Shown here: piece after piece, positions 1 through 34,320 of the stretch
How positions within the stretch are numbered: position 1 is the first letter of the stretch
Layout: the number at the start of each line of letters is the position of its first letter
Virus record (IMG/VR): IMGVR_UViG_3300044847_000013
Location: 1-34,320 of that record
Reading direction: 5' to 3' (one strand)
DNA length: 34,320 nt
From: a virus
Lineage: Duplodnaviria; Caudoviricetes
Notes under the pieces: model-generated
The model's input: the letters and a program-made list of their open reading frames with translations, nothing else
Database searches by the model: none
What the model was told of the DNA's origin: nothing
Program-made: the position numbers and the translations under genes

Positions 1-41
1 GCGACGACTGAAATCGAATCCAACTGAGGAGCCCAACAGAC

Positions 42-902
42 ATGACCACCGCTTTGCAAACGCTGACCAACAAACTCGCCTCCCGCTTCGACATGGGGGA
101 TGGCACTGGCCTGACTACGATCCTGAAGGGGACCGCTTTCAAGGTCAAGGAAGGGACGGTTTCCGATGACCAGATGGCAGCCCTCCTCGTTGTCGCGAAC
201 CAATATGGCCTGAACCCCTTCACCAAGGAAATCTTCGCCTACCCGGACAAGAACAACGGGATCGTGCCGGTGGTATCCGTGGACGGATGGTCGCGGATCA
301 TCAATGAGCATCCGCAGTTCGACGGGATCGAGTTCCGCTACTCCGAAGCGACGCTCACCCACAAGAACAAGACCGCCCATGAGTGGATCGAGTGCGTGAT
401 CACGCGCAAGGATCGCCGCGTGCCGATTGTCGTCCGTGAATACTTTGACGAGGTGGTGCGCGCCCTGAATTTCGCAACGCCATGGGACAGCCATCCGAAG
501 CGCATGCACCGGCACAAGGCCATGATCCAGTGTTCGCGGATCGCTTTCGGCTTCGCCGGCATCTTCGACCCGGACGAGGCCGAGCGGATCATCGAGATCA
601 ATCCTGGCGATGTCCAGAAGACAGCGCCCTCCGGGACGGTGATCGATGGTCGCACTGAGGTCGTTGAGTTCTATTCGCAAGTCGAGTTCGACAAGAACCT
701 CCCCTCCTGGAAACAGTACATCGCAGCGAAGAAAAAAACAGCGGAGCAAATCATCGCCACCGTCAGCAGCAAGGCGCCGCTTACCGATGAGCAGAAAAAG
801 ACCTTGCGCGATTTTGCAGCCGCGCAGCCAGCAGAAGGCGAAATGACCGAGGCCGAGATTGCCGAGGCGCGCGCCAGAGAACTTGCAGAAGCAACCGCTT
901 AA
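42..902 (+). CDS. bet: Phage recombination protein Bet (Red-beta/RecT family ssDNA annealing protein)
   Basis: Motifs closely match lambda Bet: ANQYGLNPFTKEIFAYPDKNNGIVPVVSVDGWSRIINE and PWDSHPKRMHRHKAMIQCSRIAFGFAGIFDPDEAERI. RBS GAGGAG upstream. Confidence 0.95.
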   Translation: MTTALQTLTNKLASRFDMGDGTGLTTILKGTAFKVKEGTVSDDQMAALLVVANQYGLNPFTKEIFAYPDKNNGIVPVVSVDGWSRIINEHPQFDGIEFRYSEATLTHKNKTAHEWIECVITRKDRRVPIVVREYFDEVVRALNFATPWDSHPKRMHRHKAMIQCSRIAFGFAGIFDPDEAERIIEINPGDVQKTAPSGTVIDGRTEVVEFYSQVEFDKNLPSWKQYIAAKKKTAEQIIATVSSKAPLTDEQKKTLRDFAAAQPAEGEMTEAEIAEARARELAEATA

Positions 903-915
903 TTGAGAGGACGCC

Positions 916-2700
916 ATGATCATTCACAACGTTGAGCCAGGGTCGCCCGCCTGGCACGCCCTGCGCACCAAACATCACCGGACCGGAAGTGTTGCGCCGG
1001 CGATGATGGGCGTCAGCAAGAACGTGAAGCGGAACGAGTTGCTGCACATGAAGGCCACCGGCAGCGAGCAGGAGTTCTCCGATTGGGTGCGGGAGAACAT
1101 CCTCGCCAAAGGCCACGAGTACGAGGCACTGGCACGCCCTATTGCCGTAAAGATCATCGGCGAAGACCTCTATCCGGTGACCGTTTCCGACGATGACGGC
1201 TACCTGCTCGCGAGCCTAGACGGCAAGACCATGCTTGACGACGTGATCTGGGAGCACAAGCAGCCGAATGCCGAACTGATGGCCGCAGTTCGCGCCGGCC
1301 TGTGTCCGGAGTACCACTACTGGCAAGTCGTTCAGGGCTTCGCCATCACCGGGGCCGAACGCTGTTTGTTCCAGGTGTCGGACGGCACCGAGGAAAACGA
1401 AGCCCACTGCTGGGTCGAGCGCAACGAAGACGACGTCGCTCGCCTGCGCGCCGCATGGAAACAGTTCGATGAAGACCTTGCCGCCTACGTACCACCCGAA
1501 GTCGTGCCGGCTGCCGTCGCTGCCCCGATCAAGGATCTTCCGGCGGTCATCTACAAGCGCGATGGCCTCGCGCTGACGTCGAACCTCGAAGAGTACAAGG
1601 TCGCTGCACTCAAGTTGGTCGAAGACTCGAAATTGCCGATGGTCACCGACCAGGATTTCGTGGATCGCATCGCCCTGTGCAAGAAGTTCAAGACCGCCGA
1701 GGAAACCATTGAACTCCTGCAGGGCCAAGTCGTCGGCGAACTCAAGGACATCAATGCGTTCTGCACGGGCCTGGGCGAGGTAGGCAAACTGATCCGGCAG
1801 GCCAGGCTGTCCGGCGAAAAGCTTGTCGAGGCGGAGAAGGAGAATCGCCGCTTGGCGATCATCAACGGGGCCAAGGCCAAGTGGGCGGAACACACCGCCG
1901 CCCTGAATGCGCGACTTGGCAAGCCCTACATGCCGGTGATCGCTGCCGACTTCGTCGCCGCCATCAAGGGGCTGAAGAACCTGGACAGCATGCAGAACGC
2001 CGCCGATACCGAACTGGCGCGCGCCAAGATCGAGGCCAACGCGGTTGCCGACAAGATCGACGCCAACCTCAAGACGCTGCGGACGTTGGCCGCGGACCAT
2101 TCATTCCTCTTCGCTGACACGCCGCAGATCGTGCTCAAGGCGCCGGACGACCTGGAAGCACTGGTCAAGACGCGGATCGCCGAGCACAAGGCCGCCGAAG
2201 AGAAGAAGCAGGCCGAGGAACGGGAGCGCATCCGCCAGGAGGAACTGGCCCGCATCGAACGCGAAAACGCCGAACGCGCCAAGGCGGAAAAGGAAGCGGC
2301 TGAGAAGGCGGCCCAGCAGCAACCCACGGCGCCGACCATGGACAATGTGCCGGCTGCGGCAACGCCGGCAGCAATCGCTGAAGCCTTCGGACAGACCGCC
2401 GTCCCCGCCGCTCTGCCATCCACGGTCATCCAAGCCCCGCCACTGCACGCTGCCGATCCGTCAAACGTCGCCAAGATCAACATGGCGATCGACCCGGTGG
2501 CCCGCATCCGCCTCGGCGAACTCTCCGCCCTACTCGGCTTTGCCGTGACCGCCGATTTCCTGGCCGAGCGCGGCTTCCAACCGGTCGCCACCGACAAGGC
2601 AGCCAAACTCTACCGGGCCTGTGACGTGCCGGCGATCTGTGCCGCCATCTCCCGCCATGTCGCCAACGTCGGCAACAACTACCTGCTGAGGGCCGCCTGA
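916..2700 (+). CDS. YqaJ/lambda-exonuclease-family protein with long coiled-coil C-terminal extension
   Basis: N-terminal PGSPAWHALR, GHEYEALAR, LLASLDG, WEHK and YYW-like YWQVVQ motifs. Directly follows bet. The C-terminal ~400 aa are helical and E/K/A-rich. Confidence 0.88.
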   Translation: MIIHNVEPGSPAWHALRTKHHRTGSVAPAMMGVSKNVKRNELLHMKATGSEQEFSDWVRENILAKGHEYEALARPIAVKIIGEDLYPVTVSDDDGYLLASLDGKTMLDDVIWEHKQPNAELMAAVRAGLCPEYHYWQVVQGFAITGAERCLFQVSDGTEENEAHCWVERNEDDVARLRAAWKQFDEDLAAYVPPEVVPAAVAAPIKDLPAVIYKRDGLALTSNLEEYKVAALKLVEDSKLPMVTDQDFVDRIALCKKFKTAEETIELLQGQVVGELKDINAFCTGLGEVGKLIRQARLSGEKLVEAEKENRRLAIINGAKAKWAEHTAALNARLGKPYMPVIAADFVAAIKGLKNLDSMQNAADTELARAKIEANAVADKIDANLKTLRTLAADHSFLFADTPQIVLKAPDDLEALVKTRIAEHKAAEEKKQAEERERIRQEELARIERENAERAKAEKEAAEKAAQQQPTAPTMDNVPAAATPAAIAEAFGQTAVPAALPSTVIQAPPLHAADPSNVAKINMAIDPVARIRLGELSALLGFAVTADFLAERGFQPVATDKAAKLYRACDVPAICAAISRHVANVGNNYLLRAA

Positions 2701-3383
2701 TGAACGCACCTGCTCAATCCGACATGCTCGTCATTCCCGACGATTCGAGCATCGCAAACCGCCTAATCTGCCGCGTCAATTCCGTGGCCATCAAGGCCGC
2801 CTTCCCTTTCATCGCTGAAGACGACGTGCGCTTCTATCTGTGCGGCGTAAACATCCGTCCTCTTGACGACGGCGGGGTCATGATCGTTGCCACCGACGGA
2901 CACCGCTTCGTCATTGTCCGCGATCCGAACGGCTACGCTGAAACGGAAGTAATCGCCGCAGTCTCGAAGGATGCAATCAAGCATGCCGACGCAAAGGTGA
3001 CCTTCGATGTCATGAACAACGGCTCGGCCGTCTGGAACGACATAGCGACGCAACCCGTGTTCGTCCAACCTGGGAAGTCGGTGATCAACGGAGATTTTCC
3101 GCGTATCGAGAGCGTGATTGACTGCACGGGCTATCTCGAAGGCATCAGCGGCGCGGTCAACATGAACTTCCTCGCCGACGTGCTGAAAATCAAGATGGGG
3201 ACCAAGGCGCCGGCCATTCGGTTTTTCTCCCGTGACGAGGATTCGCCGCTTCTGTTCCTGCTCTCTGGGATCGGAGAAGTCGAGGTGATCGGCGGAATCA
3301 TGAAGGTTCGCGACGCCTTGCAATGGCTGCCGACATGGTTGCCGCCGCGCGGTGAATTCAAGTTGCAGCAGGAGTCCGCATGA
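2700..3383 (+). CDS. DNA polymerase III beta-clamp-like phage protein (partial clamp fold)
   Basis: DDVRFYLCGV, IVATDGHRF and GDFPRIESVI resemble the DnaN central-domain motifs. At 227 aa it is shorter than a full DnaN. Confidence 0.7.
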   Translation: MNAPAQSDMLVIPDDSSIANRLICRVNSVAIKAAFPFIAEDDVRFYLCGVNIRPLDDGGVMIVATDGHRFVIVRDPNGYAETEVIAAVSKDAIKHADAKVTFDVMNNGSAVWNDIATQPVFVQPGKSVINGDFPRIESVIDCTGYLEGISGAVNMNFLADVLKIKMGTKAPAIRFFSRDEDSPLLFLLSGIGEVEVIGGIMKVRDALQWLPTWLPPRGEFKLQQESA

Positions 3384-3682
3384 GGCGCATCTACATCAGC
3401 GGCCCAATGACAGGTTTGCCGGGACTTAATTTTCCAGCGTTCCACGCCGAGGCCGCCCGCCTGCGAGCCATCGGCTACGACGTGGTCAATCCGGCCGAGC
3501 TCAGCCCGGACCAGAACGCCAGTTGGCACCAGTGCATGCGCCGCGACTTGGCCGCCCTGCTGACTTGTGACACGTTGGCTTTACTTGAGGGATGGACCAC
3601 CTCTGCAGGCGCCCACCTGGAAATGCACGTCGCCCACCGTGTGGGAATGGAGATCGTGATTGCGAGCGAGGTGATCGAGTGA
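3380..3682 (+). CDS. DUF4406 family protein (nucleoside deoxyribosyltransferase-like fold)
   Basis: RIYISGPMTG, N.PAFHAEAARLR, VVNPAE, CD.L.LLEGW..S.GA.LE motifs. ATGA overlap with the previous gene. Confidence 0.88.
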   Translation: MRRIYISGPMTGLPGLNFPAFHAEAARLRAIGYDVVNPAELSPDQNASWHQCMRRDLAALLTCDTLALLEGWTTSAGAHLEMHVAHRVGMEIVIASEVIE

Positions 3683-3733
3683 ACAAAGCGCTAAGTGGCG
3701 ACGGGCAAGCGCAGCTTTAGCGCCGAGTTCGGC
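3678..3733 (-). repeat. attC-like site 0 (short, degenerate)
   Basis: AGTGAAC-aaagc-GCTAAG...CTT[T]AGC-gccga-GTTCGGC. Same 5-nt spacers and extra base position as the other sites, but the cores are non-consensus. Confidence 0.5.
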
Positions 3734-3751
3734 GCGATCGGGAGAGAGAAA

Positions 3752-3958
3752 ATGGAACCTGAATTCACTGAATTGTCTAGAGCGGCGCTGCTGTGGGTGC
3801 TGTGGCATCACCAGGGCGGCAGCAGCCCCGTGGGGCAGCCGATCCGCTTTGCTCTCGGCATGGGTGCGCACGACCCACTGAGCGAAGAGCAAGTGCAGAA
3901 GGCTCGGAGGTGGGCGGCTCTCACGAAATCCGAGACGCGCGATTTTCACGGGCGCTGA
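3752..3958 (+). CDS. Hypothetical protein, cassette 0 (68 aa)
   Basis: ATG 3752 with GGGAGAGAG RBS right after site 0; stops 5 nt before site 1. Confidence 0.65.
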   Translation: MEPEFTELSRAALLWVLWHHQGGSSPVGQPIRFALGMGAHDPLSEEQVQKARRWAALTKSETRDFHGR

Positions 3959-3962
3959 TCAT

Positions 3963-4047
3963 GAGGAACATGTAGGTAACGGGCGGCGCGGGGCGGCCAG
4001 AAGAAAGCGCCCCGCTTATTTACGTCCCGTTGACCGGATTGTTAGCG
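3963..4047 (-). repeat. attC-like site 1
   Basis: GAGGAAC-atgta-GGTAACGGG...CCCGTT[G]ACC-ggatt-GTTAGCG. Confidence 0.8.
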
Positions 4048-4071
4048 GGCGCGGTAGAAGCGGAGAACACG

Positions 4072-4317
4072 ATGACCAGAGAAGAATGGAAAGCCAGAGC
4101 AGCCACCCGGTACGCGGAGCGACTTGGCGTAACGGGAGACGAAGCGGGACGGCTGGCTCAGGAGCTTTACGACGGTCAAGACGGCGAGTTTTGCGAATAC
4201 GCGAACTATGACCCTGAAGGATGCGCCGACGAGGACATTGCCGAGCGCTCCTGCGGCGAAGAGGACGACGAAGAAATGGACGATGCGACCAGGTACGCGG
4301 CGCTGGGCTGCATGTGA
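4072..4317 (+). CDS. Acidic hypothetical protein, cassette 1 (81 aa)
   Basis: ATG 4072 after GGAG RBS; very D/E-rich C-terminal half; stop immediately before site 2. Confidence 0.7.
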   Translation: MTREEWKARAATRYAERLGVTGDEAGRLAQELYDGQDGEFCEYANYDPEGCADEDIAERSCGEEDDEEMDDATRYAALGCM

Positions 4318-4318
4318 C

Positions 4319-4410
4319 TGCTAACAACAGCGTAACCTGCAGCCGCGCGGAAGAGGATGAAGCGGAGTAGCGCCCCGCTTTCGGGCGTCAGGTTGACCGT
4401 AGAGTTAGAA
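4319..4410 (-). repeat. attC-like site 2
   Basis: TGCTAAC-aacag-CGTAACCTG...CAGGTT[G]ACC-gtaga-GTTAGAA. Confidence 0.85.
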
Positions 4411-4432
4411 GGCCCGACCACGAGACGAAAAG

Positions 4433-5275
4433 ATGCGCGACCCCTATAAGATTACCGAGCCGACATGCATCAGCTTCAGCGGCGGACGCACCAGCGGCTA
4501 CATGCTGTGGCGCGTGCTGCGGAGCAATGGCGGCCTGCCCGCCGATGCCACGGTGTGCTTCGCCAACACCGGCAAAGAGGAAGAGGCAACGCTGCGCTTT
4601 GTGCGCGACTGTGCCGAACGGTGGGGCGTACCGATTACCTGGTTGGAATTCCGCGACGATGACGCCGGGTTTGCCGTGGTGGATTTTGAGACCGCCAGCC
4701 GGGATGGCGAACCGTTTGAGGCGCTGATTCGCAAGCGGAATTACCTGCCGAATCCGGTGGCGCGGTTCTGCACAGTCGAGATGAAGATCCTGACCATTGA
4801 GCGGCACTTGAAGGCGAGCGGCTGGGACGACTGGGTGAGCATGGTTGGCGTGCGCGCCGACGAGCCGCGCCGAGTTGCCAAGATGCGCGCTGACCCGAAA
4901 GGCGGGCGAGCCAGTGCGACCCGAGCGCTGCCCCTAGCCGATGACGACATTGACGCAGCGCAGGTGGGCGCGTTCTGGCGGGCGCAGCCGTTCGACCTGG
5001 AACTGCCGAACATGAACGGCACGACGGTGCACGGCAACTGCGACCTGTGCTTTTTGAAAGGGGCCGGCCAAGTGTTGAGCCTGATTGCGGAGAAGCCGAG
5101 CCGGGCGACGTGGTGGGCGCGGATGGAAAGCAGCATCACGAACGCCAAGATCCAGAACGGCGGACGGTTTCGGAGTGACCGCCCGAGTTATGAGCAGATG
5201 GTGACGTTCGCCACAGCGCAGGCCGACGCTTTCGGCTACGAAGACGAAGGCATCGCATGCTTCTGCGGCGACTGA
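4433..5275 (+). CDS. PAPS-reductase-like / PP-loop adenine-nucleotide alpha-hydrolase family protein, cassette 2
   Basis: ISFSGGRTS PP-loop, FANTGKE, RFCTVEMKI, GVRADEPRR, GNCDLCFLK and terminal CFCGD. Confidence 0.85.
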   Translation: MRDPYKITEPTCISFSGGRTSGYMLWRVLRSNGGLPADATVCFANTGKEEEATLRFVRDCAERWGVPITWLEFRDDDAGFAVVDFETASRDGEPFEALIRKRNYLPNPVARFCTVEMKILTIERHLKASGWDDWVSMVGVRADEPRRVAKMRADPKGGRASATRALPLADDDIDAAQVGAFWRAQPFDLELPNMNGTTVHGNCDLCFLKGAGQVLSLIAEKPSRATWWARMESSITNAKIQNGGRFRSDRPSYEQMVTFATAQADAFGYEDEGIACFCGD

Positions 5276-5279
5276 CGCC

Positions 5280-5364
5280 TTCTAACGAATAGTTAAGCAG
5301 CGGCGCGAGGCTGGTTCAGAAACGCGCCCCGCTTAAAACCGTCAGCTTCATCGTAGTGTTAGGC
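5280..5364 (-). repeat. attC-like site 3
   Basis: TTCTAAC-gaata-GTTAAGCAG...CAGCTT[C]ATC-gtagt-GTTAGGC; 5282-5335 is identical to 5761-5814 (54 bp). Confidence 0.85.
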
Positions 5365-5387
5365 TGGTTACTACAACGAGAGGAAAG

Positions 5388-5582
5388 ATGATGTACGGAT
5401 GCAGATCGCTGGACGATGACGAGCTCGTCGAAGAGGGCGACATCATAAAGGACGTTGAGGCCGGAGAGTACCGCGAGGTTGCCGTCGATTCGTTCGATGC
5501 GCTGGCCATCGGTCTGGATGCTGGCGCGGTGCGCAAGTGGGACAACGTCAACGATGTGCTGCGTCGGGTGTCGGTAACGTGA
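5388..5582 (+). CDS. Acidic hypothetical protein, cassette 3 first ORF
   Basis: GAGAGGA RBS after site 3; 64 aa, D/E-rich. Confidence 0.7.
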   Translation: MMYGCRSLDDDELVEEGDIIKDVEAGEYREVAVDSFDALAIGLDAGAVRKWDNVNDVLRRVSVT

Positions 5583-5596
5583 CGCCTATCTTAATT

Positions 5597-5764
5597 ATGG
5601 CCAGAGGGCAATATGAACTATGGCTATGTGAAAAAGTGGACGGGGCGCTATCCCCGGTTCCTGGGACCGGCCCGCTCTCTCTGCCGCCAGACTGGCGCGA
5701 TGCGATCCGCGAGGCGGACAGGCAGCGCGAATTGTCTCGTGGGGCTGAATATGACGCCGCCTAA
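5597..5764 (+). CDS. Hypothetical protein, cassette 3 second ORF (55 aa)
   Basis: ATG 5597 in the frame of the listed 5537..5764 ORF; TAA stop lies in the GCCTAAC core of site 4; no clear RBS. Confidence 0.45.
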   Translation: MARGQYELWLCEKVDGALSPVPGTGPLSLPPDWRDAIREADRQRELSRGAEYDAA

Positions 5765-5844
5765 CGAATAGTTAAGCAGCGGCGCGAGGCTGGTTCAGAA
5801 ACGCGCCCCGCTTACGTTACGTCTGCTTCAACGTTTTGTTGGGC
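5759..5844 (-). repeat. attC-like site 4
   Basis: GCCTAAC-gaata-GTTAAGCAG...CTGCTT[C]AAC-gtttt-GTTGGGC. Confidence 0.85.
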
Positions 5845-5865
5845 TGGTATCTACGGAGAAAGAAA

Positions 5866-6033
5866 ATGTTTGTGATGATCCACGAGAGCGGCGACATGGT
5901 TCTATTGAAAGAACTGACTGATAACGACACCAATGCGGCAGACGACGGCATTGTCGATCTGCTGGATGTCTCAACCGCAGACAAGCCGCTGCGGTATTTC
6001 AATGGCGAGTGGGAAGAAATTGAATCCGCCTAA
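5866..6033 (+). CDS. Acidic hypothetical protein, cassette 4 (55 aa)
   Basis: ATG 5866 after ACGGAGAAAG RBS; TAA stop in the core of site 5. Confidence 0.7.
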   Translation: MFVMIHESGDMVLLKELTDNDTNAADDGIVDLLDVSTADKPLRYFNGEWEEIESA

Positions 6034-6117
6034 CGAGTAGGTAACATGCAACCGCGCTGTGCGGTTGATCGAAGAAGCGCCCCGCTTCCGGTTGTCAGGT
6101 TGACCGGCATGTTGGGC
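6028..6117 (-). repeat. attC-like site 5
   Basis: GCCTAAC-gagta-GGTAACATG...CAGGTT[G]ACC-ggcat-GTTGGGC. Confidence 0.85.
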
Positions 6118-6144
6118 TAGTGGATACAACGAAAGGAAAAGGCA

Positions 6145-6612
6145 ATGGGAGTTTCGACAAACGGAGAGATTTTTTACGGGGTTGTCTTCGAGGAGGACTA
6201 CGAATTTCCGTGGGACAAAGAGCATGACGGCGATATTGACGCCTGGTGGCTCTACGGAGTACATGGATTCAAGCATTCGTTCGAACTCTACGATGCGATG
6301 GGCAATTGCCTGAACGGCCGCGAGCCGAGCAGCGAGGAAAGCGGCCGCTACTTCGACGAAAGCCGCGCGTTTGTTGAAGCGCACCCGCTGCCGGTGGAGT
6401 TGGTGAATTACTGTTCCGGCGACTACCCGATGTACGCACTGGCGGTTCCAGGCACCGTTATTACGGCGCGACGCGGCTACCCCGCAGAGTTCGACCCGGC
6501 CACGCTGACGGTAAAGATGGAGCAGGTCGATGCGCTGAGGGAGTTCTGTGCCGACCACGAAATTGAGTTTCCAAAGGAGCCCGCGTGGCTGCTTACCAGC
6601 TGCTGGGACTAG
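6145..6612 (+). CDS. Acidic hypothetical protein, cassette 5 (155 aa)
   Basis: AAAGGA RBS; fills the interval between sites 5 and 6 exactly. Confidence 0.8.
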   Translation: MGVSTNGEIFYGVVFEEDYEFPWDKEHDGDIDAWWLYGVHGFKHSFELYDAMGNCLNGREPSSEESGRYFDESRAFVEAHPLPVELVNYCSGDYPMYALAVPGTVITARRGYPAEFDPATLTVKMEQVDALREFCADHEIEFPKEPAWLLTSCWD

Positions 6613-6613
6613 C

Positions 6614-6701
6614 ACATAACGTCACGGTAAGCGGCCGCGGCGCTCTCACGGTTGAAGAGACGCCCTGCTTACCTTACGTCGCGTTGACGCAAATGTTAGG
6701 C
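6614..6701 (-). repeat. attC-like site 6
   Basis: ACATAAC-gtcac-GGTAAGCG...CGCGTT[G]ACG-caaat-GTTAGGC. Confidence 0.78.
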
Positions 6702-6713
6702 ATGGAGGCGACG

Positions 6714-7019
6714 ATGTTTGGCGACCCGAACGACGCTAGAAGCTACGAAGACTGGATGAACGACATGGCGACCAACAAACCACAACGGATGCCACGAGGC
6801 TGGCAAGCGCAATACCAACTGCGCTGCGACTGCTGCGGGAAGTTTGTTCGACCGGGCGAACCGGGCGGCAGTTGGGTGATGGTGCCGGGGACGGACTGGA
6901 ACGCAGAAGACGAGCGCGAACGCTGCCCGGCCTGCACCGAAAAACACGGGCAAGCGCGCTGTGGGCTTGGGTACGTTGAACACCTGTGCTGCGGCATGAA
7001 TGCGATGCCTAACGTCTGA
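6714..7019 (+). CDS. Cys-rich putative zinc-binding protein, cassette 6 (101 aa)
   Basis: ATG 6714 after GGAGG; CDCC, CPAC and C..HLCC clusters; ends PNV* through the core of site 7. Confidence 0.7.
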   Translation: MFGDPNDARSYEDWMNDMATNKPQRMPRGWQAQYQLRCDCCGKFVRPGEPGGSWVMVPGTDWNAEDERERCPACTEKHGQARCGLGYVEHLCCGMNAMPNV

Positions 7020-7030
7020 ATTAACCGGCA
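7007..7030 (-). repeat. attC-like site 7, left half only (truncated)
   Basis: GCCTAAC-gtctg-AATTAACCGG with no matching ...GTTRRRY arm before the next RBS. Confidence 0.65.
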
Positions 7031-7057
7031 CGCCGACCACGAAACGAACAAGGAGAG

Positions 7058-7330
7058 ATGATGATGATGATGATGATGCAAGAACAGATTGAAGGCGCGC
7101 AGAGCGAGAACGAGGTGCTGCGTAATGCGTTGCGCTGGCGCGAGCCTGATGAGGAGCCGCGCGAAGGACAGGAGGTGTTGGCGGTGATCTACCCGTACAA
7201 CAACACGAGCAACCGCATGAACATCGTTCATGCGCGCTACTGCGGCGGCAAGTTCGTGGATGACGCGGACGGCAGAGACCTGCACCCGGCGCACTATTGG
7301 ATGCCGGCGCCCGTGATCCCCGGGGCCTAA
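7058..7330 (+). CDS. DUF551-like hypothetical protein, cassette 7
   Basis: WREPDEEPREGQEVL...HYWMPAP pattern typical of DUF551; AAGGAG RBS; begins with seven ATG codons; TAA stop in the core of site 8. Confidence 0.65.
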   Translation: MMMMMMMQEQIEGAQSENEVLRNALRWREPDEEPREGQEVLAVIYPYNNTSNRMNIVHARYCGGKFVDDADGRDLHPAHYWMPAPVIPGA

Positions 7331-7403
7331 CGTGGGAGCTAAGGCGCCCACAGCGGCGGACAGGCTGTGCCGCTGTGGGTCGCCCTTGAGCGACAGGTTA
7401 GGC
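7325..7403 (-). repeat. attC-like site 8
   Basis: GCCTAAC-gtggga-GCTAAGGCGCCCACAGCGGC...GCCGCTGTGGG[T]CGC[C]CTT[G]AGC-gacag-GTTAGGC; long stem with three bulged bases. Confidence 0.9.
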
Positions 7404-7426
7404 CACGCTGTGGCCGGAGCGAGACG

Positions 7427-7651
7427 ATGGCAACACACCAACGATGCGAATGGAACTGCGGCAGCACTGCCTGCGATGCGCCGAAACGACCGCCTCTCGA
7501 AGATGGCCCAGCAATCAACCTGGGCCGCTACGCTGGCACCTATGGCGGCTACACGACGGAACCGCCGAAGCCGCGAACCTTGTGGCAACGCTTCCAAGCG
7601 TGGCGCGAGCGCACCGGGTTCTTCATGGACGGCCGCGATGGTGGCATGTGA
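7427..7651 (+). CDS. Hypothetical protein, cassette 8 (74 aa)
   Basis: ATG 7427 after GGAG; stops 4 nt before site 9. Confidence 0.6.
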   Translation: MATHQRCEWNCGSTACDAPKRPPLEDGPAINLGRYAGTYGGYTTEPPKPRTLWQRFQAWRERTGFFMDGRDGGM

Positions 7652-7655
7652 ACGG

Positions 7656-7746
7656 GCCTAACGCTTAGCTGTGGGACCGCTGCGCGCGGCATTTACTACG
7701 GAGCGAAGGCCGCTGTTCGGCGGCCCACTCGAAGCGCCTGTTAGGT
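7656..7746 (-). repeat. attC-like site 9 (L boxes degenerate)
   Basis: GCCTAAC-gctta-GCTGTGGGACCGC...GCGGCCCACTCGAAGCGCCT-GTTAGGT. Confidence 0.7.
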
Positions 7747-7764
7747 GCATTGCGGAGAAAGAAC

Positions 7765-8079
7765 ATGGTGTTGAAACGAAGCATTGAGCAGTGGCGCGGC
7801 TGTGATCCGGAGGCAATGGCGTACCACCTGAGCGAGGCGGCAATCATGTACGCCTTCCGTGACGCGAAGGCCGACATCTTGGCGCTGAATGCGGAGAACG
7901 AAAGGCTGCGAATGTCTATCAGCGATTCGATGATTGATTACGTTGAGAAATCGCATGGTATACGCCGTGACCATAAAGGGCGCTGGTGGGTTGAACTTAC
8001 AATCAATACGACGCTCGGAGGGAAAAAGTCGCTGCGGGAGACAATTTATGCGGCAATGAAAGAGCGGCCTAACGAGTAG
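7765..8079 (+). CDS. Hypothetical protein, cassette 9 (104 aa)
   Basis: ATG 7765 after CGGAGAAAG; ends PNE* through the core of site 10. Confidence 0.7.
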   Translation: MVLKRSIEQWRGCDPEAMAYHLSEAAIMYAFRDAKADILALNAENERLRMSISDSMIDYVEKSHGIRRDHKGRWWVELTINTTLGGKKSLRETIYAAMKERPNE

Positions 8080-8158
8080 GTAACCGGCACCGGCGAAGGC
8101 CGGTAATTACAACGCAATGCCCTGCTTACCGGTGTCCGCGTTGACCGGATTGTTAGGC
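8067..8158 (-). repeat. attC-like site 10
   Basis: GCCTAAC-gagta-GGTAACCGGCACCGG...CCGGTG[T]CCG[C]GTT[G]ACC-ggatt-GTTAGGC. Confidence 0.9.
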
Positions 8159-8178
8159 GGGTAACTACGGAGAAAAAT

Positions 8179-8445
8179 ATGCAGAGCAATGAAAATTTTG
8201 AATTTGACGCAATATGCCTTGGTGCCGTTGGACTTACCGCGGCATGGCGGCGCCACAAGGTTGACGTGAAGAGAAGGTACGGGCCGATGCTGATTATCAG
8301 CCAGTGCTGCACTGTCGATGAAGGCGTGTGCCTTCCCGCCTCTGACGTAACCGTTACCACGGTGCAGGGATTGCTCGCTCTGCGCGAAGCAATCGACGAG
8401 GCATTGCGCTATGACAGGCCGGAACAATCGACGCCTAACAAATAG
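8179..8445 (+). CDS. Hypothetical protein, cassette 10 (88 aa)
   Basis: ACGGAGAAAAAT-ATG leader; ends PNK* through the terminal core. Confidence 0.7.
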   Translation: MQSNENFEFDAICLGAVGLTAAWRRHKVDVKRRYGPMLIISQCCTVDEGVCLPASDVTVTTVQGLLALREAIDEALRYDRPEQSTPNK

Positions 8446-8492
8446 TGGACATCAATCGCGACGTCTACCCTGGCGCATGACGTCTACTCTGG
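8433..8492 (-). other. Candidate attI-like terminal site (single core plus two direct repeats)
   Basis: GCCTAAC core (8433-8439) without a palindromic partner, followed by GACGTCTACCCTGG (8460-8473) and GACGTCTACTCTGG (8479-8492). Confidence 0.45.
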
Positions 8493-8579
8493 AAACGGCG
8501 TCACGAGAGATCCTTGCGGCGCAAACGACTTGGCAAATGTGGCAGAGAGCAACTCAATAAACAACCGAGAAACACGGCA

Positions 8580-8768
8580 ATGAACGAAACAACCGATGAC
8601 CGCGTGATCTGGCGACAGGATCTCCAAGTGCAAATGCATGTCTGCTCCGAGACCATGCGCCGCTACATCCGCGACCACAAAGTGCCGCCGCCAGACGTTG
8701 CAATCAGCCGGCAGCGGATGGGCTGGCGGCTCTCCACCCTGCGGGCCGCCGGGATCAACCTGGCGTGA
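8580..8768 (+). CDS. Excisionase / AlpA-like HTH protein
   Basis: 62 aa, basic, with an SETMRRYIRDHKVPPP...GWR pattern; convergent on and overlapping the 3' end of int. Confidence 0.7.
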   Translation: MNETTDDRVIWRQDLQVQMHVCSETMRRYIRDHKVPPPDVAISRQRMGWRLSTLRAAGINLA

Positions 8769-9948
8769 CCTGTGTTGCCTCTTTGCCCTCACAGGCATCC
8801 AGCCAATCCGCCCACGCCTGCAACATCGTCCGCCTCTCGGCCAGGTACTCGGCGCGGTTGTACGTTGCCCGGATGCGGTCCTCTGGCATGTGCGACAACT
8901 GCCGCTCGATGGCATCGGCGCTATATCCGCGCTCGTTGGCCCAGGTACTGCCGATAGTCCGCCAGCCGTGTCCGGTCAGTCGCCCCTTGTATCCGATCCT
9001 ATGGATCAGGTAGAGGATCGCGTTCTCTGACATTGGTCGATCAATCCGCCGGTCGCACGGGAACACATAGGGACCACCGCGTGATCTGGCGCGCATCTCC
9101 CTAATAACAGCAATCGCCTGGCGTGGCAGTGGCACGACATGGCCGCGGCCCATCTTCATCCGGCCATCAGGAAGTCGCCAAAGCGCATCCGCCTCGTCAA
9201 TCTCCTCCCAACGCATCATGCGAAGTTCCGCCGTCCGACTCCAGGTATAAGCGAGGAGACGGCAGGCAAGCACGGAATTCAGATCGCGTTCAAGGCGCAG
9301 TCGGTCAAGAAAGGCCGGAACCTCGTTCAGTTCGAGCGCCGCGAAGTGCGTAACCGCCGCCTTCGTGAATGCCTTTTCCGGGCGAATGAGCGCCGCCGGG
9401 TTGAGCACCGCATAGCCGTGCTCGACAGCCCAATCCCATACCTGCCCTGACCACATGCGGACCTTGCGTACATAGTCGTGCTTTCCGGAAGCATCCATCT
9501 TCCGCAGTTCATCCAGCAACTCGTCGCGGGTGACGCTGCCGATCTGGCGCTCTCCCAATACGGGGTAAAGGTGCATTTCCAGGCCGCGCATAACATTGGC
9601 GCGGTAGGAATCGGAGATGTCCTTGCGCCCTCCCCAATACTCCTGCGCCGCCTGTTTGAGCGTCACCCCCTTGCGCATTGCTTTGCGCGGAGCCATAGGG
9701 TCGCCACCATCGCGCAGAGTGGCCTTCAAGGCATCGCGCTTGATCCGCGCTTCGGCCAGCGATACTTCCGGGTATGGCCCCAGGCTCATGGTCTGCTGCT
9801 TTCCAGCGAGGCGGTAGGCAACGCGCCAGGTCTTGGCGCCAGAGGGGCTGACGAAGAGATGCAGACCGCCGCCATCAAATAGCTTCTGCGGTCTGTCGGA
9901 TGGCCGGACAGCCTTGCATTTGCTGTCGGTTAGCTGATTTGTAGGCAT
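8755..9948 (-). CDS. int: P4-type tyrosine integrase with N-terminal arm-binding domain
   Basis: LTDSKCK...KLFDGGGLHLFVSPSGAKTWR arm domain; catalytic R (SRTAEL), K (RMKM), HGWR, LSH and YNRAEY. Confidence 0.95.
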   Translation of the reverse strand: MPTNQLTDSKCKAVRPSDRPQKLFDGGGLHLFVSPSGAKTWRVAYRLAGKQQTMSLGPYPEVSLAEARIKRDALKATLRDGGDPMAPRKAMRKGVTLKQAAQEYWGGRKDISDSYRANVMRGLEMHLYPVLGERQIGSVTRDELLDELRKMDASGKHDYVRKVRMWSGQVWDWAVEHGYAVLNPAALIRPEKAFTKAAVTHFAALELNEVPAFLDRLRLERDLNSVLACRLLAYTWSRTAELRMMRWEEIDEADALWRLPDGRMKMGRGHVVPLPRQAIAVIREMRARSRGGPYVFPCDRRIDRPMSENAILYLIHRIGYKGRLTGHGWRTIGSTWANERGYSADAIERQLSHMPEDRIRATYNRAEYLAERRTMLQAWADWLDACEGKEATQVTPG

Positions 9949-10210
9949 TTTGGCTCCCGGAGCGATCCGATACCAACACCGATGCCTACAGACTGCCCGT
10001 GTTGAGTGGGCGTTTTACGTGGCGGCCTGTGGGGAGTGGTTGGCGTAGTGATCGCCGAAAGCCGCTATTCTACTTGCGCTTTGGCTGTTTTTGGTGGTCA
10101 GTCGTTGCCTATGTCGCGCCGTCTCTGGCGGATGGGGTGGGTGCCACACATAATGAATAGAAGCGGTTTTCGGAGATGAGTTTTACCCGATGCCGTCAAA
10201 AATGCCTACA
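9940..10210. other. attP: tRNA-3'-end-like core flanked by arm-type integrase sites
   Basis: Core 10126-10141 reads CCCACCCCATCCGCCA on the - strand (tRNA-Ser-like 3' end, G-CCA). 12-mers CCGATACCAACA/CCGATGCCTACA (9967-9990) and CCGATGCCGTCA/AAAATGCCTACA (10187-10210), plus an inverted copy TGTAGGCATTTT (9940-9951). Confidence 0.78.
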
Positions 10211-10364
10211 GGCTCGCGTTGCACCATCCGAGGAAACGGACAGCGCAGAGATAGCAAGTTCCAATGCTGCGCCACGGGCAGCAGAACTCGATTGCTCCGG
10301 GAACGGATGCCTCCCTCCGGTGCTGTGACCGGTACTCAACGATCCAGATCACCTTGCCCACGGC

Positions 10365-10964
10365 TCATTCGCCTTTCCGCCCCCGAATGCGGTCAGCCAA
10401 GGCGCCAACAATTCCGCCTTCAGAAACCCCGGAGGCTGACCGCTTGTCTTCGCTGCGCTTCCACACCGCCACGCCAAGGACTGTCATCGCGTACATCCAG
10501 TGATCAGCTAGGGCACGAATCATCGCCGTGACCGCGTTGATCACATCGGAAAGCTGCTCGTGGTGCCACAAGGCGACATAGACCAGCAAGCCGCAGAAGA
10601 CGAAGCCCTGGAGCGTCCATGTCAGTGCCGCGGCATAACCGAAACTCGGACGCCAACGGCGGGTATAGGTGTCGCCACTCGCCAACTCGGCGCGCATTGT
10701 CTCGTTCACGGCCTTGAGGCGTTCGGTATCCTGGGCATAGACAGCCAGTTGGAAGTCCATGACGGCCTTCTGCATCTGGATCATCAGGACCGGATCGGCC
10801 TTGACCGCCTTGATGGCGTCGTCAGGATCATCCTGACCGGTGAGCGCCTTGGCGACGCCAACCACCTTGTCGGCAGCGGCCGCGGCACGATCGCCGAACA
10901 GTAGTCCGGTGAGCCCTGGAATCATCGGTGCCAACTTGAGTGCTGCAGCAATCAGTGGAGCCAT
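10365..10964 (-). CDS. Holin (GTA-type 3TM holin-like)
   Basis: RWRPSFGY motif followed by hydrophobic segments; directly downstream of the endolysin. Confidence 0.75.
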   Translation of the reverse strand: MAPLIAAALKLAPMIPGLTGLLFGDRAAAAADKVVGVAKALTGQDDPDDAIKAVKADPVLMIQMQKAVMDFQLAVYAQDTERLKAVNETMRAELASGDTYTRRWRPSFGYAAALTWTLQGFVFCGLLVYVALWHHEQLSDVINAVTAMIRALADHWMYAMTVLGVAVWKRSEDKRSASGVSEGGIVGALADRIRGRKGE

Positions 10965-10965
10965 G

Positions 10966-11523
10966 TCAATTCACCCTATTGAGCATCCAGCCGTAAACAA
11001 ATGTCTCGTTGGCTGATCGCCTCTGAGACAGGTCGATATAACGCGCTCCCTGCAGGCAGTTAAGCGTCCGGACCAACACGCGCTCTCCTTCCATGCCACG
11101 CCACGCCAGGAAGGCACGCAGAGCGGACAAAGTCTTTGCACCGACATCTCCATCCTCTTGGATGTCTGGATAGCGAGTCCCCTGCATGTTGAATGCATTC
11201 AGCGCGAGTTGGAGGAATTCACTTGCCTTGCCAACACCACAATTGACGCCGGTGTCGAATAGCTCAATAGCGATCGCCGGAGACAGCGTAGCCACTTGGT
11301 CAAATCTCGGGCCTGTCCAATAACGCTTGCGATAGATTGCCTTGGCGGTTTCCACTGGGAGATCACGCATGGTTCCCATGTACCCATTCTCTCGAGCAAC
11401 GATTGCTGTGATTCCGTACATGGTCTCGCCGCCAGAGTCATCAGGATCGTTGGAGTAGCCGCCTTCCCGCTTGATGAGGGCCACCAATTCGGCCTCAAGG
11501 TCAAAAGCCATCGCGTCTATCAT
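10966..11523 (-). CDS. Endolysin, glycoside hydrolase family 108 with C-terminal peptidoglycan-binding domain
   Basis: REGGYSNDPDDSGGETMYGIT, LFDTGVNCG, DGDVGAKTL and FVYGWMLNRV. Start moved to ATG 11523 (ATGA overlap with the upstream gene). Confidence 0.92.
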   Translation of the reverse strand: MIDAMAFDLEAELVALIKREGGYSNDPDDSGGETMYGITAIVARENGYMGTMRDLPVETAKAIYRKRYWTGPRFDQVATLSPAIAIELFDTGVNCGVGKASEFLQLALNAFNMQGTRYPDIQEDGDVGAKTLSALRAFLAWRGMEGERVLVRTLNCLQGARYIDLSQRRSANETFVYGWMLNRVN

Positions 11524-11711
11524 TTTTTCACCGTCTTGATCGGAATCCACAACCGCCGATCAAGCCCGCAGCGGCCATGGAAATGGCTTACCGTCTCAAC
11601 AGGCTTGACCACGATGTCGCCGTTACAAAGCTTCCCGCCGTAGGAATCGACCTTGTGGCCGCAGTTACCGCAGTGCTTCTCGGCGGTCGGAATATCCTTG
11701 ATCTTGCTCAT
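11520..11711 (-). CDS. Small Cys-containing hypothetical protein (63 aa)
   Basis: MSKIKDIP..., CGNC/C/C residues; ATGA overlaps at both ends; AAGGGGAG RBS. Confidence 0.55.
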   Translation of the reverse strand: MSKIKDIPTAEKHCGNCGHKVDSYGGKLCNGDIVVKPVETVSHFHGRCGLDRRLWIPIKTVKK

Positions 11712-11998
11712 GTCGCTCCCCTTGGCGGTTCCTGCGATAGTTTCGCAACTGACTGACTCCTGCGGTCGCAGATCAGCAGCACAGCAACGCCGGTGGCAAG
11801 CAGGACTTCTGGCAACCGCGGGACGCCGCCGGTAAAGACCAGGCCAATAGCCAAGAGCCCACCGGCGGCGATCATGTAGATTGCGACGCGGATCATCAGC
11901 GGAGTCCGTGGGCACATACTGGCAAGGGATGGTTCGGTGCGTACAACGATGACCGACGAGGCGGCAAGCATCCCCATCTGAAGCAGCATGTCGATCAT
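11708..11998 (-). CDS. Small membrane protein of the lysis module (96 aa)
   Basis: MIDMLLQ... with three hydrophobic stretches; AGGAG upstream; ATGA overlap. Confidence 0.6.
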   Translation of the reverse strand: MIDMLLQMGMLAASSVIVVRTEPSLASMCPRTPLMIRVAIYMIAAGGLLAIGLVFTGGVPRLPEVLLATGVAVLLICDRRSQSVAKLSQEPPRGAT

Positions 11999-12366
11999 TT
12001 GGTCATCTCCTGTGCTTTGCGGTCCGCAATTTGGGTGAGCCTTTTCCCGATGACAGTCCATGCCAGCAGGCCGACAATGGCGGCGATCAGGTATTGCAGT
12101 AGTGCCCCGGTTACTGCCGGCGGCCATGCCGGCAACGACGTCAGGCCGGCGACGATAACCGGAGTCGCCCAGGCGGCAACAAACCCGGAAATCATCGAAA
12201 CGCTAACCCGGCTCAGAACGCGCATTGACGGCAGGTAGCTGAGTTGCCACCACCCGCCAATAACGCCACAGGCGAACAGCATCGGATGAATTCCGGTCGC
12301 CACACCGAATACAGAGATGCCGGCCGCGGTAATCGCAAAGATCCCGCTCGACGTTGGTTCAGCCAT
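11995..12366 (-). CDS. Putative holin / membrane protein (123 aa)
   Basis: MAEPTSS start typical of phage holin-like proteins; three or four hydrophobic helices; basic C-terminus; AAGGGGA RBS. Confidence 0.65.
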   Translation of the reverse strand: MAEPTSSGIFAITAAGISVFGVATGIHPMLFACGVIGGWWQLSYLPSMRVLSRVSVSMISGFVAAWATPVIVAGLTSLPAWPPAVTGALLQYLIAAIVGLLAWTVIGKRLTQIADRKAQEMTK

Positions 12367-12391
12367 GATTCCCCTTACCTTTCTTGTTGAG

Positions 12392-12754
12392 CTATCGGAG
12401 ATACACGCTTCTCTCCCATCGATCCTTGCAGATCGTCCCGGCGCATGACTTGATCGCCAGGGGAAGCCATTGCAGATTCCAGACGGCATCACAACCACCG
12501 TTGGCCAACGGGAAAATGTGATCGATTGCCCACCCCGGGCAGGCACCGGAAAACTCCTTGGTGGCCGGGCAGGCATAGAGCTTGCGGAAGACGCGGAGGA
12601 CATCGGCGCGACGGCGAATCGATCCATCGGCATTCCGCACCGGATCGCCGCAGTAGCGGATCTCAACCAGCGGATCGGGGCCGGCATGGGTAACCGCAGC
12701 CACAAGCAGCAGGAAGATGCACAGGGCAACAAGGGTAAGCGTTCTGATCATCAC
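12392..12754 (-). CDS. HNH-motif protein with N-terminal signal peptide
   Basis: CPAT....GACPGWAIDHIFPLANGGCDAVWNLQW HNH motif; N-terminus MMIRTLTLVALCIFLLLVAAVTHA. Confidence 0.75.
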   Translation of the reverse strand: MMIRTLTLVALCIFLLLVAAVTHAGPDPLVEIRYCGDPVRNADGSIRRRADVLRVFRKLYACPATKEFSGACPGWAIDHIFPLANGGCDAVWNLQWLPLAIKSCAGTICKDRWERSVYLR

Positions 12755-12762
12755 AGTTCCTT

Positions 12763-13425
12763 TCAGACGTCAGCTGTCTCGCGCACCCAGTTCGTGCCGT
12801 CGCAGTAGATCCGTGCGCGCTTTCCGTTGGCCACCGTGACGCCAGTCCCCGTGGCGCCGATGTACTGCAGACTTTGAGCCCCCGTGGTGCCGTTGTAGAC
12901 CGCCAGACCAAGCCCCTTAGCCAGCGGCAGTACTACGTTCCTGGTGGCGGTCAGCGTCACGGCGCTGGTGACCTCCAGGATCTTGGTGCGGGACTCGGCG
13001 GCCGTCAGCGTCACGTTGGCATCGCTGGCCATGGACTTCGCTACCAGGCTCGGGAACAGTTCAGCAGCCCAGCTCCGATAGTCGGTGTAGTCGGTGACAG
13101 TTGAAGTACCGACCGCGCACTGATACAGCGGAATCTGCCCGGCCGTGAACCCCGTGGTATTGAAGCTCACCACCCCAGCCCGCGTCGCTTCGACGTAGCA
13201 GGTGGAAGAAGCCGTCAGGGTCAGTGTGCTGTTGCTGATCGAAGTCAGTACGCCATCAACGAGCACCTTGCCGCCGTAGTAGCCCCACACCCGCCCAGAG
13301 CAGGCGGTGGCGTGGCGACCGAACAGCGTCGCAGGCGAGGCCGCGTCGATGAGTTCGTTGGCGCGCTGCTCCTTGCCTGCGTCTCCGGATGATAGAACGT
13401 CAAGGTTTGTCGTCTGGTTTGCCAT
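12763..13425 (-). CDS. Minor tail / fibre-associated protein
   Basis: Follows the tail-tip gene; T/S/G-rich beta-type composition; LTATRNVVLP...YNGTTGAQSL motif seen in phage fibre proteins. Confidence 0.6.
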   Translation of the reverse strand: MANQTTNLDVLSSGDAGKEQRANELIDAASPATLFGRHATACSGRVWGYYGGKVLVDGVLTSISNSTLTLTASSTCYVEATRAGVVSFNTTGFTAGQIPLYQCAVGTSTVTDYTDYRSWAAELFPSLVAKSMASDANVTLTAAESRTKILEVTSAVTLTATRNVVLPLAKGLGLAVYNGTTGAQSLQYIGATGTGVTVANGKRARIYCDGTNWVRETADV

Positions 13426-13428
13426 TTC

Positions 13429-16400
13429 TCACCACTCCACTTTGCCGGCACCAGCGAAGCCGCGGCCCACGGTCGCAGACAACTGGTAGGCGTTATAACG
13501 CAGCGGGTTCGGCACCGCGCTGACCGGATTACTGACCATCCACGTGTCCGTCACTTGCCCAGCGAGCAGAGTCCTGGCGTCTGCGAAAATGGCATAGACG
13601 GAGGTGTTGACTGTCCATCCGCCGTAGGTACCGCCACCCCCTACCTTTGTCCAGGAGGCGCCGCCCCACCGCCACACGCCGTCCGTCGTGCCGCCGTAGG
13701 TGGCGGCAACCAACGCACCGCCGCATATGGCCAGCAGGACGTTCGCCGATGTCCAACTGCTGTTGACTCCGTCCCCGCCGATCTTGGTCCAGGCAGAGCC
13801 ATTCCAAGACCAGCACTCGCCGTCTCCGCTGTCAGAACCGAGCCCTGCGTACAGGTTGGAACCGTCTGAAGCCAAGCCGGTCACCACTTCGTAGCCAGTC
13901 GTCCATCCGCTGTTCAGGCTGTCCCCGCCTACTTGGGTCCAAGTGCCATCAGCGTTGCGCCGCCAAACCTCGCCGTCCCCAGTGGAACTACCAAGCCCGG
14001 CGTATAGCAGGCCGCCGTGGACACACAGCGAGGAGACCTGCTCGTAGTTTGTGTTCCAGCTGCCACCCAGCCCGTCGCCGCCGATCTTGTACCAGTTGTC
14101 TCCAAGCGCCCAGACCTCAGCGTCTCCCGCGCTGCCTCCGACCCCGGCGACCAGCTGGTCGTTGAGCACGGCCAAGCACAGCACATCGATCTTGCCGGCA
14201 TCGTTCCAACTGCTATTGACGCCATCGCCGCCGATCTTGGCCCAAGAATTTCCGTCAAAGGCCCAAAGCTCGGCGGTAGTGGAACCAGAGGAGCCGATGC
14301 CGGCATACACCTTGCCGCGGAACGCGAGCAAGCAATTCACGCGGCGGTAGGTCTCTGCGGCCCACGACCCATTCCTGCCGTCGCCGCCCACCATCTCCCA
14401 CGTCTGCCCGCGGAAGCGCCACACTGCAGCAGCGCTTCCGCTGGTGGCGCTGAGGCCAGCATAGATGTCGTCGCCGTCTTTCAGGAGAGATGAAACCTTG
14501 GTCACGGTCGCGTACGTGGAGGCGTAAGACGTCGATCCGTCCAGGGTAGCTATCTGCAGCCAGTCCGGCGCCGTGAAGTCCGTTGCTTGATTTGCCGCGC
14601 TGTAAGTGGCAGCCGGTGAGGTAAGACCAGAGATGGTCCTGGCAACCGTGCCGTCAAGCCGCAGGATATCCACCTCGTAAGCCTCGGTAGCCTCAACCAT
14701 CGAAGCGTCGACGTAGTCCATCCACGCACCGCCACTGCGCGTCCGGCGAACGAACGTCAGCGCGAAGTCGCCGTTTGGCTGCAACGTCCCAGCGACCAAC
14801 GACGGGGCATAGGGTCTGAGAACGTTGGCCGCATAAGTGAAGACGAATGGACTTCCCGGAGACGTCGAGCCAAGTGACGTTGCGCGGTACAAGCGCTCCA
14901 CGCCGTTATCGGAAACGTCTAATGCCGCCTTGACGACCGCAGACATGTTGAGGAATACCACAAGGTCGCCTGATGAGTGTCCGGCGGTCATGTGCTCTGT
15001 ACCACGCCGGCCGCGCAACCACCCAGTAAGTGTCCACGACCCATCGACCTCCTGGAAAGCCGATGTGTATTGCGCCAATTCCCATCCATCGCTGCCACTG
15101 CGGATTGCAACTGCATTGCCCCCATTGAGAACGTTGGTCTTGGATAGCGTCTCAAGCATGCCGTCGTTGACGAGCCGCACATTCAGCAAAGAGGACTCAT
15201 CGAATACATTGCCGCCATGCCAATCGGGCATAGCGTTGGTAGCCGCACCCCAAACCACATCGCCAGAGAGCGCAGCAAGATCAAGGTAACTGGACCCGCC
15301 GTCCGGGCTGCGCTTTACAAGCGCGCCGTTCCAGGTGGTAAAGCCCGGGTATCCAGAGCCTGCCAGATAGATTCCGCTGCTATTCTGAGAATCGATAAGA
15401 GCTGGCGTATCTATGATAAATAGCGCGGTCGGGCTGAGCGTATCAATCGTCTGCGGCGTCACAGGCGACGACACGCCAGCGGCTGTCTGCGTATAAACGG
15501 AAGCGTCCTCAGTCACGCACTCCCAGAAGATAAGAGAACCCTGCTCGCTCTTCTTGGTGATCCTGACCAAGTATCCATTCACTACTACAACGTCAGTAGG
15601 CTCGATACCAGCGTATTTGTGTGTGGTGATGAATTTTCCGAGTGTCCGCCCAGTCCAAGCGTTTGACATCAACGTCTCGACAGTTTGTTTTGCCTTGTCG
15701 TCGGACAAAACCATGGGCAGTTCAATCTTAACCTGCTGTTGAGTAGCAACCGTCGTGCGGGTTGCGGACTGCTCGCCAACCTGATAGTCCTGATTACGAC
15801 TTGCATATGTGACGTGGACTGCCTTTGGAAGGTCCCACTCTTGAGCTCTGGTGAGCGTTAGAACATCCGGCAACTCTGATCCGTATTCCCTAGCGGCCAG
15901 ATCATCTTCTGTAATAGTGGCCACAGACGCTCCGCCACGCGGAACGTATTTGATAGTTTGCCCTGTCTCCGTGGCATCAAAGAAATAGGCGGTGCGCAAA
16001 GGCTCAATACCGGAGCGCGCTGCTGTCTGGGTCGTCAGGAAGAAACCATCAACAGGAATGCCAGCTAGCCTACTGACATCAATCTCTCCTGGTGTGAGGC
16101 CAGCGCGCAAATTTATGTCCCCAACAACATCGGATAGGTCAGCGGCCGTTGGGTCCATGCGATCCAGAGCCCAACGCCGTAACACTTGCCGCCCAAGCGC
16201 CGCCACATAGTCCAGTGCGAACAGGTAACCGGCCCCCGGGAAGGCCACCACGTCGACGCACGAAGAGCAGCTGAGCGTCTTGTATGTGGAGCCATCCTGC
16301 AGGCGGATGCCGACTATCTGGCTCGGTGCGGCAGACTTCCACACCCACATGACATCACGGTCTGGGTCATAGAAGATGTCGTCTGGCGCGAACGGGAGGG

Positions 16401-17985
16401 CTATCTCGCGTGTGATCGAAGCCCAGAACCCGGAGATGTCGACCTCCTGCAGCCGCCACGGCTTATTGGCGAGGTCGGTAAGGTCCGGCGTGAACACGCT
16501 CCAGAGGACGTGACGGTTGCGGTCATAGACCAGTGATGCGCGGTAGCATTTGTCGTTGCGAAAGTACGGCGGCGTGGTGCCGGTGTAGTCTGCCCAGTAT
16601 TCCTCCCAGCGCCCGCGCAGGTCGTTCCACAGGAAGATGCTGCCAAGTGCGTACTTGTCAGGCGCCGATCCGCCATAGTCCGACAGAAGAAACATGTTGC
16701 TGATGACGTTAGGGTCCTTATTCGGTGCGAACGCCACCTGGTTCCGGCCTGGGCGCATGTTGTGAATGGAGTCGAACCCGCCGCCAAGAGGGTAAGGCCA
16801 CTCGCCAACGATGCCGAAGATGTCGGAGTTCCAGTTGAAGTCGTACTTGTACGCAAGCTCTATGTCGAACTTTGAGATATACCCGCCGTTGATTCCCTCG
16901 GCCACGTAGACGTACGGCTGATACGGATCTGCGAAAACGTTGACGATGCCGGCGTACGCCGTGTTAGACCTGGGGGACGGGCGCGTCCAATAGACCTGCC
17001 CCGTGGCCATGTCGATGCGCTGCCAGTAGGTCTGGTTCCAGACGAATACCGACCGCCGCTCGTCGTGCATGGCGAACTGCGAGTCGCGGAAATCGGTGAA
17101 GAACGGGTATTGTGGGTAATCCAACTGGTACCCGACCCTGGCTATGTCCGTGCCGCTGACGTCCTTGCGCAGTACTGGGTTGACGGCGTCCCTGGTCTGG
17201 AGCCAAACCTCGTTCATGAAGTTGTTCCTGGCCAGGTAATTGCCCATATCCGTGGGCGTGTCGTACGTGGTCAGGTAATCGCCCGTGCTGCCGAGCGCGA
17301 CGACCTCGAACGTGAAGTTCGGCAGGGTGTTGCCGTAGTCCGTGAGGTCGAAGTCTTGGAACACGACGTAGGCGCGGCCACGGTACGCGGGAACATTGCC
17401 TGCGCCCAAGTAGGACTCAATCACCGGGTCGGGCGGTTGAGTCATTGTTCCGGTGTAGTACGTCAGGTGCAGAGAAGCGGCATTGACCGTTGATACGACG
17501 GTGGCTGTGATGGCGTTATACGTGCCGTCGTACTCCACCACCGGACCAATGTTGTCTATGGAGACATCGTAGATGAGCTTGCCGTTCGCCCAGATACGCC
17601 TGATGCCGTGGATCTCATTGCCACACAGGCCGATGGCGCAGGAGACGGTGTAGTAATAGCTCTCCGTATCCTGGCTTGGGCCACCACCTTTGCCACCGCT
17701 ATTTGTGACTACCTTGTGCTCTTGAATATCGGCGGACCAGATGACGTTTCCAGCCAAGCGAACAGCGCCCCCATACACGATAGGAATGCTCTGTCCGTAA
17801 GATGAGTTCTGTACCTTACGGTCATCAAGTCGTGGACCGTATATGGTAGGAAGGGTTGGTGGATCGGCGATACCTCCAGCAATCATGCCGATCTGGGCGC
17901 CGTAGAGAGCGCCAGATGGTCCACCGGCATAGAACCCGATGACAGCACCAACGACGCCGCCGAGAAGTTGGCCAGCTGAACTCAT
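13429..17985 (-). CDS. Tail tip / host-specificity protein (GTA megatron-like) with beta-propeller insertions
   Basis: GPRLDD..VQNSSYGQSIPIVYG..RLAGNVIW, VPAYRGRAYVVF, LTRAQEWDLPK, LRGRRGTE and QLSATVGRG motifs; 1518 aa. Confidence 0.88.
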   Translation of the reverse strand: MSSAGQLLGGVVGAVIGFYAGGPSGALYGAQIGMIAGGIADPPTLPTIYGPRLDDRKVQNSSYGQSIPIVYGGAVRLAGNVIWSADIQEHKVVTNSGGKGGGPSQDTESYYYTVSCAIGLCGNEIHGIRRIWANGKLIYDVSIDNIGPVVEYDGTYNAITATVVSTVNAASLHLTYYTGTMTQPPDPVIESYLGAGNVPAYRGRAYVVFQDFDLTDYGNTLPNFTFEVVALGSTGDYLTTYDTPTDMGNYLARNNFMNEVWLQTRDAVNPVLRKDVSGTDIARVGYQLDYPQYPFFTDFRDSQFAMHDERRSVFVWNQTYWQRIDMATGQVYWTRPSPRSNTAYAGIVNVFADPYQPYVYVAEGINGGYISKFDIELAYKYDFNWNSDIFGIVGEWPYPLGGGFDSIHNMRPGRNQVAFAPNKDPNVISNMFLLSDYGGSAPDKYALGSIFLWNDLRGRWEEYWADYTGTTPPYFRNDKCYRASLVYDRNRHVLWSVFTPDLTDLANKPWRLQEVDISGFWASITREIALPFAPDDIFYDPDRDVMWVWKSAAPSQIVGIRLQDGSTYKTLSCSSCVDVVAFPGAGYLFALDYVAALGRQVLRRWALDRMDPTAADLSDVVGDINLRAGLTPGEIDVSRLAGIPVDGFFLTTQTAARSGIEPLRTAYFFDATETGQTIKYVPRGGASVATITEDDLAAREYGSELPDVLTLTRAQEWDLPKAVHVTYASRNQDYQVGEQSATRTTVATQQQVKIELPMVLSDDKAKQTVETLMSNAWTGRTLGKFITTHKYAGIEPTDVVVVNGYLVRITKKSEQGSLIFWECVTEDASVYTQTAAGVSSPVTPQTIDTLSPTALFIIDTPALIDSQNSSGIYLAGSGYPGFTTWNGALVKRSPDGGSSYLDLAALSGDVVWGAATNAMPDWHGGNVFDESSLLNVRLVNDGMLETLSKTNVLNGGNAVAIRSGSDGWELAQYTSAFQEVDGSWTLTGWLRGRRGTEHMTAGHSSGDLVVFLNMSAVVKAALDVSDNGVERLYRATSLGSTSPGSPFVFTYAANVLRPYAPSLVAGTLQPNGDFALTFVRRTRSGGAWMDYVDASMVEATEAYEVDILRLDGTVARTISGLTSPAATYSAANQATDFTAPDWLQIATLDGSTSYASTYATVTKVSSLLKDGDDIYAGLSATSGSAAAVWRFRGQTWEMVGGDGRNGSWAAETYRRVNCLLAFRGKVYAGIGSSGSTTAELWAFDGNSWAKIGGDGVNSSWNDAGKIDVLCLAVLNDQLVAGVGGSAGDAEVWALGDNWYKIGGDGLGGSWNTNYEQVSSLCVHGGLLYAGLGSSTGDGEVWRRNADGTWTQVGGDSLNSGWTTGYEVVTGLASDGSNLYAGLGSDSGDGECWSWNGSAWTKIGGDGVNSSWTSANVLLAICGGALVAATYGGTTDGVWRWGGASWTKVGGGGTYGGWTVNTSVYAIFADARTLLAGQVTDTWMVSNPVSAVPNPLRYNAYQLSATVGRGFAGAGKVEW

Positions 17986-18389
17986 TCCGTCACCCCACGG
18001 AAGGAATACGCAGCCACAACGCGACTGCGCCAGAGGTGGTCAAGAACATGCTCAACGACGCATCGATGTTGCACTGATGCATGGATAATCCCCAAGTCAG
18101 TGACAATCACCAGATGCTGCGGCTCACGTTGGACTCTGGTCCATAGAACGTCGCCGACTTGCCACTCACCAGAAACACGATCCATATGTTCTTCAAGGGT
18201 CTTGCGCATCTCTGCCGGATCAGGCTGCCTCACGTAGTTCCTAGTGTCGAACTCGCTGAGCCCAAGCCTATTGGCGACGCAGATGACCAGACCTGCGCAA
18301 TCCACACCATTGAGCGTGCGGCCTTGGTGCTGCCATCTGACGCCGAGATATTCCCTGGCAGTGGCGACAACTTCATACCTGGCAACCAC
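17982..18389 (-). CDS. NlpC/P60 family phage tail peptidase
   Basis: AREYLGVRWQHQGR..GVDCAGL, PQHLVI and IIHA motifs. Likely GTG start at 18389, just after the hub stop. Confidence 0.88.
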   Translation of the reverse strand: MVARYEVVATAREYLGVRWQHQGRTLNGVDCAGLVICVANRLGLSEFDTRNYVRQPDPAEMRKTLEEHMDRVSGEWQVGDVLWTRVQREPQHLVIVTDLGIIHASVQHRCVVEHVLDHLWRSRVVAAYSFRGVTE

Positions 18390-18390
18390 G

Positions 18391-19281
18391 TCAGCGACCC
18401 CCAACGTCAAGCATCTTGTCGATTCCAGGAAGGTCTGGCTCGCCTTGGAAGTTGATAAGATTTCCGAACTTAACCTTGCATCCGCCAGCAGCACGCGCCG
18501 ACTTATTGCAACCAGAAAGAATGGAAAATGTGTCTCCAATTTCTAGCGCATATGGCATTCCGAGTTTGAGCGTCACCTGTTGGGTGGCGGAAACGTAATC
18601 CTTGACCTCCATCGACAAACCGACGTTTGCCCCGGAGATCCACGTAATCTTCCCGTGCTGGAAATACGAATCCGTCGGTGCGCCAGTGGTGGTCGGCGTC
18701 AGCCGAACAGTTGAGCTTCCGAGATTGGTAGTGAATACGGCCGTAGAAGTCGCTGTTGATACAGTTCCAGAGGCCGTGTATTCAGTCACATCCTTGGTGC
18801 ATCGCGCATCACCGAGTTCAGCCCGGCATGATGCTGAATAGAGCTCTCCGATAACCTGTTGGAGAGCCTGCATGAGCCCGCGAAGTTCAGCGACGAAGAT
18901 ACCGTCCTTGAGCGTCAATTCGCCAAGTCGGCCATGTCTAAGAATGTTTTTACCGGCGGTCAAATCGAGATAATTAACCTCGAAAATCTCGATCTCAGCG
19001 TGATCCCACTTTCCAGCCAGGACATCCGCTTCGGTAATAGACGGCGACATGATCGCGCCTTCAAGATCCAGGTTGTCCACCGACAGATCGTCTGTCGTCT
19101 CGATCGCGCTGGCGGTATATCCGGCCATAGCCATATAGGTCACGCCGTCGATTACCAACTCATCGTGGTAATCGGTGAAGCCGAGAACCAAGCCGCTCTT
19201 GAGAGTTGCTTTCCAGCACGTGCAGATCGTGGTGACTTCCTGCGAGAAATGCGTATTGAGATCTGCGGGAATGGCCTTCAT
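18391..19281 (-). CDS. Baseplate hub protein (DUF2163 / BR0599 family)
   Basis: CW...LGFTDYH, LSVDNLDLEG, CRAELGDARC and GCNK..C..KFGNLINFQGEP. Start ATG 19281 overlaps the upstream stop. Confidence 0.9.
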   Translation of the reverse strand: MKAIPADLNTHFSQEVTTICTCWKATLKSGLVLGFTDYHDELVIDGVTYMAMAGYTASAIETTDDLSVDNLDLEGAIMSPSITEADVLAGKWDHAEIEIFEVNYLDLTAGKNILRHGRLGELTLKDGIFVAELRGLMQALQQVIGELYSASCRAELGDARCTKDVTEYTASGTVSTATSTAVFTTNLGSSTVRLTPTTTGAPTDSYFQHGKITWISGANVGLSMEVKDYVSATQQVTLKLGMPYALEIGDTFSILSGCNKSARAAGGCKVKFGNLINFQGEPDLPGIDKMLDVGGR

Positions 19282-20606
19282 GCCCGAATCTCCACAATCG
19301 GGATAGAGTTCCATCCATAGATTTGCCCGGCGTCCCTGTGCCCTTCCAATTTGTCGGTATCGAAGCGACATGGCACGTCGAATTCGCAGGAGACCTGCAG
19401 AACATCGGTGATTTGCGGGAAGACGCTGATCGTTCCTCCCGATGTCCGTGCTGAATAGGCAGTCCCGTTGATTCCAGAGAGATCGAAATAGTCGGTTGCC
19501 GCATTGGCGACGGTGAAGGTCAGGCCATTGACCTGCGTCATGCCAACCACGCCGGAGAGATACGCCAAGGAACCGTTCGCGCGACCATGGGCGGCTGAAT
19601 AGACCCGTACCGGATTGGTCTGGGTGATCCCGTACTTGATCGCAGAGGCCCCGGAGGTGTAGGCGGTGTAGCCGGTCCCGTTGATCCCGGAGAGCTCAAA
19701 GCCCTTGGTGGTCTTGTTGGCGACGGTGAAATACAGGTTATTGACCTGCGTCATGCCGCCGACCGTCTCGAGCTTGACCAGATCGCCATTGACGAACGTA
19801 TGGGCATCGGCATGCACCCACACCGGGTTGGTCTGGGCGATGCCGTAGCGGGTCGCTGTGCCGCCGGAGGAATAGGCCGTGTAGGCGGTAGTGTCGATCC
19901 CGAGCGAGTAGGTATTCGCGTCAATGACCGTCACCGTCGCGGTGACGCCGTTCAACTGCGTCATTCCGACGATTCCGGAATGGGTGATGCGGTCGCCGGT
20001 GGTAAAGGTGTGGCCTGTTGCCGTCACCACGCCAGGGTTCGCCTGGGTGATCCCGGTGATCGTTTTGGCCACGTTCGCATCGACCGCCTTGACCACGTTT
20101 GCATCGATGGTCTTGGTCACGTCCGGTTGAAAGGTGATCAGCCCGGTGGTGGTGTCGATGGCGATCTGTCCGGCGCCGGCCCCTACGGTCAAGGGAGTGT
20201 CATTTCGATAGCCGACCACGGTCCCGGCCACCGGCTTGCGGATGGCGCGAATTTCCGACAGGGCGCCGGCCGCGTAAAGCTTGCCGATCTGGTAAGTAGA
20301 ACCACCGTTACCAACTCCGGTGCCAAGAACGCCATCCGCCTTGGCAACCTGGTAGTCGATCCAGTCCTTGAAGCGGAAGCCGTGCGCTTTTCCTTTCACC
20401 GAACGGAAGAAGGCAAAAAGGACTTCCATTTGCGCGCGGGTACGTACAGCATGGGATGCGTCCCATCGACCGCGTGATTGAGACCAGTTGCTGTTTCGTT
20501 GCTCAAACCCTGAGCGAACAACGATCACCGTTGTGCTGTACTCGGGGCCGCCAACTACGCCAGAAGAGATGTCATCCGGGAAGCGCGGGGTTTCTAGGAA
20601 GGCCAT
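19278..20606 (-). CDS. Distal tail protein (DUF2460 family) with three inserted repeat domains
   Basis: FLETPRFPDDIS.G..GGPEYST, GFRFKDWIDY and EFDVPCRFDTD termini; three ~70-aa internal repeats. Confidence 0.9.
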   Translation of the reverse strand: MAFLETPRFPDDISSGVVGGPEYSTTVIVVRSGFEQRNSNWSQSRGRWDASHAVRTRAQMEVLFAFFRSVKGKAHGFRFKDWIDYQVAKADGVLGTGVGNGGSTYQIGKLYAAGALSEIRAIRKPVAGTVVGYRNDTPLTVGAGAGQIAIDTTTGLITFQPDVTKTIDANVVKAVDANVAKTITGITQANPGVVTATGHTFTTGDRITHSGIVGMTQLNGVTATVTVIDANTYSLGIDTTAYTAYSSGGTATRYGIAQTNPVWVHADAHTFVNGDLVKLETVGGMTQVNNLYFTVANKTTKGFELSGINGTGYTAYTSGASAIKYGITQTNPVRVYSAAHGRANGSLAYLSGVVGMTQVNGLTFTVANAATDYFDLSGINGTAYSARTSGGTISVFPQITDVLQVSCEFDVPCRFDTDKLEGHRDAGQIYGWNSIPIVEIRA

Positions 20607-23600
20607 CTACATGTTCCTCCGAGCCCGAGCGATGGCTCTCTGTGCCGCGACAGCCACTTGCCCGCGTGAAGCTGCGAAAGACCGCGCATCAGGAGAGGTG
20701 ATGTTCATCACCACGCGGACCTCACCACCGCCCCAGTTCACCTTGTTGTTGGGGGTGACGTAGCCGTTGCCGCCCATGCGGACGATTTCAGGGCCCTTCT
20801 CGCCGACGAGGTAGGTGTGGCCGGCGGAGACAGGGCCGCCTTCGGCCCGCATCTGAAGCCCGTTGAATGTGCCACCGGACGATCCTGTAGAGGCAGATCC
20901 AGCTCCGAAGAGAACGGAAAAGAACGACTCCCAATCGTTGCCAGAGCCGCCCAAAGAACCAAGAAGGCGGCGTGACAGATCCGCCGCAATGGCCTGGGCG
21001 ATCATCCTTTGGATGACCTGACCAAAGTCCTGCAGCATGCCCTTCAGGCCCTTCGAGAATCCGTTGAACAGGTTCTCGGCGAAGATGTCCTCAATCTGTT
21101 TGGCGCCGCGGCCGGCAAGGGATGCCAGTTCCTTGATCTCGGCGGCGCGCTCTTCGAGTTTCGGGCGGTTCAATTCCGCGCCTTTTAGCCGCTGCAGTGC
21201 GCTGATCTGCTGTTCGATGAGGAACAGTTCGGCTTCCTGCCCTTCGGCACCGCGCGCCACCTCGGCGGCGGCCTCTTTCTTGGCGATGATCTCGTCGTAG
21301 CGCTTCGCGGTCAGTTCCGCGATCTGCTGCTTTGTCATGCCGATGCGGGCGTTTTCCTCTTCCTCCGCCTTGGCCTTCAGCAACAGCGCATTGGCCTCCT
21401 CGCCGAGCGAGGCGGTAAAAGCCTGCTGGCTCTTCAGACGTTCGTCGGCGACTTTGGCGCGCTCCGTCTGCGCTTTACCGACGGCCTCGCCCATGCCCAG
21501 GCCGGCTACGGTGATCTCCCCGCGCAGTTTGTCCTGCTCGCCTTTGTCCTTGGTCTTGGCGATCTGCTCCTGCAGCAAGGCGACCCGCTTGAGGTAGCCG
21601 CGCTCCTGCGCCGCCAACTCCTGATCGATGCCCTCTTCTTCGGTGATCAGACGTTGCTTGACGCGATCCTTGATCAGCGCGACTTCGGTCTTGGTGAATT
21701 CCTTCTCAACGGACAGTTGGGCGGCAAAGGATTGGGCGATGTCGTTGTTATTGCTTTTCTTTTCCTTGAACTTCTCATTGATTCCATCAACCGTCTGCTT
21801 ATAGGCGGCTGCGTATTCAGCTAGCAGTTTTTGATCGCCGACAGCGCCAGCGATGGCCCGCTTGTAAATTTCTTCGGCCTTGGCGAGTTCGTTCCTCTTC
21901 TGCACCTCTTTGGTCAGGTACTTGTCGCGTTCCTTGAACAACTCAATTCCCGCTGCATTTCCAGAGGCCAGATCCTTGTCCCTGGCCGCGCCACGCGATT
22001 CAAGTCGTGCCTGTTCTTGGAGGTTCGACTGCGTAGCGCGCGCCTCATCAAGAGCACGCTGAGTCTGGCCGGCTAGGAAGTTGTTCAGCAAACCTCCGCC
22101 GGCCTCCTTCTGACGCGCCAGGCGAGCCTGCAGAGCGGCGATCTCGTCAGACGTCTCGCGCAGCTTGTCCGTAACCGACTTCGTCCGGCCAACGTCGAGC
22201 ATGGAATCCCATGCCGCTTTGGCTCCATCCTTGACAGCGATCCATGCCTTTTCAAGGCTGCCGAGATTCCCGGTGATTGAACTGCTGCGCTCGACAAGCG
22301 CATCCGCCCATGCTTTCTGGGCGAGCGCAGCGGCATCTGTCGCCCGCCCTTGGTCTTCCAGCGCCTTGATCTGCCGGTAAAGCTCCGCCGTCAGGTAATG
22401 CGCCTGCTCATTGAGCTTGATCGACGCTTCAACGGGGGATCGGCCAAGTTCCTCGAACTGCTTGATGGTTTCCTTGATGGATTGGCCGGTGGCGCGCTCC
22501 ATGCGGATGGCAGCTTCGGAGATGATGCCGATATTCGCGGCAGTGACCTTGCCGGTGGTCACGATTTGCCCAAGCGCCTCGGCCACTGCTCCGCGGGTCG
22601 CGCCGGTTGCCTCGGCGACCCCGCGCGAAATGTCCTGCAGTTTGCCGGTCGTCGTCCCTGCGGCATTGCCGGTCAGGATGATGGACTTCGCCAACTCCTG
22701 CGATTCTTTGGAGCCTTGGAAGAAGGCAACGCCCAATGCACCAGCAACCGCCGCGCCAATAGTCAGCGGGTTGATCAAGCCAAGAATGTAGCCACCCAAG
22801 GCACGCGCCGCAGCACCAACCCCGCCGAACATGTCCTTCAGCTGGCCGCCCTGCTGCAGGAAGACAGTCAGAGGGTTTTGCCCAGCCGCGAGCGAAGTCG
22901 CGATGTCGGTGAATTGCGCAGGCACCCCGCGGAGGGCGAAAGCCATCTCTTTGGCGGACAATCCAGTCCGCTGCATCGACGCCTGGACGAGACGCTGCTT
23001 CTCTCTCGCTGCATCCAACTGCGCGAGCAACGGAGCAAAGGCATCTACGCTGCCACCGCGCAACTGGATCAATGATTCGTAGAATTTTCGCGTACCGCGC
23101 TCGCCAGCACTGAGAAGGGCGATCTCTCTTTCGATTTGAGAGGTCAGCGCTCGCGAAGAACGATCAGACAACGATGGCCCGGCCGTACCGCCAGAAGAAG
23201 GAGTCCGCTGGGCTGCACGCTTGGCCTCGGCGCCAGCCTCCATGACCGCAACCTTGTAGGCCTTCCACTCCTCGGCGATCTGGCGGATCGCCTTGGTGTG
23301 CGCATCGACATTGGGCAGACCTTCCGCTGAGAACTGCCTCATCAGCGGGCCCATCTTCTCCTTCTGGAACTCCCCCCAAGTCATCGCCGACTTGGCGGCT
23401 TCACCAGAGACCTTCTTGACGGCCTCGGTCATCGACCGGGTAGCACGCTCTACGCCTTGAGCCGCACCCGTTCCGCTTGTTCCGATAGCGTCGATGCTCT
23501 TGCCGGCCTGCTGCGCCGACTTGGCAAGATCGGCCCCCATGTCACGGCCGCTCTCCTTGATGTCACCGAGGCCTTTCTTGGCGGTCGTCCCATCAACGAC

Positions 23601-23636
23601 CACCTCAATGATCTCCTGCGGGTTTTCGGTGGACAT
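20607..23636 (-). CDS. Tail tape measure protein (lambda-family)
   Basis: 1009 aa, A-rich and helical; VPAQFTDIATSLAAGQNPLTVFLQQGGQLKDMFGG and RAEGGPV..G..YLVGEKGPE motifs. Confidence 0.95.
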   Translation of the reverse strand: MSTENPQEIIEVVVDGTTAKKGLGDIKESGRDMGADLAKSAQQAGKSIDAIGTSGTGAAQGVERATRSMTEAVKKVSGEAAKSAMTWGEFQKEKMGPLMRQFSAEGLPNVDAHTKAIRQIAEEWKAYKVAVMEAGAEAKRAAQRTPSSGGTAGPSLSDRSSRALTSQIEREIALLSAGERGTRKFYESLIQLRGGSVDAFAPLLAQLDAAREKQRLVQASMQRTGLSAKEMAFALRGVPAQFTDIATSLAAGQNPLTVFLQQGGQLKDMFGGVGAAARALGGYILGLINPLTIGAAVAGALGVAFFQGSKESQELAKSIILTGNAAGTTTGKLQDISRGVAEATGATRGAVAEALGQIVTTGKVTAANIGIISEAAIRMERATGQSIKETIKQFEELGRSPVEASIKLNEQAHYLTAELYRQIKALEDQGRATDAAALAQKAWADALVERSSSITGNLGSLEKAWIAVKDGAKAAWDSMLDVGRTKSVTDKLRETSDEIAALQARLARQKEAGGGLLNNFLAGQTQRALDEARATQSNLQEQARLESRGAARDKDLASGNAAGIELFKERDKYLTKEVQKRNELAKAEEIYKRAIAGAVGDQKLLAEYAAAYKQTVDGINEKFKEKKSNNNDIAQSFAAQLSVEKEFTKTEVALIKDRVKQRLITEEEGIDQELAAQERGYLKRVALLQEQIAKTKDKGEQDKLRGEITVAGLGMGEAVGKAQTERAKVADERLKSQQAFTASLGEEANALLLKAKAEEEENARIGMTKQQIAELTAKRYDEIIAKKEAAAEVARGAEGQEAELFLIEQQISALQRLKGAELNRPKLEERAAEIKELASLAGRGAKQIEDIFAENLFNGFSKGLKGMLQDFGQVIQRMIAQAIAADLSRRLLGSLGGSGNDWESFFSVLFGAGSASTGSSGGTFNGLQMRAEGGPVSAGHTYLVGEKGPEIVRMGGNGYVTPNNKVNWGGGEVRVVMNITSPDARSFAASRGQVAVAAQRAIARARRNM

Positions 23637-23646
23637 GGCTTTCCGG

Positions 23647-23672
23647 AAAAGAAAAAAGGCGCCGAAGCGCCT
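23647..23672 (-). terminator. Intrinsic terminator-like hairpin
   Basis: AGGCGC-TTCG-GCGCCT followed by TTTTTCTTTT on the - strand. Confidence 0.65.
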
Positions 23673-23989
23673 CAGTTGTTGTCATGCATGGCCACAAGGG
23701 CCTCGTGTTCCATCAAACAGATGTCGTCGAACATCTCCCACCAGTCGTTGCCGGTGAGTTGCATGCGATCAAGGTATTGAAAGACCGCCTCATAGCGGAG
23801 ACCTGTCGCCCCCTTGTTGCCCACGTTCCACTGCGTGCGCAGGCGAATGAAGGTTTCGACGGCGGGCCAGTTCTCTGGCCAGACTTCGACGGTGCGGGCG
23901 AAGTCGCTGGGGCGGAACCCGAACACATTCAATTCGTTCGGGTCGTCTTCCTTCTCGTAATACGCCGCAGCCGCCGCTCTCAGTTTCCC
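23672..23989 (-). CDS. Tail assembly chaperone gpT-like (DUF1799) segment, reached by -1 frameshift
   Basis: EVWPENWPAV..F....TQW...GLRYEAV motif; the -1 frame is open from the GGGAAAC site into this ORF. Confidence 0.8.
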   Translation of the reverse strand, partial: GKLRAAAAAYYEKEDDPNELNVFGFRPSDFARTVEVWPENWPAVETFIRLRTQWNVGNKGATGLRYEAVFQYLDRMQLTGNDWWEMFDDICLMEHEALVAMHDNN

Positions 23990-24363
23990 AGTCGCCCCTC
24001 AGTGACCGCGGTACGGTAGTCGTCCATGATGGCGCCGGCTGCAGCGGGAATCTCGGCACAAAGTTGCTGCAGGTTGGCGAGGGTGAGGTCTTCCTCGAGA
24101 TTCCAGCCATCCAAGACCTTCAGCAGGAAATCGCCGTTGTAATCGCAAGCGTCCTCCATGAGTGCCTTCATGGAGAAGTCGCCTTCCTTGGGCTTTTTCA
24201 GCTTCGCGGCGGCATAAAGCTCGTCCACGAACTCCCCGTATTCGGTTTTGGTCCGGTACTTGAACACGCACTCGATCTGCCCTTCCGTGCCGTCGAGCAT
24301 GGGAAACTTGACGGTCTTCTTGAAGTTCTTCGGGCGATTGCCGAGCTTGACGGTATTGGCCAT
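23980..24363 (-). CDS. Tail assembly chaperone gpG-like
   Basis: Lies between tail tube and tape measure; FKKTVKFP, FKYRTKTE and GWNLEE motifs; ends RLGN. Confidence 0.85.
   Translation of the reverse strand: MANTVKLGNRPKNFKKTVKFPMLDGTEGQIECVFKYRTKTEYGEFVDELYAAAKLKKPKEGDFSMKALMEDACDYNGDFLLKVLDGWNLEEDLTLANLQQLCAEIPAAAGAIMDDYRTAVTEGRLGN
23983..23989 (-). other. Programmed -1 ribosomal frameshift slippery site GGGAAAC
   Basis: G-GGA-AAC-TGA at the end of the chaperone gene; XXXYYYZ heptamer in the canonical G/GT position. Confidence 0.82.
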
Positions 24364-24386
24364 GGTATGGTCCTTTTGTGGTCATG

Positions 24387-24416
24387 AAAAAGACCCGCGG
24401 GGCGCGAGGCCGCGGG
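24387..24416 (-). terminator. Terminator-like hairpin after the tail tube gene
   Basis: CCCGCGG/CCGCGGG stem followed by TCTTTTT on the - strand. Confidence 0.5.
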
Positions 24417-24458
24417 CGAAAGGCGCCAATCCGAAGACCGGCGCCGCCGCAGTGCGGC

Positions 24459-25106
24459 TCAGGAGGCGTAGCGAACCGGACGGCTGTTCAGCGACAGGGT
24501 GGCCTTGACCACCATCACCTGGCCCTTGTTGAGCGTCGGGGTTTCGTTGAACGACACGATGCCGTTGTAGAGGATCAGGGAGTTGTCCGGCAGAACCAGC
24601 TTCAGCGCCCGGGTGGCGCGGGCCTCGCCGGCTGCCTTGAGGGCGATGTAGCCAGCCAAGGACGGGTCGTCAGCGATCTCGAACTGCAGGCTTTGCGCGG
24701 AGGTGATCGTCGGCAATTGCCGCTCGAAGTCATCCTCCATGAAGCTGAAGTTGGCGAACTGCTGGTCACCGCCGGAAGTGGTGAAGCCCATGATCTGGTT
24801 GATCTGGGTAAAAGCAGTGATCTTCCGCGACGACCCGGCGCCGCCGGCTGCGGGGTAGGCGGTGGTATCGGATGTGTCGATACCTTCCAGGTTGAAGGCG
24901 TCAGCGACCGAACCAGAGACGCGGACGATCCGGTTGGTGAGCTTCGACCACCCGGACGTGATTTCCAGAAGATCCGCATTGCTGTAACCATGCGCCGTCG
25001 AAGAGGCGACGCCCGGGTTCGCGTTGGTGATTGCGGTGATGGTCTTGGCCGACGCATAGGTGGTGGCCAGGAAGACGGTCGAACCGTCGGGGAGTCGAGC
25101 TGCCAT
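24459..25106 (-). CDS. Major tail tube protein
   Basis: LPDGSTVFLA, SGWSKL, SGGDQQF and FNETPTL motifs of the Phage_tail_3-type tube family; canonical position. Confidence 0.88.
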   Translation of the reverse strand: MAARLPDGSTVFLATTYASAKTITAITNANPGVASSTAHGYSNADLLEITSGWSKLTNRIVRVSGSVADAFNLEGIDTSDTTAYPAAGGAGSSRKITAFTQINQIMGFTTSGGDQQFANFSFMEDDFERQLPTITSAQSLQFEIADDPSLAGYIALKAAGEARATRALKLVLPDNSLILYNGIVSFNETPTLNKGQVMVVKATLSLNSRPVRYAS

Positions 25107-25125
25107 GGTGAGGGCCTTTCAAATG

Positions 25126-25148
25126 AAAAAACCCGCACATGGCGGGTT
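25126..25148 (-). terminator. Terminator-like hairpin
   Basis: AACCCGC/GCGGGTT stem with a T-run on the - strand. Confidence 0.55.
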
Positions 25149-25170
25149 ATTGAGCACGCCCTTGCGGGCC

Positions 25171-25201
25171 AAAAAAAACCGCCCGGGGGTTAACCGGGCG
25201 G
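25171..25201 (-). terminator. Terminator-like hairpin (paralog of 28478-28504)
   Basis: CCGCCCGG/CCGGGCGG stem followed by T8 on the - strand. Confidence 0.65.
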
Positions 25202-25223
25202 CTTGTGATGCGGTCTGGTCAGG

Positions 25224-26231
25224 TTATCTGTCAGACCAAATTGAGAATTCTTGCTGCGTTCCGTAGCGCTCCAAGTCGGGGTCGTGCTGGGCGTTCGGCT
25301 CCGACGCCGGGGCAGCCTGGAAGGTGGTCTCCATCCGCAGGGTTTGATCAACCAGCAGTTGGAGAGCTACCGCTGAGGCATAGGTGTCCGCCCAAATCTC
25401 TATCTGGTACACGCCGTTCCGTTTGCTCGGGACGTCCGACCCAAGAAAGCTGATCGCCTCGCCGCCGATCTGTCGGTAGGTGATGTAAGGCCGCGGAGTA
25501 TTGAACGGGGCTGCATCGGGAAATGCTCGGTTACCCACCAGCGGCCCCAGGACGCCGAAGAGAAGTTCTTCTGCCGAAATGCGACTGAAGAATGCAGCAG
25601 ACGAACCGCTTGAAATGAGACCGCCGGAGGCGATGAACGCCATCACTCTGGCGACTACAGCGCTGCCGCTGACGGATATCCCGCCAGACGCGGCATAGAC
25701 CTTCAATTTCTCTACGGCAGCGATGCCTGATGCCGACAAGCCGCCAGAAGCAGTAAAGACTTTGTCCTTGGAAACGGTTGCAGCGCCCGAGACAATCATT
25801 CCGCCGGTGGCTGCATAATCACGGGAAACACTCGACGAAATTGAGCCAGAAATGTTCATTCCGCCAGTCGCGGAATACACCTTAGTCTTGGCAACGTCTG
25901 CCGCGCCGCCTGTGAGCAGCCCACCAGACGATGTATAGACGTTCCATTGCGTGACGTCAGCAGATCCGCCAGACTGGATACCGCCTATGCCCGAGTAACT
26001 GCGGCCCTTGGCGAGTGTCGCTGAACCACCGGACTGCAGGCCACCGGACGCTTGATAGACATTCCACTGCGTAACTTCCGCAGAGCCGCCAGATTGTAGA
26101 CCACCACTTCCCGAGTACGAGAAGGTGCTGACGTCCGACAGCTCGAAGTTGATCGCATTCCCAGCCGGCGGCGTGTAGGCCGTCGTGAGGTCGAAGTTGA
26201 TCGCATTACCGGCTGGCGGCGTGTAGGACAT
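25224..26231 (-). CDS. G/S-rich repeat fibre-like protein fused to a DUF3168 tail-terminator domain
   Basis: Two YTPPAGNAINF copies, eight Y/F-x-x-S/T/I-GG repeats of 23-25 aa, then a C-terminal ~115 aa highly similar to 28528..28884. Confidence 0.8.
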   Translation of the reverse strand: MSYTPPAGNAINFDLTTAYTPPAGNAINFELSDVSTFSYSGSGGLQSGGSAEVTQWNVYQASGGLQSGGSATLAKGRSYSGIGGIQSGGSADVTQWNVYTSSGGLLTGGAADVAKTKVYSATGGMNISGSISSSVSRDYAATGGMIVSGAATVSKDKVFTASGGLSASGIAAVEKLKVYAASGGISVSGSAVVARVMAFIASGGLISSGSSAAFFSRISAEELLFGVLGPLVGNRAFPDAAPFNTPRPYITYRQIGGEAISFLGSDVPSKRNGVYQIEIWADTYASAVALQLLVDQTLRMETTFQAAPASEPNAQHDPDLERYGTQQEFSIWSDR

Positions 26232-26235
26232 GACG

Positions 26236-26589
26236 TCAGACCGGCGTTATGTAGTCGAAGATCTTTGCGTTGTAGTCCGGGGCGCCGGTCAGGATGTCGA
26301 ACGCCATGCAGATGACCGGCCCTGCATCCCCGCAGTCGATGCTGAACGTGCCATCTGCGGCGGAGGTGGTCTGCCCGAGCAGCAGCCCGTCCACCCTGCG
26401 GTAAGCGCGGACCGTGCGCACCACTCCCACGTTGTTGATCTTCACAGTGCCAGACCCGTTCTTGGACGCGCCGCCCTGCAGGTACATCCGGCCGCCGAGC
26501 AGATCCACCTTGCCCACGGGGTTGCTCGTGCTGGTCACCGCGGATCGCCCCTCGAGCGAACCTGACCCGATAGTCCCAAGGTCGGCCAA
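26236..26589 (-). CDS. Putative tail-fibre-associated beta-sandwich protein
   Basis: RTVRAYRR.DG.LLGQTTS.ADGTF...YNAKIFD pattern seen in phage fibre modules; contiguous in the operon. Confidence 0.55.
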   Translation of the reverse strand: MADLGTIGSGSLEGRSAVTSTSNPVGKVDLLGGRMYLQGGASKNGSGTVKINNVGVVRTVRAYRRVDGLLLGQTTSAADGTFSIDCGDAGPVICMAFDILTGAPDYNAKIFDYITPV

Positions 26590-26591
26590 GA

Positions 26592-27797
26592 TCAGCTCCA
26601 GGTATTCGAGGTCTCAACAGCTACGCGCCCGTCCGTGGCAGCGCCGACGCTGTCATTAATCGCCTGCAGGATGAAAGTCTTTCCGTTCAACCCGCCGGTA
26701 TTGCCGGTGAAGGTGTCGTTGTGCGAACCGGGGCGGTTGTGGCAGACGTTCCACAAACCTTTCATGTAGCCGCGGATGCCTTCTGCTCCATGGACATAGA
26801 CGGGGGCGAGGAACAGTCCACCATCCGGGCCATTCGGATACGGCAAAGTCTTTGCAGCTGCGTTCGCAGCCCCCATCGTTCCGTAGGCGTGCTTGGCGTG
26901 GTCAGAATGCACGGCGTTGTTGTTGGAGCTACCCACGCCAGACGCGACGCGGGCGATGTAGTGGCCAGCATGGCTCGGAACATCGTTCACAACGTTCCCG
27001 GAGGCAGATGGCACAGCAAGCAGCGAAAAGTTGTCCACGTTGAAGGCGCTGGAATTCTCCGTCGTGCGACCGATGATCATGCAGCGGTACGTGTCGCTCG
27101 CCTTGTACGAGAAGATGTCACCGAACATGAAGTTGACCGTCGTGCTGACGTTGTCTCCGCACTCAACGAACAGGTAGAACACCGTCTCGTCAGCGACGAT
27201 CACCCACGGCCGAGCAGTGGAATCAGCAGTGGCGGATTTTCTGACGAACAGACCGCTTGCCCGCTGCGCGGCGGTCGGGAACTGTCCGGTCCCAGTGTCC
27301 TGCGCAGTGGCGACCTCATAGCCCCAAACGCGAGCCTCGCGGGCCGCGCCTGCGCCTGGGCCGTTGTCCTGCACGTTCAGGTAAAAACCCGTGCCTGCCG
27401 TCGCGGAGTTGCGGAACACGGCCTTGTTCGTGCCGGTGAATGGCTTGGTCCAGCCGGCGCCAGTGGTGCCGTTCGATGCTACGATCGTCCCAGTCGCTGG
27501 CGTAGCCGGCGTACCGGACACGGTATAGTCGAACGTGTTCGCTGCGGCATTCGCCACAGTCACGTTGCCGTTGTATTCAGGCTGGGTCGCACCGCTAATA
27601 CTGATCACCTGCCCATTGGTGTAGCCGTGAGCAGTCTTGGTGGCAGTGGCAGTAGCGCCAGAGCGCGTAATGCTGGTGATTGACTGCGTCGGATACCCAG
27701 TGACTAGGCATGCATCGAGCAGCGCCACCAGCGAATTGACGGTGCCGCTCAGCGTCGGGGCGCTGGCGTCTGTCGATTTATAGACGCGGACGGTCAT
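26592..27797 (-). CDS. Putative virion fibre/appendage protein
   Basis: MTVRVYKSTDASAPTLSG..SLVALLDACLV.G and GWTKPF...NKAVFR; T/A/G-rich; 401 aa. Confidence 0.65.
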   Translation of the reverse strand: MTVRVYKSTDASAPTLSGTVNSLVALLDACLVTGYPTQSITSITRSGATATATKTAHGYTNGQVISISGATQPEYNGNVTVANAAANTFDYTVSGTPATPATGTIVASNGTTGAGWTKPFTGTNKAVFRNSATAGTGFYLNVQDNGPGAGAAREARVWGYEVATAQDTGTGQFPTAAQRASGLFVRKSATADSTARPWVIVADETVFYLFVECGDNVSTTVNFMFGDIFSYKASDTYRCMIIGRTTENSSAFNVDNFSLLAVPSASGNVVNDVPSHAGHYIARVASGVGSSNNNAVHSDHAKHAYGTMGAANAAAKTLPYPNGPDGGLFLAPVYVHGAEGIRGYMKGLWNVCHNRPGSHNDTFTGNTGGLNGKTFILQAINDSVGAATDGRVAVETSNTWS

Positions 27798-27800
27798 CTC

Positions 27801-28049
27801 TCACTCCCAGCCCTGTGCGTCTGGGTCAGGCAAGTACCTGAGACGCTTGGCCGTCGCCTCGTCAGGGCGGCGGGCCTCGGGAATGTCGTCATAGGCGGCC
27901 TGAGTCAGCGCCCGGAGCGATACGTCGGCGCGCTCCACGGTCACACCCTTGTCGTCCACGTAATGGACCTCCCCGCTGGTCGCGGCAATGCCTGCCAAGA
28001 TGCCAACACGCCCCTTGACAGTGACCCACATGCCTTTGCGCAGAATCAT
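27801..28049 (-). CDS. Hypothetical protein (82 aa)
   Basis: GAGGAG RBS; packs tightly between neighbouring genes. Confidence 0.65.
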   Translation of the reverse strand: MILRKGMWVTVKGRVGILAGIAATSGEVHYVDDKGVTVERADVSLRALTQAAYDDIPEARRPDEATAKRLRYLPDPDAQGWE

Positions 28050-28061
28050 GTTTGCTGCTCC

Positions 28062-28466
28062 TCAGTCCAAACTCAGTGAAGGCGTGATCTGGATCTTGTC
28101 CCCGTTATTGACGATGACATATGGACCATCCGTGAAGCGTTCGGCCCAAGCGATCCGGCCGCTGGTCGTGCGGGTCACGTAGTACCCATAAATGCTCTGG
28201 TTCTGGCTGCCGGCCGAGGAAGTGAACGACTGCTGGGCGTAGCTCGCCGAACTCGGGGCGCCCTCCACCACGCTCCAACTGGCGCCGGTAAGCGTCACGC
28301 TGGAATAGCCGGTAAATGTGGCCTCCGTGTAGGTGGCTGCTGTGTCCGTCTCGGCGGGGGTGATGTTGTTCTGAAACAGCCGCAGGATCGGGTCCGTGGC
28401 TGCGGTGTGGTTCAGGAACGCCTTGAGGCCGTCGCCCTCGCCGTTGTTGGGAACAAGAAGTGCCAT
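28062..28466 (-). CDS. Putative structural protein (fibre-base-like)
   Basis: LRLFQNN.TP...YTEATFTGY...IYGYYV...WAERF pattern of small phage structural proteins. Confidence 0.6.
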   Translation of the reverse strand: MALLVPNNGEGDGLKAFLNHTAATDPILRLFQNNITPAETDTAATYTEATFTGYSSVTLTGASWSVVEGAPSSASYAQQSFTSSAGSQNQSIYGYYVTRTTSGRIAWAERFTDGPYVIVNNGDKIQITPSLSLD

Positions 28467-28477
28467 GGCAACCCCAT

Positions 28478-28504
28478 AAAAAAAGCCCGGGGGTTACCCG
28501 GGCT
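28478..28504 (-). terminator. Terminator-like hairpin
   Basis: AGCCCGGG/CCCGGGCT stem with a T-run on the - strand. Confidence 0.65.
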
Positions 28505-28527
28505 GCGGTGATTAACGGATGAGCGGA

Positions 28528-28884
28528 CTACCTGTCCGACCAGATGGAAAAGTCCTGCGATGTTCCGCGGCGCTCAATGTCCTGGTCGTAATGAGCGATC
28601 GGCTCGGAAACAGGCTCCGCACGGAAGACAGTTGCCGCACGCATGACCTGGTCAATGTGCATCTGCACCGAAATCGCTTCGGCGCGGGTGTCGGCCCAAA
28701 CGTTGATCTGGAACAGGCCGTTCTTCTTGCTCGGCACCTCGCGCCCGAGGAATACCAAGGGCTGCCCGCCGATCTGCTGGAAGGTCACATAGGGGCGCGG
28801 CGTGTTGAACGGCGCAACCACCGGGAATACCCGGTTACCAACCAAGGGCGCCAAGATGGTGAAGATGTCAGCCTCGACGGTCAT
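28528..28884 (-). CDS. Tail terminator / completion protein (DUF3168)
   Basis: LVGNRVFP..AP..TPRPYVTFQQIGG, QINVWADTR and QDFSIW; canonical position after the gp10-like gene. Confidence 0.88.
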   Translation of the reverse strand: MTVEADIFTILAPLVGNRVFPVVAPFNTPRPYVTFQQIGGQPLVFLGREVPSKKNGLFQINVWADTRAEAISVQMHIDQVMRAATVFRAEPVSEPIAHYDQDIERRGTSQDFSIWSDR

Positions 28885-29414
28885 ACCATTCCCAGCACTT
28901 CAAGCAGTTTGGCTTCCGCTGCGGCGCTGGCTTGTGGAAACTTCGACAGCGCCGGCCGGATGAACGGCTGTGCGGCGATCTGCTGCGGGCCACCGGGAAG
29001 CGTCACGTAGTAGGCGTCTTTCTCCGCCTGCGAAGCTTTGCGTCGCGGTTTTGGCGTGCCCTGCTTCTCGGGACGAATCGCGGTGTGCCACTGGCCATCC
29101 TTGCCGACGTAGGAAGCGTACCGGCGGATGTGCCCGTACTCGAGAAGGTGGCCATGTGGCGCCTTATTGGCGTTCCATGAGATGCGATAGACGGCCACGC
29201 CAGGACCAGACTTTTCCTTCGAATAGACTTGGTAGATCGACTTATCGAGATTCCCAGTCACCTTCCCGATCTTCGCCACATTGCGCTTCACTTCGTCGTA
29301 GAGCACTTGCGCAGCCGCTTGGGCAACAGGCCGAACGGACTCCTCGATATCCGTGCCAATCACGTCGATCATGCGATCCAGGCCGTCCAGATCGACAGTG
29401 ATGGCCATACTCAT
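28881..29414 (-). CDS. HK97 gp10-like tail component
   Basis: TGNLDKSIY, APHGHLLEYGH and AQPFIRPA. True start near 29414 (ATGA overlap), not 29834. Confidence 0.82.
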   Translation of the reverse strand: MSMAITVDLDGLDRMIDVIGTDIEESVRPVAQAAAQVLYDEVKRNVAKIGKVTGNLDKSIYQVYSKEKSGPGVAVYRISWNANKAPHGHLLEYGHIRRYASYVGKDGQWHTAIRPEKQGTPKPRRKASQAEKDAYYVTLPGGPQQIAAQPFIRPALSKFPQASAAAEAKLLEVLGMV

Positions 29415-29725
29415 TTCACGAGCTCGCAAACAAGATCGATGTACTGCCGCCTGCCATCGGGCAAGACCGCCTTGATGTCGTAGGTATCGGCCCCATTGGC
29501 AACACGCATCCCAGCATCGACACCGGTCCGCCAGCGGATTCTGATGCTCGCCTTGACGGTCGAAACATCGGCGCCCGACTTGATCGCCTCCACGCCAGAC
29601 AGGCTGCGGATGTTCGCCCAGACCGTTGCGGCGGTGGACCAGGTCGTCATCGGCTGGCCGAGCGCATCTTGTCCGGCCGTCCGCGATAGAAGCGTCACGA
29701 GACGGTTGAGGGTGCCGATGCGCAT
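29411..29725 (-). CDS. Head closure protein (SPP1 gp16-like head-tail adaptor)
   Basis: MRIGTLNRLVTL, QDALGQP..W..VWANI, IRIRWR and MRV...YDIKAVLP. Confidence 0.9.
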   Translation of the reverse strand: MRIGTLNRLVTLLSRTAGQDALGQPMTTWSTAATVWANIRSLSGVEAIKSGADVSTVKASIRIRWRTGVDAGMRVANGADTYDIKAVLPDGRRQYIDLVCELVK

Positions 29726-29727
29726 GG

Positions 29728-30528
29728 TCAGAAGGTATGAACCCGATGCGGCGCCAGCAGAGCATCAACCGCCTGTGGCAGCATGGCGACGTTGTCGAAC
29801 GTGACCGACTCCCGGTTCTCGTACCAGTGGCCAATCAGGAGCAGCATCGCCTGACGCAACGCCGCCGGCACTTCGCCGAGGAAATGCGTCCCGGTCCCGG
29901 CGCCTGTGATGTCTATCGCCGCACCGCCGGCACTGGCCGCCAGTTTGAAGTCGTTGCCGGACATGTCGCGGACATAGTAGTCGGTATTGGCGGTGAGCCC
30001 AGCCGGCAGTGCGCCGCCGCTGTTGGTCAGCCGCACGACGTCGCCGTTGGACTTGCCATGGCCGACCGCGGTCAGCGTGTCGGTCGTCGCATTGACCGTG
30101 AAGGCCGTGGCGTACCCGGCGACGAAGGTCACCGTGACCGCCTTCGGGTAAACGTAGGTGGCTGGCCAGGGAACGGCGTAAGGCGGAACCACTACCCCTG
30201 GCGCCTCGTCAGCATCCACGACATAACCGGTCGTCGCCAGCGTTTGGCTTACATTGCCGCTATCCAGATAGGAAACGCCGCTCACCGATCGAACCGGCGC
30301 GCGCAGGTCCAGGCGGTCCCAGAAACACGGGTAGTACGCCTTCAGCGTCTGCGTGATCAGCGCGCGGTTGCACACATCCTCGACGTGCTGGCGCGCAGTG
30401 ATGATCAGCGCCGAGATGAGGGCGTCGTCAGCTGTGATGTCGGTTTCGACACGCAGTTGCACCTTGGCTTCCGCAAGCGAAATCGGTTCGACCAGCGGGC
30501 CGGTTGTGACGACGATGTTTCCGCGCAT
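29728..30528 (-). CDS. Head-tail connector protein (gp6-like) with ~80-aa inserted domain
   Basis: EPISLAEAK.QLRV, LITQT, VTFVAGY and VPAALRQAMLLLIGHWYENRE; extra segment between AGY and VP. Confidence 0.9.
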   Translation of the reverse strand: MRGNIVVTTGPLVEPISLAEAKVQLRVETDITADDALISALIITARQHVEDVCNRALITQTLKAYYPCFWDRLDLRAPVRSVSGVSYLDSGNVSQTLATTGYVVDADEAPGVVVPPYAVPWPATYVYPKAVTVTFVAGYATAFTVNATTDTLTAVGHGKSNGDVVRLTNSGGALPAGLTANTDYYVRDMSGNDFKLAASAGGAAIDITGAGTGTHFLGEVPAALRQAMLLLIGHWYENRESVTFDNVAMLPQAVDALLAPHRVHTF

Positions 30529-30530
30529 GG

Positions 30531-30872
30531 TCAGGCCTTACGGGGACGGCCCGGGCCCTTGCGTTCAGGAGCCACAGGCACGGCTTTGTTGTCCGGATCG
30601 GTGGCGGCATTTTCTTCCGGGGCGGAAGCGGTTTCCGGCTCGAGCTCCGGCTCGGGCTCGGGCCCGCCGGCGGGCTTGACCGACATGATCGACACGGGCG
30701 CCGCCGCCGGCTCATCGGCAACCTCTTCCGCCAACTTCGCGCCGACAAGCGCCTTGCCAAGATCGACGGCGCCCGGCGAAGCGCCGAGGTCGTATTCCTT
30801 GCCGGCCTCGTAGGTCGCGACTTTGATGCCGTCGACGCTGCCCGGCGTGGTTTTCAGCATGCGGATTTTCAT
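30531..30872 (-). CDS. Hypothetical head-associated protein
   Basis: MKIRMLK...G..Y..G..YD N-terminus with a P/E/A-rich tail ending GRPRKA; typical post-capsid gene. Confidence 0.7.
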   Translation of the reverse strand: MKIRMLKTTPGSVDGIKVATYEAGKEYDLGASPGAVDLGKALVGAKLAEEVADEPAAAPVSIMSVKPAGGPEPEPELEPETASAPEENAATDPDNKAVPVAPERKGPGRPRKA

Positions 30873-30875
30873 GGC

Positions 30876-31211
30876 TCACTCGAGGATGAAGTGGAAAGTC
30901 CCGGTCTTGACGTTGGCGACGGCGATCTTGTCGTTCACCGCCGCGCCGGCGGCGGCATAGAGCGCGGCCGCACCGGCGGTGCTGTGCGTTGCCTGCCGCG
31001 GCGCCCGGGTGGCGCTGGCATTGACGCCAGTCTCGGTCCAGAGGGTTTCCCCGGTGGCCTCGGCGGTGATGGTGAAGGTTGAGCCATCGGCAAAGTCCGT
31101 CTTGACGTAACGGACCTGTGACAACTTGCCGGTGACCGTTTCGGAATAGGCCGTTGCCGACCCATCCGCCGCAGTCGTGACCGTGACGGCCAGTCGTTGG
31201 GCGAAACTCAT
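30876..31211 (-). CDS. Hypothetical structural protein (111 aa)
   Basis: ATG 31211 (MSFAQRLAV...) 2 nt after the upstream stop; T/A-rich. Confidence 0.65.
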   Translation of the reverse strand: MSFAQRLAVTVTTAADGSATAYSETVTGKLSQVRYVKTDFADGSTFTITAEATGETLWTETGVNASATRAPRQATHSTAGAAALYAAAGAAVNDKIAVANVKTGTFHFILE

Positions 31212-31213
31212 GA

Positions 31214-31855
31214 TCAGCCCTTGTCGCCCAGGTTCATCCAGTGCAGGGTGATGGTGCCAGTGAAGGTCACAGTGCCTGCGGTGTGAGTGGCATCGTCGTC
31301 CACCACCAGGTTGAGATACACGTCCTTTGCGGTTGCGGTGCCGTCCAGCCAGCGAGCTCCGGACTCGGTCAGGGCGGTGGCTACCGAGACAGCATCCACC
31401 ACGGCGACCTTGGCGGTTGCGGCGGCGACATCGACCTCGGGCATGATGTCTGCCTCGGTGCCGGTCAGAGTAGCGCCAGTGGTAGCCGTGGCCGTACCCA
31501 GGGCGATACCTCCGGCCCAAGTGTTGATGATGGTGCCGGTAACGCCACCGGTGACGGCGCCATCAATGACCGCGCCCAGGGTGCAGATCAGGCCTTCGGG
31601 GAAGTCGTAGACCTTGACGCCGCCGTATTGGGCGACGGCCGCATCGTCGGCAATGGAAATCGGCAGCGCCGTGCAGGTCAGCACGGTCTTGTGGATCACC
31701 GGGACAGACTCGGTGACCGTCACCGTCGATCCGTTTTTGGCACCCACCCCATCTTCGGTCGTAAGCACGGCCCCGGAAGCAATGTGCAGCGTGCCGCCAA
31801 TGACATCACGGGCACCGCCCTGCTCGCGGTAATTCAGTACGTTTTCGCCAGCCAT
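31214..31855 (-). CDS. Putative head decoration / head fibre protein
   Basis: NYREQGG...IGGTL.I N-terminus; T/A/V/G-rich; two genes after the capsid; GGAG RBS. Confidence 0.6.
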   Translation of the reverse strand: MAGENVLNYREQGGARDVIGGTLHIASGAVLTTEDGVGAKNGSTVTVTESVPVIHKTVLTCTALPISIADDAAVAQYGGVKVYDFPEGLICTLGAVIDGAVTGGVTGTIINTWAGGIALGTATATTGATLTGTEADIMPEVDVAAATAKVAVVDAVSVATALTESGARWLDGTATAKDVYLNLVVDDDATHTAGTVTFTGTITLHWMNLGDKG

Positions 31856-31875
31856 TTCGTTCTCCAGAAAGCGAA

Positions 31876-31895
31876 AGGGCGGCCGAAGCCGCCCT
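31876..31895 (-). terminator. Hairpin (UUCG loop), possible terminator or mRNA stabiliser
   Basis: AGGGCGGC-TTCG-GCCGCCCT on the - strand with a short T tail. Confidence 0.5.
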
Positions 31896-31919
31896 AAAAG
31901 TGGTCAGAGAATTGCCCGG

Positions 31920-32345
31920 TTACACCGGCGGATTGGCAGTCGGCGCATGCATCGGGTGGCCAAGGACAGCGACAGCGGAAACCGGAATGTTGCCGGTATT
32001 GTTGGCCGGAGTCAGAGTCAGCCGAACATAGCGCTTGTTGCCGACGTACCCGATCTTCCGGGTCTCGTTGTCGTCAGCGAAGGTCAGGCCAGCCAGAGCT
32101 TCGGTACCGAGCAGTTGCGCATCTGCCACGGCTGCCGCATCGGTCAGCGTGGCGCTGTCGCCATCCTCGACCAGCGCAACAACCGTCGCATCGGCATCGG
32201 ATAGCGTCCCGGTGGCGATGGCGAAGGTGAGCGAGTTGTATCCGTAGGTATCGATGATCTCGGACACCTGCGCGGTGTTGTCGGTGACCACGACCGGGCT
32301 GATGGCCCGGATGATGTGGACGTTGTTCATCAGGTCGCGATTCAT
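31920..32345 (-). CDS. Putative capsid decoration protein
   Basis: Immediately after the capsid gene; IIDT.GY.SLTF...KIGYVGNKRYVRL motif common in such genes. Confidence 0.65.
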   Translation of the reverse strand: MNRDLMNNVHIIRAISPVVVTDNTAQVSEIIDTYGYNSLTFAIATGTLSDADATVVALVEDGDSATLTDAAAVADAQLLGTEALAGLTFADDNETRKIGYVGNKRYVRLTLTPANNTGNIPVSAVAVLGHPMHAPTANPPV

Positions 32346-32407
32346 GTTTGTTCCTTTGCAGAGAGAGGATCAGAACCCGGATTGCTCCGGGCCCCATTCG
32401 CCATGGG

Positions 32408-33646
32408 TTAAACAGCGCACTTCAGCTTGCGCATGGCTTCGGCAAGGACAACCTGCCCGCCAAGACGGCGACGGAACATGAAGCGGATGTTGCCGCTGGT
32501 CGCCTGCGTGAAGGGATCGCGCAGCATGGTCATGGCAATCCGATCCACCAGCACGTAGCCGCGGCGGAAGTCGCCGAAGCACACCGGGAATGTGTTGGCG
32601 CCCTGGCTGGGCATGTCAGGGCACTCCACATAGGGGGCGCCGTTGATGGTGTTCGGGATACCGGCAGCCAAACCGGGGACCCACAGGTACTCCCCGTTGC
32701 CGTTCTTGAGTGTACGGACGGTCTTCAGAGAGCTGCGGTTCAGGCAGTACATCCCGTTCTTGCTGTACGCCGTCTTGATGTCGTAGTACAGGTTCAGGAT
32801 GCCGTCTGCGGTGATCGCAGCGGCAGCGCCGGAGTTGGTGATCCCGACAGAGGCATTGATGAGCATACCTTCCGGCTTGCCAACCCCGTTGCCGCTGACA
32901 ACCGCAGCGCCTTCCGCCACGGCAAACTGGGTCTGGGCTTCCTCGCGGATTTCGGCCTCCAGATCGAACGCAGAGTCCTCCAGGTTTTGCGAGGAAATGT
33001 CGATCAGCGCGTACATCTCATGCGCGTGGATTTCTTCCATGCCGTAGGTCTGGCCGGTGGTTTCGGAGCGCGTTCCCTGCTCCGCCACCCATTGAGCCGC
33101 GAATTGGCCGGTCCGTTTGGGCAGCTGGATCGACTTCGACATGGTCTGACGCACGCGCACCATGGAGCGCATGGGGCTGAACTCGGTCACGCCCTTGATG
33201 ATCTCGCGGACGTACTCGATCGGCGCCAGGTAGCCGCCAGTCGTATCGTTGCCGACCGACAACGAAGCATAGCGCTTGCCGACATCGTCGAGGGCCGCGC
33301 GCTGGTCGTCGGTCAGATTGACGATCCCCACGGTGTTTGCGGCGATAACGCCACGCGCCCAAGTATTGACGAAAGCCTTGAGGTCTTCCGGATCTTTCTT
33401 CTTGCCACTGATGGCCATGCGGTTGATGGTCGCCTCGATGTTATCGACCTGCTCCTGCATCGCCTTGGCGCTTTGCTCGGCCGCAGTGAGTTTCTGGTTC
33501 AGCGGCTCGAACTTGTCGAAATGCTGATTCAGCTTGTCGATCTGCGCTTCGAGGTTGTCGTCGCGCTTCTTCTGGTTGGCGTCATTGACGCGCTTGAATT
33601 CCTCAAACGCGTTCATGACTTCCTGTACGGGGTCTTTCTCGGCCAT
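32408..33646 (-). CDS. Major capsid protein, HK97 family
   Basis: N-terminal coiled-coil delta domain, GGYLAPIE, AQWVAE, LEDSAFDLE, GNGVGKPEG, FGDFRRGY and RDPFT. Confidence 0.96.
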   Translation of the reverse strand: MAEKDPVQEVMNAFEEFKRVNDANQKKRDDNLEAQIDKLNQHFDKFEPLNQKLTAAEQSAKAMQEQVDNIEATINRMAISGKKKDPEDLKAFVNTWARGVIAANTVGIVNLTDDQRAALDDVGKRYASLSVGNDTTGGYLAPIEYVREIIKGVTEFSPMRSMVRVRQTMSKSIQLPKRTGQFAAQWVAEQGTRSETTGQTYGMEEIHAHEMYALIDISSQNLEDSAFDLEAEIREEAQTQFAVAEGAAVVSGNGVGKPEGMLINASVGITNSGAAAAITADGILNLYYDIKTAYSKNGMYCLNRSSLKTVRTLKNGNGEYLWVPGLAAGIPNTINGAPYVECPDMPSQGANTFPVCFGDFRRGYVLVDRIAMTMLRDPFTQATSGNIRFMFRRRLGGQVVLAEAMRKLKCAV

Positions 33647-33666
33647 GGTTGGCTCCTTCGTAAACG

Positions 33667-33688
33667 AAAAAACCTGCCGAAGCAGGTT
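33667..33688 (-). terminator. Terminator-like hairpin between protease and capsid genes
   Basis: AACCTGC-TTCG-GCAGGTT followed by TTTT on the - strand. Confidence 0.55.
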
Positions 33689-33712
33689 GATTGGGTGGGT
33701 GCTGCGAGAGAT

Positions 33713-34320
33713 TCAGGACGTCATGGCGCGAATATGTTTCGCGAGCCGCAACAGCCCTTCGGTCGCCTGCCCGCCCCCATCGTCGCGATGGGCCTTGGTC
33801 GGCGCAAATGGCTCGTCGTCGCGATGAGCCATCGACTTCGTAGCCAAGGCGGCAATGCGCTTGGCTTGTAGTTGGGAGCAGCCCTCTACATCACGCAGAA
33901 GGCGCTCGAATTCACGGACGGACGGATCATCTTGTCCGTTCAGAAGGTCTTGGGGGGCGTGAATGAAGAGAGGCAGCATTGCCGAGCGAGCGTGCGCTTT
34001 CTTTTCTTTCTTCTTGGCCGGAACCATCGCATCGGCAAACCCTGCGTCTACAGCTTCCTGGCCGCGGAACCACGTTTCCTCGCCAACCCACTTTTCCAGT
34101 TGAGCGCGATCTTTCCCGGTTCGGGCATGGTAAATGTCGATGATCCCGGCCTCCAGGGTATCCAGCACATCGGCCTCTTTACGCATCGCCGTGGCGTCGC
34201 CGATCGAGATTGACCACGGCTTGTGGATCATGATGTGCGACCCTTCGGCGATCCTGATCTCATCGCCAGCCATGGCGATCACGGATGCAATGGATGCCGC
34301 AACCCCTTCAATGTCCATGA
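33713..34320 (-). CDS. ClpP-type (S14) prohead protease, 5' part outside window
   Basis: EGVAASIASVIAMAGD, IMIHKPW and ETWF...EAVDAGFAD; the ORF runs off the window edge. Confidence 0.92.
   Translation of the reverse strand, partial: MDIEGVAASIASVIAMAGDEIRIAEGSHIMIHKPWSISIGDATAMRKEADVLDTLEAGIIDIYHARTGKDRAQLEKWVGEETWFRGQEAVDAGFADAMVPAKKKEKKAHARSAMLPLFIHAPQDLLNGQDDPSVREFERLLRDVEGCSQLQAKRIAALATKSMAHRDDEPFAPTKAHRDDGGGQATEGLLRLAKHIRAMTS

Follow-up and report, generated by a model that had tools for sequence, protein, structure and literature searches.

A stretch of viral DNA of 34,320 nucleotides (the window; Caudoviricetes, IMG/VR record IMGVR_UViG_3300044847_000013) carries, at positions 3963 to 8158, an array of attC sites, nine full and one half, between small + strand genes, all of which lie on the bottom strand of the sites. 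The genome is that of a temperate siphophage, whose early arm contains the array. We consider it probable that this is an attC array with bottom-strand genes and that its attC-then-gene units are moved at the AAC core by an integrase of the host or of a co-resident phage.

Integron cassettes are usually described as a gene followed by its attC, expressed from Pc. The window does not have this layout of a top-strand gene and then its own attC, as here the site comes first and every gene follows it on the bottom strand. The invariant AAC and GTT (inverse core and core) were nevertheless present in all nine full sites, and the full RYYYAAC/GTTRRRY was found at both ends in five (S4, S5, S8, S9, and S10). 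Paired L boxes, extrahelical bases on one strand, fixed spacers, and a variable terminal structure were also seen, S6 being weak and S7 a half site. A pattern derived from the sites gave three matches in the window, a number reached by 0 of 100 shuffles (mean 0.00), and no Rfam family matched the sites. On a contig that is 59% complete, the array has the composition that defines a CALIN, that is, at least two attC sites within a few kilobases and no intI.

The polarity of the sites was assessed with the covariance model R1, whose training set was 30 of 38 bacterial top strands, each oriented relative to intI. All nine full sites matched on the − strand with 20.9 to 59.9 bits, while the best scores on the + strand were 8.8 and 8.6. 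Since the R1 matches fall on −, the genes lie on the recombinogenic bottom strand. This is the inversion of attC relative to the genes that the earlier note had proposed, and the strand comparison of model matches with reading frames confirmed it at every full site. From left to right, S1 (3963 to 4047, top strand on −, bottom strand on +) scored 20.9 bits (3977 to 4044) and has a degenerate distal core that is probably original flank; S2 (4319 to 4410) scored 21.7 bits and is 77% identical to one bacterial attC; S3 (5280 to 5364) scored 23.6 bits, S4 (5759 to 5844) 30.2 bits, and S5 (6028 to 6117) 36.3 bits. Among the remaining − strand matches, S6 (6614 to 6701) has a weak L box and scored 23.9 bits, S8 (7325 to 7403) is the best site with 59.9 bits, S9 (7656 to 7746) scored 24.9 bits, and S10 (8067 to 8158) scored 40.9 bits. 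The half site S7 (7007 to 7057, no strand assigned) consists of a core and left arm followed by a ribosome-binding site, lacks the right arm, and was not matched by R1. Scores climbed toward the downstream end of the array, where an attI-like site (the dock) lies (rank correlation of 0.78, n = 9 sites, computed by hand).

The positions of the unpaired bases agree with this polarity. A script scoring both polarities placed the extra bases in the right arm of the + strand in 6/6 window sites that it detected, as had been observed by eye. When the same script was applied to a Vibrio integron, 14/15 sites had the extra base in the gene strand's left arm, and in 14 intI-bearing arrays it was assigned to the left arm of the strand that points away from intI at 54/54 sites. 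Over 13 aligned sites, the L box was paired in 96% of cells if the bulge was placed in the right arm and in 58% if it was placed in the left; covariation across these 13 sites was not above that of shuffles. R-box pairing probability was higher on + in 8/9 sites, which lends weak support. Folding energy was dropped as a strand criterion because unconstrained folds did not separate the strands (+ was lower in just 5/9).

The earlier note numbers the extrahelical trio of VCR as T12, C16, and G20. Among window sites, a trio of three bases was restricted to S8 and S10. At S8, both sequence and fold bore out T7380, one C of 7383 to 7385, and G7388. For S10, hand pairing leaves T8135, C8139, and G8143 out on +, as claimed, whereas the computed minimum-energy fold takes another register. 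Elsewhere, the extrahelical bases of S1 are T4025 and G4032, the L-box extra base is C rather than G in S3 and S4, and computed folds of S3 and S6 favored an alternative, nonrecombinogenic hairpin. Nivina 2016 (PMC5027507) likewise has three extrahelical bases 4 nt apart, namely G16, T20 or A20, and T24.

Each full site is followed by an ATG 19 to 34 nt past its right GTT (9/9), mostly preceded by a purine-rich ribosome-binding stretch. The proposed attC-then-gene unit is thereby supported. The + strand genes are c1 (4072 to 4317; 81 aa, no family), c2 (4433 to 5275; 280 aa, a PAPS-reductase-domain protein matching phrog_424 at E 1e-48 and PF01507), the two-gene unit c3a and c3b (5388 to 5582 and 5613 to 5771), c4 (5866 to 6033; 55 aa), c5 (6145 to 6612; 155 aa), c6 (6714 to 7019; 101 aa), c7 (7058 to 7330; 90 aa, seven ATG codons at the start), c8 (7427 to 7651; 74 aa), c9 (7765 to 8079; 104 aa), and c10 (8179 to 8445; 88 aa). 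Homologues elsewhere were found for four + strand genes. That of c6 sits between inverted attC sites in locus L043 and that of c8 in locus L006, and the PAPS-reductase gene lies between attC sites in 1 of 80 viral homologues. No R1 match was found near any of the 11 viral homologues of c5, a search for viral relatives of c7 returned none, and the attC bodies upstream of distant c2, c6, and c8 homologues were not conserved along with the gene.

These genes also bear on whether the array might be canonical after all, with its true genes on − or with another recombinase using the − hairpin. Short − strand ORFs do occur in 8/10 units, and some sites do recombine through their top strand at low frequency (Nivina 2016, PMC5027507). 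However, no ribosome-binding site precedes the − ORFs, and a Pfam scan of five of them gave no family; the + ORFs start at a fixed distance and have homologues; the R1 matches are all on −, and the IntI proteins of related phages exceed the integron-integrase cut-off. The strand of the R1 matches and the ORF features together bring this reading close to refuted, and we regard it as barely credible.

A further reading is that the hairpins, whatever their origin, persist chiefly because they act as RNA in the early transcript, in processing, pausing, or the translational coupling of small genes. Each sense-strand hairpin lies directly ahead of a ribosome-binding site, and four genes draw their stop codon from the next unit. 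The stop of c4 is the TAA of the next core, c3b and c9 run through the next core, and c10 stops inside the attI-like site. A stop two codons past AAC occurs at 8/11 cores in the window; as a phage-wide design rule this was dropped, being seen at 25/124 viral and 10/54 bacterial sites. Against a role as RNA, no site has a U-tract terminator or an Rfam family, the AAC/GTT cores, the fixed spacers, and the restriction of bulges to one side are determinants for IntI, and the same attC family is found on the noncoding strand in bacterial integrons. We therefore hold an RNA function to be very unlikely as the main reason for their retention.

Downstream of the array, the attI-like docking site (8433 to 8450, − strand) consists of the core GCCTAAC followed by TAGTGGAC. 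Its motif has a single match in the window (at 8435) and was also found 102 to 141 nt ahead of intI in eight loci, the pattern having been picked with the window in view. The dock did not match the main phage attI profile, an nhmmer profile from 47 upstream regions that includes about three mis-picked rows and misses the dock. Two 14-nt direct repeats (8460 to 8473 and 8479 to 8492, no strand, 13/14 alike) may, from their sequence, be accessory sites of the dock. The genes face the dock, and no promoter-like site corresponding to Pc was found near it. The flanks hold an excisionase-like gene (8580 to 8768, +) and a phage integrase that is not an integron integrase (8755 to 9948, −) on one side and, in the same early arm, genes for a Bet/RecT-like annealing protein (42 to 902, +) and a RecE-like exonuclease (916 to 2700, +) on the other. 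Of 47 loci with related phage integrases, only 3 had an R1 match. Neither a TIGR02249 match nor an intI remnant was detected on this partial contig; as the attI-like end stands alone, an integron integrase is likely supplied in trans. It is likely that intI was lost from, or never present in, the window phage and that its older sites are decaying.

The placement of the crossover at the left AAC core, as the earlier note had it, is supported by related-phage segments that end at AAC. Among 30 segments common to phage arrays, an AAC end was found on the right in 19, on the left in 12, and on both sides in 7, versus 0.095 per end at random; 11/30 had no AAC at the right end. The pairs L339/L340 and L346/L347 differ by inserted units, and movement at core junctions was also seen in bacterial arrays of the attC family of the window. 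The one sequencing run containing this DNA, which is probably its source, showed no excision joints, and no RNA dataset was listed as containing it; no close relative with altered cassette order was found, and no empty version of the site was present among 61 integrase relatives.

It is unlikely, in our view, that the attC-derived sites now act chiefly as short blocks of homology at gene boundaries, shuffled by Bet/RecE with no IntI action any more. Such shuffling would fit the Bet/RecT and RecE genes in the same arm, the missing intI, and the decayed appearance of S3, S6, and S7; several segments common to other phages break within genes, and S3 and S4 (86% identical) have a 63-nt block in common at 97% identity, which begins upstream of AAC. 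Yet other site pairs are mostly 52 to 72% alike, and spacing and bulge side are conserved in 9/9 sites despite this divergence; segments end at AAC far above chance, and an attI-like end is still present.

The movement of units by an integron integrase is further in keeping with related phages. Among 61 distinct viral sites, a ribosome-binding site with a start followed on the bottom strand in 49 and on the top strand in 1. ORF scores favored the bottom strand in 51, the top strand in 8, and neither in 2, and flanks were purine-rich on the bottom strand in 60/61; over 125 genome sites, the ORF score gave 91 top, 29 bottom, and 5 ties. Purine content failed as a sorter of bacterial sites (57/125 above 0.5 and 67 below). 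Relatives of intI were encoded on 269 viral stretches, and in the best 80 loci plus 11 others, 205/206 R1 matches lay opposite the intI strand. In 72 distinct loci, the intI strand was the purine-rich one for 100/102 intersite segments and carried 69 starts that have a ribosome-binding site, versus 8. In many related phages, intI lies directly downstream of the array on the gene strand, behind a conserved attI. In a quick tree with only 45 rows on its bacterial side, one clade (SH-aLRT 99) united 61 viral proteins with a single protein of a phage-like island, and it has this conserved attI; the clade is enriched by design because the search was seeded with phage proteins. These phage-encoded integrons (IMG/VR L330 to L409) resemble the window in their early-arm location, inverted cassettes, and downstream-end dock and differ in that intI follows right after the dock, mostly behind the conserved attI.

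The suggestion of a separate phage cassette pool held up only in part, as the attC family is common to bacterial chromosomal integrons with normal-facing genes. S5 is 83 to 84% identical to two attC sites of one such integron, in the betaproteobacterial genome G001 (locus L427; Azoarcus sp. Aa7 according to the L144/L145 title), which also has the internal GCCCYGCTT motif and a similar AAC-N8-GAC dock. Unlike the window, it has intI, metabolic flanking genes, and four older units that face normally. Its first position holds an inverted-looking cassette, the only one in 23 bacterial integrons examined, whose gene had two homologues and no viral relative. Of two bacterial first cassettes called "inverted," the one in L451 turned out to be canonical, and nine "inverted" calls of 26 metagenome sites were dropped, since most came from a single ORF-poor cassette within bacterial arrays of canonical layout.

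Phage CALIN sites have been recombined with attI1 by IntI1, the bottom strand more efficiently than the top (Qi 2023, PMC9892861). Those CALINs, like the window, have several attC sites between small ORFs and no intI; the window array is longer, with nine full sites and an attI-like end. By our own check, annotated genes of PH101 and ctTUS972 from that study are also on the bottom strand, the PH101 strands cloned there as bottom, which recombined better than the top strands, being those of the annotated genes; some PH101 units also contain top-strand ORFs, and the TJE1 array, unlike the window, is canonical. The available text of Qi 2023 reports neither the inversion of gene versus attC nor a phage IntI clade or phage attI. 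Classical cassettes (PMC5027507, PMC5371416) share with the window the AAC/GTT cores, 5- to 6-nt spacers, L-box extrahelical bases on one strand, a variable terminal structure, and normal polarity relative to the dock. They differ in that a window gene lies on the bottom strand behind its attC and faces the dock rather than away from Pc. The "wrong orientation" of Nivina 2016 (PMC5027507) is also distinct, as there the whole cassette including attC is flipped by top-strand recombination, and the portion seen of a preprint on archaeal integrons (10.1101/2022.02.06.479319) mentions reversed intI genes only. We found no description of the inversion in the literature searched, which covered few subscription journals; the figures or Dryad annotation of Qi 2023 could show orientation.

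Under the preferred reading, the + strand would fold when single-stranded. If early genes run with the replication fork, whose origin is not on the contig, + would be the lagging-strand template, which favors attC folding (Loot 2017, PMC5371416). IntI would then release a circle by joining two AAC cores, and the circle would be joined to the dock at 8437; c10 is likely, from the order of units, the newest insertion. Newly acquired cassettes would come last in the early transcript, beside the int region, which is opposite to the order along a Pc gradient. They would be expressed by the phage early transcript, whose promoter is not on the contig. The attI-like end and the intI of related phages explain the geometry of the array. 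With attI-to-attC polarity fixed by the enzyme, and attI (often with intI) at the downstream end of the early operon, only bottom-strand genes can be expressed; as both cores are symmetric and each offers TAA, either orientation can be built. The inversion thus likely follows from geometry.

The making of cassettes is an open question. We tentatively suggest, as a possibility we would not favor at present, that temperate phages form a second cassette-building compartment, where attC sites of host families are placed ahead of phage genes and such mirror-image cassettes are shuffled by the IntI of host or phage at an early-operon dock, sometimes landing backwards in a host integron. Phages show the usual layout systematically reversed, together with a phage clade of IntI that has an attI of its own. 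What the window itself contributes is a dock lacking an integrase and the close tie of its sites to an attC family of bacteria. Such phage cassettes would be cut wrongly by tools that pair each gene with the attC downstream of it. One attC family at opposite gene ends, in phage and in the bacterial integron of a plausible host group, provides a handle on cassette origin: if true, cassette formation would be indifferent to gene direction, and selection for expression would set orientation.

To set attC polarity independently of gene direction, arrays oriented by an integron integrase gene (intI) were used. All 54 sites detected in 14 intI-bearing arrays had a left-arm extra base when read along the strand leading away from intI. 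A covariance model was then built from 30 of 38 usable top strands, excluding sites that match a pattern derived from the window; TJE1 and a Vibrio integron, which contributed nothing to the model, served as controls, and their top 8 matches all fell on the gene strand. The attC-like sites of the window, S1 to S10 at 3963-8158, are complete except for S7, a half site, and the model matched all nine full sites on the − strand (20.9 to 59.9 bits; + strand maximum, 8.8). An ATG lies 19 to 34 nt past the right core of every full site on +, the strand of the cassette genes (c1 to c10, each behind its site), and homologues exist for c2, c5, c6, and c8. Because model matches are on − while genes are on +, the sense strand of the window is the bottom, recombinogenic strand of attC. 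This bears out the inversion proposed in an earlier note, and the check suggested there, model strand against ORF strand, agreed at 9 of 9 full sites. These are attC sites, and together, on the record as it stands, they fit the definition of a CALIN (an attC cluster lacking integrase) and depart from the gene-then-attC order of classical cassettes.

The window-derived pattern matched three times in the window, a number reached in 0 of 100 shuffles. Reading the sequence confirmed the bulges claimed for S8 and S10, the only window sites with an extrahelical trio at 4-nt spacing; in the available text of Nivina 2016 (PMC5027507), bottom-strand extrahelical bases G16, T20 or A20, and T24 are equally spaced by 4 nt. 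The half site (7007-7057) and its leader are shared with another phage (L028:3245-3302, 86% over 59 nt), where a right arm is likewise not apparent; it may be an inherited junction and not a recent deletion. Between c3a and c3b (5580-5612), a near-core GCCTATC follows TGAC and may be an inactive core left by a site since lost. In S3, S4, and S6, the loop carries the family motif CCCYGCTTA, which can pair with the left arm, rivaling the recombinogenic fold, and c7 starts with seven successive ATG codons (7058-7078).

In five pattern loci the inverted array is immediately followed by intI, whole or as a fragment, on the gene strand, and three of these exceed the integron-integrase family cut-off. 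A search for relatives seeded with these phage sequences returned 269 viral stretches. Model matches lay opposite the intI strand in 205 of 206 cases (the best 80 loci plus 11 c5 loci). Among 72 distinct loci, 49 have room upstream, and 44 of these contain attC sites; inter-site genes ran with intI by purine content in 100 of 102 segments, and inter-site starts numbered 69 on the intI strand versus 8 on the opposite strand. Most intI genes in these loci have a conserved attI docking site upstream, which in L330-L409 comprises YAAC, an AATTC box, and one or two TGTCG-type repeats just ahead of the start codon. Since sites oppose intI and genes run with it, phage attC sites have the usual polarity with respect to attI and intI; the genes alone are flipped. 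A quick tree built from 116 proteins grouped 61 viral rows with one phage-like-island row in a clade containing none of the 45 bacterial rows; at least two further small phage groups were placed elsewhere. At L349:7538-8966, attC matches occur both upstream and downstream of intI, on one strand throughout.

Scanning with the window-derived pattern yielded 61 viral loci and at least 125 genome loci. An orientation bias was found among the viral sites: a start with a ribosome-binding site followed on the bottom strand in 49 of 61 distinct viral sites and on the top strand in 1. By ORF score, 91 of 125 genome sites among the matches listed had the normal layout and 29 the inverted one, the latter pooling prophage and chromosome. 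Four published arrays were compared (Qi 2023, PMC9892861). Unlike the window, the Vibrio array and TJE1 have normal gene orientation, whereas ctTUS972 is inverted (5 model matches on −, annotated genes on +), and the PH101 strands cloned as bottom strands are those of the annotated genes, as in the window. In both copies of PH101 attC2, a ribosome-binding site and ATG come next on that strand; top-strand ORFs also lie inside some units. In the PH101 region (KR534323, 75.9-78.0 kb), units have ORFs that converge from the two strands, and they contain leaders in duplicate. The available text of Qi 2023 (PMC9892861) shows IntI1 recombination of the PH101 bottom strands and carries no remark on the inversion. 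No published account of the inversion or of the phage IntI clade appeared in the literature searched, which left most subscription journals out of reach.

Comparison between phage arrays gave 30 shared segments (250-1600 nt, at least 88% alike), for example between L008 and L331 (869 nt) and L346 and L347 (three units). Their ends fell at AAC on the right in 19, on the left in 12, and on both sides in 7 (chance, 0.095 per end); in bacterial arrays of the window's attC family, neighbors change at the same core. Homologues of c6 and c8 in other phages sit between inverted sites, with similarity stopping at the downstream core and upstream hairpins different from those of the window. Among viral homologues of the PAPS-reductase gene (c2), 1 in 80 had model matches on both sides, and among those of c5, 0 in 11; genes such as these appear to be regular phage genes, organized as cassettes in some cases only. 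Evidence for mobility is thus thinner for the window's own genes than for segments of related phages. Three bacterial arrays of this attC family (L468, L473, and L485) have in common a cassette of roughly 500 nt, poor in ORFs, that changes position among them.

S5 is 83-84% and S2 74-77% identical to the same two attC sites of a chromosomal integron in a betaproteobacterial genome (G001); no other site in the window comes as close to either S5 or S2. Seven window sites contain the internal GCCCYGCTT motif, which belongs to the G001 attC family. The G001 cassettes carrying the two sites have normal gene orientation, whereas its first cassette (L427:3593-3830, G001:C107) has the phage-style layout: its bottom strand carries a ribosome-binding site and an ORF of 68 aa that terminates at the dock. 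It was the only inverted first cassette among 23 called (of 34 loci). The separate phage cassette pool proposed earlier holds only in part: phage and bacterial integrons have the attC hairpins in common, but few of the oriented genes. The resemblance to G001 sites makes a betaproteobacterial host plausible for the window phage.

A lone core (8433-8439) closes the last gene of the array. The main phage attI profile gave no match to the dock here (8433-8450). In 8 of 50 listed integron loci, a short motif occurs 102-141 nt ahead of intI; its single window match is at this dock, and TAGTGGAC recurs unchanged in a ninth locus. We call the site only attI-like because the motif was picked after the fact. 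No intI remnant was found downstream. Two of five other inverted-array records also lack intI, and since both are more than 90% complete, integrase-less inverted arrays are a real state. Truncated intI genes follow inverted arrays at L004:1655-1897 and L067:6371-6943; L004 retains just the C-terminal end, after a dock that looks intact, which may be one way in which integrase-less arrays arise.

The window is an entire linear record (estimated completeness, 59%) with head and tail genes on −. One tail protein has 1518 aa (13429-17985) and carries short repeats (13613-13941); another protein (19278-20606) combines a tail domain with a match to glycoside hydrolases. The early arm on + encodes a Bet/RecT-like protein, a RecE-like exonuclease, and small genes, and terminates in an excisionase-like gene converging with a phage integrase on −. 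This integrase has an arm-binding domain and did not match the integron-integrase family. An imperfect 28-nt direct repeat upstream of it (9967-9994 and 10187-10214) is possibly part of attP.

Strand, layout, and the behavior of relatives are observed; beyond these, we infer that attC on the window + strand would fold into hairpins on which IntI may act in trans, with a presumptive order of cassette insertion and predicted expression from the early promoter. According to the available text of Loot 2017 (PMC5371416), folding and excision increase when the bottom strand is on the lagging-strand template, an arrangement avoided by long chromosomal arrays. The phage layout would instead adopt it, provided that early genes are oriented with fork movement.

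Follow-up and report, generated by a model that had tools for sequence, protein, structure and literature searches.

An array of eleven inverted integron-type cassettes ending in a likely attI site in the early operon of a temperate phage

In the usual teaching, an integron cassette is a gene followed by its attC site, with a choice of strand that secures expression from the cassette promoter. Do the cassettes carried by phages keep to this layout? Clusters of attC sites without an integron integrase (CALINs) have already been published in phage genomes, and five of six phage attC sites recombined with attI1 via IntI1 (Qi et al. 2023, PMC9892861). The accessible part of that report describes cassettes with the typical bacterial layout or in mixed directions, and it mentions neither systematic inversion nor an attI-like site closing an array in an early operon, nor a phage clade of IntI. 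In the reverse integrons of Treponema (PMC7691350), according to the sections at hand, the integrase gene is flipped, so that intI and cassette genes point in the same direction, and the usual gene-to-attC order is kept, with the stop codon of the gene in R'' of the downstream attC.

Here we describe an array of eleven integron-type cassettes (3684-8438) within the early operon of a temperate phage, represented by a partial genome of 34,320 nucleotides (the window). Eleven small accessory genes are packed between attC-type hairpins, all running opposite to the genes of bacterial integrons, and the 3' end of the array (8433-8492) carries an attI-like site with direct repeats (Table 1). With 10 sites in 4.5 kb and no IntI, the locus has the make-up of a CALIN (at least two attC sites within a few kb, no adjoining intI). 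Like the phage CALINs of PMC9892861, it consists of single-gene cassettes bounded by attC in a phage without IntI; its 11 units make it longer than those in the accessible part of that account. With canonical integrons (PMC5027507; PMC8946536) it shares AAC/GTT cores, an unpaired spacer of 5-6 nt, extra-helical G and T, lengths within 57-141 bp, a predicted crossover between AA and C, and a likely attI with direct repeats. In contrast to them, each gene shares the predicted recombinogenic strand and comes after its hairpin, the likely attI lies 3' of the genes and no cassette promoter was found; in phage relatives intI, where present, is co-directional with the genes. Nor is this a reverse integron of the Treponema type, in which intI is flipped and gene-to-attC order unchanged: in the window the order is reversed, and, compared with the available description of Treponema, the phage-type intI keeps its place beside attI while the genes are flipped relative to attC. 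No description of systematic gene/attC inversion in phage arrays was found in the literature searched.

Table 1. Sites, cassette genes and neighbouring genes of the window (T + 6 bp + G: extra-helical bases six pairs apart; cassette limits in brackets).
Feature	Position	Strand	Description	Matches
Early phage genes	42..3682	+	RecT/Bet, YqaJ/RecE-like exonuclease, beta-clamp-like protein, DUF4406; 5' of array	Pfam and PHROG
S0	3678..3733	+	Short degenerate attC-like hairpin, 56 nt; GAAC/GTTC core, T replaces extra-helical G; presumably oldest array end	
Cassette 0 gene (3684-3968)	3752..3958	+	68 aa; DNA relatives occur in Xanthomonas phages	no family
S1	3963..4047	+	attC, inverted (T + 6 bp + G), extra-helical bases on + strand; non-consensus left core	
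Cassette 1 gene (3969-4324)	4072..4317	+	81 aa	no family
S2	4319..4410	+	attC, inverted (T + 6 bp + G)	
Cassette 2 gene (4325-5285)	4433..5275	+	PAPS-reductase-like / SspD-like, 280 aa; 10-bp end pairing	PF01507, phrog_424, PADLOC SspD E 4e-14
S3	5280..5364	+	attC, inverted (T + 6 bp + C); 54 nt common to S4	
Cassette 3 (5286-5764)	5388..5764	+	64-aa ORF and possible second ORF, 55 aa	no family
S4	5759..5844	+	attC, inverted (T + 6 bp + C)	
Cassette 4 gene (5765-6033)	5866..6033	+	55 aa; stop is TAA of next core	
S5	6028..6117	+	attC, inverted (T + 6 bp + G); 83-87% similar to attC of three bacterial genome loci	
Cassette 5 gene (6034-6619)	6145..6612	+	155 aa; 174 unnamed homologues	no family
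S6	6614..6701	+	attC, inverted (T + 6 bp + G)	
Cassette 6 gene (6620-7012)	6714..7019	+	about 101 aa; passes through core, stop inside S7	homologues in L376, L411, L428
S7	7007..7057	+	attC left half only, no right arm; runs into ribosome-binding site and ATG run	
Cassette 7 gene (7013-7330)	7058..7330	+	about 90 aa; cassette likely locked in place, because hairpin S7 is incomplete	no family
S8	7325..7403	+	attC, inverted; highest hairpin stability, -29 kcal/mol	
Cassette 8 gene (7331-7661)	7427..7651	+	74 aa	homologous cassette in L339
S9	7656..7746	+	attC, inverted; L box irregular	
Cassette 9 gene (7662-8072)	7765..8079	+	104 aa; stop inside S10	
S10	8067..8158	+	attC, inverted; extra-helical T, C, G	
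Cassette 10 gene (8073-8438)	8179..8445	+	88 aa	78% identical cassette in L003/L004
S11	8433..8492	-	Terminal attI-like site: core, 5-nt spacer, degenerate L box, 14-nt direct repeat (8460-8473, 8479-8492)	
62-aa gene	8580..8768	+	At the spot where relatives have intI; possibly excisionase-like, judged solely from position and look	no family
Phage integrase	8755..9948	-	Lysogeny integrase with arm-binding domain, not an integron integrase	PF13356, PF22022, PF00589; PRK09692-type, no TIGR02249 match

The original prediction held that these units had been inserted by site-specific recombination and are not merely repeated terminators, and both the attC geometry and the breaks at AAC in other phages support it. 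Following the attC definition of PMC5027507 (extra-helical G, T and further features), we found AAC and GTT cores at all 10 full sites, with the extended RYYYAAC/GTTRRRY form missed by S0 and by the left core of S1. The extra-helical base is G in 7/10 (C in S3 and S4, T in S0), and a T lies six pairs from it in 6/10 (S1-S6), 7 nt off in S8 and S10, and is missing in S0 and S9. Nine of the ten full sites (S1-S10 without the half-site S7) measure 79-92 nt and S0 56 nt; attC length, unpaired central spacer and imperfect hairpin are as the definition asks. The extra-helical bases are on the coding strand at every full site. Folding energy was uninformative for the choice of strand, the + strand being lower at only 5/9 intact sites, and purines on the + strand make up 56/90 of the spacer bases. 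The hairpin bodies are mosaic, with segments of 11-54 nt in common (S1-S5, S1/S10, S5/S10, S6/S10, S3/S4), and decay is visible in S0, S7 and S9. At 8/12 window sites a stop codon lies +4 to +6 from AAC, yet without general enrichment (39/250 viral versus 24/225 genome sites, p=0.14; window and six inverted genome loci left out). Judged by their cores and extra-helical features, the array hairpins are integron attC sites.

It had further been claimed that each right core is complementary to the left core of the site that follows, as expected of an attC that is complete only in the excised circle. All 12 core motifs named in support were found at their exact positions, and all six pairs are exact. 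Over the nine intact sites, pairing with the NEXT left core sums to 60 bp of contiguous Watson-Crick pairs, above chance: the 362,880 possible permutations average 47.9 bp (sd 2.9) and reach at least 60 bp in 168 cases (p=4.6e-4). The same nine sites pair over 45 bp within the array (48 with S0), and a looser measure, ungapped matches at positions 4-10, gives p=0.014. Circles closed in silico at AAC have a summed folding energy of -199.8 kcal/mol; the array forms give -178.3, and the permutations average -182.1. As good a sum is reached by 395 of the 362,880 permutations (p=1.1e-3), and by site there is no gain at 3/9, the S5 circle being clearly worse. The pairing signal is carried by three of the six pairs (4041/4320, 4404/5277, 6695/7005), each above all other left cores. 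The cores at 5358 and 7397 tie with other left cores, and that at 8152 finds longer partners (9 bp) in the left cores of 5763 and 6032 than in its own (8 bp). Weaker ends beyond these six stand at 5838 (one G-T wobble) and 7740 (6 bp); the original list also lacks the degenerate site at 3682-3727 and does not say that the site at 7011 is without a right half. The cassette ends are complementary overall, weakly so in cassettes 4, 5 and 9; cassette 5 (at 6111), singled out beforehand as an exception, is one only in part, as its ends hold a further GCTAGT match past a 2-nt bulge. The proposed cut between AA and C of the + strand is probably correct, because here the + strand would be the recombinogenic one. 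Complementary ends are the form a circle would take, not proof of present-day circle formation, and no circle or deletion joint was listed in the only public run covering the region, which is available as contigs and is possibly the source sample; no RNA run was listed as covering it. One contig of that run (5282-5790, depth 11.4 versus about 7-8) begins and ends with the same 30 nt; it was considered as a circle and rejected, as the S3/S4 repeat suffices. Positions 5791-6075 have no cover in this run.

Is the inversion peculiar to this phage? The rule that a gene stands upstream of its own attC, opposite the recombinogenic strand, does not hold in the window, where all genes are on the extra-helical strand; a point that the original prediction does not make is that, seen from the genes, the sites are turned round, and the hairpin therefore belongs to the gene following it. 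A single search pattern returned inverted and canonical sites at 24:4 in viral and 5:52 in bacterial genomes (Fisher p=2e-12), with 18/46 viral sites assigned to neither class. A gene starts on the extra-helical strand at 41/46 viral and 10/74 genome sites, and on the other strand at 1/46 and 21/74. Loci chosen with a ribosome-binding site in the search pattern are excluded from these orientation counts, and since the detector is strict, recovering 4-6 of the window's 10 sites, its counts for other loci are minimum values. Hairpin bodies average 0.68 identity between sites sharing only the downstream flank (33 pairs, not mutually independent, many of them at only 0.4-0.65), 0.505 between those sharing only the upstream flank (12 pairs) and 0.49 in the background. 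From these comparisons, the hairpin in other phage arrays moves along with the downstream gene, though the link is not constant: the window and L003 have unlike bodies upstream of cassette 10, and each copy of a duplicated gene in L004 has a body of its own. Between homologous cassettes of other phages the neighbours change at the AAC triplet, with unrelated sequence beyond, and the DNA likeness of cassette 10 to L003/L004 spans exactly 8152 (GTT) to 8439 (AAC). The bacterial look-alikes of S5 have their genes on the opposite strand; by sequence, S5 falls into a hairpin family that occurs in bacteria with the usual orientation.

Cassettes 2, 6, 8, 9 and 10 have homologues in other arrays, beside different neighbours, and 11/12 cassette ORFs gave no Pfam, PHROG or PADLOC match. 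The prophage L251 has RecT, YqaJ, an inverted array, a terminal site and intI, its last cassette being a 60% homologue of cassette 2. This PAPS-reductase-like gene is a cassette in the window, L251 and L083; in the family's 66 distinct phage loci, complementary ends of at least 6 bp were seen at only three, and a hairpin only in L083. L003 and L004 differ by 1,749 bp, or three cassettes, bounded by two near-identical bodies, so homology explains the difference as well as IntI does. Close relatives are scarce: L001/L002 have only the clamp-like gene in common and no array, metagenomes scanned with YqaJ yielded a single distant locus, and matches in cultured phages are limited to short gene pieces.

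No IntI was found on the contig, a partial genome (best tblastn E 0.27), and no intI stands beside the array, whereas in relatives intI adjoins the terminal site. The recombinase screen of other loci was seeded with the IntI of L343, which passes TIGR02249 with 427 bits versus a cut-off of 265. Four viral IntIs and that of prophage L251 form one clade (100/98). At 7/11 viral IntI loci, intI comes directly after a simple terminal site whose repeats lie at 31 and 50-52 nt. S11 resembles these IntI-linked sites in position, 5-nt spacer and two repeats 19 nt apart; its L box is degenerate, and its repeats, with core-like triplets 29 and 48 nt from the core, lie 2 nt nearer. Where other loci have a terminal site without intI, 6/9 lack a repeat at 29-31 nt (one of them counted with a repeat at 50 only), and the four small ORFs behind other phages' terminal sites gave no Pfam family. 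By this resemblance S11 is likely an attI docking site, and a true IntI of a phage clade is found, on sequence criteria, directly behind such sites in some relatives. An integron-type cassette promoter reading from attI into the array was not found and would run antisense to the genes; a scan of 3300-10300 for one promoter type, sigma-70-like, returned none.

We conclude, with a probability of roughly 0.8, that this is an eleven-cassette array of inverted attC sites with a likely attI at its end, whose cassettes were likely inserted singly as circles by an IntI absent from the contig. Each unit would read C-[hairpin]-GTT, ribosome-binding site, gene, AA. Once IntI had cut the + strand, in its folded form, between A and C, a well-paired R box would re-form where the two ends of the circle meet. 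New cassettes would enter at 8438, older ones decaying leftwards to S0. The inversion may be due to a single upstream phage promoter whose transcripts would cross the array in the direction of the docking site and, in relatives, continue into intI, which would oblige the genes to share the strand of intI; the resulting layout would be the reverse of the bacterial one with its own cassette promoter. The window phage may have lost intI or never had it. As its contig encodes no integron integrase, its genes are likely swapped by one borrowed from its host or another phage, an IntI of the host or of a co-infecting phage presumably acting in trans, and the phage RecT/YqaJ system may reshuffle hairpin halves by homology.

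Could the cassettes instead be relics of past IntI insertion, in an array that now changes mainly through RecT/YqaJ homologous recombination? The contig without IntI, RecT and YqaJ just 5' of the array, the mosaic bodies, the L003/L004 difference and the decay of S0, S7 and S9 would all fit. End pairing specific to single cassettes and beyond the consensus (10, 9 and 6 bp) would not arise from homology-driven swaps inside bodies, however, and AAC breaks next to unrelated sequence in other phages and the retention of a terminal site with repeats also speak against such a history; it appears possible but unlikely, and may accompany the main mechanism. That a recombinase other than IntI works on the hairpins, be it the neighbouring phage integrase or a Xer-like enzyme, is improbable. 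The phage integrase, 320 bp from S11, is the contig's sole tyrosine recombinase, and most of the viral arrays examined have no IntI within the flank analysed; but this enzyme possesses an arm-binding domain, with repeats of its own at 9967 and 10187, the sites have the extra-helical bases specific to IntI, and the recombinase adjoining the terminal site in the same site family is IntI.

Two further readings concern the hairpins themselves. Ordinary bacterial-type cassettes, each a gene followed by its own attC and taken over in the usual orientation from an integron of the host, would give identical end complementarity; circles drawn by the canonical model fold better than the array form in 6/7 cases, and S5 resembles bacterial attC. 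We nevertheless think this very improbable given the coding-strand position of the extra-helical bases, an attI-looking half-site at the 3' end of the genes, bodies that go with the downstream gene, the opposite gene strand at the bacterial look-alikes of S5, and a cargo of phage type whose PAPS-reductase family is mostly cassette-free in phages. Least credible are RNA elements, terminators or processing signals, without any role in recombination. Each hairpin does stand on the coding strand directly 5' of a ribosome-binding site, and repeated intergenic elements are frequent in operons of this kind; yet none of the ten bodies coincides with a terminator-like match (8 found, 5.8 expected), no Rfam family was found, and neither the pairing of NEXT-site cores nor the AAC breaks would be explained. 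A secondary RNA role beside recombination is possible.

What would an inverted array of phage cassettes mean for integrons? Tentatively, and at rather less than even odds, we suggest that temperate phages run a mirror-image integron of their own, with a phage IntI clade, an attI closing the early operon and inverted cassettes in a pool of their own. These cassettes could not be expressed from a bacterial cassette promoter and would be made from ordinary phage genes by prefixing a hairpin of a host family. A phage pool of opposite polarity would have one enzyme family serve two gene pools, separated by orientation alone, and inverted cassettes would be one site-specific way in which the small-gene mosaic of phage early regions could arise. 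The PAPS-reductase-like gene, a cassette in few loci, and the hairpin family of S5 touch on the question of where cassettes come from; if the suggestion is true, phage-made cassettes would be a place to watch cassette genesis.

Which strand of these hairpins would an integrase use? In the available part of Nivina et al. (PMC5027507), two extra-helical bases mark the recombinogenic attC strand, a G of the L box and, six pairs off, a T, and this strand is cut within AAC. In the eleven-cassette array, whose hairpin sites S0-S10 precede the terminal attI-like site S11, the extra-helical bases lie in the right arm of the + strand, which is also the coding strand. The integron integrase IntI would therefore cut the + strand, at the left core, and the order within a cassette would thus be hairpin, then gene. 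We base this assignment on the unpaired bases and not on folding energy, which by itself fails to distinguish the strands. Judged from sequence, the sites are attC sites reversed relative to their genes. S7 lacks a right arm and continues into seven ATG codons (within 7007-7080); a half-site 86% similar to it precedes an unrelated gene in another viral contig (L361, about 6245-6302, - strand). Genes of cassettes 6, 9 and 10 borrow their stop codons from the following site's spacer, which makes the C-terminus of these proteins depend on the neighbour. Such a stop codon is on offer at 8 of the 12 window sites, with no general enrichment among viral sites.

Sites of the array and associated features (window coordinates)
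Feature	Span	Left core (AAC)	Strand	Extra-helical bases or condition	Spacer stop codon used
S0		3682		decayed	
S1		3967	+	T + 6 bp + G	
S2		4323	+	T + 6 bp + G	
S3		5284	+	T + 6 bp + C	
S4		5763	+	T + 6 bp + C	
S5	6028-6117	6032	+	T + 6 bp + G	
S6		6618	+	T + 6 bp + G	
S7	7007-7057	7011		half-site	7017-7019 (cassette 6)
S8		7329	+	T seven nt from G	
S9		7660		irregular	
S10		8071	+	T seven nt from G	8077-8079 (cassette 9)
S11	8433-8492	8437			8443-8445 (cassette 10)
S11 direct repeat	8460-8492				
Phage integrase	8755-9948				

Is this inversion peculiar to one phage? Orientation was surveyed with a single site pattern that holds no gene information, in 125 of about 130 loci on genome contigs and in 61 loci on viral contigs, after removal of sites less than 400 nt from a contig edge (53 genome, 12 viral). 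Flanking ORFs were inverted, canonical (gene, then attC) or unresolved at 24, 4 and 18 viral sites versus 5, 52 and 17 genome sites (Fisher test on resolved sites, p=2e-12), counts that are not independent because some contigs are related. A ribosome-binding site with a gene start lies on the extra-helical strand at 41/46 viral but 10/74 genome sites, and on the opposite strand at 1/46 and 21/74. The longest such gene start falls inside the hairpin at 32 of the 46 viral sites, some perhaps being spurious upstream starts. The inverted layout is characteristic of phages. On genome contigs, the arrays that came out as inverted were L247, L264, L274, L281 and L288. The hairpin family of S5 and S2 also occurs in genome contigs (L291, L292 and L335, about 300-391) with genes on the opposite strand; by hairpin likeness, this is one site family of opposite polarity in phage and bacterial contigs. 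A contig of X1, the sole public sequencing run covering the region, is identical to 6076-6402, but the 18 letters by which it extends to the left differ from the window and resemble bacterial members of the S5 family, reflecting either a variant form of the hairpin or a tangle in the assembly.

Phage attC clusters without IntI, known as CALINs, have been described: Qi et al. 2023 (PMC9892861) list 17, with IntI1 active on 5/6 phage attC sites. Systematic inversion is not described in the available part of that paper. Reverse integrons, as presented in the accessible text of PMC7691350, differ from the window's layout, and the accessible passages of PMC8352920 do not mention phages. We found no inverted phage cassette arrays in the literature, subscription journals and bioRxiv supplements aside. 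The observation is real, and the array is a variant of the integron cassette system.

The original prediction held that the right core of one site pairs with the left core of the next, as a footprint of circular intermediates. Twelve left and ten right cores yield eleven units, and all six quoted core pairs are exact in the window. When each right core n is paired with left core n+1, the nine intact sites give 60 bp in total, a value reached by 168 of 362,880 permutations. Circles assembled in silico, each from body n with its own right core and the left core of the following site, have a summed folding energy of -199.8 kcal/mol versus -178.3 in the array, and 395 of 362,880 permutations are equally low. 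Circles fold better than permuted core combinations, so the view that they fold no better than random does not hold. The pairing signal is due mostly to cassettes 1, 2 and 6. Their quoted pairs are specific. The pairs of cassettes 3 and 8 are equalled by other cores, and cassette 10, exact in its own pair, gains one more base pair with either of two other left cores. For S4, S5 and S9, the circle form folds no better than the array form. Cassette 5, singled out as pairing poorly, needs amendment: its ends do share six further bases beyond a two-base bulge. No circle junctions were seen in the assembled contigs of X1.

Does a hairpin travel with its gene? Among 265 viral sites, 33 pairs alike only in the downstream flank have a mean body identity of 0.68 (six at least 0.91), and 12 pairs alike only in the upstream flank have 0.505 versus a background of 0.49. 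In ten pairs, selected from the top of the flank-sharing lists, likeness begins or ends at AAC or a few bases off. Cassette 10 recurs at a different rank in two viral contigs (L003/L004), with DNA likeness spanning GTT at 8152 to AAC at 8439. Some observations speak against a strict hairpin-gene link: the upstream body of cassette 10 differs between the window and L003, and L004 has one gene in two copies with different bodies. L003 and L004 differ by three cassettes (1,749 bp; L004 9890-11640) with near-identical bodies at both bounds; one of these extra cassettes is a 97% duplicate of an upstream gene with a different hairpin. Hairpin bodies in the window combine common segments in mosaic fashion, so homologous recombination likely contributes to array change.

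The window, a contig of 34,320 bases, is a partial genome of a temperate phage. Pfam and PHROG searches place RecT, a YqaJ exonuclease, a clamp-like protein and DUF4406 at its left side, followed by the arm-domain phage integrase, with lysis, tail and head genes beyond. Within the early operon, the array has DUF4406 on one side and the integrase on the other. The likely attP region of this integrase is flanked by repeats at 9967 and 10187 (within 9945-10214), and the tail genes hold internal repeat units of ~150 nt and 213 nt, at 13613-14400 and 19456-19979. Only one of 12 cassette ORFs was assigned a family (Pfam, PHROG, PADLOC): its product is PAPS-reductase-like, is also matched by SspD, and suggests DNA modification. 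In phages this family is mostly cassette-free, with complementary ends of at least 6 bp in 3 of 66 distinct loci and a hairpin beside the gene only in L083. The cassette 5 protein has 174 homologues, none named.

S11 lies 3' of the last gene and, like the final sites of other arrays, has a core, a spacer of 5 nt and a degenerate L box. Its 14-nt direct repeat has triplets 29 and 48 nt from the core, sharing the 19-nt step of the repeats at IntI-linked phage docking sites and resembling them in placement; attI1 has direct repeats as well (PMC8946536, available part). Alternatively, the repeat may serve as an operator or as a site for excisionase. Among nine other terminal sites that lack intI, a repeat stands at 29-30 nt in two. 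In the viral contig L343, the terminal site is directly followed by IntI (TIGR02249, 427 bits; cut-off 265), in the direction of the cassette genes. This IntI, used as query, yielded 11 IntI-bearing viral loci. Seven of them, picked by eye, have a terminal site just 5' of intI, its core-like repeats lying 31 and 50-52 nt away, and in three of the seven the site detector places inverted-type hairpins upstream. In a tree of 18 rows, without outside references, four viral IntIs and that of the prophage-like L251 form one clade (100/98). L251 combines RecT, RdgC and a YqaJ (36.5% to that of the window) with an inverted array, terminal site, intI and phage integrase, and the last unit of its array is a homologue of cassette 2 (60%). 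IntI was not found in the window, and the integrase encoded there is a lysogeny-type enzyme. In several arrays without intI (L339, L351, L362, L370, L376), the terminal site is followed by a small ORF of roughly 100 aa; Pfam returned no family for the four tested.

Site geometry, polarity, end pairing, linkage and the IntI of relatives are observed features of these arrays. Circular cassettes would be inserted at S11 by IntI acting in trans, and cassettes would age towards the left. No promoter for the array was found on the scanned stretch; expression may come from a phage promoter further upstream. The inversion of the genes would then result from array and intI being read in one operon.
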